From IMG/VR virus record IMGVR_UViG_2706794664_000002: a stretch of DNA of 24,991 bases; one strand, 5' to 3'. The notes below the pieces were generated by a model. The model was not told the origin of the DNA and made no database searches. It saw only the letters and a program-made list of their open reading frames with translations. The position numbers were made by a program, and so were the translations under genes. The DNA comes from a virus. Lineage: Duplodnaviria; Heunggongvirae; Uroviricota; Caudoviricetes. Positions 1 to 24,991 of this stretch are shown one piece after another. How positions within the stretch are numbered: position 1 is the first letter of the stretch; each line of letters starts with the position of its first letter.

Positions 1-85
1 AGGGACAGCTGATAGAAACAGAAGCCACTGGAGCACCTCAAAAACACCATCATACACTAAATCAGTAAGTTGGCAGCATCACCAG
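1..85 (-). mobile_element. IS1 insertion sequence, left terminus plus first codons of insA (partial; element body continues beyond window start)
   Basis: Reverse complement of 1-85 reads GGTGATGCTGCCAACTTACTGAT (IS1 terminal inverted repeat, window 63-85) and continues through the GTG start of insA (complement of 26-28), matching the IS1 left end as I recall it. Not checked against a database. Confidence 0.8.
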
Positions 86-402
86 CCTTCTTGAGGCTAC
101 CACCTGTTTTCAGGTGTCATTCAGACGTGATTTGCCCCAGATTGGGAAAGCACGCTTTTTTCTCAGCTATCGTCCTCTTATTTTGCCGTTACATTTCTTT
201 TTGCACTCTAATGATTAATTTACAATAATAATATCGGTAATTATTGAGTAATAATAAATTGATTATTGCAAATGTAATTTAATTCCATCTTCGCGTTATA
301 TTCCAATCTTTAATCTCCGCATGGAACAAGTTGCATGCGTGACTATATTAAGACAACTTATAACCACCAAAACATTTGCTTTGCAAGCAAAAACAGTGAC
401 CA

Positions 403-431
403 TTGACTCTAAGAAAATTCCGATCTATTGT
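403..431 (+). promoter_or_regulatory. Candidate sigma70 promoter (-35 TTGACT 403-408, 17-bp spacer, -10 TATTGT 426-431)
   Basis: Hexamers with near-consensus -35 and a 17-bp spacer, upstream of a small ORF and a downstream terminator. AT-rich context makes chance matches likely. Confidence 0.2.
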
Positions 432-465
432 TAGGGTCATCAAAGTTACTTAACAGTATTCCGAA

Positions 466-567
466 ATGAAAATACAAAGCAAGCTAATTGTCTTATTAAA
501 CATTATTATTGCATTTATATTATTTGAGCTTTTAGCTCAAAAATTTGGTTTGAGTACATTATTTTAA
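466..567 (+). CDS. Hypothetical 33-aa hydrophobic peptide (MKIQSKLIVLLNIIIAFILFELLAQKFGLSTLF)
   Basis: ATG at 466 to TAA at 565-567, translated by hand; a single predicted transmembrane-like stretch. No clear Shine-Dalgarno, so it may be non-coding. Confidence 0.15.
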   Translation: MKIQSKLIVLLNIIIAFILFELLAQKFGLSTLF

Positions 568-716
568 AGCAAGATAAACAATATCGGGCACTCTAGTTTT
601 TATAATTAACAATTAAACGTCCATAAAATGTTATTTACTTTTCTTCGCTATTGTCATATCTTAATATAGTGGCTTACGCCACTCTACTTTCATCACATTT
701 TGTACGTTTATGTACT

Positions 717-746
717 CGCCATGAAGCTCTTTCATGGCGATTTTTT
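717..746 (+). terminator. Rho-independent terminator (9-bp stem CGCCATGAA / TTCATGGCG, 5-nt loop, T6 tract)
   Basis: Perfect inverted repeat 717-725 / 731-739 followed by TTTTTT at 741-746 on the plus strand. The minus-strand reading has no U tract, so it is unidirectional. Confidence 0.5.
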
Positions 747-832
747 ATTCTTAATCCAAGAACATACTCCCTACCTATAGCAAAATCACTTTTTTAACAA
801 AAGAATAACGTATTTAGGTAATCATTACGAAT

Positions 833-1285
833 TTACCCTATAGGTGCTACTGGCCATTCAATATCCGGTGCAGTTGATGTATCAACACGGTTCAGCAACA
901 CCCGATACTTTTTCCAGGCTTCCAGCAACAAGGTTTCTTTCTCCGTTGCGATCTCCAGATCCACAGCATCCTGAAGCGGCGCTATATGCTCACTGGCTAC
1001 CTGCATCAGGCTGTTTTTTGTTTCTTCCGCCTCCCGGATCCGGAACAGTTTTTCTGCTTCCGTATCCTTCACCCAGGCTGTGCCGTTCCACTTCTGAAAC
1101 TCCCCTTCCGGGGATAACCAGGTGACATTTTCCGGTAATGAGCCGAGTTCAGAAATAAATAACGCGTCGCCGGAAGCCACGTCATAAACCGTTTTACCCC
1201 GATGATCTTCAACGAGATGCCACGATGTTTGCAGGCAGACCTGTATGAGGCGGAATATATGCGTCACCTTCACCAATAAATTCAT
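833..1285 (-). CDS. tfa: Tail fibre assembly protein Tfa, C-terminal domain ORF (150 codons from an internal ATG)
   Basis: Translation ...[28 protein letters not shown]...[22 protein letters not shown] matches the lambda Tfa C-terminal region; stop at 833-835. The lambda-like N-terminus lies in a different frame (see next feature). Confidence 0.75.
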
Positions 1286-1349
1286 TAGTTCCGGCCAGCA
1301 GGTTATAAATTTTTATGGTCCGTGCTTGTTCACTCATTCTGAATGCCAT
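1209..1349 (-). pseudogene. tfa: tfa N-terminal fragment (46 codons, [46 protein letters not shown]), out of frame with the C-terminal ORF
   Basis: Hand translation from the ATG at complement 1347-1349, which overlaps the stf stop as TAATG, reproduces the lambda Tfa N-terminus and then hits TGA at 1209-1211. About 20 codons present in lambda Tfa between PAN and SWHLV are absent, and the two halves differ by one frame. Confidence 0.5.
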
Positions 1350-4025
1350 TATGCGAGCCTCACAATATAGTTAAATGCGATGTTTTTGACGGTGTTTTCC
1401 GCGTTACCAGCAGCGTTAACGGTGATGGTGTGTCCATGTGAACCAATCGCAACAGAGTGCGTATGAGCACCAATACCGACAGTATGCGCGTGTGCACCCG
1501 CAGATGCTGCTGTGCCGGACAGTGAGTGTGTATGGTTTCCTTCTGAAGATGATTTACCTACCCATTGGGAGGTGCCACTGGTTAATGAGCCACTGATACC
1601 AACCTGATTAGTCCCGCTAACTTGAGTACTCCCTGCCGGAAACATTCCAGTAGGTTGACTCCCGCTATTCGTTCTGGGCCCAGTCTGACTATGTTGGTGG
1701 GCCCCAGCTGAACTTGTAGAGCCGCTCAGACTGTGCGTATGCGCCCCGGTGTTATTCGTGGATTTAGTGCCGTAATCAAACGACGATGTGGTTTTCGTCC
1801 CCAAATCCGTACTGGATGCGCTGGCGCTGTGGGTGTGCGATTTAATGCCATCCTGTTCCTGAGACAATACGGCACGACCACTGGCGGGCTTGCCCTTAAT
1901 CGTCCAGCCACGCATATCAGGGATCACGCCTGACGGATAAGCGGCTGCAAGTTTCGGGTAAGCAGATTTGTCAAAAGTCTGCCCCTGCATCAGGGCATAA
2001 CCAGACGGAACGGTATCTGATGGCCACGGGATTGGTGCACCGACTGGATAAAACTCTGCAGGAGGATGAGCCGAGGTGTAAAGCTGCGCCCACGGCGACC
2101 AGTTTGCGTCGGTCGTATCCCGTCGTGAACGAATAAATGCCGGAGCATGAGCACCGCTTGTACCACTCCAGCCGATGAGTAACTCACCTTCGCCAACGGC
2201 TGTCATCCCTTTCAGGTGAATGATATTTCCATACGCTGTTGGATATCCGTTGTTATACACCTCGTATAACTCAAGACCTGCTGCCCCCTGCGTATTGTCT
2301 GTCAGCGCGGCTACCCGACCTTTTGAAGCCAGATTAACTGATGATACTGCTGTTCCACCTGACGGTAGCGCCCCGATCTCTGATGCCGTTGGCTTATTTC
2401 TGGAGTTATAGTCCCTTCGCCAGCCAGGTGAATAATCTGTTCCGTGATTAATATAGGTAAACTGGGCGTTGGTTGTTCCGCCACCGCTGGATGTGGTCGG
2501 AGTGGTAATGCGGATCGTCATCGCTGACTTTATCCCCATTACTTCAATGACAGCTCCGGCGAGATGAATATTACCGCAGCCAGTATCAGTAATGATTTTA
2601 TTATTGCCATAAGACCAGGAACCCTTGCACATCCAGTATGGATGGTTAAATGCTCCCTGAGAATCCAGCCACTCGATAAACTGTGCAGTCGTCCAGTTTC
2701 CTGTTGTTGTGCTTACTGACCCACCGAAGGCACGGCAGGCACCAATATTTTTCGTAAAGGTGTCTTTGCCAGGGATATCCGCACCGTTCTGATCTTTCTG
2801 CAGACGTTTCTCAGCATTGTCATTGGCTGCTTTTACTGCCTTTGGCGTTGCCGCCAGCGTTTCAGACGTGCTGTTGGTCGCGCTGCTTAGCTGGATTATC
2901 CCTTTCTGTGCTGTCGTTGCATCCTGTGCGGTGTATTTCCCGTTAGCCAGGTCATACGCGGCCTTAACGGCTTTTGGTGTTGCCGCCAGTGACTCGGAAG
3001 TGCTGTTAGTCGCACTACTGAGCTGTACTATCCCCTTTTTCGTCGTGCTCGCATCCTCAAGCGCCACGGCGGATGCAATATCCTCTGCCCGTTTTGCCGC
3101 TGTCTCAGCGCGCGTTGCTGCAGATTCCGCCGTACTTTTGCTCTGAGCTGCTGCCGTCGCACTACCAGCAGCCTCTGTCGCCTTCGTGGATGCCGTCGTG
3201 GCGCTGCCCTTCGCTGCTGACGCCTGTCTGGTCGCCTCATCTTTTGAAGCAGACGCCGATGATGCCGATGACGCCGCCGAACTGGCGGACGATGCGGCAG
3301 CCGTTTTTGAGGATTCTNNNNNNNNNNNNNNNNNNNNNNNNNNNNNNNNNNNNNNNNNNNNNNNNNNNNNNNNNNNNNNNNNNNNNNNNNNNNNNNNNNN
3401 NNNNNNNNNNNNNNNNNNNNNNNNNNNNNNNNNNNNNNNNNNNNNNNNNNNNNNNNNNNNNNNNNNNNNNNNNNNNNNNNNNNNNNNNNNNNNNNNNNNN
3501 NNNNNNNNNNNNNNNNNNNNNNNNNNNNNNNNNNNNNNNNNNNNNNNNNNNNNNNNNNNNNNNNNNNNNNNNNNNNNNNNNNNNNNNNNNNNNNNNNNNN
3601 TGATTTCTTCGCGGCTGCCGTGTTCTGTGCCACCGCGGACGCGTTACGCGCCACCTCTTCCACCATCAGCTCAAAACGGCGCAGTGCCTCCGGACGGGCA
3701 TCATCCTCCGTCATGGCACCGAGAAAATCATTCAGNNNNNNNNNNNNNNNNNNNNNNNNNNNNNNNNNNNNNNNNNNNNNNNNNNNNNNNNNNNNNNNNN
3801 NNNNNNNNNNNNNNNNNNNNNNNNNNNNNNNNNNNNNNNNNNNNNNNNNNNNNNNNNNNNNNNNNNNNNNNNNNNNNNNNNNNNNNNNNNNNNNNNNNNN
3901 NNNNNNNNNNNNNNNNNNNNNNNNNNNNNNNNNNNNNNNNNNNNNNNNNNNNNNNNNNNNNNNNNNNNNNNNNNNNNNNNNNNNNNNNNNNNNNNNNNNN
4001 NNNNNNNNNNAATCTTTACTGCCAT
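1349..4025 (-). CDS. stf: Side tail fibre protein Stf (interrupted by N blocks 3318-3600 and 3736-4010)
   Basis: N-terminus MAVKI... at complement 4023-4025; internal [33 protein letters not shown]; C-terminal half with His-rich GAHxHS repeats ending [16 protein letters not shown] (stop 1349-1351). Frame changes across the N blocks, so the length is approximate. Confidence 0.85.
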
Positions 4026-4034
4026 ATTCACCCC

Positions 4035-4063
4035 ACAAAAAAGCCCGCCTGAACCGGCGGGCT
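4035..4063 (-). terminator. Rho-independent terminator between lom and stf
   Basis: On the minus strand: 8-bp GC-rich stem (4056-4063 / 4042-4049), 6-nt loop, then a U tract (plus-strand A run 4035-4041). Confidence 0.5.
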
Positions 4064-4089
4064 GTCATAACACTGTGTTACCTGGCTAA

Positions 4090-4667
4090 TCAGAATTTAT
4101 AACCGACACCCACGATGAAACCGTCAGTGCGCCAGAGACGTGTTGCTGTGGCGACCGTCATCACTTCCGGTCAGCACATCGTGCGTTTTCCCCTTATTGT
4201 CAGTTACGCGGATATAATCCCCGGAAAAAGTCGACACACGGCTGTAAGCCACACCCACCATCGCATACGNNNNNNNNNNNNNNNNNNNNNNNNNNNNNNN
4301 NNNNNNNNNNNNNNNNNNNNNNNNNNNNNNNNNNNNNNNNNNNNNNNNNNNNNNNNNNNNNNNNNNNNNNNNNNNNNNNNNNNNNNNNNNNNNNNNNNNN
4401 NNNNNNNNNNNNNNNNNNNNNNNNNNNNNNNNNNNNNNNNNNNNNNNNNNNNNNNNNNNNNNNNNNNNNNNNNNNNNNNNNNNNNNNNNNNNNNNNNNNN
4501 NNNNNNNNNNNNNNNNNNNNNNNNNNNNNNNNNNNNNNNNNNNNGTTGGTCCGGGCATGAAGATACCCCGCGCTCAGCGTGGACTGATGTTCAGACGCCC
4601 ATGCAGGCGCACCGGATACGGCCAGGCAAATGGCTGCGGACAAAATGGCTGCACAAACTTTACGCAT
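4090..4667 (-). CDS. lom: Outer membrane protein Lom (Ail/Lom family beta-barrel), lysogenic-conversion moron; interrupted by N block 4270-4544
   Basis: N-terminus MRKVCAAILSAAICLAVSGAPAWASEHQSTLSAGYLHARTN (signal peptide) after a GAGG Shine-Dalgarno; C-terminus ...GFIVGVGYKF* with stop at 4090-4092. Confidence 0.85.
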
Positions 4668-4691
4668 AATTACCTCTCGCTTTTCTGCAAT

Positions 4692-4715
4692 AAAAAAGGC
4701 GTCATTCCTGACGCC
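4692..4715 (-). terminator. Rho-independent terminator downstream of J and upstream of lom
   Basis: 7-bp stem GGCGTCA / TGACGCC (4698-4704 / 4709-4715), 4-nt loop, and an A6 run at 4692-4697 on the plus strand (U6 on the minus transcript). Confidence 0.5.
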
Positions 4716-4737
4716 ATTTATTGGGGTTATAAATATT

Positions 4738-7700
4738 TCAACGAATACTGATGCCGGAAGCCGCTTTTTTGGTCACAATCACCGTACAGTCGGTGATATT
4801 GCCTGCCCCCTGATTGCCTTTCTGGAAAATCTTAAACTCCAGAGTGACGCTACCACCACCACTAGGCATATCAATAACTGCACTGTAACTACCGGGAATG
4901 GCACCTTTAGTTTCTCTGGATGCGATTAATACGCCGTTTTTGCGAACTTCAAAACCATAACCCGTGTATCGCGTGCCTCCTGGGTTATTTCCGCTCCCCG
5001 GATCGTCATACGCTATACCGTTAAAAATAATGGGCGGAATAATAATCTGGCGGTCAAAGTTATGATCATCGCTTATGGTGACTGTAACCGTCCCGTTTGG
5101 TGTTTCCGTGTTACCCCACGTACCAGCCTGTTTCGGAAATGATTTGGATACAGCTTTAACGAAGTCACCTCTGACCTGAGTCGCCTCCAGCATGCCCTTA
5201 ATCGTACAGTTTTCATTTACCGTGACATTGTTGAGCGTCCCGGCGTTCGCATTCACACTGCCACTGATATCCGCATTTTTAGCGGTCAGCTTTCCGTCCG
5301 GAGTCAGGGAAAATGCCGATGGATTTCCACCGCTGGTAATGGTGGGGGCCGTCAGGCGTTTCAGGAACACGTCGTTCATGAATATCTGATCGCCCTGACC
5401 AACAAACATCGGTTTTGTGTTGCCATTCGCAGGATTAACCATCGCAATCCTGTCCGCCGCCAGCAGCACCTGACTCTGCATGCCGTCAGGGGTGTTCTCA
5501 ATACCGGCACCAATACCCGCGATATAAAGGCGTCCGTCCTGCATCTGCTGCAGCTTCACAGCCCACATGCTGTTCAGGTTATTATTTGTATCAACCTGAA
5601 CCTTCTGTATCTGCTGAATTGCCGCACTCTGGTCTTCCAGTTTCTTATTGACGGTCTGCGTGATTTCATTGCTGACATCCGTAATGGACGTCCTGATTTC
5701 AGCCAGGTCAGGCGCAAGCTGACCGTTATCAATCTGCGTCCACAGCTCCTGAGCCAGATGGGTTTTCCCTATCTCGCCTTTGAAAAAATCCAGATAACCG
5801 GATGCATCATCACTCGGCTGACCAACAGCCTCCACGAATGCCGATTTGCCAACGGTGTTCACACTGCGGATATAAAAGTAATAATCATGGCCCGGTTTGA
5901 TATTGATACTGGCGGCTATCCAGTACAGCGCCGTGCCAAGATAGCGTGCTGTGGTTTCAACCTGCCTGATATCCGCAATCCGCTTTTCCGAGAACCAGAA
6001 CTCAAACTGTACCGTCGGATCATAAACCGCAAGATGCGGCGTGGCGGTTATCTGAAAATAGCCCGGCGTCAGCTCAATCCGCGACAGCGCTGCCGGTGCG
6101 GCAATCCGGAACGATACCGACGCCGGATCGCCCTGCTGCCCCCACGCATTTACTGCCCGGACTGTCAGCCTGTAGTTCCCCAGCGCCAGTTGTGTGAAGC
6201 GGTAAGTGGTTTCCGTCGTCCGGGCCGTGCTGACCAGCCGCTCACTGCCGTCATCCGCTGTTACGGTCAGACGGAGCAGGAAGCTCACGCCCTTCACCAC
6301 CTTCGGCGTGTCCCAGCGCGCCAGCACCTGATATTCCCCGCTGTCTGCGGTGACTTCGGCAGTCAGGTGCTGCACCGCTGGCGGCGTGACACCATTCACC
6401 GTGCCGCTCTGGTCGCCGTCAAAGTGCGCCCCGTTATCCACGATGGCTTCTTTTTCCGGCACATGCTGCACGGCGGTGATGGCATACGTGCCGTCGTCGT
6501 TCTCACGGATACTCACGCAGCGGAACAATCGCTGGTGCAGCGTCGGCAGCTTCAGCCCCCACACGCTGTATTCAGCAACACCGTCAGGAACACGGCTCAC
6601 TTTTACCTTCACGCCGTCGGTGACGGACTGGACCTCCACGCTGACCGGATTCCCCTGCCCGTNNNNNNNNNNNNNNNNNNNNNNNNNNNNNNNNNNNNNN
6701 NNNNNNNNNNNNNNNNNNNNNNNNNNNNNNNNNNNNNNNNNNNNNNNNNNNNNNNNNNNNNNNNNNNNNNNNNNNNNNNNNNNNNNNNNNNNNNNNNNNN
6801 NNNNNNNNNNNNNNNNNNNNNNNNNNNNNNNNNNNNNNNNNNNNNNNNNNNNNNNNNNNNNNNNNNNNNNNNNNNNNNNNNNNNNNNNNNNNNNNNNNNN
6901 NNNNNNNNNNNNNNNNNNNNNNNNNNNNNNGCCCCCGGCTGGTACAGCCAAAGGCATCCATCTTCGTGACGTTACGACCGTAACGGACAATGGCCTGCGT
7001 ATCCTCCACAAGCTCTGTCGCCGTCTCCCAGCCGTTATCCGGGTCAATCCAGTTCACCTCAACGGCATTATGGCGGTCTTTCAGGGCGCTGAAACTGTAG
7101 CGGAACGGCGCGCCATCATCCGGCATCACCACATTACTGCGGTTATAGGCCCACACCTTATCCGACTGTCGGTCCTGCACGAACGTCAGCGTCTGCCCGT
7201 TCCATACCGGCATACAGCGCATCGCCGAGCAGAAATCACTGAGCACATCCCACGCCTTGCGCTGTGTGGTCAGCCAGGCATTACAGGTGATGCGCGGCTC
7301 CGTGCTGCCAAAGCCGTCCGGCACCGACTGGTCACAGTACTGGCCGATGACATACAGCGCCCATTTATCCACATCTGCCGCACCAAGACGTTTCCCCATG
7401 CCATAGCGCGGATGGGTCAGCATATCCCACAGACACCAGGCCATGTTGTTGCTGTATGCCGGTTTTAACGTTCCGTCCCAGATACCGCTGTATTGCCGCG
7501 TCTGCGGATTATAGTTCGACGGCACCTGCAGAATGCGCCCGCGAAGATGATAATTACGGCTCACCTGCTGGCTGCCGAACTGCTCCGAATCCACCTGTAC
7601 GCCGACCAGTGCCGTGTTCGGGTAGCACTGTTTCACATCGATGATTTCGGTGTATGACGACCAGAGCGTTTTGTTCTGCAGCTGGTCTGTGGTGCTGTCC

Positions 7701-8257
7701 GGCGTCATTCTGCGCATCCGGATATTAAACGGGCGCGGCGGCAGGTTATCCACCACCACCGAGGCCAGATACTGCGAGGTGGTTTTGCCCTTAATGGTGA
7801 TGTCTTTTTCCGTCACCCAGCCACCGTTACGCTGTATCTGAACCAGCAGGCGAACTTCAGACGGATTCCTGTCTCCCTTTGAGGTGGTTTCCACCAGTGC
7901 CTGTACACCGAAGGTAAAACGCAGTCGGTCAATGTTTGCCGACGTGATGGTCCGGGTGATCGGCGTGTCATATTTCACTTCCGTACCCAGCACCGTCTCG
8001 GAGCCGGAGGATTCAAATCCCTCCGGCGGTGACTGCTCCTGCTCACCTGCCCGGAACACCACCGTGACGCCGGAGATGTTGGTATTCCCCTCACTGTCCA
8101 GCACCGGCGTACTGTTCAGCAGCACGCTTTTTAATCCATCCACCGGACCTTCAACCGGCCCTTCGCTGATGGCATCGATCACACTCAGCAGCTGCGTGGA
8201 CTTCAGGTTGTCCTTCGCTTCGCGCGGGGTATGCCCCTTACTGCTGCCTTTACCCAT
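4738..8257 (-). CDS. J: Tail tip / central tail fibre host-specificity protein J (N block 6663-6930 inside)
   Basis: N-terminus [54 protein letters not shown] is lambda J; long ORF continues to the stop at 4738-4740. Two track ORFs (6584-8257, 4738-7047) join across the N block. Confidence 0.92.
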
Positions 8258-8317
8258 TCGTCATGCTCCATAAACGATAAAACCGCCCGGAGGCGATTTC
8301 ACATAAAACATTTTGCA

Positions 8318-8989
8318 TCAGCGACCAATCACCACAACCTGACCACCGTCCCCTTCGTCTGCCGTGCTGATCTCCTGAGATACCACACGTGACCCCACGC
8401 GCATTTCACCATACAGAACAGGCATAACATTGCCCTGGGCAACCATGTTATCCAGTGAGGAGAAATAGATGTTCTGCTTACCGTTATCCGTTGTCTGTGT
8501 GCGGGGAGTTCTGGCTTTCGGTGCCAGCATCTGAGCCACACCGCCGAGCACCATACTGGCACCGAGAGAAAACAGAATGCCGGTCATACCACCGGCACCA
8601 ATGGCAGCCCCCCATGCTGCAAGGGTGGCTCCGGCGGTAAAGAATGATCCGGCAATGGCGGCTGCTCCCAGGACAATCTGGAATACACCACCTGACTTGG
8701 CCCCGGCGACTCTGGGAACAATATGAATCACAGCGCCGTCAGGCAGAGCCTCATGTAACTGCGCCGTTAATCCGGACGTGCTAACATCCTGCCCGGCAAT
8801 ACGCACCTGATACCAGCCGTCGCTCAGCTTCTGACGAAACGCAGGGAGCTGTGTGGCCATCGCCCGGATGGCTTCGGCACCCGTTTTCACACGAAGGTCG
8901 ATGCGGCGGCCAAATCGTTGCAAATCCCCGTAAAGGCAGATGCGTGCCATGCCCGGTGACGCCAGAGGGAGTGTGTGCGTCGCTGCCAT
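8318..8989 (-). CDS. I: Tail tip assembly protein I
   Basis: 223-aa ORF MAATHTLPLASPGMARICLYGDLQRF... with a Gly/Ala-rich hydrophobic C-terminal half; overlaps the 3' end of K as in lambda. Confidence 0.9.
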   Translation of the reverse strand: MAATHTLPLASPGMARICLYGDLQRFGRRIDLRVKTGAEAIRAMATQLPAFRQKLSDGWYQVRIAGQDVSTSGLTAQLHEALPDGAVIHIVPRVAGAKSGGVFQIVLGAAAIAGSFFTAGATLAAWGAAIGAGGMTGILFSLGASMVLGGVAQMLAPKARTPRTQTTDNGKQNIYFSSLDNMVAQGNVMPVLYGEMRVGSRVVSQEISTADEGDGGQVVVIGR

Positions 8990-9677
8990 TTGTCGGTATA
9001 CCTCTCTCGTTTGCTCAGTTGTTCAGGAATATGGTGCAGCAGCTCGCCGTCACCACAGTAAATGGCGGCATGATTCGGCACCGATGAACCAAAACAGCAC
9101 AGCAGCACATCGCCCGGCTGCGCCGCTGACAACGGCACCTGATACAGCCCTGTGGCCTCCAGATTATCCAGATAGAGATTCTGACCGTGACGCCACCAGT
9201 CATCCTCACGATGAAAATCCGGCATCTCAATCCCCGCCAGATGGTAAGCATCCCGGAACNNNNNNNNNNNNNNNNNNNNNNNNNNNNNNNNNNNNNNNNN
9301 NNNNNNNNNNNNNNNNNNNNNNNNNNNNNNNNNNNNNNNNNNNNNNNNNNNNNNNNNNNNNNNNNNNNNNNNNNNNNNNNNNNNNNNNNNNNNNNNNNNN
9401 NNNNNNNNNNNNNNNNNNNNNNNNNNNNNNNNNNNNNNNNNNNNNNNNNNNNNNNNNNNNNNNNNNNNNNNNNNNNNNNNNNNNNNNNNNNNNNNNNNNN
9501 NNNNNNNNNNNNNNNNNNNNNNNNNNNNNNNNNNNNNNNNNNNNNNNCCGGCTCACCGGAGATATTCACGCAGGGGAAATATCTTTCCCCCTCCGGCGTT
9601 CTTACCACGAAGCCGCACGACTCCGCTGGAGCACATCGCCGGGCGTGCGCCAGAATCGCTGATTCTGTCTCTGTCAT
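8887..9677 (-). CDS. K: Tail tip assembly protein K (MPN/JAB-like N-terminal part plus NlpC/P60-like C-terminal part); N block 9260-9547 inside
   Basis: N-terminal ORF MTETESAILAHARRCAPAESCGFVV... and C-terminal ORF ...PGDVLLCCFGSSVPNHAAIYCGDGELLHHIPEQLSKRERYT... (Cys/His catalytic motifs) flank the N block; stop at 8887-8889. Confidence 0.88.
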
Positions 9678-9682
9678 GGGAT

Positions 9683-10381
9683 TTACTGCGAAAGTTTGTT
9701 AATGGAAAGGAAGCCGCCAAAGTTGCCGACGTTATTGCGAAACTTACAGCCACTCAGGCATTTGCTGCATTTATCCTTCGTGATGTCGGACGTTGGCTGG
9801 TCATATTCATCCGCGACCGCCGGACCGTGATAACCGCACTCATCGCCGCGATAGGTCCAGGTGCAGGTGTTGGCCAGCATGATACGTCCCGGAAAAACAG
9901 CGCCATCTGTTTCCGTCGGCGTGGACAGTACAAAAGAGGCACTCACCGCGCTCAGTTCGCTGCACTGCTCAATGCGCCAGCGGCTGATCACCTCCTGCTC
10001 CGGATCGGCGTCACTGTTTCCGTTGACGAAGTTCACCGCATCCAGAAAACGGGCGTAAACCTTACGCCGGACCACCGTTCCGCCGACCAGACTCTGTAGA
10101 TCTTCCGCCATCCCGGTGACCATACCGTACAGGTTAGAAACCATCAGCGTGGGGCGCGTACTGGTGCCTTTGCCATTCAGTTCAAAACCACTCCCCTGAA
10201 TGGGATACGGCTGATACTGTCGCCCCTGCCAGGTGACCGGCTCACCTTTTTCGTTCTGCTCATTACAGAAAAAATAACGTTCTCCACCGACCTCTGTCAG
10301 ATCGATTTCCCAGAGCACCACGCTGGCCGACTGCTCCGCACGGGTGCATTCATTCAGTGTTTCCTGCCGGATATCCTGCAT
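9683..10381 (-). CDS. L: Minor tail protein L
   Basis: 232-aa ORF MQDIRQETLNECTRAEQSASVVLWEIDLTEVGGERYFFC...FGGFLSINKLSQ; start overlaps the M stop (ATGA). Confidence 0.92.
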   Translation of the reverse strand: MQDIRQETLNECTRAEQSASVVLWEIDLTEVGGERYFFCNEQNEKGEPVTWQGRQYQPYPIQGSGFELNGKGTSTRPTLMVSNLYGMVTGMAEDLQSLVGGTVVRRKVYARFLDAVNFVNGNSDADPEQEVISRWRIEQCSELSAVSASFVLSTPTETDGAVFPGRIMLANTCTWTYRGDECGYHGPAVADEYDQPTSDITKDKCSKCLSGCKFRNNVGNFGGFLSINKLSQ

Positions 10382-10710
10382 CAGTTCACCACCTGTTCAA
10401 ACTCTGCGCTGAACTCAACACGCAGCATACTGACCCGCGACGACCATTTTGCGCAGGTCACCTTTATCTGCCGCCACTCATAAGGCGGCGTCCACAGAAA
10501 GGCTTTCCAGCCCCCGTGCTCTTCCAGAAACGACTCCAGTACCATGGCCTCCTCACGGGGGACAGAAAGCGTCACGCTGTACGTTTTCAGGTTGGCATTC
10601 AGCCCGGCAGGCGCTCGCTGGGAATAGCCATCACCAAAGCGCACCTTTCTTACAGAAGGGGCCGAAGCCACATCCATACCGGGTTTCACTTTCCAGCGGA
10701 AGGTTTTCAT
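10381..10710 (-). CDS. M: Minor tail protein M
   Basis: 109-aa ORF MKTFRWKVKPGMDVASAPSVRKVRFGDGYSQRAPAGLNANLKTYSVTL...; start overlaps the H stop. Confidence 0.92.
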   Translation of the reverse strand: MKTFRWKVKPGMDVASAPSVRKVRFGDGYSQRAPAGLNANLKTYSVTLSVPREEAMVLESFLEEHGGWKAFLWTPPYEWRQIKVTCAKWSSRVSMLRVEFSAEFEQVVN

Positions 10711-13221
10711 CGTCCACCTCCGGAGAACAGGCCACCATCACGCATCTGTGTCTGAATTTCATCACGGGCACCCTTGCGGGCCATGTCATACACGGCCTTC
10801 ATCATCTGTGGACCTGGCAGACCATTCGTACCGTCGTTCTGAATCACCACGTGATTGTTCTGATTAAAATTAATGCCTTCAGCCCGCCGCATCTGCGCCG
10901 GACTTCCGGCACCGCCCACATAACCACCTTCCGCATAGCCGCGCATCAGCCGGTAGAGATTCCCCACGCCAATCCGGCTGGTTGCCTCCTTCGTGAAGAC
11001 AAATTCACCACGGTGAACAATCCCCGCTGGCTCATATTTGCCGCCGGTTCCCGTAAATCCCCCGGTTGCAAAATGGAATTTCGCCGCAGCGGCCTGAATG
11101 GCTGTACCACCTGACGCGGATGCGCCGCCACCAACAGCCCCGCCANNNNNNNNNNNNNNNNNNNNNNNNNNNNNNNNNNNNNNNNNNNNNNNNNNNNNNN
11201 NNNNNNNNNNNNNNNNNNNNNNNNNNNNNNNNNNNNNNNNNNNNNNNNNNNNNNNNNNNNNNNNNNNNNNNNNNNNNNNNNNNNNNNNNNNNNNNNNNNN
11301 NNNNNNNNNNNNNNNNNNNNNNNNNNNNNNNNNNNNNNNNNNNNNNNNNNNNNNNNNNNNNNNNNNNNNNNNNNNNNNNNNNNNNNNNNNNNNNNNNNNN
11401 NNCCAGAGGATTATCGCCATACTGTTCCTTCAGGCGCTGTTCCGTGGCTTCCCGCGCTGCCTGCCGGTCAGTCAGCCCCCGGTTTTTCGCATCAATGGCT
11501 GCCCGTTTTGCCCGTTGCTGCTGTGCGAATTTATCCGCCTGCTGCGCCAGCGCATTCAGGTGCTCCTGATACGTAACCTTGTCACCAAGTGCAGCCAGCT
11601 GGCGTTTGTACTCCAGCGTCTCGTCTTTATGCGCCAGCAGGGATTTCTCCTGTGCGGACAGCTGGCGACGTTGTGCCGCCTCCTCCAGTACCGCGAACTG
11701 ACTTTCTGCCTTCCACAAATCCCGGCGCTGCTGGCTGATTTTCTCATTCGCTCCGGCATGCTTCTCCAGCGTCCGGAGTTCTGCCTGAAGCGTCAGCAGG
11801 GCCGCATGAGCACTGTCTTCCTGACGATCGCCCGCATACACCTTCACGCCGGACTGTTTCGGCTTTTTCAGCGTCGCTTCATAATCCTTTTTCGCCGCCG
11901 CCATCAGCGTGTTGTAATCTGCCTGCAGGATTTTTCCGTCTTTCAGTGCCTTGTTCAGTTCTTCCTGACGGGCGGTATATTTCTCCAGCGGCGTCTGCAG
12001 CCGTTCGTAAGCCTTCTGCGCCTCTTCGGTATATTTCAGCCGTGACGCTTCGGTATCGCTCTGCTGCTGCGCATTTTTGTCCTGTTGACGCTGTTGATCT
12101 ACCCTCTTTTGGGCTGCATCCCGCTCCAGGCGTTTTTTTTCACGATCATCCCAGTAACGCGCCCGTGCTTCATCGTTAACGAAATAATCATCCTTGCGCA
12201 GATTCCAGATGTCGTCTGCTTTCTTAAACGCAGCCTCTGCCTTAATCAGCATCTCCTGCGCGGTATCAGGACGACCAATATCCAGCACCGCATCCCACAT
12301 GGATTTGAATGCACGTGCAGTCCTGTCTGCCCAGGTCTCCAGCGTGCCCATGTTCTCTTTCAGGCGGCGGGTCTGGTCATCAAACCCTTTCGTTGCGGCC
12401 TCGTTCGCCGCCTGCAATGCCCCGGCTTCATCGCCGGAACGCTGCAACTGAGCAACATACGCAATCTGCTCCGCCGTCACGTTATGGAACTGGCGTGCCA
12501 TCGCCGTCAGCCCCGACGTCGGGTCTGTGGTCAGCTTCCCGAAGGCTTCAGCGACCTTGTCCACCTCCACGCCGGATGCAGAGGAGAAACGCGCCACACT
12601 CTGGCTGATGGACGCAATCTGAGCCTCACCGCTTACCCCCGCCTTAACCAGTGCGCTGAGTGACTCGCTGGTCTGGTTAAACGTCAGCCCTGCCGCCTGC
12701 CCGGCTCTGGACAGGACCAGCATACGATCTGCCGTCAGTCCCGCCTGATTACCGGAAAGGACCAGCGTTTTGTTGAAATCGGACAGGGTTGAGTTGCCCT
12801 GATACCAGGCATACGCCAGCGCACCGGTCGCCACCGCCAGCGAGGTGGCCCCCACCATCGGCAGGGTGATCGCGCCGGCAAGCCCCCTGAACATGGGGAT
12901 CATCCCGCCGAAGGAGTCCTTAACCTGACCACCCTGTTGCAGCAGGATCAGCCAGGGATTCTGCCCCCCTGCAAGCTGCGTGGCCACGTCGGTGAACTGT
13001 GCAGGCAGCATACGCATGGCGGCTTTATACTGCCCGACGGAAATCCCCGCTTTCTGTGCAGCCAGCGCCTGTCGGCTCAGCGACTGTTCAACGACTGCCG
13101 CTGTTTTTTTCGCATCACTTTCCGTACCGGAAAAATGACGCCTGACTCTGGCCATCTGCTCGTCAAATCTGGCCGCATCCAGACTCAAATCAACGACCAG
13201 ATCGCCTACCGGTTCAGCCAT
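10707..13221 (-). CDS. H: Tail tape measure protein H (N block 11146-11402 inside)
   Basis: N-terminus MAEPVGDLVVDLSLDAARFDEQMARVRRHFSGTESDAKK..., long coiled-coil-like Ala/Gln/Lys/Arg-rich body, C-terminal ...GGYVGGAGSPAQMRRAEGINFNQ...GGLFSGGGR*. Confidence 0.92.
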
Positions 13222-14052
13222 ACCGGACTCCTCCTGCGATCCCTTCTGATACTGTCATCAGCATTACGTCATCCTCCGTCATGTCCGCCACATCCGGGGA
13301 AGCGGGGATAACTTCATTCCCGTCCGGGCCAAAGCGGACACCTCCGGCAAGCCCTGCCGCTTTCTGCATCAGCACATCATCTTCAGGCTCTTCGTCAGCC
13401 TCGCGCCGGTTCAGCAGACTGAAATCCAGCGGATGCATCTCCGGATCGCTGAAAAACAGGCTGAGCACGGTGTACGTCAGCCCGGAAAAGTGCATATCCA
13501 GCAGAACATCATGAAAATAATGGGTACTGTAAAAGCGGTGCCAGTCGGCATACTCCGTGGATGACATCCCGGCAAGCATGGCGCGCCAGTCGGGTCGCCC
13601 CATCTCACGCGCCAGTTTCAGGGCAAAACTCAGCTCACCGTCGAACACTTTCCCGCAGAAACAGGCTCTGCAGGCCCGGCGTCCTCTGCCTGTTCAGGAG
13701 CATCATTCACCACAAACTCATACATACCGGACAGCCGGTACACCACGTTTTCAGCATGAGAAATTGCCTCTGTGGGCCAGGTGGTAAGCACTTCCTGCTC
13801 AATCTGTTTAACGGCTTCATTCATGGACGGCATCTGCGTCTTCTTCGGATGGTTATGCCACAGGGACATCGCAACCACAAAAGCGCCGGTTCTGATGGCG
13901 TCTTCCACAGTAAACTTCCGGTTGCTGTCTGACTCCGCCTGTTCTGCCTGCCGTTTCATCAGGTCGAGATGCTCAATACGCTGCAGGGCTGACAGTTCAG
14001 AAAGCGTGACGGTCACACCGTTATGTTCAAATGATTCGGTTTTCAGGAACAT
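13214..14052 (-). CDS. T: Tail assembly chaperone G-T fusion, made by a programmed -1 ribosomal frameshift near the 3' end of G
   Basis: T-frame ORF (13214-13648, ...MSSTEYADWHRFYSTHYFHDVLLDMHF...) overlaps the end of G in the -1 frame; slippery heptamer GGGAAAG on the minus strand at 13648-13654. Confidence 0.8.
13630..14052 (-). CDS. G: Tail assembly chaperone G
   Basis: 140-aa ORF MFLKTESFEHNGVTVTLSELSALQRIEHLDLMKRQAEQAE...; stop at 13630-13632, six codons after the slippery site. Confidence 0.9.
   Translation of the reverse strand: MFLKTESFEHNGVTVTLSELSALQRIEHLDLMKRQAEQAESDSNRKFTVEDAIRTGAFVVAMSLWHNHPKKTQMPSMNEAVKQIEQEVLTTWPTEAISHAENVVYRLSGMYEFVVNDAPEQAEDAGPAEPVSAGKCSTVS
13648..13654 (-). 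promoter_or_regulatory. Slippery heptamer G GGA AAG for the G-T -1 frameshift
   Basis: Plus strand CTTTCCC at 13648-13654 is GGGAAAG on the coding strand, positioned where the G and T frames overlap. Confidence 0.75.
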
Positions 14053-14067
14053 CGCTGACTCTCCGGA

Positions 14068-14808
14068 TTAACTGGCGGTGACGTTGATTTCTGCAACCGC
14101 AGCAAACTCACCATTACCAGATACGACCGGAATGTTGACCTTGCCTGCAGCAACACCTTTCACGGTGATGGTCATACCACTGACCGACACGGTGGCTTTT
14201 GTTTTATCCGCAGACACCGCACGGAAGCTCTTGTCGGTTGCGCCATCCGGCTGGAATGCCACGGTCAGCGTGGTGCTCTGCCCTTTCACTACGGAAGCAC
14301 TGGCGGGTGTCACCGTCATGCCGGTCGTCGCCGTCACCGTGCTGCGATCTTCTGCCATCGACGGACGTCCCACATTGGTGACCTTCACCGTGCGGGTAAT
14401 CACCTCCTTCGCCGTCACCGCCTTACCGATACTGCTGACCCAGCCACGGAACACATCGACCGTGCCGTTCGGGAAGCGGATTTTATAGGCACGGGTATCA
14501 CCTTCATTAAACCACGCCAGCAGCGCCTGCTGCCCCTGCTCTCCGGGCATCCACGCCAGCGTGAAGCTGGTATCTCCGGCAGATTTCTGCCCCTGCCCGG
14601 TCGCAGTCCAGTCTGCATCTTCATCATCGAGATAGCTGTCGTCATAGGACTCAGCGGTCAGTTCGCCGGGCGTCAGGTCTTTAACTTTTGCCAGACGCGA
14701 CCAGTCAACGTCTGAAAGCGGGTTCGCATAAGGGTCACCGCTCCCCTTATAAACCCACAGGGTGGTCCCGGCACCTTTCACCGGCATTGTAGGATTTGGT
14801 ACAGGCAT
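14068..14808 (-). CDS. V: Major tail tube protein V (with C-terminal Ig-like domain)
   Basis: 246-aa protein from [36 protein letters not shown]...; the track ORF starts 10 codons upstream at 14838, but the lambda-like start is at 14808. Confidence 0.92.
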
Positions 14809-14815
14809 AGCGTCC

Positions 14816-15211
14816 TCACATTTCATAGATAATGACATAAGTCAGATCGGCTGAACTCCACAGGCCCGCATCATCGTCGCGCCGGTAGTCATAGCCGCTG
14901 GCCACCATACTGGTGATCAAATCTGACAGTGCCGGGATATCGCTCATCACCGGATAAATCCGGGACTCCATCCACGAATCCAGCTCTGAATCCGGCACCT
15001 GAGCAGGCAGGAAAACTTCAATATGCAGCTCCGCCTGCCAGGTATCGCTGTCCAGCTCTTCGCCCGTGTATTCAGCGCCGGTGAGATAAACGGCAATTGC
15101 CGGAAAATCTTCCTCATCAAAAACAGCGGGGCGACCATCAAAAAGCGTCGCCCCGGTGTCATGCTTCTCCAGTGCATCCAGTACGGCTGCACGGAGTTCA
15201 GTATGTTTCAT
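14816..15211 (-). CDS. U: Tail tube terminator protein U
   Basis: 131-aa [57 protein letters not shown]... Confidence 0.92.
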
Positions 15212-15823
15212 CGCTTTATTACCATTCTCAGTTGATGCTGCAGCGCATAGCCCAGCTCTTTCGGAAGACGTTCACGCCGTATCCGTTCAATATTCTGTTT
15301 AAACGCCGTGGTCAGCGGCACCGCCATCGGGATTTTCACCACATCAATGGGGTAACGGTTTTTCCCGGCCACACGCTGCATAACATGCCACCGGCCGTTT
15401 TTCAGTTGCTGAATAAACGCGCCGGGAATACGACGGTTACCCACCANNNNNNNNNNNNNNNNNNNNNNNNNNNNNNNNNNNNNNNNNNNNNNNNNNNNNN
15501 NNNNNNNNNNNNNNNNNNNNNNNNNNNNNNNNNNNNNNNNNNNNNNNNNNNNNNNNNNNNNNNNNNNNNNNNNNNNNNNNNNNNNNNNNNNNNNNNNNNN
15601 NNNNNNNNNNNNNNNNNNNNNNNNNNNNNNNNNNNNNNNNNNNNNNNNNNNNNNNNNNNNNNNNNNNNNNNNNNNNNNNNNNNNNNNNNNNNNNNNNNNN
15701 NNNNNNNNNNNNNNNNNNNNNNNNNNNNACGCGGTTAATGGCCATTGCGGCGGCACCGGGCACCGCCGTTTTGCTGATACGGCTGAGGTTTTCAACGGCC
15801 TGCTCAAGACCTTTTATGGCCAT
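15208..15823 (-). CDS. Z: Tail completion protein Z (N block 15447-15728 inside)
   Basis: N-terminus MAIKGLEQAVENLSRISKTAVPGAAAMAINR and C-terminus ...VGNRRIPGAFIQQLKNGRWHVMQRVAGKNRYPIDVVKIPMA...RMVIKR* flank the N block. Confidence 0.88.
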
Positions 15824-15834
15824 ACATCCCCCTT

Positions 15835-16188
15835 TCAGCGGCGACGGTTAACGGCAGGCGGTACGCCCCGTCCAAGCCAGAGATGACAACTTCCGCCATC
15901 ATCCGGCGAAACCCGATCTACCCAGAAATTTTCCTCACCGATGGTCAGCGTGTCTCCACGCCGCAGCTGCCGCACCTCATCAGTCCGGACAAACAGGGAC
16001 GGGCTGGAGCCTTCAACGCGCACGCCCTGTCCGGCATAGCTGATATTTTCAGGGTCATCAAAAACACCACGTATCACCGCACCTGACTGCTCACCGGATG
16101 TCATGGTGGCTGACGTTCCCATGTACCCGCGTATCGTTTCATCGGCGCGGGCAATGGCAGCATCGAACAGGTTATCGAAATCAGCCAC
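15835..16188 (-). CDS. FII: Head-tail joining protein FII
   Basis: 117-aa ORF MADFDNLFDAAIARADETIRGYMGTSATMTSGEQSGAVIRGVFDDPENISYAGQGVRVEGSSP... Confidence 0.9.
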   Translation of the reverse strand: MADFDNLFDAAIARADETIRGYMGTSATMTSGEQSGAVIRGVFDDPENISYAGQGVRVEGSSPSLFVRTDEVRQLRRGDTLTIGEENFWVDRVSPDDGGSCHLWLGRGVPPAVNRRR

Positions 16189-16199
16189 AGCGCCTCCCG

Positions 16200-16598
16200 T
16201 TATTGCATTCTGGCCAGGCCGCGCTCTGTCATTTCGGCTGCCACACCGGCAGAGACACGAAACGCCGTTCCCGGCAGCACAAATGCCACAGGTTTATCCC
16301 GCGTGGCGTGAAGTGCATCAGTATGCAGCGTCACCAGTGCCACGACCGTGACCAGTTCAGCCGTATCCTGAATCACGGTATCCGGCTGCGCTGATACCAC
16401 CTCATTTTCATGCCCGGTCAGCACATTTTCCCGGCTGAGAGGGGTGTCCTGACCGGCAGTTTCATCCGTGTCATCAAGCTCTTCTTCCAGCTCTGCCACA
16501 CGAAGCGCCAGTTCTTCTTTCGTTCCCGTCAAACTGACATCGCGGTTCAATTGCTCACCCAGCTCCTGAAGACGGGCAATCAGTTCATCTTTCGTCAT
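16200..16598 (-). CDS. FI: DNA packaging protein FI
   Basis: 132-aa protein from MTKDELIARLQELGEQLNRDVSLTGTKEELALRVAELEEELDD...; the track ORF begins 13 codons upstream, but the lambda-like start is at 16598. Confidence 0.88.
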   Translation of the reverse strand: MTKDELIARLQELGEQLNRDVSLTGTKEELALRVAELEEELDDTDETAGQDTPLSRENVLTGHENEVVSAQPDTVIQDTAELVTVVALVTLHTDALHATRDKPVAFVLPGTAFRVSAGVAAEMTERGLARMQ

Positions 16599-16639
16599 GA
16601 ACTCCTCCACAGAGAGAAAATGGCCCCGAAGGGCCATGA

Positions 16640-17665
16640 TTACGCCAGTTGAACGGACACGAACTCATCAGGATCAGCCAGCAGCATCAGCGGTGCTGAC
16701 TGAATCATGGTGAACTCACGCGCCGGATCGCCGGTGGTCACCCAGTTTTTCGGGTAACGGGCAGAGGCGTTAATGCCTTCGCGCTGTGCGTCCGCATCCT
16801 GAATGCAGCCATAGGTGCGCAGACCGCGAGCCTGAGTGTTCCCCAGCACCATCGTGTTGTCCGGCAGGAAGTTCTTTTTGACGCCGTTTTCCACGTACTG
16901 TCCGGAATACACGACGATGGCCACATCGCCATACATTCCCTTATAGGACACCGCTTTGCCCAGGTCTTTTACCGCTGTCTCCAGCTCGGAATGAGAGCCG
17001 CGACGGGTATCCAGCTTCTCCTTGACGGCTTTGAAGGAACGGAACAGCGCCCAGCCTTTCGGGTCAAACACGATGATATTCACCACACCGCTGGCGTTCA
17101 GCGCGTAGGCTTCGATATCGTCGGTCGGGTCATACGTGGACTTGTCACGCTTGCTCCACTCCGTGACGCCGGACTGTGTGATGTTGTTCGCCGCACTGCG
17201 GCCCATATCCACCTCAACCGGATCGAAGGCTTCACCGGTCATGGTGTATTTGCCCTTGAGCACGGCAGAAACTGCCTGCATCTCTTCGACCTGAGCAATG
17301 GCCAGCTCTTCGTCACGCATGTTCTGCATGATGATGCGACGGCGGCGGTAAGCCGGGTCCGCCAGATTCTGCGGATCTTCATCCGGCAGGCGACGCAGGG
17401 TCATCTGCGGATTCACCTCATGCTTGGGTTTGACATATCCCGGCGTAAATTCAGAGGTGGAGCCGCCACGGGAACGGATAACCTCACCGGAAACAATCGG
17501 CGAAACGTACAGCGCCATGTTTACCAGTCCCGGAATTTGTGAGAGATAGACTTTCTCCGTAGTGAAGGGATAGCTCTCACGGAAAAAGAGACGCAGAAAC
17601 AGCGGATCAAACTTAAATTTCTGCTCATTTGCCGCCAGCAGCTGGGCGGTTGTGTACATCGACAT
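16640..17665 (-). CDS. E: Major capsid protein E
   Basis: 341-aa protein from MSMYTTAQLLAANEQKFKFDPLFLRLFFRESYPFTTEKVYLSQIPGLVNMALYVSPIVSGEV... to ...DPDEFVSVQLA*. Confidence 0.93.
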   Translation of the reverse strand: MSMYTTAQLLAANEQKFKFDPLFLRLFFRESYPFTTEKVYLSQIPGLVNMALYVSPIVSGEVIRSRGGSTSEFTPGYVKPKHEVNPQMTLRRLPDEDPQNLADPAYRRRRIIMQNMRDEELAIAQVEEMQAVSAVLKGKYTMTGEAFDPVEVDMGRSAANNITQSGVTEWSKRDKSTYDPTDDIEAYALNASGVVNIIVFDPKGWALFRSFKAVKEKLDTRRGSHSELETAVKDLGKAVSYKGMYGDVAIVVYSGQYVENGVKKNFLPDNTMVLGNTQARGLRTYGCIQDADAQREGINASARYPKNWVTTGDPAREFTMIQSAPLMLLADPDEFVSVQLA

Positions 17666-17720
17666 AAAAAAATCCCGTAAAAAAAGCCGCACAGGCGGCC
17701 TTTAGTGATGAAGGGTAAAG

Positions 17721-18053
17721 TTAAACGATGCTGATTGCCGTTCCGGCAAACACGGTCCGTTTTTTCGTCTCGTCGCTGGCAGCCTCCGGCCAGAGCACAT
17801 CCTCATAACGGAACGTGCCGGACTTGTAGAACGTCAGTGTGGTGCTGGTCTGGTCAGCAGCAACCGCAAGAATGCCAACGGCAGCACCGTCGGTGGTGCC
17901 ATCCCACGCAACCAGCTTACGGGTGGAGGTGTCCAGCATCAGCGGGGTCATTGCAGGCGCTTTCGCACTCAATCCGCCGGGCGCGGTTGCGGTATGAGCC
18001 GGGTCACTATTGCCCAGCGGCTGGTAATGGGTAAAGGTTTCTTTGCTCGTCAT
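17721..18053 (-). CDS. D: Head decoration protein D
   Basis: 110-aa protein [89 protein letters not shown]... Confidence 0.92.
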
Positions 18054-18061
18054 AAACATCC

Positions 18062-18681
18062 CTTACACTGGTGTGTTCAGCAAATCGTTAACGGCATCAG
18101 ATGCCGGGTTACCTGCAGCCAGCGGTGCCGGTGCCNNNNNNNNNNNNNNNNNNNNNNNNNNNNNNNNNNNNNNNNNNNNNNNNNNNNNNNNNNNNNNNNN
18201 NNNNNNNNNNNNNNNNNNNNNNNNNNNNNNNNNNNNNNNNNNNNNNNNNNNNNNNNNNNNNNNNNNNNNNNNNNNNNNNNNNNNNNNNNNNNNNNNNNNN
18301 NNNNNNNNNNNNNNNNNNNNNNNNNNNNNNNNNNNNNNNNNNNNNNNNNNNNNNNNNNNNNNNNNNNNNNNNNNNNNNNNNNNNNNNNNNCTCCGTCGCT
18401 TGCACCACGCCAGTAACGTCAGCCTGCGAAGCAGTGGCTGAAACAGTTGTTGATTGAGTCTCTTTGGTCATTCGCCCTCCTGAGAGACGGGATTTACGTG
18501 CATCCAGTGCATCACGCATGACGGTGATCGCATCGGTACTGTTAACAAGTTCATCAGCCAGTCCGGCATCAATGGCCTCCTGACCGCTGTACACTGCAGC
18601 CTCGGTATCCAGCACAGCCTGCACGGACAGGCCGGTATATGCCGACACCTTCTGTGCAAACATCCGGCGGGTTGCATCCAT
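18062..18681 (-). CDS. nu3: Scaffolding protein Nu3 (in-frame internal start within C, sharing its C-terminus)
   Basis: Internal Met at C residue 239 ([19 protein letters not shown]...), which corresponds to the lambda Nu3 start as I recall it. A second in-frame Met at 18469-18471 has a strong AGGAGG Shine-Dalgarno, so the true start is uncertain. Confidence 0.5.
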
Positions 18682-19395
18682 CCGGGACTGCAATGTTTCC
18701 CGGACATCATCCGGTAGATGGCTGTAGGGGTTGCCATCCACCTTATGGCTGCCGCTGTAAATCAGCGTGATTTCCACGCCCTGTTTCTCCAGTGCAGCGC
18801 CGTAATTACTGTGAGCCATCATGACGCCGATGGAGCCTGTCCGGGCGGTCTGCGTGACCAGACGCCGGGAGGCGGCACTGGCAAGCAGCTGACCTGCGCT
18901 GCAGTTCATGTCATTGGCCAGCGCCCATACCGGCTTTATGTCACGCACACGGGCGATGATGTCAGCGCAGTCAAATGCTCCCGCCACCATTCCGCCCGGT
19001 GTGTCCATATCGAGCAGAATGCCGTCCACCATCGGGTCGCTGGCAGCCTGTTGCAGACGGGCGATAATGCCGTTGTAACCGGTCATCCCCGAGTACGGCT
19101 GCAGCGCCCGCGTCCGGCTGACCAGCGTGCCGGACACCGGCAGCACGGCGATGCCGTTCATTACCTGATAACTGCGGGCCTGTCGTGGTCCGTCATCATC
19201 ACCGGATAACGCCAGCGCCGCGGGTGCCTCTCCGGCAGTCAGGCTGTCGCCGGATACTGCATCCGTCAGGCAGCTGATCCCAAGCTGGCCTGCAAGCGCA
19301 CAAAAGAAAACCCGCGCATAGGCGGGTTCAAGCATCAGCGGCTCATTAAAAGCCATGCTGGCAATATGCGGGAGATTACGCAGCTCTGCTGTCAC
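18062..19395 (-). CDS. C: Capsid assembly protease C (ClpP/S49-like minor capsid protein); N block 18136-18390 inside
   Basis: GTG start at complement 19393-19395, preceded by GAGGAGG and overlapping the 3' end of B; sequence (V)[30 protein letters not shown]...; C-terminus ...[15 protein letters not shown] with stop at 18062-18064 (frame re-derived by hand after the N block). Confidence 0.88.
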
Positions 19396-20985
19396 TCTTC
19401 TCCTCCTCTGTTGATTGTCGCAGCCCGGATTCAAATGCCGCAGCCGCCCAGGCGGGCGGTTTAAGACCAGCTGCGCGGCGCTCCATCGTTTCACGGACCT
19501 GCTGGGCAAAAATTTCCTGATAGTCGTCACCGCGTTTCGCGCACTCTTTCTCGTAGGTGCTCAGTCCGGCTTCTATCAGCATCACCGCTTCCTGAACTTC
19601 TTTCAGACCATCGATGGCCATACGACCGGAGCCTATCCAGTCGCAGTTCCCCCAGGCACTGCGGGCTTCCTGAAAGCTGAAGCGCGCTTTTGAAGGTAAC
19701 GTCACCACGCGGCGAACGATGGCCTCTTCCAGCCAGCACAGAAACATCTGGCTCGCCTGACGGGATGCGACGAATTTTCGCCGCCCCATAAAGTACGCCC
19801 ACGACTCGTTCGCACTGGCCCGTGCCGTGGAGTAGCTCATCTGGGCGTAATTCCGGGAAAGTTGCTCATACGAGACACCCAGCCCGGCAGCGATATACCG
19901 CAACAGTGACTGCTCAAACACGGAGTAGCCGTTATCCGTGTCCTGAGCCGTCTGCAGGTTCAGTGAGTCCCCCGGCATCAGGTGCGGCACTTTTGCGCCT
20001 CCCAGACGGACCGGTGCTGCGGCGTAATACGCGGCAATTTCACCAATCCAGCCCGTCAGCCTTTCCCGCTGCTCCTTACTGTTCGCGCCCAGAATAAAAT
20101 CCATCGCTGACTGCGTATCCAGCTCACTTTCAATGGTGGCGGCATACATCGCCTTCACAATGGCGCTCTGCAGCTGCGTGTTCTGCAGCGTGTCGAGCAT
20201 CTTCATCTGCTCCATTACGCTGTAAAACACATTTGCACCGCGGGTCTGCCCGTCCTCCACGGGTTCAAAAACGTGAATGAACGAGGCGCGCCCGCCGGGT
20301 AACTCACGGGGTATCCATGTCCATTTCTGCGGCATCCAGCCAGGATAGCCGTCCTCGCTGACGTAATATCCCAGCGCCGCACCGCTGTCATTAATCTGCA
20401 CACCGGCACGGCAGTTCCGGCTGTCGCCGGTATTGTTCGGGTTGCTGATGCGCTTCGGGCTGACCATCCGGAACTGTGTCCGGAAAAGCCGCGACGAACT
20501 GGTATCCCAGGTGGCCTGAACGAACAGTTCACCGTTAAAGGCGTGCATGGCCACACCTTCCCGAATCATCATGGTAAACGTGCGTTTTCGCTCAACGTCA
20601 ATGCAGCAGCAGTCATCCTCGGCAAACTCTTTCCATGCCGCTTCAACCTCGCGGGAAAAGGCACGGGCGTCTTCCTCCCCGATGCCCAGATAGCGCCAGC
20701 TTGGGCGATGACTGAGCCGGAAAAAAGACCCGACGATATGATCCTGATGCAGCTGGATGGCGTTGGCAGCATAGCCGTTATTGCGTACCAGATCGTCTGC
20801 GCGGGCATTGCCACGGGTAAANNNNNNNNNNNNNNNNNNNNNNNNNNNNNNNNNNNNNNNNNNNNNNNNNNNNNNNNNNNNNNNNNNNNNNNNNNNNNNN
20901 NNNNNNNNNNNNNNNNNNNNNNNNNNNNNNNNNNNNNNNNNNNNNNNNNNNNNNNNNNNNNNNNNNNNNNNNNNNNNNNNNNNNN
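19376..20985 (-). CDS. B: Portal protein B (N-terminal ~50 codons fall in N block 20822-21081; start coordinate approximate)
   Basis: Readable sequence from ...FTRGNARADDLVRNNGYAANAIQLHQDH... through ...MMIREGVAMHAFNGELFVQATWDTSSSRLFRTQFRMVSPKRISNPNN... to ...[12 protein letters not shown]; stop at 19376-19378. Confidence 0.88.
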
Positions 20986-20990
20986 NNNNN

Positions 20991-23110
<2,120 letters not shown>

Positions 23111-23136
<26 letters not shown>

Positions 23137-23656
23137 TCAGCAACCCCGGTATCAGTTCATCCAGCGCGGCTGCTTTGTTCATGGCTTTGATGATATCCCG
23201 TTTCAGGAAATCAACATGTCGGTTTTCCAGTTCCGGAAAACGCCGCTGCACCGACAGGGGGATCCCGTCGAGAATACTGGCAATTTCACCTGCGATCCGC
23301 GACAGCACGAAAGTACAGAATGCGGTTTCCACCACTTCAGCGGAGTCTCTGGCATTTTTCAGCTCCTGTGCGTCGGCCTGCGCACGCGTAAGTCGATGGC
23401 GTTCGTACTCAATAGTCCCTGGCTGGAGATCTGTCTCGCTGGCCTGCCGCAGTTCTTCAACTTCCCGGCGCAGCTTTTCGTTCTCAATTTCAGCATCCCT
23501 TTCGGCATACCATCTTATAACGGCGGCAGAGTCATAAAGCACCTCATTACCCTTGCCACCGCCTCGCAGAACGGGCATTCCCTGTTCCTGCCAGTTCTGA
23601 ATGGTACGGATACTCGCACCGAAAATGTCAGCCAGCTGCTTTTTGTTGACTTCCAT
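23111..23656 (-). CDS. nu1: Terminase small subunit Nu1
   Basis: 181-aa ORF MEVNKKQLADIFGASIRTIQNWQEQGMPVLRGGGKGNEVLYDSAAVIRWYAERDAEIENEKLRRE... (winged-helix DNA-binding N-terminus). Confidence 0.93.
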
Positions 23657-23669
23657 TGTTCATTCCACG

Positions 23670-23880
23670 GACAAAAACAGAGAAAGGAAACGACAGAGGC
23701 CAAAAAGCCCGTTTTCAGCACCTGTCGTTTCCTTTCTTTTCAGGGGGTGTTTTAAATAAAAACATTAGGTTACGGCGAAGAAGAACGGAAACGCCTTAAA
23801 CCGGAAAATTGTCATAAATAGCGAAAACCCGCGCGCCTTCCGCCCCGTAACCTGTCGGATCGCCGGAAAGGACCCGCAAA
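23670..23880 (-). promoter_or_regulatory. cos DNA packaging site (cosB next to nu1, cosN nicking region about 23834-23845, cosQ-side right-end sequence to about 23880)
   Basis: In lambda orientation the sequence reads ...TTCCGGCGATCCGACAGGTTACG / GGGCGGAAGGCG / CGCGGGTTTTCGCTATTTATGACAATTTTCCGGTTTAAGGCGTTTCCGTTCTTCTTCG..., i.e. the lambda right end joined to the lambda left end, apart from the central 6 nt of cosN and a few SNPs. Confidence 0.75.
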
Positions 23881-23881
23881 A

Positions 23882-23896
23882 TGATAATAATTATCA
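23882..23896. promoter_or_regulatory. Perfect 7-1-7 palindrome TGATAAT-A-ATTATCA (Fur-box-like)
   Basis: Exact inverted repeat at 23882-23896 matching the 7-1-7 Fur-box core consensus TGATAATnATTATCA; about 150 bp upstream of the plus-strand DUF3950 gene and just outside cos. Confidence 0.3.
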
Positions 23897-24044
23897 TCTA
23901 CATGTCACAACGTGCATCTACGCCATCAAACCACGTCAAATAATCAATTATGACGCAGGTATCGTATTAATTGATCTGCATCAACTTAACGTAAAAACAA
24001 CTTCAGACAATACAAATCAGCGACACTGAATACAGGGCAACCTC

Positions 24045-24278
24045 ATGTCAACGAAGAACAGAACCCGCAGAACAACAACCCGCAACATCCGCTTTCCTAA
24101 CCAAATGATTGAACAAATTAACATCGCTCTTGTTCAAAAAGGGTCCGGGAATTTCTCAGCCTGGGTCATTGAAGCCTGCCGCCGGAGACTGTGCTCAGAA
24201 AAAAGAGTTTCGCCTGAAGCAAACAAAGAAAAGAGTGACATTACTGAATTGCTCAGAAAACAGGTTAGACCAGATTGA
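24045..24278 (+). CDS. Small DUF3950-type (YnfO/YlcI-like) prophage protein, function unknown
   Basis: 77-aa ORF MSTKNRTRRTTTRNIRFPNQMIEQINIALVQKGSGNFSAWVIEACRRRL... on the strand opposite the late genes; resembles the cos-proximal small proteins of E. coli cryptic prophages (recalled, not searched). Confidence 0.6.
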   Translation: MSTKNRTRRTTTRNIRFPNQMIEQINIALVQKGSGNFSAWVIEACRRRLCSEKRVSPEANKEKSDITELLRKQVRPD

Positions 24279-24320
24279 AGCAATTTAGATAATCGTGCAG
24301 ACTACGCCCCCTCATATCAC

Positions 24321-24746
24321 ATGGAAGGTACTACAATGGCTCAGGTTGCCATTTTTAAACAAATATTCGATAAAGTGCGAAATAATTTAAACTATCACTG
24401 GTTTTATTCTGAACTAAAACGTCACAATGTCTCACATTACATTTACTATTTAGCCACAGAGAATATTCATCTTGTTCTTGAAAACGATAATACGGTTTTA
24501 ATAAAAGGACAGGGTAAGGTTGTAAATGTAAGATTTTCAAAAAATAAATGCCTTATAGAAGCCACCTTAAAAGGATTCAAATCAGGAGAGTTATCATTTT
24601 ACGAATACAGGAAAAATCTTGCTACAGCAGGGGTTTTCAGATGGATTACAAATATCCACGAAAACAAAAGGTATTACTATACCTTTGATAATTCATTACT
24701 CTTTACTGAGAACATACAGAACACTACACAAATATTTCCGCACTAA
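24321..24746 (+). CDS. DUF1398-type (YdfO/YbcV-like) prophage protein, function unknown
   Basis: 141-aa ORF; core ...[58 protein letters not shown]...[28 protein letters not shown]... True start may be the second Met (24336). Confidence 0.6.
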
Positions 24747-24747
24747 A

Positions 24748-24951
24748 TCATAACGTCCGGTTTCTTCCGTGCCAGAACCGGACTCGCTGGCATGATGAAA
24801 TATGTGTACCCGGTAACCCCGGTGTGCATCGTTTTTGATTATTCCCGCACACTCGCGCAGAAGGAGTTCCCCGTCGGGCTACGGTCTCTGTTAATACGGG
24901 AATACGGCGACGATTGGATTTGCCCCTATATTTCCAGACATCTGTTATCAC
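24748..24951 (-). CDS. Hypothetical small basic protein (67 aa); may be non-coding
   Basis: Only an ORF on the track (MITDVWKYRGKSNRRRIPVLTETVARRG...); no recognisable domain and no strong Shine-Dalgarno identified. Confidence 0.15.
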   Translation of the reverse strand: MITDVWKYRGKSNRRRIPVLTETVARRGTPSARVCGNNQKRCTPGLPGTHISSCQRVRFWHGRNRTL

Positions 24952-24991
24952 TTAACCCATTACAAGCCCGCTGCCGCAGATATTCCCGTGG

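Follow-up and report, generated by a model that had tools for sequence, protein, structure and literature searches.

An IS1 element at the tail-fibre end of a lambda-like Shigella sonnei prophage and the probable adjacent deletion of b-region DNA

The window, a stretch of 24,991 nucleotides filed as a virus record of the Caudoviricetes (IMGVR_UViG_2706794664_000002), opens on the end of an insertion sequence beside the tail-fibre end of a lambdoid prophage, and it raises the question of how this element came to lie there and whether prophage DNA was lost with it. The minus strand of positions 83 to 1 reads GGTGATGCTGCCAACTTACTGAT and, further on, GTGGCTTCTGTTTCTATCAGCTGTCCCT, that is, the left inverted repeat of IS1 and then the start of insA, and the complete IS1-derived stretch is GGTGATGCTGCCAACTTACTGATTTAGTGTATGATGGTGTTTTTGAGGTGCTCCAGTGGCTTCTGTTTCTATCAGCTGTCCCT. 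By direct reading of the sequence, the 23-bp left terminal inverted repeat lies at 61 to 83 (minus strand), and the same repeat also borders the full IS1 copies in the comparison loci L001, L002, L003 and L015. The 5' end of insA occupies 1 to 28 (minus strand), with a GTG start at 28-26 and nine codons translated as V/M-ASVSISCP, and the 91-residue insA gene call in Shigella sonnei 53G starts at L003 11258, which corresponds to window position 28. The left (IRL) end as a whole, 1 to 83 on the minus strand, is 100% identical both to E. coli elements annotated as 'IS1-like element IS1A/IS1B family transposase' in thousands of records and to the full 768-bp IS1 of S. sonnei 53G, and matches to it occur in at least 5003 of 5426 complete E. 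coli genomes; chance cannot account for an exact IS1 match of 83 bases. IS1 terminates at base 83, and the AG at 84-85 is flanking DNA. The stop codon of the tail-fibre assembly gene tfa begins at 833, leaving 749 bp between tfa and IS1, and insA is transcribed away from the phage genes. An earlier note on this DNA, which had allowed that a search might return no IS1 match, had taken the whole of 1-85 for the IS1 left repeat and insA start, about 750 bp beyond tfa and with the body of the element off the window; the exact match to annotated elements, the measured distance and the 768-bp copy in 53G bear this reading out, except for its last two bases, which belong to the flank.

The chromosome of S. 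sonnei 53G (HE616528.1, named as that strain in PMC5447701) is 100% identical to the window over 1-3317 and over further blocks and encodes the window's residual 150-residue Tfa letter for letter, and the best E. coli genomes reach only 98-99% identity; judged by this identity, the window is of S. sonnei origin. Ten N runs of 255-288 positions (3318-3600, 3736-4010, 4270-4544, 6663-6930, 9260-9547, 11146-11402, 15447-15728, 18136-18390, 20822-21081 and 21655-21916) are scaffold gaps, and their lengths differ from the true 53G sequence, in which 726 bp correspond, for example, to the first 283-N run with its two flanking bases (284 window positions). The open reading frames listed across such runs, for example 3028-4068, are artefacts. 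The window closes with the right end of an IS2 (24915 to 24991, 77 bases, minus strand), and at the same site the closed genome CP061367.1 has a full 1331-bp IS2 (L015 10871-12201), simply inserted between the lysis genes and a ybcV-like gene and flanked by a 5-bp duplication of its target, ACGAT. The window is thus essentially one gapped scaffold with IS1 at its left and IS2 at its right, and it begins inside IS1 because short-read assemblies break at multicopy IS elements; a start or end of this kind usually marks a repeat-broken scaffold and not a biological boundary. A gapped scaffold with ten N runs and both ends inside multicopy IS elements could also be suspected of an assembly error, in which a repeat fragment of 83 bases was wrongly joined to the scaffold end. 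This is scarcely credible, since the closed 53G chromosome and at least 79 of the 5426 complete E. coli genomes have the same 83/84 junction, and since independent draft contigs of S. sonnei also end at this point, at window 87/88. The 83/84 junction is real.

The window holds neither the body of the IS1 nor its far flank, and all evidence on a deletion is read from 53G and E. coli relatives. The 53G copy is 768 bp long (L003 11203-11970) and has both of the 23-bp imperfect inverted repeats of IS1, the left one (IRL) being GGTGATGCTGCCAACTTACTGAT and the right one (IRR), at the far end of the copy, GGTAATGACTCCAACTTATTGAT. IS1 transposition depends on a DDE transposase, InsAB', whose synthesis requires a -1 frameshift at an A6C motif and whose substrates are the 23-bp terminal repeats; a normal IS1 insertion duplicates 8-9 bp of target. 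The 53G element encodes an InsA of 91 residues, has A6C at nucleotide 307 and a -1 fusion ORF of 232 residues (InsAB'), and gives Pfam matches to Zn_ribbon_InsA, HTH_Tnp_IS1 and DDE_Tnp_IS1, and its coding capacity is intact. Compared with the E. coli O78 strain 3 copy at this site, it has 6 differences in 768 positions, and E. coli copies with the same junction carry the annotation IS1A family. The terminal repeats and the insA-insB' frameshift both identify it as a member of the IS1 family, an element of an already known kind, already annotated in public genomes. The target duplication expected of a normal insertion is lacking, and this is a sign of secondary rearrangement, not evidence against IS1 membership.

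The uninterrupted site in E. coli VG48B2 and phage ev099 reads ATATTCCA followed directly by AGCCTTCTTGAGG, and by this comparison AGCCTTCTT at 84 to 92 (plus strand) is the one copy of the presumed 9-bp target of IS1 that is still present. The focal IS1 of 53G is flanked by CACCCAATT on one side and AGCCTTCTT on the other, without a target duplication, and that of E. coli O78 strain 3 by GCCAATAAG and AGCCTTCTT, again without a duplication and with a tfa-side junction identical to that of 53G. As controls, the same script recovers the duplication TAGGAAAC around the IS1 in yodB of L002, the 8-bp duplication CCAATTTT around an IS1 in the holin-porin interval of the same prophage (L015 14938-15705), and the 9-bp duplication TACCTAATG around a second IS1 of 53G (L003 18182-18949), which is oriented like the focal copy and lies 6.2 kb beyond it. 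A composite transposon formed by this second copy, to the left, and the focal one was considered and rejected, the second copy having its own 9-bp duplication and the interval holding the core genes argW, yfdC and mlaA.

The collection of 5426 complete E. coli genomes is one without Shigella, and counts from it are lower bounds on account of about 375 IS1-rich records. At least 829 of these genomes carry the uninterrupted site and at least 101 the IRR junction of the O78 type. The junction of a simple insertion (flank, AGCCTTCTT and IRR) occurs in 0 of 5426 among the matches listed; an intermediate with a target duplication could exist unseen, because the collection lacks Shigella and the counts come from the matches listed. 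No E. coli record among the matches listed has the 53G-type IRR junction as one contiguous piece, all of these matches being in two pieces that span an extra 191 bp or more; a count of 128 for this junction in E. coli is inflated by the joining of pieces and is not used.

The IS1-free sequences of VG48B2 (L007) and ev099 (L020) run unbroken from a gene for an AraC-family regulator to tfa. Measured against such IS1-free sequences, with which both flanks are collinear, the loss comes to 741 bp in 53G and to 550 bp in E. coli O78 strain 3 and lies on the IRR side only. The IRL junction is common to 53G and the E. coli carriers counted above, whereas the IRR junctions lie 191 bp apart, and the extra 191-bp loss in S. 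sonnei brings IS1 within 15 bp of the start codon of the AraC-family gene. The annotated content of the missing stretch is only the first 11 codons of a doubtful 55-residue ORF of ev099. It also holds 340 bp (ev099 L020 4223-4562; VG48B2 L007 10117-10456) that are 97% identical to K-12 and comprise 278 bp of the yodB-serU spacer and the 3' 62 nt of serU, a piece that nearly every E. coli genome carries at the true serU locus. In L002, a related prophage is integrated at serU, and its host/phage junction lies at the same 62-nt point, 110 bp from the IS1 target. Since the serU-integrated prophage ends at this very point, the 340-bp piece is the relic attR of a serU-integrating ancestor, carried in the b region, which suggests that the tail-fibre/cargo module once resided in a serU-integrating prophage and was taken up together with host DNA. 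A relic serU att in the b region of a lambda-att phage would record this earlier life of the tail-fibre module. The loss linked to IS1 is small and confined to the dispensable b region, with no structural gene, int or working att removed.

These comparisons lead to the proposal, which we consider likely, that a complete IS1 entered the b region and that the DNA on its IRR side was lost after insertion through an IS1-promoted adjacent deletion. The first step would have been insertion of IS1 at AGCCTTCTT, a site 749 bp past tfa and 110 bp inward of the former serU-type phage end, and the tfa-side (IRL) junction would have stayed fixed thereafter. Intramolecular transposition would then have removed DNA adjacent to IRR, so that S. 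sonnei lost 741 bp and the E. coli carriers 550 bp, the second target copy and the relic attR among them and, in S. sonnei, also the upstream region of the AraC-family gene. The 550-bp and 741-bp forms may have arisen one after the other or independently. Adjacent deletion would be expected to leave just such a picture, with one junction fixed, two different far junctions, collinear flanks and no duplication, and deletions nested on a single IS end are classically the mark of the transposase-promoted route. A documented parallel is IS150 in the long-term evolution experiment, where adjacent deletions began small, were later extended and left no target duplication around the element (PMC11708052).

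The sequence of steps, and the choice of transposase over IS1-IS1 recombination as the cause, are what we infer from these junctions. RecA-dependent recombination between two directly repeated IS1 copies, the second 550 or 741 bp away, would remove one copy and the intervening DNA by a crossover and leave a hybrid IS1 without matching flanks; the end product, with no duplication and collinear flanks, would be the same, and sequence alone cannot tell the two routes apart. S. sonnei is very rich in IS1 (PMC7373316), with three copies in the roughly 43 kb considered here, and IS-IS recombination stands beside adjacent deletion as a frequent cause of missing duplications (PMC11708052). This route is nevertheless judged unlikely, since it requires two extra IS1 insertions, at -550 and at -741, for the two IRR junctions, since a two-copy intermediate was not found among the sampled carriers, and since the losses are nested on one IS end as transposase would leave them. 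A simple IS1 insertion without loss, a mere marker of an IS1-rich host, is far less probable again, even though the IS2 and the three other IS1 copies each went in as simple insertions with duplicated targets. Neither in 53G nor in E. coli O78 strain 3 do the two flanks of the focal copy match each other, the missing 550-741 bp are present in three independent IS1-free references, and the duplication-bearing junction is absent from the matches listed for the E. coli collection; for 53G and the E. coli carriers, simple insertion is contradicted by the sequences compared. The earlier note had proposed to look to the left for the other IS1 end and a target duplication and had kept simple insertion as the alternative to a deletion; the 768-bp element is indeed found there in 53G, without a duplication and with 741 bp missing beside it, in favour of deletion.

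The proposed adjacent deletion leaves the question of whether the IS1 also affected int and att. The order in ev099 is lom-stf-tfa-cargo-(relic serU att)-AraC-IS3 remnants-(84-bp intS-like integrase fragment)-P arm-core GCTTTTTTATACTAA-int-xis. At the lambda site, between ybhC and ybhB, lies the prophage of E. coli VG48B2 and of O78 strain 3, with ybhC-int-xis at one end and the P arm and 15-bp core by ybhB-bio at the other, 1.8-2.7 kb beyond IS1. The lambda-type attR of the E. coli relatives (L007 8051-8212) is 83% identical to lambda attP, and the core of ev099 is exact. The prophage of O78 strain 3 is apparently complete at about 46 kb despite the IS1, its int lying about 45 kb away at the opposite end, and the IS1 with its 550-bp loss appears to be harmless to it.

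The argW side of 53G is different. No lambda-type attR or attP-like sequence was found within 9.2 kb beyond IS1 in 53G, where phage homology stops inside the 84-bp integrase fragment and continues at that point as a complete intS-like integrase of 385 residues (L003 13432-14825, window-relative about -3539 to -2146), of which ev099 and the E. coli prophages keep only the last 84 bp. This intS adjoins the tRNA-Arg(CCT) gene argW, with yfdC and mlaA alongside, lies 1.46 kb beyond IS1 and converges on the tail genes. A regular intS-argW lysogen was considered and rejected, no second argW att being found in the window, L003 or L015 (43 kb), and tail genes that converge on intS are not in the order of a regular lysogen. 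The arrangement may have come about, we infer, by a homologous exchange in which the b-region module of the phage recombined with a related argW island; both sites are approximately symmetric about the replication terminus on the K-12 map, and a terminus-symmetric inversion could be involved. Since the breakpoint lies in intS homology, about 2.1 kb from IS1, the replacement of attR is not attributable to the focal IS1. Of the earlier supposition that the b-region or att-int side had been rearranged, the b-region loss and, in 53G, the absent attR remain, and int itself lies at the opposite end of the prophage; the proposal to locate int and att relative to the IS thus led to an int about 45 kb away in O78 strain 3 and to intS-argW in place of a lambda-type attR in 53G. 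The same note's suggestion of an IS1-rich host agrees with the S. sonnei sequence, in which about 43 kb contain three copies of IS1 and one of IS2.

On present comparisons, the element carrying the window is best described as a lambda-like (Radostvirus ev099-like) prophage of S. sonnei. Between IS1 and tfa lies an AT-rich remnant of the b (cargo) region (84 to 832), which is 97.5% identical to ev099 L020 4673-5421 and to E. coli prophages. It contains a hydrophobic ORF of 33 residues, MKIQSKLIVLLNIIIAFILFELLAQKFGLSTLF (466-567, plus strand), that weakly resembles YncL, a small stress-response membrane protein (NCBIfam NF000537, E 1.3e-5, 25 bits, below the cut-off of 35), with a promoter-like site at 403-431 and a terminator-like hairpin at 716-740 nearby, and this ORF could be a small-protein cargo gene of the phage. 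Promoter-like sites in 1-900 are no more frequent than in shuffled sequence, and the terminator scan of the same 900 positions gave two terminator-like hairpins. Searching window 1-1400 against Rfam at permissive thresholds gave nothing at the IS1 junction or in 84-832.

The tfa gene (833 to 1350, minus strand) is disrupted by a 64-bp deletion at 1227/1228 relative to E. coli O78 strain 3 and ev099, which shifts the frame and leaves a residual ORF of 150 residues with a Pfam Caudo_TAP match. Inside tfa, at 873-1071 (minus strand), is the sole Rfam match of 1-1400, IS009 (RF02111), with 218 bits against a gathering threshold of 117. On the other side of IS1, the AraC-family regulator of 247 residues (L001 6366-7109; L003 11986-12728; L006 9067-9810) resembles YdeO and GadX below cut-offs, and the same gene is found in O157:H7 at about 0.33 Mb with 99% DNA identity; by its family and its O157:H7 position it may be PatE (z0321, OI-8), a prophage-encoded activator of acid resistance. 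The 53G gene is frameshifted, and its upstream region is gone with the IS1-linked deletion. In the interior of the S. sonnei prophage, the IS2 lies between the ybcV-like and lysis genes and a further IS1 between holin and porin. Several independent lesions thus contribute to the decay of the S. sonnei prophage, and the IS1 that opens the window is among them without being decisive.

The focal IS1 is also met in other surroundings. The AraC-side junction of the O78 type is present in at least 101 E. coli genomes as against at least 79 for the tfa-side junction. E. coli 2 HS-C (L018) has the AraC-side junction of the O78 type and, at the IRL side, a DEAD/DEAH helicase locus next to IS1; in E. 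coli WY517-2 (L019) the IRL side abuts rclA and the AraC-side junction lies further out, unlike the O78 type. These differing IRL-side neighbours make the focal IS1 a point of repeated rearrangement. It is possible, though we put this forward only tentatively and as somewhat doubtful, that IS1 is an old b-region passenger of a still-infectious lambda-att lineage, spread by lysogeny, and an anchor of deletion and rearrangement. If true, this would explain the identical junction in at least 79 unrelated-looking E. coli genomes, at least one of them with a complete prophage, and in S. sonnei, and the rearrangement in S. sonnei might extend to a terminus-symmetric inversion in which intS-argW took the place of attR-bio. 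Shigella is well known for IS1 expansion, for deletions linked to IS elements and for prophage decay, and roughly half or more of its IS insertions are IS1 (PMC7373316). The significance of the locus is accordingly small, a case of familiar genome erosion that adds little beyond bookkeeping; the missing duplication and the comparison with IS-free phages make it a worked example of an IS1-anchored deletion series in E. coli and S. sonnei.

Compared with known elements, the focal copy has the IRL, insA start, length and frameshift site of IS1A/IS1B and of the resident S. sonnei IS1, and differs from simple IS1 insertions in lacking their 8-9-bp target duplication. In the IS1 deletions of the gal region of K-12 and in the IS150 deletions, as here, one junction is kept, the loss on the other side varies and no duplication is left. 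The IS150 case is documented stepwise, whereas here the steps are reconstructed from comparative genomics, and the losses, 0.55 and 0.74 kb, affect dispensable prophage DNA only.

Among the lambda-att lambdoid phages, ev099 (Radostvirus) is 96-99% identical to the window and 53G in the tfa-distal region, and the match to mEp332 and PhiR70_1 covers only the query of about 1 kb, from the serU relic to the end of tfa. The isolated phages are without IS1, and E. coli O78 strain 3 has a whole prophage with the same IS1 junction. The S. sonnei prophage is set apart from the isolated phages by the 64-bp tfa deletion, the inner IS2 and IS1, the frameshift in the AraC-family gene and the lack of a lambda-type attR. 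Its lysis/Q region past the IS2 is like that of DLP12 of K-12, with homologues of ybcV, ylcI, nohD, porin, quuD, rusA, ybcO and ninE, and both prophages are riddled with IS elements. Unlike DLP12, the S. sonnei element, as far as the scaffold gaps show, keeps the full set of head and tail genes.

Follow-up and report, generated by a model that had tools for sequence, protein, structure and literature searches.

The window, that is the whole stretch of DNA analysed here, comprises 24,991 nucleotides of a virus of the class Caudoviricetes (IMG/VR record IMGVR_UViG_2706794664_000002). From left to right, its first part holds the end of an IS1 element, a short remnant of another prophage end, an AT-rich cassette with a predicted small gene on the plus strand, and the tail fibre assembly gene tfa on the minus strand (Table 1). 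The tfa gene is broken into two overlapping ORF pieces (1209-1349 and 833-1285), with a gap of 65 bp relative to the intact 582-bp tfa of L065, an IS1-bearing relative. Another relative, L040, carries an intact tfa homologue of 193 aa.

Table 1. Features of the left part of the window (positions are those of the whole stretch)
Feature	Position	Strand	Basis or remark
IS1A-type end, 83 bp	1-83	-	End beside the transposase start; remainder of the element lies beyond the window
serU-type prophage-end remnant, 85 bp	84-168		48% GC; phage-side arm of a putative fossil attachment junction
AT-rich linker	169-254		Only in copies of the lambda-attB type; class 2 loses homology left of ~255, the L012 type at ~285-290
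Conserved upstream block 1	300-365	+	88% identity between the window allele and allele C
sigma-70-like promoter (candidate), TTGACT-17 nt-TATTGT	403-431	+	Consensus scan and weight matrix; inferred start ~438
Small gene for a YncL-like single-pass small membrane protein (predicted), MKIQSKLIVLLNIIIAFILFELLAQKFGLSTLF	466-567	+	33 codons and stop
Variable part of the inferred 3' untranslated region	568-655	+	64.5% identity between alleles A and C; indels
Conserved hairpin AGTGGC-TTAC-GCCACT	668-683	+	Inside conserved block 2 (656-747)
Rho-independent terminator (predicted)	716-747	+	11-bp stem, 3-nt loop, T-run; terminator scan and fold
tfa (tail fibre assembly gene)	833-1349	-	Pseudogene here, 65-bp internal deletion; stop codon 833-835

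Borders and composition of the stretch after tfa

Positions 833-24991 are colinear with phage Lambda records at 95.8% identity, and the match begins at base 20 of the query, which corresponds to window position ~852. The lambda homology therefore stops about 19 nt inside tfa, at its 3' end. A sensitive blastn search of 84-832 against 50,697 phage records matches only mEp332, PhiR70_1, and ev099, and finds no lambda counterpart. The first-pass annotation, which placed all genes through tfa in colinearity with lambda and the end of the homology at tfa, is thus borne out on both points. The possibility it raised against itself, that 86-832 is ordinary conserved lambda sequence, can be set aside, as the phage matches are to the three phages named and not to lambda.

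The GC content is 29.5% for 169-832, 48% for 84-168, and 31.6% for 84-832 taken together. Windows of 664 bp elsewhere in the stretch have a mean of 54.7% (sd 4.8, minimum 36%), and 833-24991 as a whole has 54.9%, so the composition of the cassette differs from that of the flanking phage genes. The description of this DNA as foreign-looking and absent from lambda agrees with these values and with the blastn result. The low GC reported for the entire stretch holds for 169-832, but not for the 85 bp at 84-168, which are of other origin. At 30% GC, silencing by H-NS would be plausible. No ORF of at least 60 codons is present in 84-832; the longest encodes 52 aa (70-228, starting within IS1) and the next 48 aa. 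The stop-codon frequency of 0.071 per codon gives a chance of only ~0.012 for 60 stop-free codons, and the poverty in ORFs is therefore expected from composition and is not an independent signal. An Rfam search over 1-1500 at a permissive threshold finds only IS009, inside tfa, and nothing in 84-832 even at E values up to 1.

The left border of the stretch lies at 84 and not at 86 as first given, and the IS1 end beyond it is confirmed: 79 complete genomes share a junction that equals positions 1-330 at 100% identity and bears the annotation 'IS1-like element IS1A family transposase'. The uninterrupted relatives used for comparison are those of strain TUM9757, mEp332, and ev099. In them, tfa is followed by ~1.5 kb without annotated genes, an AraC-family gene, IS remnants, and the attachment region. 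The ~1.5-kb gap consists of the cassette and a segment of 535 bp, and the AraC-family regulator of these lambda-attB type phages is 28% identical to AppY. In L065, IS1 (6316-7083) replaces 550 bp (L004 5451-6000), including a fragment of the serU tRNA gene, and its two flanks differ, leaving no target duplication in the IS1-bearing relative examined. IS1 has inserted at 83/84 with an adjacent deletion of 550 bp, which falls outside the AT-rich cassette. IS1 has also inserted independently in two other strains, at ~711 in L040 and at ~763 in L013, within the cassette or at its edge. IS1 prefers AT-rich DNA, which fits its repeated insertion here.

The remnant at 84-168 is the right edge of the 535-bp segment (L004 5551-6085), which is 99% shared with a prophage end by zinT (L007). 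In this segment, 340 bp match K-12 DNA at 97% identity, namely the yodB-serU intergenic region together with the 3' 62 nt of serU. Judged from these matches, the segment is a fossil attachment junction of a serU-integrating phage. The 85-bp piece recurs at prophage ends in roughly 500 genomes, and at the joint 168/169 the homology to other prophage ends stops. The joints made by IS1 and the serU fragment represent the usual mosaicism of prophages.

A conserved 33-codon gene with its own predicted signals

Eighty-five copies of the 33-codon ORF were drawn from genomes, phages, viral contigs, and metagenomes. The ORF is intact from ATG to stop in 84 of them, and the remaining copy has ATA in place of ATG. 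The copies comprise eight nucleotide alleles and only four peptide variants. In the ORF frame dN/dS is 0.04-0.09 (0.09 between the window allele and allele C, 0.04-0.06 between other allele pairs), compared with 0.34-2.9 in the other two frames of the same alignment, an estimate that rests on few events since the sequence diversity amounts to three or four lineages. The window allele differs from allele C at 18 of 99 bases, ten of them at codon position 3, seven at position 1, and one at position 2. Several of the seven position-1 differences are Leu-synonymous. A Fisher test of synonymous against nonsynonymous changes gives p = 2e-5, and indels in the alignment of divergent copies fall just outside the ORF. 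By these substitution patterns, the ORF is under purifying selection. Another candidate, a 37-aa ORF at 321-434 that is annotated in PhiR70_1, is rejected because its ATG is ACG in other alleles.

The N-terminus of the encoded peptide is rich in Lys, its hydrophobic span of ~18 residues contains a buried Asn, and a (K/R)FG motif is present as well; the GRAVY value of the peptide over 33 aa is 1.51 and that of its best 17-residue window 2.94. The ATG is preceded by TTCCGAAATG, in which no Shine-Dalgarno sequence is found. Pfam, PHROGs, and PADLOC give no meaningful match to the peptide. The exact peptide occurs as two unnamed entries among 15 billion proteins, and a search of 1.84 billion representative proteins returns only the peptide itself and a frameshift variant. 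Literature searches found no paper with the peptide string and no expression or proteomic data for it. On its conservation and coding pattern, this is a small-protein gene, without annotation in the records listed, in apparently empty DNA.

The promoter candidate at 403-431 ends 35 nt before the ATG. In all three alleles scored with an in-house weight matrix, this position holds the highest-scoring site (10.96-11.76), and the next plus-strand candidate reaches 6.4 or less. Its -35 hexamer is kept in all copies but one. Promoter-like matches as such are not enriched in the region, with six found compared with 4.2 +/- 1.8 in shuffled sequences. At the other end, the predicted terminator at 716-747 closes the cassette 85 bp short of the tfa stop codon and is conserved as well in copies that were identified by BLAST and not through the pattern search. 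The fold of 655-748, which includes the hairpin and the terminator, has a z-score of -6.5. The sole stem change in the hairpin at 668-683 is a C to T that gives a U-G wobble on plus-strand RNA and an A-C mismatch on the minus strand. The cassette unit on the plus strand is convergent with tfa on the minus strand. On the minus strand the stem of the terminator is followed by GTACATAAACG, so that the tfa transcript would find no terminator here. A terminator scan and promoter scoring of three alleles reveal neither a conserved antisense promoter nor a minus-strand terminator in the region.

Conservation is not confined to these signals. Between the window allele and allele C the identity is 84% in the promoter, 80% in the ORF, 88% in block 1, 91% in block 2, and 53-66% in the spacers. 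The conserved non-coding blocks at 300-365 and 656-715 go beyond a simple promoter-ORF-terminator model. Block 1 holds no convincing conserved promoter or hairpin and may be a regulator-binding region. A hairpin at 523-541 within the ORF was considered and dropped, as it is lost in allele C. The early reading of the stretch is modified accordingly in three respects. It was correct that no ORF of at least 60 codons exists, but this criterion missed the conserved gene of 33 codons. Among the several short palindromes it listed, those at 668-683 and 716-740 are strong and conserved, and the others are not. It also took the stretch for a mosaic joint or deletion scar, and joints do exist at 168/169 and ~852 together with the 550-bp IS1 deletion, but the AT-rich DNA itself is a conserved cassette.

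Distribution of the cassette and likeness to YncL

Positions 169-832 are matched in 831 of 5426 complete E. coli genomes (~15%), with at least 80% coverage in 822 of these. The cassette is also present in three isolated phages (mEp332, PhiR70_1, and ev099), 50 IMG/VR contigs, and 25 metagenome contigs. No copy was found in the GTDB species-representative genomes scanned, and the evidence is confined to E. coli-type sequences. In the contexts examined, the cassette adjoins the 3' end of an annotated tail fibre assembly gene, which is sometimes truncated. It occupies at least three integration sites, namely lambda attB (bioA-ybhB), ydfJ (the Qin site), and a site next to the sit operon. Among the matches listed, the E. 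coli RefSeq records have no annotated feature under the cassette, and the phage records that contain it annotate ORFs other than the 33-codon one.

The copies fall into four groups: the window type, class 2, the L012 type, and the divergent allele C. Class 2 copies are ~96% identical to the window from position 255 on, the L012 type is ~94% identical from about 285-290, and allele C is ~79% identical to the window type. On the far side of the class 2 and allele C copies lies a tfa 3' remnant of ~100 bp, so that the cassette is bracketed by tfa ends. Moreover, one copy (L047) is a recombinant between cassette types. The bracketing ends and this recombinant point to an exchange of the cassette by recombination in the 3' end of tfa. 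The tail ends of K-12 DLP12, Qin, Rac, and e14 and the yncL and zinT-serU regions show no DNA match to the cassette, and the only relative found there is at the peptide level, yncL.

Among NCBIfam models, the peptide matches only YncL (NF000537, 'stress response membrane protein'), with E = 1.3e-5 and 25.0 bits for the window allele and E = 3.7e-5 and 23.5 bits for allele C. Both fall short of the 35 bits set as the curated cut-off, compared with 68.6 bits for K-12 YncL; the peptide is thus a distant relative of YncL and not an equivalog. BLASTP against K-12 YncL gives 39% identity over 28 aa, ungapped from Met1, with E = 2e-7. The gapless score of 60 is reached by none of 5000 composition-preserving shuffles (mean 20, sd 4, maximum 44), although the match covers about 28 residues of a largely hydrophobic peptide. 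The peptide thus combines a size of about 30 aa and one hydrophobic helix with a similarity to YncL beyond composition. At the DNA level there is no similarity to the yncL locus.

YncL (K-12, b4598) has 31 aa, and the two short proteins align from Met1 without gaps. They have in common Ser5, a basic residue at position 6, Asn12 in the hydrophobic span, and the (K/R)FG motif at 26-28. In contrast, yncL is chromosomal, lies beside ortT, and has a good Shine-Dalgarno sequence, whereas the cassette gene is prophage-borne, follows tfa, and lacks one. Heat shock and minimal medium induce YncL, and its overproduction leads to a sublethal depolarisation of the membrane, a condensed nucleoid, and reduced viability (PMC12542507). 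YncL also serves as an RseP substrate in vivo (PMC10470546). From this homology, the cassette is expected to encode a single-pass membrane peptide that disturbs the membrane potential.

A probable phage moron and its alternatives

The region from about 300 to 760 is probably a phage 'moron': it would form an accessory transcription unit, complete in itself, downstream of the last tail gene and facing it. The sigma-70-like promoter at 403-431 would drive a transcript of ~310 nt that carries the 33-codon ORF for translation. The transcript would stop at the hairpin and intrinsic terminator at 668-747 and so would not run antisense into tfa. Its product is predicted to be a single-pass inner-membrane peptide and a distant homologue of YncL. 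In the membrane of the lysogen, by analogy with YncL, it would most likely lower membrane potential and metabolic activity when expressed. The cassette would move between lambdoid phages by recombination at the adjacent 3' end of tfa. In a separate event, the insertion of IS1 to the left of the cassette removed 550 bp and left 85 bp of an old serU-type prophage end.

Lambdoid morons are exemplified by bor and lom of lambda, and the concept is that of Hendrix, Juhala and colleagues. As is typical of morons, the cassette is present in mEp332, PhiR70_1, and ev099 and absent from lambda and most lambda-like records, whose match starts at ~852. Like bor and lom, it is an extra gene missing from close relatives, with a promoter-like site and a predicted terminator of its own, a deviant base composition, and a position in the late or tail region that would suit expression from the prophage. 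It differs from them in its far smaller gene of 33 codons, which is unannotated in the records examined, and in the additional pair of conserved non-coding blocks. Lambdoid prophages of pathogenic E. coli have exchangeable effector loci downstream of the tail fibre genes. The cassette is placed likewise, with the tail fibre genes on one side and the end of the prophage on the other, but its cargo differs; other prophages have NleG-type effectors or a diguanylate cyclase between their tail fibre genes and the same 85-bp end segment. At the ends of the K-12 prophages Qin and Rac, YnfT and YnaM are hydrophobic proteins of 37 aa, and the cassette peptide is likewise small and hydrophobic, although neither they nor the K-12 prophage ends examined have sequence similarity to the cassette.

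Type I toxin-antitoxin-like modules, inert filler, and non-coding RNA loci all rank below the moron as explanations. In a type I-like module, the 33-aa peptide would act as a toxin on the membrane, and either RNA structure or a small RNA, antisense or divergent, would prevent translation of the toxin mRNA, with blocks 1 and 2 as RNA control elements. The size and hydrophobicity of the peptide resemble those of the Ldr, TisB, ZorO, and Fst-type toxins, and its ORF lies below the 60 aa expected of toxins of this kind. Its relative YncL depolarises cells and cuts viability when produced (PMC12542507). The cassette shares with Hok, Ldr, TisB, ZorO, and ShoB a short hydrophobic single-helix peptide, the lack of an obvious ribosome-binding site before the ORF, and conserved structured RNA beside it. 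Its non-coding blocks are unusually conserved, and the full 311-nt RNA folds better than shuffled sequences (z = -4.0). In the RNAalifold structure, a long-range helix pairs the start codon with the invariant 3' linker and all its pairs are invariant, but the duplex of -6.9 kcal/mol is no better than with shuffled linkers (mean -7.0; 939 of 2000 equally good). A complementarity of 12 bp between block 1 (342-353) and block 2 (659-670) exists in the window but is broken at three positions in the divergent allele C. A minus-strand promoter-like site (370 to 342) is present in two alleles, but the minus-strand candidates are lost in allele C and no minus-strand terminator is predicted. In addition, no direct repeat joins block 1 to the mRNA, so that a divergent antitoxin could not pair with it, and Rfam gives no family match. 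By computational evidence, no antisense or divergent small RNA complementary to the putative toxin mRNA was found. In contrast to type I toxins, no antitoxin RNA, supported translation-blocking fold, or family match was found for the cassette. This explanation is judged unlikely. A related and rather unlikely proposal is a toxin-like or defence module of the prophage, in which a depolarising peptide of the YncL type would be silenced by blocks 1 and 2 together with H-NS. Its release by stress or superinfection would shut the host down, leading to abortive infection or dormancy, and the 3' block might be a regulatory small RNA. If the toxin or defence reading were true, it would give a role to the enigmatic YncL family and a new type I-like family to 15% of E. 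coli.

Two further explanations do without the peptide. One takes the locus for a non-coding RNA or regulatory element with an incidental ORF, either a small RNA from the 3' block (the hairpin at 668-683, a 32-nt invariant linker, and the terminator), possibly derived from a 3' untranslated region, or the leader of the AraC-family gene. Block 2 is indeed the best conserved part of the cassette (91%, compared with 80% in the ORF); its arrangement of hairpin, U/A-rich linker, and terminator is that of Hfq-type small RNAs, its fold has a z-score of -6.5, and its single stem change fits only plus-strand RNA. Recombination may, on the other hand, explain part of this conservation, as L047 has a crossover. 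Block 2 has no conserved separate promoter, Rfam gives no match even at E up to 1, and the codon-position pattern with dN/dS of 0.04-0.09 shows selection on the protein. As to a leader, the cassette of lambda-attB type phages does lie in a 1.5-kb gap upstream of the AraC-family gene. However, it occurs without that gene at the ydfJ and sit sites, and IS1 parts the two in the lineage of the window; as a general explanation, an upstream regulatory region of the AraC-family gene is therefore rejected. An RNA or regulatory locus is altogether quite unlikely. The other explanation, that of the first-pass annotation, regards the DNA as functionless foreign AT-rich filler, silenced by H-NS and merely marking a mosaic joint or deletion scar. 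In its favour are the GC content of 29.5%, an AT content well above the host average as in DNA of the H-NS type, the joints at 83/84, 168/169, and ~852 with the 550-bp IS1-associated deletion, three independent IS1 insertions in or beside the module (the window copy, L013, and L040), and the lack of any annotated feature under the match among the RefSeq records listed. Filler would be expected to decay uniformly, but the conservation is heterogeneous and element-like. Moreover, 84 of 85 copies keep an intact ORF, the coding signature is strong, the cassette is kept at several integration sites and in 15% of genomes, and the IS1 deletion lies outside it. Inert filler is hence very improbable.

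What is new at this locus is an unannotated and widespread gene for a YncL-like small protein; moron-type phage cargo and the YncL family are known. A conserved gene thus lies hidden in AT-rich DNA that looked empty, in a phage type that has been studied very thoroughly, and its peptide is a concrete case for adding a small-protein model to annotation. As mEp332 and ev099 can be grown as phages, a ready experimental system is at hand. The likeness between the predicted product of the moron and YncL links a chromosomal stress-response protein to mobile phage cargo, and suggests that the YncL family may matter for the physiology of lysogens or for competition between phages.

IS1 insertions and the neighbouring regulator gene

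The AT-rich cassette 3' of tfa appears to be a hot spot for IS1. Independent IS1 insertions occur in other strains at positions equivalent to about 711 (L040) and about 763 (L013) of the window, both inside or at the edge of this cassette. In L013, the homologous sequence to the left of IS1 is missing, including the small ORF. Past IS1 and outside the window lies a gene for an AraC-family regulator. Its AT-rich upstream region measures roughly 1.5 kb, of which the IS1 lineage retains just 206 bp, adjoining IS1. Insertions of IS elements change expression at the bgl operon, and loss of the upstream region to IS1 might likewise have altered the expression of the AraC-family gene.

Coordinates of features in the window and in related prophages
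Feature	Location	Strand	Details
tfa pseudogene	window 833-1349	-	two overlapping ORF pieces, 1209-1349 and 833-1285
AraC-family regulator gene	L065 (IS1-bearing relative) 5366-6109; L004 (uninterrupted relative) 4501-5244		247 aa; 28% identical to AppY
Bacterial chromosomal insert	L004 5551-5890		340 bp; yodB-serU intergenic DNA and 3' 62 nt of tRNA-Ser serU
YnfT / YnaM	L068 (K-12 Qin end) 8891-9004 / L069 (K-12 Rac end) 8294-8407		37 aa; hydrophobic; identical to each other
Masked N runs (ten)	window 3318-3600, 3736-4010, 4270-4544, 6663-6930, 9260-9547, 11146-11402, 15447-15728, 18136-18390, 20822-21081, 21655-21916		255-288 N each

A fossil serU attachment site

The bacterial segment in the uninterrupted relative is a fossil hybrid attachment site of a serU-integrating prophage. 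The same DNA is internal in phages of the lambda-attB type (mEp332 and ev099) and in the related prophage of strain TUM9757. Its counterpart is missing from the window, having been removed by the IS1 deletion.

The tfa remnant and composition of the window

Close relatives carry an intact tfa of 582 bp; relative to this, the window tfa has a 65-bp internal deletion that splits it into two ORF pieces. Within its coding sequence, Rfam family IS009, typed there simply as 'Gene', matches window 873-1071 on the minus strand (218.5 bits, E = 6e-55). We think that this family represents tfa remnants sitting in K-12 intergenic DNA, rather than an RNA gene here. The masked runs break up the tail and head genes, and both the ORF calls and the lambda coverage (78%) are influenced by them. 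Near the right end, at 24150-24800, the GC content is low again, at 30-36% in 400-bp windows; this second stretch lies inside the lambda match range, which extends to about 24915.

Small proteins at prophage ends

Among the copies seen, the small ORF is damaged in only two. In L074, its ATG is changed to ATA, and the 43-aa metagenome protein P0003 is a rare frameshift variant with a different tail past residue 26, consistent with loss of one nucleotide in the A-run at codons 25-26. YnfT and YnaM have no sequence relationship to the cassette peptide, and they show that small membrane-protein genes are recurrent at the ends of lambdoid prophages.

Follow-up and report, generated by a model that had tools for sequence, protein, structure and literature searches.

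Morons are add-on phage genes that come with their own promoter and terminator. They were defined by Hendrix and colleagues, and examples are lambda bor and lom and the add-on genes of HK97 and HK022. For the locus described here, the nearest characterized protein is YncL (b4598), an inner-membrane stress protein of Escherichia coli K-12 whose gene lies between patD and ortT. The expression of yncL increases in minimal medium and upon heat shock (Hemm et al. 2010, as cited in PMC12542507). Production of YncL results in a sublethal membrane depolarisation, a phage-shock response and nucleoid condensation, accompanied by hypersensitivity to antimicrobial peptides and reduced cell viability (PMC12542507). 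Its cleavage in vivo is dependent on the protease RseP, for which YncL and the Hok proteins were screened together as substrates (PMC10470546). At the RNA level, the Salmonella yncL homologue is found within a transcript that was first catalogued as the sRNA STnc1110 and that needs sigma-S (PMC5437024). The prophage sRNA KilS, which derives from the 3' UTR of Rac kilR, was connected to the yncL mRNA by RIL-seq (PMC8175672).

The window, i.e. the whole stretch of 24,991 nucleotides analysed here, belongs to a virus of the Caudoviricetes (IMG/VR record IMGVR_UViG_2706794664_000002). Its positions 403-746 are probably an autonomous cargo gene, or moron, of lambdoid prophages, with a + strand transcript of ~310 nt, a YncL-like inner-membrane peptide and a conserved folded 3' UTR. 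The unit and tfa (833..1285, - strand) converge, and tfa is followed by stf, also on the - strand. An earlier note, made from the letters of the same DNA, had proposed a discrete transcript convergent with tfa. The rightward promoter-to-terminator unit and its convergence with tfa stand at the sequence level, and the transcript itself, at ~310 nt, is a prediction. The same note had found nothing in the lambda-like module to explain the unit, which is indeed foreign to the conserved tail module: positions 84-832 are unannotated and contain 28-32% GC against ~52% in the tail genes. Three lineages (that of the window, L038 and L007) are diverged enough to inform on selection, and the identity of each block was computed between the window lineage and the most diverged one, L007. 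The features are the following.

278-370, no strand assigned: conserved non-coding block upstream of the promoter, 84% identity to L007 (84-87% between lineages, spacers 53-56%)
371-400, no strand assigned: spacer, 53% identity to L007
403-431, + strand: promoter-like site, -35 TTGACT at 403-408, 17-bp spacer, -10 TATTGT at 426-431, C425 before the -10, 9/12 match
466-567, + strand: 33-codon gene for a YncL-like single-pass membrane peptide, MKIQSKLIVLLNIIIAFILFELLAQKFGLSTLF, on the evidence of intact copies, dN/dS and an NCBIfam YncL match
568-625, + strand: poorly conserved first part of the 3' UTR, 56% identity to L007, with TATAAT at 601-606
626-665, + strand: U-rich segment of the 3' UTR, moderately conserved, 82% identity to L007
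666-746, + strand: sRNA-like 3' core, with a hairpin (668-683), a single strand (684-701), a small hairpin (702-715) and the terminator (716-740) with its T-run (741-746)
746-832, no strand assigned: region downstream of the terminator, 67% identity to L007

Conserved blocks are interleaved with near-random spacers (53-56% identity to L007), a pattern that fits selection on separate elements better than one recent exchange. Recombination is also evident in the alignments of the unit. Lineage L038 is a hybrid that changes partner inside the 3' core, and strain 2014EL-1345-2 retains only the core, from ~666 on, beside a tfa fragment. The conserved block at 278-370 is possibly a regulatory region of the unit; neither an open or conserved frame on either strand, nor a significant fold (z only ~-1.5 on both strands), nor an Rfam match was found in it.

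Conservation of the unit goes together with mobility among tail-fibre loci. A lambdoid prophage integrated at the lambda attachment site, by bio/ybhB, has the same 749 bp, flanked there by tfa and by a gene for an AraC-family regulator. They are also found in viable phages, the sequenced mEp332, PhiR70_1 and ev099. A shorter module of ~570 bp (~262-832) follows tfa in the ydfJ prophage, where it is 96% identical, and in prophages beside sitABCD, where it is ~91% and ~79% identical. In these ydfJ and sitABCD prophages (L006:4900-5000, L007:4892-4991), a second tfa 3'-end fragment borders the module at its left, in the same orientation as the right-hand tfa. This arrangement suggests that the module is moved by recombination between copies of tfa. 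Positions 440-760 were recovered from 827 of 5,426 complete E. coli genomes (~15%), always on the chromosome and in at most four copies each, and none of these copies bears an annotated feature; the copy of the reference commensal strain IAI1 is found at NC_011741.1 complement(853239..853340). A 20-mer of the core gave just five matches in 185,579 species-representative genomes, all chance matches from unrelated phyla, and viral and metagenome scans returned no lineage beyond the same three. The module is absent from other prophages that share just the neighbouring 85-nt piece. No paper containing these sequences was found in the literature searched.

This 85-nt segment (84-168) is encountered alone, with 93-100% identity, in several hundred E. 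coli genomes without the module (ST131, O157, O26, APEC O1), and it falls under a 'capsid protein' annotation in some genomes. Positions 1-83 of the window are an IS1 end, with an identical junction in strain 2009C-3133 (L002:5918-6000); relatives that lack the IS1 have, ~750 bp further left, a gene for an AraC-family regulator (L001:4501-5244). On the other side, the tfa region of the window (833-1349) is without ~63 nt of the intact 582-nt gene of its relatives (window 1227 joins L001:7208) and is for this reason split into ORFs 833..1285 and 1209..1349. Within 1349-8257, stf (ORFs 1349..3067 and 3028..4068) and a J-like tail-tip gene (ORFs 4738..7047 and 6584..8257) each consist of two overlapping ORFs, which suggests a decaying prophage. 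The only Rfam family above its gathering threshold in the whole window is IS009 (RF02111, 218 bits), at 873-1071 on the - strand and wholly within the tfa coding sequence. Phage mEp332 (L143, 15358-16455) carries a separate cargo near its lysis genes, an NmpC-like outer-membrane porin gene.

The resemblance to classic morons lies in the arrangement of the unit and in its distribution. Like them, it sits beside conserved late genes, and at the sequence level its gene is flanked by its own conserved promoter-like site (9/12) and by its own 11-pair intrinsic terminator with a T-run. As in classic morons, its base composition is deviant and it is present or absent among related prophages. This patchy presence is seen between conserved phage genes and in three prophage contexts. 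The product is far smaller than those of classic morons, and expression from the repressed prophage, a trait of the classic ones, is putative for this unit.

The promoter pair described in the earlier note, TTGACT-17-TATTGT, is present on the + strand. Such a match is ordinary, since the promoter scan counted 6 sites of this kind per 2 kb against 4.4 +/- 2.1 in shuffles, and the pair taken alone is not beyond chance. It is by their conservation between lineages that the features rise above chance. In all the lineages compared, the -35 hexamer keeps the same sequence and the -10 reads TATTGT or TATCGT, always preceded by C, while the promoter block 401-437 is 86% identical between the window lineage and L007. 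The promoter would be of the sigma-70 type and, given its -13C, possibly of the sigma-S type. A C also precedes the likely -10 of K-12 yncL, and this base, common to both genes, is what the two sequences may share with sigma-S-type promoters. Transcription is predicted to start near 438. The leader (438-465, 75% identity to L007) would then count only ~28 nt, and the long leader supposed earlier has to be given up: the long part is the 3' UTR, which spans 568-746 (~180 nt). The absence of a Shine-Dalgarno, on the other hand, was correctly noted, the anti-Shine-Dalgarno duplex being worth 0.1 kcal/mol against -7.2 for K-12 yncL, which has AAGGTGG. A leaderless mRNA was considered and rejected, the sequence upstream of the ATG showing no acceptable -10 directly adjacent to it.

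The 33-codon ORF is ATG-initiated and located at 466-567 on the + strand, as first described. It was extracted from 125 copies and reads through as 33 codons in every one of them, with 7 nucleotide alleles and 4 peptide variants; the stop codon of L007 was confirmed by eye. Two of 127 copies fell outside the extraction pattern, one with ATA for ATG and the other with a small leader insertion and an intact ORF. The ATA variant comes from one low-coverage metagenome contig (L139:262-360). One frameshifted allele with a 43-aa product (protein P0018) is a separate record. Between the window lineage and L007, 11 synonymous and 7 non-synonymous changes are counted (dS ~1.0, dN 0.094, dN/dS 0.09), a synonymous excess with a Fisher p of 2e-5, and between the window lineage and L038 the numbers are 4 and 1 (dN/dS 0.05). 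Codon positions 1, 2 and 3 are identical at 26, 32 and 23 of 33 codons, so that conservation is highest at the second and lowest at the third. The nucleotide identity of the ORF to L007 is 80%, and both other forward frames of the region contain stops. Judged from this substitution pattern, ORF 466-567 is a real gene under strong purifying selection of the coding type. It is never called by PGAP, the automatic annotation pipeline of NCBI, and its peptide was predicted just twice among ~15 billion predicted proteins, with no name given.

Other candidates in the vicinity were rejected. Ten other short ORFs lie in 70-797, none of which matches Pfam or NCBIfam or is conserved as coding. ORFs 321..434 and 335..406 lose their start codons in other lineages, and the - strand ORF 661..735 is open only through DNA conservation, its three substitutions all being non-synonymous. 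A terminator-like hairpin inside the gene (523-541) is disrupted in lineage L007 and is therefore not functional.

The peptide resembles YncL. In a search of 18,950 NCBIfam families, YncL (NF000537) was the sole match of the window peptide (E = 1.3e-5, 25 bits). The other two alleles match the same family (E = 3.7e-5 and 7.5e-5; 22.5-25 bits over all three), and seven controls, six shuffled and one reversed, gave no NCBIfam match. These scores are below the curated equivalog cut-off of 35 bits, K-12 YncL itself scoring 68.6. By BLASTP, residues 1-28 align without gaps to K-12 YncL with 39% identity, and M1, S5, L10, N12, A16, L19, F20, L22, F27 and G28 are invariant in the joint alignment. The precomputed Pfam record for the same peptide is PF28073 YncL, marked weak, and a local Pfam scan of the peptide returned no match. 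A phmmer search of 1.84 billion representative proteins only found the peptide itself and a frameshifted allele, and PHROGs gave no match. The homology is thus probable rather than certain, because of the score of 25 against 35 bits and the empty local Pfam scan for a peptide so short and hydrophobic. The small membrane peptide that the earlier note had offered as one alternative gains from these results, through the coding-type selection on the ORF and its distant YncL homology.

The two proteins are alike in length (33 and 31 residues), in having one hydrophobic helix flanked by basic residues, with a mean hydropathy of 2.5 over residues 7-25 against 2.2 for YncL, and in sharing S5, N12, F27 and G28. 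They differ in their genomic place, the unit being carried by prophages after tfa and K-12 yncL by the chromosome between patD and ortT, in the missing Shine-Dalgarno and in the long conserved 3' UTR, which belongs to the phage unit. DNA similarity to the K-12 yncL locus was searched for and none was found. On account of the score below the cut-off, this lack of DNA similarity and the different context, the peptide would be a diverged phage-borne paralogue of YncL and not an orthologue. Carrier genomes presumably retain the chromosomal yncL as well.

A mechanism can be proposed along these lines. The promoter at 403-431 would drive a + strand transcript of ~310 nt that ends at the intrinsic terminator (716-746). 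Its 33-residue single-pass peptide would most likely insert in the inner membrane of the lysogen, by analogy with YncL, where a reduced membrane potential or an effect on some membrane partner could bring the cell closer to a state of stress or low metabolism. The missing Shine-Dalgarno would keep the synthesis of the peptide low, and the folded core of the 3' UTR would at least terminate and stabilise the mRNA. The depolarising function is here carried over from a 39%-identical paralogue studied by overproduction, and it should be read as an analogy.

The 3' UTR is the other conserved part of the unit. Its core certainly supplies the terminator, which the earlier note had recognized: the + strand stem 716-740 has 11 pairs, 5 of them G-C, with -14.4 kcal/mol, and is followed by TTTTTTATT, the U-tail being weaker (CUUUCUUAUU) in two lineages. 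The 81-nt core is 93% identical to L007, above the 80% of the ORF. Only 2 of the 40 columns at 675-714 are variable, and the 18-nt single strand (684-701) is invariant except for one C/T site. All the core elements (two hairpins, single strand, terminator) are predicted in both the window lineage and L007. The fold of 612-748 reaches z = -6.6 in the window lineage, within a range of -5.4 to -6.6 over both lineages. Variants in the core sit in loops or yield G-U pairs when read on the + strand, whereas the - strand would have A-C mismatches at these places; this points to the + as the RNA strand, in agreement with the T-run. As the covariation term amounts to just -0.28 kcal/mol, the predicted structure rests mainly on thermodynamics and conservation. 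A long-range helix is also predicted in the window lineage, in which 623-631 pairs with 695-703. One of its pairs reads G-C, G-U and A-U across sequences, with one A-C exception, and the minimum-energy fold of L007 lacks the helix.

With a 3' core that is better conserved than its ORF, the unit may have another product besides the peptide, which may not even be the main one. A tentative possibility is that the unit gives two products, the peptide and a trans-acting sRNA of the Hfq type from core 666-746, made by processing or from an internal promoter near 601-606; such an arrangement is compatible with the best explanation, that of an autonomous cargo gene. It would account for a core at 93% identity between lineages beside an ORF at 80% and spacers at 53-56%, for the succession in both lineages of a 5' hairpin, an invariant 18-nt single strand, a second hairpin and a U-tailed terminator, for the fold z-scores, for the G-U variants that favour the + as the RNA strand and for the one strain that keeps the core alone. 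The only Rfam similarities of the core, all weak, are moreover to the Hfq-binding sRNAs MicC (22.8 bits against a gathering threshold of 90), Esr41 (15.6 against 102) and RseX. Against this stand several results. No Rfam family meets its gathering threshold in the unit or comes near it, compensatory change is seen at just one pair, and recombination could partly explain the high identity, as the L038 hybrid switches partner within the core. The TATAAT at 601-606, possibly an internal -10, reads TACAAT in L007, and neither a scan nor reading of the sequence found an acceptable -35 for an internal promoter there.

The same holds for targets. Side tail fibres use OmpC, which made a MicC mimic acting on ompC an attractive idea. 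It was rejected: beyond the Rfam similarity of 22.8 bits, the MicC-like 5' residues change in L007 and the predicted pairing with the ompC leader is weak, with a duplex z of -1.9 against -4.1 for real MicC. Pairing of the 3' core with its own 5' region or with the chromosomal yncL mRNA gave no signal. Among the 68 translation start regions of phage mEp332, all of which were tested, none stood out as a partner of the core, the longest exact complement being 10 nt. The unit shares with known 3'-UTR-derived sRNAs a conserved 3' UTR, a Rho-independent terminator and a conserved single strand upstream of it. It differs from them in having no family match, and a separate RNA, Hfq binding and a target are putative in its case. 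The sRNA of the earlier note, when taken as an alternative to the peptide, is rejected for the ORF region, where selection is of the coding type, and what is kept of it concerns the core. A dual-output moron in the full sense, making a YncL-like peptide along with an Hfq-type sRNA of 80-130 nt (either cleaved out of the 3' UTR or initiated inside it) whose invariant segment 684-701 would regulate host or phage mRNAs, is doubtful. If true, it would be a prophage-borne dual-function locus in one of seven E. coli genomes, overlooked by annotation.

A type I toxin-antitoxin module, in which a membrane toxin peptide is restrained by an antisense or nearby small RNA, is improbable. The features that recall TisB, ZorO, Ibs, Ldr and Hok are a prophage-borne, hydrophobic membrane peptide of fewer than 50 residues with a weak translation signal, and a homologue, YncL, that lowers viability when produced (PMC12542507). 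Unlike these systems, the unit has neither a cognate antisense or divergent sRNA, nor a long processed leader, nor sequence similarity to them. The antisense RNA for which the earlier note advised a search was looked for in silico, and no conserved - strand promoter-plus-terminator pair was found; the sole - strand promoter-like site (657..628) loses its -35 in L007. The direct and inverted repeats by which the flanks could be connected to the mRNA are short, and none of them is conserved. The loci examined have no tandem paralogous copies, PADLOC gave no match, and YncL is undescribed as a toxin-antitoxin member in the YncL literature consulted. Since the defining antitoxin RNA was not found, the type I reading is unsupported, and so is the toxin architecture seen earlier in this region: the searches yielded neither a gene for an antisense or divergent RNA nor a stretch of complementarity that is conserved, and the leader is short instead of long.

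That the unit is a purely non-coding RNA or a product of chance, its ORF having arisen by accident in AT-rich DNA or the region being what is left of a larger, decayed gene, is highly improbable, for in spite of the missing Shine-Dalgarno, of the ease with which promoter-like hexamers and short hydrophobic ORFs come in AT-rich DNA and of the silence of PGAP, this reading is already contradicted by the substitution pattern (dN/dS 0.05-0.09, frame-specific codon positions) and by a specific YncL match that the shuffled controls lack, none of the ten neighbouring ORFs having either a family match or coding conservation. The case that the earlier note had allowed for, a degraded piece of a larger known gene, is likewise contradicted: YncL itself is 31 residues long, so that the ORF is full length for its family, and the other short ORFs of the spacer are matchless and unconserved as coding.

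On sequence grounds, positions 403-746 are thus best described as an unannotated phage moron that encodes a YncL-like small membrane protein and carries an sRNA-like conserved 3' UTR. The gap in annotation is concrete, since the peptide was called only twice among the ~15 billion predicted proteins and was never named. Only recently were small membrane proteins of the YncL type linked with a depolarised membrane and a silenced metabolism (PMC12542507). The presence of a diverged copy on lambdoid phages would mean that phages deploy such peptides as cargo of lysogenic conversion, for which the possible pay-offs are stress tolerance, persistence, resistance to antimicrobial peptides and exclusion of other phages. 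As mEp332 grows on K-12, the gene is directly testable in an isogenic lysogen, and this phage and host would make a tractable system for what YncL-type peptides do for a prophage.

Follow-up and report, generated by a model that had tools for sequence, protein, structure and literature searches.

A 65-nt deletion splits tfa, the tail fiber assembly gene of a Shigella sonnei prophage, and probably leaves it a clonally inherited pseudogene

We analyzed a 24,991-nt stretch of prophage DNA (the window), which is Shigella sonnei draft contig CWSV01000055.1 of assembly GCA_001255555.1, and found that its tail fiber assembly gene, tfa, is divided between two reading frames by a 65-nt deletion. Very probably this tfa is a pseudogene that has been inherited clonally within a degrading prophage, and its loss would leave stf without a cognate chaperone. 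The lesion disrupts the frame when compared with intact orthologues of this locus, and it is independent of any single assembly. The original prediction, made from the window sequence, had offered three readings of the split: a pseudogene, a C-terminal product made on its own, or a +1 shift that joins the frames. Our results favor the first, because the out-of-frame deletion is real, is found in one clone, and lies in a prophage with other marks of decay.

RESULTS

The tfa remnant occupies two reading frames

The gene order J-lom-stf-tfa in the window is colinear with that of lambda-like phages, and tfa lies directly 3′ of stf. On the minus strand, the 3′ end of stf reads ...AGG CTC GCA TAA, and its stop codon (TAA, 1351-1349) overlaps the tfa start codon (ATG, 1349-1347) as TAATG. 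From this start codon runs an ORF of 46 codons (1349-1209, minus strand), which consists of 41 lambda-like Tfa codons followed by the residues IVASR and then a TGA at 1211-1209. In the +1 frame, no stop intervenes between 1312 and a TAA at 835-833. This frame has its first ATG at 1285, carries Tfa sequence from 1225 on, and encodes Tfa from S64 to the C-terminal end. Translation and inspection of the minus strand confirmed all the coordinates that the original prediction had given for the 46-codon N terminus, the TAATG overlap, and the TGA at 1209-1211, as well as its placement of the C-terminal Tfa sequence in the other frame, with the first ATG at 1285 and the stop at 833. The features at this locus are as follows.

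1227-1349, minus strand: native tfa codons 1-41, with the start coupled to stf via the TAATG overlap
1226-1227, minus strand: deletion junction with CA microhomology, where 65 nt present in intact alleles are gone
1209-1226, minus strand: out-of-frame tail IVASR and premature TGA (1211-1209), the end of the N-terminal remnant ORF
833-1225, minus strand: tfa codons 64-193 and TAA (835-833) in the +1 frame, with the whole Pfam Caudo_TAP match inside
833-1285, minus strand: 150-codon ORF from the internal ATG at 1285, comprising 20 out-of-frame residues and then Tfa 64-193
1349-3067, minus strand: 3′ part of stf, the ORF being visible in the draft contig as far as an assembly gap

The product of the 150-codon ORF, which some pipelines annotate as "tail fiber assembly protein," matches Caudo_TAP (PF02413) with E = 2.3e-44 over profile positions 1-130 of 131. 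For the 46-aa remnant, precomputed annotation gives a weak match to PF28596 (Caudo_TAP_N). The local Pfam copy returned no PF28596 match even for the intact homologue P0031, and NCBIfam has no model of the N-terminal module. Of roughly 61 residues in that module, 41 are left in the S. sonnei tfa. An intact Tfa is a single ORF of ~190-205 codons that carries both Caudo_TAP_N and Caudo_TAP; here, the gene is split.

A single 65-nt deletion accounts for the split

Alignment to lambda tfa (J02459 21973-22557), the check proposed with the original prediction, and to intact E. coli alleles revealed one 65-nt gap, with ~95-98% identity elsewhere. When left-aligned, the lost bases are lambda J02459 22095-22159, or tfa nt 123-187, and they encode Tfa residues 42-63 (22 codons) less one base. 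The earlier estimate that roughly 20 codons were missing and that the loss was not a multiple of three was therefore correct. Since 65 nt is not a multiple of three, the rest of tfa is shifted into the +1 frame. The split is read straight from the sequence and does not rest on statistics. The sequence across the deletion junction is GCAAACATCGTGG, and the endpoints share just a 2-nt CA microhomology. A deletion between the AACAGT direct repeats of intact alleles was also considered and rejected; it would remove 57 nt in frame, and the real endpoints share CA alone.

The lesion is present in independent assemblies

We asked how far the quality of the contig bears on this result. The window is a gapped draft, and its ten N runs have lengths unlike those of the finished sequence, which could favor the view that the frame break is an assembly or sequencing artifact of a low-quality draft. 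The N runs are scaffold gaps that do not keep length; 283 N, for instance, stand for 725 nt of HE616528.1. They lie at the following positions, and none of them touches tfa.

3318-3600, 3736-4010, 4270-4544, 6663-6930, and 9260-9547: N runs (first five), scaffold gaps
11146-11402, 15447-15728, 18136-18390, 20822-21081, and 21655-21916: N runs (last five), scaffold gaps

Outside the N runs, the window is 100% identical over ~11 kb to HE616528.1, a 4.99-Mb chromosome that we take to be S. sonnei 53G. The tfa junction is likewise 100% identical in HE616528.1 and in five other independent assemblies. The deletion allele is also carried by a second assembly of >1 Mb, and dozens of independently assembled drafts from several submitters share the identical junction, which is found in three IMG/VR contigs as well. 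The exact 46-aa product occurs on 109 contigs and the exact 150-aa product on 104, both under the name Shigella sonnei. Furthermore, a loss of 65 nt is untypical of read-level errors. Because the same junction recurs in independent assemblies, an artifact of assembly is excluded, and we regard the chance that the break stems from any kind of draft error as negligible.

We weighed the possibility that apparent frame changes in A, B, Z, H, K, J, and stf mark extra pseudogenes and rejected it, as all of these changes coincide with N runs of the wrong length; H, K, J, and stf, together with M, L, and I, are intact ORFs in HE616528.1. We note a separate feature of CXEK01000105.1 (~3260 onward in the fetched locus), in which the tfa remnant is joined via a single N, after ...TTTCAGAAG, to an unrelated Phage_fiber_2 gene. 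This join is most likely the result of scaffolding between two prophages rather than a real recombinant.

The deletion appears restricted to one clonal lineage

Judged by the sequences compared, the tfa deletion appears to be restricted to a single clonal lineage, S. sonnei. Every S. sonnei assembly retrieved has the deletion, and all the junction copies compared (six assemblies) are base-identical and represent one clone. An earlier 81-nt junction query could not tell one-piece from two-piece matches in E. coli genomes. The searches reported here used a 44-nt junction probe that extends 22 nt to either side and is therefore unable to seed on intact alleles, and this probe gave no match in 5,426 complete E. 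coli genomes and none in 50,697 phage records. Scans for the exact junction pattern found none in metagenome contigs and just 3 contigs in IMG/VR; the corresponding scan of species-representative genomes gave 0 matches, a result that is uninformative if that collection has no S. sonnei. A similar tfa is present in 5,210 of the 5,426 complete E. coli genomes, and among the matches listed for E. coli genomes, the extra 65 nt are present in every best match to the window.

At the protein level, a search with the conceptually repaired Tfa as the query yielded 1770 homologues at a cutoff of E ≤ 1e-20. Full-length homologues among the matches listed are single ORFs of ~190-205 aa with Caudo_TAP_N and Caudo_TAP, and the closest homologue among the matches listed is an intact E. 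coli Tfa that is 98% identical to the repaired protein. In a 33-sequence alignment, Tfa residues 1-63 are among the most conserved in the family, and most of residues 42-63, the segment lost in S. sonnei, are invariant or at least 90% conserved.

The original prediction had called for a comparison with other tfa alleles and had named a conserved, expressed two-frame allele as one finding that would overturn it. In this comparison, the intact homologues listed outside S. sonnei are all single-frame, and the two-frame arrangement is not conserved among diverged homologues in the E. coli genomes and phage records searched. The junction is identical in >100 assemblies, which formally fits a conserved allele, but this identity is that of clonal descent, with zero variation. 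Because the two-frame allele is shared only within a zero-variation clone, its persistence reflects descent, not selection.

A functional C-terminal product is improbable

The second reading holds that the C-terminal fragment is translated and keeps some chaperone activity, which would leave stf serviceable. Candidate starts for such a fragment are the ATG at 1285 (150 aa), a GTG at 1273 or 1267, and re-initiation at a GTG at 1180 after the TGA. Between 1312 and 835, the +1 frame is free of stops and has ATG, GTG, and TTG codons, and the ORF contains a full Caudo_TAP domain. Lambda Tfa 62-192 is reported to be modeled on the whole of Mu Tfa by HHpred (PMC7291167), and a helical hairpin predicted with confidence at residues 118-175 is untouched by the deletion. 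It also counts against the pseudogene reading that the C-terminal ORF keeps its complete Caudo_TAP match, retains nearly the whole of this 62-192 region, and shows no further decay. However, inspection of the 20 nt upstream of the internal starts revealed no good Shine-Dalgarno sequence, the best being GGA. Elongating ribosomes would occlude the starts at 1267-1285, since these fall within the 46-codon ORF that is translated. Native tfa expression needs coupling to stf, which now feeds the dead-end frame. A C-terminal product would also be without the strongly conserved residues 1-63, and initiation at the GTG at 1180 would drop residues 64-78 in addition. Finally, among the genomes and phage records searched, the two-frame arrangement was seen in one clone alone. 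On balance, we consider a serviceable C-terminal product improbable, although from the sequence a truncated Tfa with residual activity is conceivable.

Slimmer still is the chance that the locus encodes a split or minimized Tfa, in which residues 64-193, alone or with the 46-residue N-peptide in trans, would still assemble Stf. If this were true, the conserved lambda-type N-terminal module would be dispensable or separable. An AlphaFold2 model of the intact homologue P0031, built from a shallow alignment (33 sequences, ≥77% identity), has pLDDT values of <50 for residues 1-58, and residues 42-63 likewise mostly fall there.

The locus has none of the usual supports for a +1 frameshift

The third reading invokes a programmed +1 shift, either close to AAC-A-UCG or, in the manner of prfB, at the UGA, that would yield a fused Tfa minus 22 residues. 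The two frames overlap for 34 codons (1312-1211), and one event anywhere in this interval would join them; an event at 1227-1225 would join native to native sequence. By inspection, however, the overlap contains no codon suited to P-site re-pairing (AAC-A would give ACA, GCA-A would give CAA, and CGU-U before the UGA would give GUU), and the Shine-Dalgarno-like stimulator that prfB has 3 nt upstream of its stop is absent. The sole purine-rich Shine-Dalgarno-like stretch, GGTGAAGGTGA (~1274-1264), precedes the junction by at least ~35 nt and the stop by ~50 nt. Transcriptional slippage would require a longer run of A or T than is present, the longest being A5. Since the split was made by a deletion seen in one clone only, recoding signals could not have evolved for it, and the fused product would still be without nearly invariant residues. 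The shift at AAC-A-UCG in the original prediction is thus unsupported, in that there is no slippery codon, no stimulator, and no conservation of the arrangement outside the clone, and we give recoding of any kind at this site next to no credence.

Other marks of decay in the prophage

Over the span from Nu1 to tfa, the window shares ~96% identity with lambda-like phages and is colinear with their late region. A tblastn comparison with 23 late proteins of phage PhiR42_1 located internal frameshifts outside assembly gaps in just two genes, tfa and lom. J (1165 aa) and stf (1027 aa) are uninterrupted in HE616528.1, with stf at 6854-9937 of the fetched locus. The other features of note in the window are the lom lesion and the insertion sequence ends at the two contig boundaries.

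4093-4667, minus strand: lom pseudogene, with 83 nt deleted out of frame between two direct repeats of CTGGCG
1-83, no strand: IS1 end, ~750 nt downstream of tfa, at a contig boundary
24915-24991, no strand: IS2 end, ~1.26 kb upstream of Nu1, at the other contig boundary

The lom gene lies between J and stf, and its deletion takes ~26 codons near the 3′ end. The deletion junction is at 4136/4135 (sequence ACGTCTCTGGCGCAC), with the retained repeat at 4135-4130 and a new stop at 4126-4124. HE616528.1 has the same lesion, and lom is called there as 160 aa versus 199 aa in intact copies.

At the Nu1 end of the window, the IS2 insertion lies close to where related phages have a gnsB-like gene, and the Nu1 protein is common to tens of thousands of E. 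coli contigs. At the tfa end, 280 complete E. coli genomes share an identical IS1-prophage junction at the lambda attachment locus, beside ybhB-bioA; the IS1 insertion is therefore older than the S. sonnei lesions. In HE616528.1, the bio-side flank of E. coli can be followed in synteny only as far as an IS remnant (13515, within 11971-16900 of the fetched locus), past which are a phage-type integrase, a formate/nitrite-transporter-family gene, and mlaA. An AraC-family gene beside IS1 is split in this chromosome into calls of 167 aa and 58 aa, and 191 nt beside IS1 are gone. This indicates an IS-mediated rearrangement in HE616528.1 that parts the prophage from its attR side.

Taken together, the lom deletion, the split AraC-family gene, the IS elements, and the lost attR-side synteny indicate that the S. 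sonnei prophage is degrading and probably locked in place. Apart from lom and tfa, the late genes from Nu1 to J are free of internal frameshifts outside assembly gaps, and to judge from these genes, the prophage is not grossly wrecked.

In the AT-rich spacer between IS1 and tfa, we also observed a 33-codon, very hydrophobic ORF (466-567, plus strand; MKIQSKLIVLLNIIIAFILFELLAQKFGLSTLF) that is convergent to tfa. It might be a small membrane peptide or a toxin-like moron, or nothing. A hairpin is located at 523-541 (plus strand), and a strong terminator-like hairpin with a T run is located at 716-740 (plus strand).

DISCUSSION

Proposed origin and consequences of the tfa lesion

We propose the following account of the tfa pseudogene. 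One spontaneous deletion of 65 nt would have taken codons 42-63, minus a single base, out of a lambda-type tfa; the lambda-like prophage that carries this gene lies at the lambda attachment locus, at its bio-proximal end. This deletion presumably arose in an ancestor of the sampled S. sonnei genomes and was then inherited clonally. Ribosomes that enter tfa by coupling at the stf stop (TAATG) would make a 46-residue peptide and end at the TGA at 1211-1209. Because the frame fed by this coupling stops after 46 codons, full-length Tfa would no longer be made. Tfa is known to help Stf trimer assembly, and the side fibers are non-essential (PMC7291167); in chaperones of the Tfa type, the fiber tip is bound by the N-terminal domain, and conserved C-terminal helices trimerize (PMC9608196). 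The intact stf of 1027 codons would then be left without its cognate chaperone, and any virions still produced would probably have no side tail fibers and would rely on J alone. Such fiber-less particles are expected from the loss of full-length Tfa unless a tfa paralogue of another prophage complements in trans, which it might.

The S. sonnei tfa is an ordinary pseudogene of an already known type, and it represents no new kind of system or mechanism. It adds one more case of gene decay in Shigella prophages and raises no new mechanistic question. The result bears directly on annotation: some database gene calls span the whole tfa remnant, and others list the halves as separate proteins. The deposited S. 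sonnei 150-aa "tail fiber assembly protein" and 46-aa "phage tail protein" are best regarded as the halves of one pseudogene and should be re-annotated. In addition, the tfa junction, which is in no complete E. coli genome searched, and the lom deletion can serve as simple lineage markers.

Comparison with known systems

The closest reference is lambda tfa itself (orf-194, J02459 21973-22557), which is the same gene in the same position, with the same TAATG overlap and a Caudo_TAP domain and with ~95% nucleotide identity outside the deletion. Compared to lambda tfa, the S. sonnei allele is without 22095-22159 and is split into two frames, and it has one codon fewer close to its 3′ end (193 versus 194 aa). 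The prophage of E. coli 104 and 13P477T (tfa WP_001317842.1), the two examined among the 280 complete genomes described above, has the same IS1 junction near ybhB-bioA and a tfa that is ~96% identical. Unlike S. sonnei, both strains have an intact tfa (193 aa) and an intact lom (199 aa).

Small deletions are also found in other tfa alleles. The E. coli Tfa variants P0113, P0106, P0087, P0138, P0145, and P0150 have internal deletions in otherwise 92-97% identical genes. These deletions are in frame and at different positions, in one-sequence clusters with 1-10 contigs each, whereas the S. sonnei deletion is out of frame. In P0113, residues 42-57 are gone, and the left endpoint, after GLPAN, is the same as that of the S. 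sonnei deletion. In prophages, small deletions thus seem to strike tfa often.

A more distant relative is the Mu tail fiber assembly protein U (5YVQ chain B), which has a homologous C-terminal helical region: its residues 112-174 align with lambda Tfa 126-191 (E = 8e-9). At its N terminus, lambda-type Tfa carries ~61 additional residues, a module not modeled on Mu Tfa (PMC7291167). The S. sonnei deletion removes the end of this module and its junction with the rest of Tfa.

The nearest parallel in outcome is lambda PaPa, in which stf is frameshifted (orf-401/orf-314) relative to Ur-lambda and the particles are fiber-less and rely on J (PMC7291167, PMC3945230, and the annotation of HK630). In both cases, a frame-breaking lesion lies in the non-essential side-tail-fiber module, and by analogy the same outcome would be expected in S. 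sonnei. The two differ in that the chaperone gene rather than the fiber gene was struck, by a 65-nt deletion rather than a single-base change, and in a natural pathogen lineage. The S. sonnei tfa can be seen as a naturally occurring parallel to the lesion of laboratory lambda PaPa, one in which the chaperone is disabled instead of the fiber.

Follow-up and report, generated by a model that had tools for sequence, protein, structure and literature searches.

The minus-strand gene at positions 1349-4025 of the viral DNA IMGVR_UViG_2706794664_000002, the whole analysed stretch of 24,991 nucleotides hereafter being called the window, is with high probability the side tail fibre gene, stf, of a lambda-like E. 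coli prophage, belonging to an allele family which has already been sequenced and annotated. As judged from sequence comparisons, it is assembled from modules that are already known in phages lambda, P2, P1, Mu and T4. The architecture, as shown by homology, consists of a putative N-terminal anchor, an Ala/Ser-rich shaft, two copies of PF03406, a centre with two knobs, and a collar, needle and tip of the gp37 type. The initial annotation had described a mosaic Stf whose two ends are of the lambda type and whose centre is not, which was borne out by the alignments, and mosaics of this kind do assort among E. coli prophages. The protein is not literally a standard lambda Stf, but the gene is still a standard one, a member of an already described allele family.

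Position, visible parts and state of the stf gene

From the open reading frames and their translations, stf extends on the minus strand from an ATG at 4025 to a TAA at 1351-1349. The minus-strand gene order is J (4738-8257), lom (4090-4667), stf and tfa (833-1349), the same as in lambda, mEp460 and PhiR68_2, and the stop codon of stf shares one base with the start codon of tfa (TAATG). Two runs of N, at 3318-3600 and 3736-4010, interrupt stf at a total of 558 masked positions and hide its true length, its frame continuity and most of the N-terminal domain. Three pieces are visible: the first codons (MAVKI, 4011-4025), a piece of 45 amino acids (LNDFLG...AAAKKS, 3601-3735, minus strand) from the lambda-type N-terminal, tail-attachment domain, and a C-terminal part of 655 consecutive open codons (3316-1352). 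The latter begins with the end of an Ala/Ser-rich repetitive shaft (3074-3316, minus strand), the remainder of which is masked, and which gave several low-identity internal self-matches when set against the shaft of relatives.

The piece of 45 amino acids (3735-3601) is 100% identical to residues 88-132 of the PhiR68_2 Stf and 87% identical to residues 86-130 of the lambda Ur Stf. It falls inside the phage_tail_N domain (PF08400), which spans residues 1-134 in relatives and on which the PhiR68_2 Stf scores 239 bits; 50 of the approximately 134 residues of this domain are visible in the window stf. No family was matched in an NCBIfam search of the visible Stf protein. In the related records of PhiR68_2, mEp460 and SPF_0923 the homologue is labelled side tail fiber protein.

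Both neighbours of stf carry frameshifting deletions. Alignment to the tfa of the E. coli MP1 prophage showed that the tail fibre assembly chaperone gene (tfa, 833-1349, minus strand) is present in a deleted form, lacking 65 nt at 1226/1227, so that reading from the ATG at 1349 reaches a stop after 46 codons. A complete PF02413 domain is found in the +1 frame, in an ORF of 150 amino acids (833-1285) which has its own ATG and scores 151 bits. When complete E. coli genomes were searched with the tfa junction, the best 12 of the matches listed all carried the extra 65 nt. In lom, a frameshifting deletion of 83 nt is flanked by CTGGCG microhomology, and the end of an IS1 element is found at window positions 1-84. 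Given the deletions in tfa and lom and the IS1 end, this end of the prophage is therefore eroding.

The decay could have reached stf itself, which would then be a pseudogene whose frameshift or large internal deletion is masked by the N runs; this is possible but rather doubtful. The state of the two neighbours and the IS1 end are in line with it, as is the block at 3318-3600, where four relatives have 442 nt more, and a literal count of the N positions leaves each of the three visible pieces of stf in a frame of its own. The lengths of the N runs, however, differ from the homologous lengths at five out of five blocks tested against mEp460 (by -37, -22, -61, -35 and +442 nt), including blocks within J, lom and other tail genes, and the same offsets were obtained at the three blocks that were also compared with E. 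coli MLI023K1, MP1 and BH100N. Since they disagree with the homologues at every tested block, the N-run lengths are uninformative on the reading frame of stf, and frame continuity across the N runs was dropped as a line of evidence. The view of the initial annotation that the gene is not frameshifted holds for each visible piece, all of which are open, while the relative frames of the pieces at face-value N lengths are uninterpretable. Against decay stand also the 655 consecutive open codons and the comparison with the MP1 allele, from which stf differs by 16 synonymous and 5 non-synonymous codons (dN/dS of 0.087 over 518 codons). Owing to the frameshift in tfa, normal assembly of the fibre of the window is improbable, and even an undamaged stf may need Tfa from another prophage to give functional fibres.

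The central module, the collar and the tip

The centre of the protein is a module of 252 amino acids of the P2 gpH / P1 Sv' / Mu S' type (2057-2812, minus strand; residues 169-420 of the visible part), which consists of a Cys-containing knob (about 2372-2812, minus strand), with cysteines at residues 194, 230 and 247 of the visible C-terminal part, and a second knob (about 2057-2371, minus strand). The Cys block had been noted as unlike anything in lambda Stf, and alignment confirmed that it is absent from the lambda Ur Stf, but it is not an unrecognised domain. A phmmer search of solved structures matched the Mu S' structure in PDB entry 8JU3, labelled Mu gp52, G(-) fibre (PMC11821841), with an E value of 2.5e-86 and approximately 80% identity over residues 167-330. 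A structure prediction of the centre, as proposed in the initial annotation, was also run. The AlphaFold monomer was poor (mean pLDDT 62, with the second knob below 60), and this low-confidence model served for one fold search only, in which Foldseek returned 8JU3, a known fold, as the sole significant match (E 8e-18 over 250 columns). The second knob alone had no match among PDB sequences with phmmer, and it is tied to 8JU3 only through the fold search of the whole module.

Searching 50,697 phage records by tblastn with the centre (257 amino acids) as the query identified P1 Sv' (73% identity, with 96% of the query covered), P2 gpH (81% within the first 153 amino acids), Mu S' (70%) and P2-like Yersinia phages (85%), and the second half of the centre was also found in the Gifsy-2 Stf and in fibres of Goslar and Vibrio phages. 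Residues 168-564 of P2 gpH and residues 1-419 of the visible part are 54.6% identical. By these comparisons the centre is not novel, but represents the classical P2 gpH / P1 Sv' / Mu S' module, for which a structure has been solved. As in the window, the module is accompanied by one or more PF03406 repeats and has two knobs in P2 gpH, P1 Sv' (the C(-) fibre) and Mu S' (the G(-) fibre, gp52). These are, however, fibres of phages with contractile tails, they differ at their N-termini and distal ends, and they lack the gp37-type needle. The N-terminus of P2 H belongs to PF12571, unlike that of the window stf, the two knobs of P1 Sv' are in the reverse order relative to the window, and in P1 and Mu the module lies within an invertible segment.

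The P2 H / Mu S'-type module might form a second, lateral receptor-binding site, giving the fibre two specificities, one in the knob and one in the tip, but this is unlikely. Comparison of BH100N with MP1 shows that the module is swapped as a cassette without the tip, its homologue in Mu and P1 is located in the host-range-variable, invertible part of S', and LPS is recognised by Mu fibres (PMC11915804). In Mu S' and P2 H, however, further C-terminal domains follow the module and form the distal end, and among alleles with differing tips the module is nearly invariant, with 97-100% amino acid identity. A structural element of the shaft is the role suggested for the central module by the present analysis, and that its knobs would be a lateral receptor-binding site which is swapped independently of the gp37-type tip was given slightly less credence still than the existence of such a site.

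The centre is followed by a phage tail collar domain (1898-2041, minus strand; PF07484, 46.5 bits against a cut-off of 24, residues 426-473) and a needle and tip of the gp37 type (1352-1897, minus strand), identified by seven HxH boxes, PF03335 and the match to 2XGF. With the collar included, visible residues 422-655 match the T4 gp37 tip in 2XGF with an E value of 2.4e-82. The His-rich, lambda-like tip of the initial annotation was found again in the seven HxH boxes (at residues 494, 526, 540, 595, 609, 618 and 627), which are at the same positions as the seven boxes of the T4 gp37 tip. The C-terminal end of Stf is ...[11 protein letters not shown]. Only between HxH boxes 3 and 4 does the 2XGF alignment fail, and here comparison with relatives identified a hypervariable tip cassette of approximately 55 amino acids (approximately 1535-1705, minus strand). 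No nucleotide match to mEp460 was found between 1704 and 1545, and in a protein alignment the cassette was unlike in each of five relatives, which have five different tips. Among 5426 complete E. coli genomes, 25 contain at least 80% of the length of the window's cassette, 24 of them with 100% identity, and it was found in none of the 50,697 phage records. This hypervariable segment, a real difference from the closest phages, had not been singled out in the initial annotation.

In gp37 the receptor-specificity region is flanked by conserved tip sequences (PMC9659904), and the tip cassette of the window aligns to the region termed the receptor-specificity domain of gp37 in the same study. The cassette is thus probably the receptor-specificity segment of the fibre. 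In the window this segment is longer than its counterpart in T4 gp37 and unrelated to it, and the chaperone of the window is of the Tfa type (PF02413), whereas that of T4 is gp38.

Relatives, the PF03406 repeat and the exchange of cassettes

The Stf of Ur-lambda (774 amino acids) shares with the window stf the PF08400 N-terminus, the Ala/Ser shaft, the PF03406 motif, the collar and the HxH needle, and its last 40 amino acids are identical to those of the window. It has only one copy of PF03406, a different and shorter centre without the Cys block, and another tip cassette, with an additional SFDYGTK repeat and HxH box. The closest phages are more similar: the visible 655 amino acids are 91-93% identical to the Stf of PhiR68_2, mEp460 and SPF_0923, and essentially all of the remaining protein difference from these relatives lies inside the tip cassette. 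The visible 1969 nt have 97-98.5% nucleotide identity over 90-91% of their length with PhiR68_2 (PV340576), PhiR42_1, mEp460_ev081 (LR597641) and SPF_0923 (ON032529). These four have the J-lom-stf-tfa order and the N-terminal pieces as in the window, the same two copies of PF03406 and the same collar and needle, and a centre with 97-100% amino acid identity, but their tip cassette is unrelated to that of the window. In PhiR68_2 and mEp460 an intact tfa is followed downstream by a Pin-type invertase (Ser recombinase), and in SPF_0923 by sitD/sitC, whereas the window has the frameshifted tfa and the IS1 end, and no invertase. At least 80% of the 1969-nt query was covered in 643 of the 5426 complete E. 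coli genomes.

The centre and tip allele of the window was found in the Stf of the E. coli MP1 prophage (WP_071996362) and in 10 other complete genomes, MP1 being 98.6% identical to window positions 2905-1226 at the nucleotide level without gaps. In contrast to the window, MP1 and the 10 other genomes have one copy of PF03406 instead of two, and both tfa and lom are intact in MP1. In BH100N the tip and the two repeats of the window are combined with an unrelated centre; its match to the window stops at approximately 2814, at the end of repeat 2, and restarts at approximately 2055, at the start of the collar. The window thus differs from its relatives in three cassettes, namely the number of PF03406 copies, the central module and the tip of approximately 55 amino acids. 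Among close E. coli relatives, repeat number, centre and tip assort independently, with boundaries in conserved flanks. The exact combination of repeat, centre and tip present in the window was absent among the top matches in complete E. coli genomes, and the window stf amounts to a trivial recombination of parts already known. Horizontal transfer of stf between unrelated phages is described as well documented, and lambda recombines with the stf/tfa regions of Rac and Qin (PMC3945230).

The motif KGI(V/I)[11 protein letters not shown](S/T)[11 protein letters not shown] is present in two copies, as the initial annotation had stated, but these are 44 residues apart and not approximately 40. The direct DNA repeat reported with them is also real, but it is longer than the approximately 70 bp first given, with arms of 107 nt on the minus strand at 2951-3057 (copy 1) and 2819-2925 (copy 2, located 132 nt or 44 codons downstream of copy 1), which are 74% identical (79/107). 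None of 20 codon-shuffled controls had more than 56/107 matches, and with correction for all pairs the binomial probability of the repeat was approximately 3e-19. Both copies were assigned to PF03406 (Phage_fiber_2; unit of approximately 42 amino acids) by a score above the gathering threshold, the visible Stf having 127.5 bits against a cut-off of 22 in two stretches; the Pfam match of copy 1 covers residues 90-130 (2927-3049). Between the copies, the core motif is identical at 26 of 29 amino acids, with 77% nucleotide identity, synonymous differences affect 17 of the 44 codons, and no identical run exceeds 11 nt. The two copies have been kept as protein and have diverged as DNA.

The number of PF03406 copies is one in lambda Stf, two in BH100N and PhiR68_2, and four in P2 gpH. 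The single copy of MP1 agrees with copy 1 at every informative site on the 5' side and with copy 2 at every one on the 3' side, the one-copy allele being a precise 132-nt hybrid with the switch inside the QLSSAT codons, and MLI023K1 shows the same pattern. As read from these sequences, the hybrid alleles would be compatible with a change in either direction between one and two copies. Because the identical runs are only 11 nt, RecA-type exchange between the two copies of the window should be rare, and because both copies precede the centre and the tip and have the same orientation, such an exchange only adds or removes 132 nt and cannot swap the tip.

The suggestion that the repeat could drive tip swapping was therefore not upheld, and it is very improbable that it serves as a dedicated switch for frequent recombinational tip exchange in this genome. 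The one-copy hybrid alleles of close relatives, with their crossover within the motif, would fit such a switch, and a module boundary does coincide with the end of repeat 2, as the breakpoints of BH100N show; yet the direct arrangement allows only deletion or duplication of 132 nt, and the repeats share no longer identical run than that given above. No invertase-like ORF of at least 50 amino acids was found in window positions 1-833, and neither an inverted repeat involving stf nor an alternative tip segment was found in positions 1-4100. An invertible tail-fibre switch of the Gin/Cin/Pin type in the window was likewise rejected, there being no invertase gene and no inverted repeat involving stf.

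A novel Cys-containing domain unseen in tail fibres can be dismissed as an explanation of the centre, since, although it is absent from lambda Stf and Pfam gave no family above the cut-off (PF21446, the T4 gp34 trimerisation domain, reached 18.4 bits against 27), it is ruled out by the sequence and fold match to the solved structure 8JU3, by the 70-81% identity to Mu S', P1 Sv' and P2 H in tblastn, and by 587 protein-database homologues at E ≤1e-5, some of which are 100% identical over the module.

Proposed function of the fibre and its implications

As a lambda-like side tail fibre, the protein would be anchored as a trimer to the tail tip by its lambda-type N-terminal domain. The HxH boxes would form an iron-box needle, with coordination of iron by analogy with the gp37 tip, and Tfa (PF02413) would act as the folding chaperone that is needed to fold the tip. 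The homologues suggest that the choice of receptor would be set mainly by the segment of approximately 55 amino acids between HxH boxes 3 and 4. OmpC is bound by the Ur-lambda Stf (bioRxiv 10.1101/2022.09.30.509847), and the receptor of T4 gp37 is OmpC/LPS (PMC9659904).

The mosaic structure may be explained by conserved stretches, namely the PF03406 motif, the beginning of the collar and the HxH boxes, which flank the variable cassettes and would offer the homology through which phages and prophages recombine. Phage Rad52-type recombinases may help homologous recombination at such conserved linkers, while unequal exchange between the two PF03406 copies would result in a change of copy number only.

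If the central knobs did form a lateral receptor-binding site, lambdoid side fibres would carry two separately swappable specificities, and PF03406 would be a universal recombination linker with a copy number that tunes the length of the fibre. The repeat, the centre and the tip architecture are all long-described modules of tail fibres, and near-identical alleles are found in described phages and in hundreds of E. coli genomes. The window neatly illustrates, on a small scale, the construction of tail-fibre genes from cassettes joined by conserved linkers, with little import beyond annotation; for the prediction of host range or the engineering of fibres, the relevant piece would be the tip cassette of approximately 55 amino acids at approximately 1535-1705.

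Undetermined stretches and reading frames

The window contains ten runs of N, each of 255-288 nt (for example 3318-3600, 3736-4010, 4270-4544, 6663-6930 and 9260-9547). The length of a run was never equal to that of the homologous sequence, the offsets being -37, -22, -61, -35 and +442 nt, of which -61, -35 and +442 nt were seen again in further relatives, and reading frames across the runs are therefore meaningless. The +442 nt offset may also reflect an Ala/Ser shaft that is shorter in the source.

Deletions in tfa and lom

Compared with the aligned relatives, the tfa gene (833-1349, minus strand) lacks 65 nt, and the deletion junction is at 1226/1227. The frame starting from the ATG at 1349 reaches a stop after 46 codons, and the PF02413 (Tfa) chaperone domain is entire in the +1 frame, in an ORF of 150 amino acids (833-1285). 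All 12 of the best complete E. coli genome matches listed for this junction had the undeleted form. The lom gene (4090-4667, minus strand) has an 83-nt deletion (junction 4130-4135), bordered by a 6-nt direct repeat, CTGGCG (microhomology), which shifts the frame ahead of the C-terminal ...DGFIVGVGYKF.

A strong terminator-like hairpin (4042-4063, minus strand; 8 bp, 7 of them GC, followed by a T run) is located between the lom stop and the start of the side tail fibre gene stf, approximately 15 nt upstream of its ATG, and expression of stf would therefore require read-through (late antitermination).

The left edge and the prophage end

The left edge of the window (1-84) is an IS1 terminus: positions 1-1227 matched E. 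coli MLI023K1 without a break (98.5 %), and the match continues into the IS1A annotated there. An AT-rich spacer follows (84-830), in which there is no ORF of at least 50 amino acids past about position 230. In E. coli MP1 and BH100N the sitABCD operon is on the far side of this spacer, so stf-tfa marks the prophage end. The closest phages, PhiR68_2 and mEp460, have a Pin-type serine recombinase directly after tfa (L001 5630-6220 and L002 5630-6220), whereas the window, MP1 and BH100N do not.

Repeat and domain order in the side tail fibre

Pfam did not report the fibre repeat PF03406 for the Stf of MP1 (L010 1961-4909) at E ≤ 0.001, despite its single copy being plainly present; this is probably an effect of filtering or bias in a low-complexity protein.

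In the Sv' protein of phage P1 (L006 2363-3919), the order of the two sub-domains that form the stf central module (2057-2812) is reversed. In the visible 655-amino-acid C-terminal part of Stf, residues 310-415 match Sv' residues 47-153, and residues 129-315 match Sv' residues 168-358. The reversed order exemplifies domain permutation between fibres.

Follow-up and report, generated by a model that had tools for sequence, protein, structure and literature searches.

A common right-half variant of cosN in a lambda-type prophage, with a predicted cohesive end different from that of lambda

The window, which is the whole stretch of 24,991 nucleotides analysed here, carries a lambda-type cos site on its minus strand, in which bp 7-12 of the cohesive end read AAGGCG and not CGACCT as in lambda. 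Judged from sequence comparison, this is most likely (probability about 85%) a functional cos of lambda specificity with a different 12-nt overhang of equal stability. The finding is real and also ordinary, since AAGGCG is a common natural allele, its changes lie in the tolerant half of cosN and the cutting enzyme is unchanged.

The window was recognized as the late (morphogenesis) region of a lambda-type prophage on the minus strand, and tblastn with lambda proteins identified Nu1, A, W, B, C, D, E, FI, FII, Z, U, V, G, H, M, L, K, I, J and tail-fibre genes in lambda order. The head proteins and most tail proteins were 94-100% identical to those of lambda, and the C-terminal parts of H and J, lom and the side-tail-fibre genes were more diverged. 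The heptamer GGGTCCT in the cos region is taken to be cosQ, following the work of the Feiss laboratory. The features are as follows.

23869..23875, minus strand: cosQ (GGGTCCT), at -30..-24, the lambda distance from cosN (lambda bp 48473-48479)
23832..23847, minus strand: 16-bp cosN, the cohesive end plus the conserved CG dinucleotide outside each nick position (definition of PMC9026076)
23834..23845, minus strand: predicted 12-nt cohesive-end sequence GGGCGGAAGGCG, from alignment to lambda and DE3; bp 1-6 (GGGCGG) as in lambda
23834..23839, minus strand: variant right-half block, bp 7-12, AAGGCG versus CGACCT in lambda, differing at bp 7, 8, 9, 10 and 12
23781..23796 (cos bp 50-65), minus strand: cosB R3, AGGCGTTTCCGTTCTT, lambda-identical (R3 coordinates from PMC9026076)
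23722..23737, minus strand: cosB R2, an inverted R repeat, AGAAAGGAAACGACAG, lambda-identical, recognized by 16-bp identity with R1 (inverted) (PMC9026076)
23681..23696, minus strand: cosB R1, CTGTCGTTTCCTTTCT, lambda-identical
23111..23656, minus strand: Nu1 (TerS), 181 aa, 98.3% identical to lambda, with K48R, A75T and L132I only
21194..23136, minus strand: A (TerL/gpA), start codon GTG, with only T151S and D185E against lambda in residues 1-406, and residues 490-641 identical
3318-3600, 3736-4010, 4270-4544, 6663-6930, 9260-9547, 11146-11402, 15447-15728, 18136-18390, 20822-21081 and 21655-21916: ten N-runs, 255-288 nt each, 2705 nt in total

The N-runs are either scaffold gaps or deliberate masking. 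Apparent frameshifts in A, W/B, C, Z, H, K, J and the tail-fibre region, which could be taken for a decayed prophage, are these ten N-runs and not mutations.

Read directly from the window, positions 23834-23845 are CGCCTTCCGCCC on the plus strand and GGGCGGAAGGCG on the minus strand (23845..23834). The 12-mer is flanked by GATCCGACAGGTTACG on one side and CGCGGGTTTTCGCTATTTATGA on the other, both nearly lambda-identical, and in its minus-strand context it is preceded by GGGTCCTTTCCGGCGATCCGACAGGTTACG and followed by CGCGGGTTTTCGCTATTTATGACAATTTTCCGG. In lambda (NC_001416), bp 1-12 are GGGCGGCGACCT, followed by CGCGGGTTTTCGCTATTTATGA and reading onward as CGCGGGTTTTCGCTATTTATGAAAATTTTCCGG, and the 'cos site' annotation of the DE3 record lies on the same 12 bases. 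An earlier note on this DNA had compared it with the core of lambda, and the lambda core that it gave was right: the NC_001416 start and the DE3 annotation agree on GGGCGGCGACCT. Alignment to both records also bears out its observation that the window has a different 12-mer between near-identical lambda flanks. The clustered 6-nt substitution that it described holds as a cluster within a 6-bp block, with five substitutions in place of six (bp 7, 8, 9, 10 and 12, i.e. 5 of the 12 cohesive-end bases), C11 being conserved. Within cosN, the changes against lambda are confined to bp 7-12. As the surrounding 1.9 kb is 98.2% identical to lambda, where about 2e-5 blocks of 6 nt with at least 5 changes would be expected, a cluster of five in six is far beyond chance.

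The 16-bp cosN has rotational symmetry at 8 of its 16 positions in the window versus 10 of 16 in lambda. By nearest-neighbour calculation, the duplex stability of the predicted overhang is -17.8 kcal/mol versus -18.2 kcal/mol for that of lambda, with 10 of 12 bases G or C in both. A CGCGCG run is newly formed across the bottom-strand nick, and CG is repeated at bp 11-16.

The other cos subsites around the block match lambda, in agreement with the reading of the site in the earlier note as the cosN core of a lambda-type cos. The cohesive end's left half (bp 1-6, GGGCGG) is unchanged, and CG dinucleotides are kept directly outside both nick positions, 12 bp apart, with TTACG before the 12-mer and CGCGGG after it; conserved CG pairs flanking the nick positions are a mark of cosN (PMC4669245; PMC9303873). 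Downstream of cosN, bp 13-33 are lambda-identical, and the spacing from cosN to R3 is the same as in lambda. The complex cosB, scored by R3, R2 and R1 and not separately for the I1/IHF site, is followed by terS and terL, with Nu1 starting at cos bp 190. Across 52 loci whose bp 7 is A (AAGGCG in about 50), cosQ was nearly invariant (pi 0.005). Non-coding SNPs at cos bp 71, 97, 134 and 137 are enriched with AAGGCG, and this SNP haplotype was also seen with the canonical allele, e.g. in Stx1 phages.

The earlier note had held the block to be possibly unusual, and in fact AAGGCG ranks second in frequency among the cosN alleles of lambda-type E. coli prophages. An exact 25-mer spanning the block was found in 29 IMG/VR contigs, and an open scan allowing any bases at bp 8-12 revealed 56 IMG/VR loci lacking C at bp 7, of which about 50 have AAGGCG. 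The allele frequency was estimated from complete E. coli genomes, and the canonical count from IMG/VR is a lower bound. The alleles at cos sites with lambda-type flanks were:

CGACCT (canonical): more than 120 IMG/VR loci; 117 of 120 among the matches listed
AAGGCG: about 50 IMG/VR loci
AGACCT: 1 IMG/VR locus, with a second copy in GenBank phage PhiR70_1
TGACCT: 2 IMG/VR loci
AAGGCT, AAGCGT, CGACCG, CAGACG, CAGGCG and CTGACG: 1 IMG/VR locus each

In one more locus bp 7 is C and bp 12 is T but bp 8 is not G, and none of the IMG/VR cos sites with lambda-type flanks combines CG at bp 7-8 with a base other than A at bp 9. AAGGCG is by far the commonest non-canonical allele in this set. The rare alleles (loci L187, L184, L185, L186, L188, L003/L175 and L169/L174) lie between or alongside the two major ones; CAGGCG and AAGGCT are one step from AAGGCG, and CGACCG, AGACCT and TGACCT one step from lambda. 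In a comparison made with purifying selection in mind, nucleotide diversity among loci with A at bp 7 was 0.089 at bp 8-12 versus 0.076-0.17 in neighbouring non-coding sequence, a comparison confounded because about 10% of these loci have non-homologous right flanks and are probably satellites.

A 51-nt allele-specific query, in which every 28-nt megablast seed must include the block, located AAGGCG in 159 of 5426 complete E. coli genomes, at 170 places, 16 of them on plasmids. A 121-nt query able to match both alleles found a lambda-like cos of any kind in 4172 of the same 5426 genomes, a set with about 7000 cos places in all. AAGGCG is present in two GenBank phage records, PhiR46_1 (host field ECOR13, Nu1 and A intact) and YDC107_1. 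A literature search gave no relevant paper on the PhiR phage set, and the origin of PhiR46_1 is known from its GenBank host field alone. One GTDB species representative with the allele was found, Escherichia sp. E1V33, and complete phage-plasmids of N15 type, about 46 kb in size, and at least one satellite also have it. Over the IMG/VR and other loci, AAGGCG occurs with at least 12 different cosQ-cosN spacers and with several unrelated upstream sequences.

Natural cosN variation was the subject of a dedicated survey by Vahanian et al. in 2017 (Virology 509:140). As that survey is summarized in a citing paper, conservation is high in the first 4 bp and, on either side, in the two flanking bp (PMC9303873). 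Lambda-like phages commonly differ at bp 7-12, N15 and phiD326 doing so at 9 and 12 and Gifsy-1 at 8, 9 and 11 (PMC4669245), and the cosN of mEp213 and LLS is GGGCGGCGCGCT (PMC12315714). Many engineered mutations at bp 7-12 have a minimal phenotype, whereas the symmetric mutations in the left half are severe (PMC4669245, Feiss 2015, citing Xu and Feiss 1991). This asymmetry exists because TerL is anchored to R3 through TerS and its nicking of the bottom strand depends little on the local sequence (PMC4669245). In the same work TerL-lambda gave the same yield with cosN-N15 as with cosN-lambda, an end mismatch of 2 nt was viable at a yield cost of about 4-fold, and bp 7-12 were concluded not to be under selection (PMC4669245).

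Compared with these systems, the window shares with lambda the cosQ heptamer, the cosQ-cosN spacing, bp 1-6, the flanking CG, bp 13-33, R3/R2/R1 and the Nu1 start position, together with a Nu1 that is 98% identical and a gpA that is at least 99.5% identical where readable; it departs from lambda in bp 7-12, in the reduced symmetry and in a predicted overhang that would not be complementary to that of lambda. The cohesive end of N15, confirmed from the N15 sequence as GGGCGGCGTCCG and shared by phiD326, is likewise a natural variant of the right half only, with the left half and flanking CG kept and the G at bp 12 in common with the window, and it was shown experimentally that TerL-lambda cuts cosN-N15 as efficiently as cosN-lambda (PMC4669245). 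However, N15 is only two positions (9 and 12) off lambda, its diverged TerL (about 65% identical) and its TerS are its own and its cosB contains a single R, unlike the window with its five changes and its lambda-type terminase and cosB. In mEp213/LLS and Gifsy-1 natural variation is also confined to bp 7-12 of a lambda-like cosN, but with other sequences and fewer changes. The cos sites of PICIs combine helper-like cosQ and cosN with a different cosB (Fillol-Salom et al.; Feiss 2022, PMC9026076), whereas the window has a phage cos with lambda cosB and Nu1/A. AAGGCG fits the known pattern of bp 7-12 variation and is the most extreme natural example found here. The allele appears to be new, or at least unannotated; natural variation at bp 7-12 and its tolerance were already published. 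A literature search for the literal 12-mer GGGCGGAAGGCG gave no relevant match, the sole match being an unrelated plant paper.

By homology with lambda, Nu1 would bind R3, R2 and R1 of the lambda-identical cosB and thereby anchor gpA on cosN, gpA would make two nicks 12 bp apart, each at a conserved CG-flanked position, and cosQ would direct termination. The bottom-strand nick beside cosB would be positioned by the TerS-R3 anchor and not by local sequence, so that the right half could vary freely without a change of terminase. The product would be a 5' overhang GGGCGGAAGGCG, equal to that of lambda in length, GC content and duplex stability and complementary only to ends of its own allele. As no GenBank phage record starts at the end GGGCGGAAGGCG, the 12-nt overhang is one that we infer, and we infer as well that nick positions and cutting efficiency at the AAGGCG cosN would be as in lambda. 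The distinct cohesive end proposed in the earlier note is upheld on this basis: if the nicks are made at the conserved positions, it would mismatch the lambda end at 5 of its 12 bases. Cross-annealing with lambda ends should fail, since pairing would be possible at only bp 1-6 and bp 11.

It could also be that AAGGCG and CGACCT are selectively maintained types of cohesive-end compatibility, which limit cos-to-cos packaging and end-joining between co-resident lambda-like elements. The dominance of two alleles is suggestive, the canonical one with more than 120 loci and AAGGCG with about 50, each other allele being seen once or twice, and AAGGCG is common to prophages, N15-type phage-plasmids and a satellite. 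The 4-fold yield cost of a mere 2-nt end mismatch (PMC4669245) points the same way, and mixed-allele chromosomes from tandem or mixed concatemers could not cyclize, because 5 of 12 positions would be mismatched. If this were true, the allele would be a barrier of packaging and recombination isolation and not neutral variation. However, the two-allele pattern may just as well stem from a recent common ancestor together with recombination, the E. coli phages being very similar to each other, mixed-cos packaging is rare in nature, and the literature holds that bp 7-12 are not under selection (PMC4669245). Such selection is considered unlikely.

The terminase of the window is that of lambda in nearly every readable residue. 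The winged-HTH region of Nu1 (residues 1-40) is lambda-identical, and the readable parts of gpA are 99.5-100% identical to lambda; residues 407-489 are unreadable because of the N-run at 21655-21916 and are intact in other AAGGCG carriers. Suppressors of cosN mutations were reportedly obtained by Arens et al. in 1999 at gpA positions 509 and 515, both within residues 490-641, which are lambda-identical in the window. Among the variant loci with enough flank, 27 of 30 encode an uninterrupted 641-aa gpA with 98.9-99.8% identity to lambda, and canonical loci with lambda-type gpA fall in the same range. A column-by-column comparison of 27 variant and 33 canonical loci found no TerL or TerS residue fixed between the alleles, and 2 TerL and 4 TerS protein sequences were common to both groups. 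No terminase change accompanies the allele, as would be the case for a tolerated right-half variant. The intact carriers, phage record PhiR46_1 and the phage-plasmids are indirect signs that the variant may be cut and packaged with normal efficiency.

These data bear on a further explanation, that the allele alters terminase cutting, through a co-adapted gpA, a lower efficiency or a shifted bottom-strand nick, e.g. one giving a 10-nt overhang via CGCGCG. Five of the six right-half bases differ and two symmetric positions are lost; five simultaneous changes in this half exceed any natural or engineered variant with documented cutting that was found, which counts against the main reading. The CGCGCG run, with its repeated CG dinucleotides at bp 11-16, offers in principle alternative CG-flanked nick registers, so that there is a small possibility of an altered register. 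On the other side, the terminase has no residue that varies together with the allele, the same terminase proteins are seen beside either allele, the gpA region with the reported suppressor positions is that of lambda and the cosN-R3 spacing is unchanged. The published asymmetry of cosN and the positioning of the nick by the R3 anchor also predict tolerance (PMC4669245), and an effect on cutting is rated as quite unlikely.

The altered gpA nicking that the earlier note had raised is not supported, since the changes lie only in the tolerant bp 7-12, cosQ, bp 1-6, the CG pairs and R3/R2/R1 with their spacing are lambda-identical, and gpA and Nu1 have no allele-specific residue. The incompatibility with lambda packaging that it had suggested is not supported either: TerL-lambda cuts cosN-lambda and cosN-N15 equally (PMC4669245), and the other cos subsites are lambda-identical. 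Lambda terminase and packaging extracts should accept the AAGGCG site.

It was also considered whether the block could have arisen by neutral decay, the cos being dead in defective prophages that have ceased to package their DNA. Most carriers are prophages, which may not be inducible, gene E of one of them is interrupted by an inserted element, and A is truncated in a few, namely L022 and also L182, whose allele is the related AAGCGT. A defective state is also possible for the prophage of the window, which counts against the main reading. Decay, however, would not give one identical block of five substitutions over at least 12 flanking haplotypes, and it is opposed by the perfect conservation of all remaining cos subsites, by an intact gpA in 27 of 30 carriers and by the presence of the allele in phage record PhiR46_1 (host listed as ECOR13) and in full-length 46-kb phage-plasmids, which make it very unlikely. 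An assembly or sequencing artefact of this contig, to which its gapped or masked state with ten N-runs might point and which the earlier note had named as a ground for giving up its claim, can practically be dismissed, the nearest N-run being about 1.9 kb from cosN and the same allele recurring elsewhere: about 50 independent contigs of IMG/VR have it, as do 159 complete genomes of E. coli, two phage records in GenBank and one representative genome of GTDB.

For a functional lambda-specificity cos with a different overhang, the consequences are mainly practical. Tools that seek the literal lambda 12-mer for annotation or prediction of termini would overlook the cos of roughly 2-4% of the lambda-type prophages in E. 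coli. DNA of AAGGCG phages is not expected to anneal or ligate to lambda arms via cos; compatibility with cosmid and in vitro packaging should persist, given that cosQ and cosB as well as the left half of cosN are of lambda type. AAGGCG illustrates the published functional asymmetry of cosN, with five of six right-half bases replaced and the terminase unchanged, and no new mechanism is implied.

Several carriers of the allele have features of their own. The AAGGCG 'plasmids' of about 46 kb, L189 (NZ_CP101200.1, the whole 46,173-bp record), L035 (PhiR46_1) and L036 (YDC107_1), are N15-type telomere phage-plasmids which carry protelomerase, a large RepA and SopAB. For terminase, head and tail they have genes of lambda type and not of N15 type, with gpA about 99% lambda-identical, and YDC107_1 is classed as Ravinvirus despite its lambda packaging module. 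Locus L022 (IMGVR_UViG_3300039332_000035, minus strand, cos at about 1561) has an AAGGCG cos in which everything beyond cos bp 33 is unrelated to lambda cosB, and homology to gpA begins at residue 56, only about 290 nt downstream of cos; this looks like a deletion or rearrangement that removed cosB, Nu1 and the start of A, or like a chimeric assembly.

A satellite-like element of about 11 kb was observed inside the major capsid gene E of a lambda-type prophage, at 26151-38452 of L037 (E. coli APEC E14033, NZ_CP126948) and at about 1-6430 of L007. It encodes an integrase, a primase, an SSB, its own major capsid and decoration proteins and an HTH protein, and resembles a capsid-forming PICI that targets the capsid gene of its helper. 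The L007 element adds a TerS-like gene and a cos of its own, with cosQ and an AAGGCG cosN followed by a non-lambda cosB, i.e. the PICI pattern with the AAGGCG allele. In the APEC prophage of L037, the virulence-associated gene iss (increased serum survival, a bor homologue) is located at 18969-19262, about 750 bp upstream of the variant cos.

Follow-up and report, generated by a model that had tools for sequence, protein, structure and literature searches.

A perfect Fur-box palindrome beside cos in a lambda-like prophage, matching the catalogued nohB and nohA sites of Escherichia coli K-12, is probably a genuine Fur operator

The stretch of DNA analysed here (the window, 24,991 nucleotides) carries a lambda-like prophage in reverse orientation, in which the small terminase subunit gene Nu1 is followed by cosB, cosN and cosQ and then, after six bases, by a palindrome. 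Two accessory genes, of the DUF3950 (YlcI/YnfO) and DUF1398 families, lie beyond the palindrome on the opposite strand (Table 1). The cosQ heptamer, GGGTCCT, corresponds to positions 48473-48479 of lambda. The 12-nt cohesive end of the window, GGGCGGAAGGCG, differs from that of lambda, GGGCGGCGACCT, at five positions (bp 7, 8, 9, 10 and 12), and the lambda sequence is kept in DLP12, Qin, the Stx1a phage and the CFT073 prophage; the bp 7-12 half of the cohesive end is said to vary freely among lambda-like phages (PMC4669245). A run of undetermined bases (about 21640-21920) breaks the gene for the large terminase subunit, and the translations of its reading frames hold about 90 to 120 X residues; this run is probably masked or unsequenced DNA, not biology.

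Table 1. Features at the cos-proximal end of the prophage
Feature	Position	Strand	Remark
Nu1 (small terminase subunit), NohA/NohD homologue	23111..23656	-	K-12 Fur sites are named after this homologue
cosN cohesive-end sequence, 5'-GGGCGGAAGGCG on the minus strand	23834..23845	-	
cosQ, GGGTCCT on the minus strand (AGGACCC on the plus strand), lambda packaging-termination subsite	23869..23875	-	placed by alignment to the lambda right end
Best match to the 19-bp E. coli Fur box consensus (CAAAATGATAATAATTATC, 16/19)	23877..23895	+	
8-1-8 palindrome, ATGATAAT-A-ATTATCAT	23881..23897	.	7-1-7 core at 23882-23896; identical to the DLP12 'nohB' Fur site
Sigma-70 promoter-like site: -35 GTGACA (23908-23903), 16-nt spacer, -10 TATCAT (23886-23881)	23881..23908	-	prediction
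Accessory cassette, 863 bp (DUF3950 + DUF1398), cos-proximal edge abutting the Fur box	23897..24759	+	absent from Stx1_8100
DUF3950 / YlcI-YnfO family gene, 77 aa, divergent from Nu1	24045..24278	+	
DUF1398 gene (YbcV/YdfO-like)	24321..24746	+	

The arrangement on the accessory side has a counterpart in lambda, where the complement of 48109-48303 encodes a 64-aa homologue of the DUF3950 product. This reading frame is intact and nearly identical to that of the window over the first ~50 residues; it was left unannotated between lambdap79 and cos in NC_001416, and newer lambda records annotate a hypothetical protein there. Between the palindrome and the DUF3950 start codon we also found a second inverted repeat, with 13-nt arms ATCAATTATGACG (23943-23955) and CGTATTAATTGAT (23963-23975) that are 85% complementary and enclose a 7-nt loop. 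It is conserved in lambda, DLP12 and Qin and might belong to the promoter or operator of the DUF3950 gene.

Direct reading and a pattern search both returned TGATAATAATTATCA at 23882-23896 as an exact 7-1-7 inverted repeat, TGATAAT-A-ATTATCA, in line with the initial annotation, and its arms extend further to 8-1-8. The pattern TGATAATNATTATCA matches the window at this site only, even when two mismatches are allowed, with 0.02 matches expected from shuffled sequences. Compared to the 19-bp E. coli Fur consensus, GATAATGATAATCATTATC, 16 of the 19 positions at 23877-23895 agree, a score reached in 0 of 100 shuffles. At the sequence level a Fur operator is recognized by the 19-bp consensus or by TGATAAT-N-ATTATCA, and the palindrome is a sequence of this kind; the likeness to a Fur-box core that had been pointed out earlier amounts to a match of the highest class. 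The gap between cosQ and the palindrome is 6 bp, and the DUF3950 reading frame begins 149 bp beyond it, which bears out the described placement between cos and the accessory genes, about 150 bp from the first start codon. An equivalent site had been suspected in the right end of lambda, and it is indeed present: lambda 48452-48466 reads TGATAATGATTATCA in window orientation, a perfect 7-1-7 repeat that differs from the window at the central base only.

The region around the box is common in E. coli. A 301-bp query found matches in 4024 of 5426 complete genomes, a frequency that is largely explained by its being part of the cryptic prophages DLP12 and Qin. The DLP12 copy of MG1655 (580594-580608, between ylcI and nohD) is base-for-base equal to the window site, and when ~45 bp on each side are included, a single position differs. 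The Qin copy, located between nohA and ynfO, is base-for-base equal to the lambda site, its core departing from that of the window at the central base only. The coordinate that Chen et al., 2007 (PMC2189734) give for the 'nohB' Fur site in the old genome numbering, 579824, presumably marks the centre of the palindrome, assuming an offset of ~780 bp.

Both K-12 copies have a record as Fur sites. In the genome-wide prediction of Chen et al., 2007 (PMC2189734), 'nohB' scored 25.3 bits and ranked as the third strongest Fur cluster in the K-12 genome, and 'nohA' scored 22.3 bits. The same paper cites a plasmid-based Fur titration assay for 'nohB' (Stojiljkovic et al., 1994) and the recovery of a 'nohA' fragment by in vivo Fur selection (Vassinova and Kozyrev, 2000), and describes a gel shift of the 'nohA' oligonucleotide with 150 nM Fur. 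A ChIP-seq summit was placed at 1634625 (nohA) by Myers et al., 2013 (PMC3688515); this anti-FNR peak sits on the Qin copy, and the authors of that FNR study class the locus as 'repressed by Fur'. As to FNR, such a site needs TTGAT-N4-ATCAA, and the palindrome reads ATGAT-N7-ATCAT; we rejected this candidate on account of the wrong half-site spacing. The description of the palindrome as an undescribed element thus does not hold, as the same sequences have been published as the K-12 'nohB' (DLP12) and 'nohA' (Qin) Fur sites and have stood in lists of the E. coli Fur regulon for ~30 years. Two aspects seem to have gone unremarked in the literature that we searched, namely that 'nohA' and 'nohB' represent a lambda-type right end, with the box 6 bp from cosQ, and that lambda itself carries a perfect copy.

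To relate the box to transcription, we considered the promoter-like sequences in its vicinity. The minus-strand site listed in Table 1 agrees with the sigma-70 consensus at 10 of 12 positions in a consensus scan, and in a position-weight scan based on hexamer frequencies of the classical promoter compilations it scored 10.45, among the top 4 of ~50,000 window positions. The Fur box overlies the -10 element and the spacer of this predicted promoter, which is aimed through cosQ and cosN toward Nu1, a direction that fits the published site names, which derive from nohA and nohB. A strong site of this kind exists in the window/DLP12 allele only; in the lambda/Qin allele, the hexamers read GTGATA (-35) and TATCAC (-10), and the score falls to about 5 (5.2). 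Toward the DUF3950 gene, the best candidates scored only 5.9, and their -35 elements lie on or beside cosQ. The promoter-like site is lost in lambda and Qin, where the box persists, so that no promoter open to repression by the box is conserved as well as the box itself, and a box that outlasts its promoter leaves room for binding with little or no consequence.

We consider it likely, with a probability of roughly 0.7, that the palindrome is a genuine high-affinity Fur operator, identical with the catalogued 'nohB'/'nohA' sites, which in the window allele would repress cos-ward transcription. Fur binding at the box is well supported, although the published data on its occupancy in vivo are at odds, and it is the consequence of binding that we infer. 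According to this model, iron-loaded Fur dimers would bind the 7-1-7 repeat within the 19-bp box and, in the window allele, would mask the -10 element and spacer of the promoter-like site that scores highest in the intergenic region. When iron is plentiful, Fur should hold transcription toward Nu1 and the terminase genes off, and it might also act on a weak divergent promoter toward the DUF3950 gene. Iron-responsive control of the DUF3950 and DUF1398 genes, as envisaged in the initial annotation, may occur, but these genes are not the best-supported target, given the weak promoter signals on their side, the retention of the box without them in an Stx1a phage (see below) and the lack of ylcI and ynfO derepression in K-12.

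Gao et al., 2023 (PMC10164565) reported a Fur ChIP-exo peak in CFT073 under iron-replete conditions (P53, 1424699-1424711). In the CFT073 sequence, a degenerate version of the box, TGATAATTATTCTCG (1424694-1424708), lies under this peak, 5 bp from the cosQ of a prophage whose small terminase differs. Upon deletion of fur in this strain, the genes upstream rose by 2.95 and 2.33 log2 units and the terminase operon by 1.34 to 2.13 log2 units (PMC10164565), although this derepression could instead reflect a general induction of the prophage in the fur mutant. Upstream of the cos-adjacent box, CFT073 also encodes (1423654-1423980) a small 'TonB family protein', WP_000830178, an annotation related to iron uptake. 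The K-12 strains present a different picture. The MG1655 ChIP-exo list contains a Fur peak at neither the DLP12 nor the Qin site, and a gene-name search of the W3110 ChIP-exo tables likewise returned a peak at neither of them (PMC10164565). Multi-mapping reads are an unconvincing cause for the absent peaks, since ~10 positions in 80 bp set the DLP12 copy apart from the Qin copy. In MG1655, nohD and ybcW show hardly any expression and do not respond to the loss of fur, and in W3110 the deletion causes ylcI, ynfO, ydfO and ybcV to decrease, not increase (PMC10164565). The W3110 changes are sizeable (log2 values of -3.7 for ybcV, -5.3 for ybcW, -5.1 for ynfO, -2.0 for ydfO and -4.1 for appY; PMC10164565) and concern many DLP12 and Qin genes. 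Such a drop runs counter to repression by Fur, has no parallel in MG1655 and may represent a strain-specific or indirect effect.

We further asked with which of its neighbours the box is inherited, using two IMG/VR samples of lambda-type cos loci, one anchored on Nu1 (n = 66) and one on the cosQ-cosN core (n = 87). Every locus with a DUF3950 gene had the box at one mismatch or fewer (54/54 in the Nu1-anchored sample and 74/74 in the core-anchored sample), and in the latter sample these loci cover three similarity classes of Nu1. Among loci without DUF3950, a box of this quality was found in 1/12 (Nu1-anchored) and 1/13 (core-anchored, a perfect copy), a degraded box with two or three mismatches in 3/12 and 7/13, and no box in 8/12 and 5/13, respectively. 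This co-occurrence is not independent evidence for a functional link, because the intergenic region behaves as one inherited block: among 38 distinct relatives, the whole region is almost invariant and the box is no more conserved than the rest, so that no selection specific to the box can be read from it. More informative is the Stx1a phage Stx1_8100, whose homology to the window spans Nu1 through cos, ends exactly at 23896 and restarts at 24760 after only 14 unrelated nucleotides. The phage has kept the box beside cos without the accessory genes, with one mismatch and still 16/19 agreement with the consensus. The gap in homology identifies the DUF3950 and DUF1398 genes (863 bp) as a cassette placed beside the box. 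As far as these alignments tell, the box belongs with the cos-proximal DNA and not with the cassette, and some loci devoid of the cassette have the box, or a recognisable remnant of it, adjoining cos. By the same comparison, a mosaic junction coincides with the distal edge of the box in one lineage at the least, and the CFT073 prophage, whose similarity to the window also tapers off shortly beyond the box, may be a second.

Several other explanations have to be weighed against an operator that represses cos-ward transcription. Fur might bind without any regulatory consequence, the box being either a chance match to the consensus that was inherited with the cos-proximal DNA or a relic operator whose promoter has decayed. 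The K-12 data would suit this explanation, with no ChIP-exo peak, no derepression in MG1655 and a change of opposite sign in W3110, as would the persistence of the box in the lambda/Qin allele after loss of the promoter, its conservation at the level of the surrounding intergenic region and the existence of lambda-type phages that lack it. However, a perfect 7-1-7 repeat is very unlikely to arise by chance, both natural alleles have perfect arms and differ at the central, non-contacted base, and the CFT073 site is occupied in vivo and its neighbours derepressed in the fur mutant. We therefore regard binding without consequence as unlikely, while taking it seriously. Considerably less probable is that the palindrome serves as the operator of the DUF3950 (YlcI/YnfO) protein, acting as a small DNA-binding autoregulator with a ribbon-helix-helix-like sequence pattern. 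The complete co-occurrence of box and gene, the rarity of a good box where the gene is missing and a predicted secondary structure with a basic N-terminus followed by two or three helices speak for this idea, but the co-occurrence is explicable by linkage in one conserved block, box and start codon are 149 bp apart, and no palindrome of this kind occurs in the 200 bp upstream of the DUF3950 gene of a Stx2 phage, where the adjacent terminase is a different one. Neither do the protein data point to a DNA-binding fold: Pfam, at a permissive threshold, and NCBIfam yielded only DUF3950 / YlcI_YnfO, a PDB sequence search found no relative, and the single-sequence AlphaFold model was of low confidence (pLDDT 54.7), too poor for a fold search.

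The initial annotation had also raised the possibility that the palindrome is part of the cosQ-side packaging signal. It might, for example, assist terminase or a host factor as an accessory site when packaging ends. A mere 6 bp separate the box from cosQ, lambda itself has it, and a Fur footprint of the usual extent should stretch as far as cosQ. These points are outweighed by the natural variation among relatives. The box is not present in all phages that share cosQ, cosN and terminase, as 8/66 (Nu1-anchored) and 5/87 (core-anchored) loci with an identical cosQ-cosN core carry unrelated sequence at its position, and its spacing is not fixed relative to cosQ and cosN, varying between 6 and 7 bp from cosQ. 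Because the loci without a box share cosQ and cosN, and nearly all of them have a Nu1 that is at least 95% identical, the box does not appear to be needed for packaging. The literature moreover defines cosQ as a 7-bp element, describes its conservation and names cosQ, cosN and cosB as the required subsites (PMC4669245). A packaging role is accordingly very unlikely, the faintest of the explanations considered here. A related and speculative idea, to which we assign little weight, is that Fur at the box links the iron status of the host to events at cos, either by occluding cosQ and thereby modulating termination or by gating a Q-independent transcript that passes through cos into the terminase genes of a prophage. 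In the literature that we searched, no paper connects Fur with cosQ or Nu1. Against these alternatives, a Fur operator directed at cos-ward transcription is the explanation that we favour.

The site is of some general interest, as it is among the best consensus Fur boxes of the species and occurs in ~4000 of 5426 complete E. coli genomes. A decision between a cos-ward transcript, the YlcI/YnfO gene and no target at all would bring order to the Fur regulon, and would reveal if the packaging end of lambdoid prophages is a place where iron is sensed.

The closest comparison is with the K-12 'nohB' and 'nohA' sites, which, like the window site, lie between a Nu1 homologue and a YlcI/YnfO gene at an equal distance to cosQ; the prophages around them, however, are defective, their morphogenesis genes being truncated. 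In the published K-12 work the sites take their name from the Nu1 homologue, and cos, cosQ, lambda itself and the divergent YlcI/YnfO gene go undiscussed. The cosQ element of lambda-type cos sites is the immediate neighbour of the box, 6 bp away and co-inherited with it in most relatives; cosQ, however, is invariant and needed for packaging termination, whereas natural phages that share this cosQ can do without the box. Classical Fur operators at sigma-70 promoters, such as those of fhuA, fepA-fes, entC and ryhB, share with the window the 19-bp box with its 7-1-7 dimer site and, as the window allele does with its predicted promoter, have the box over the -10 element and spacer. Most iron-uptake operators consist of clusters of several overlapping boxes. 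Unlike at classical operators, the genes flanking the window site have no known link to iron, and chromosomal occupancy and derepression are not seen for the K-12 copies in the ChIP-exo and fur-deletion data. Finally, the stx1 promoter of Stx1 phages is iron-repressed and Fur-regulated and is carried by a lambdoid prophage, so that a transcript encoded by the phage responds to iron. In contrast to the window site, stx1 has its own promoter and box beside the toxin genes, far from cos, and its iron regulation is demonstrated; like the window site, it places an operator for the Fur protein of the host on a lambdoid phage.
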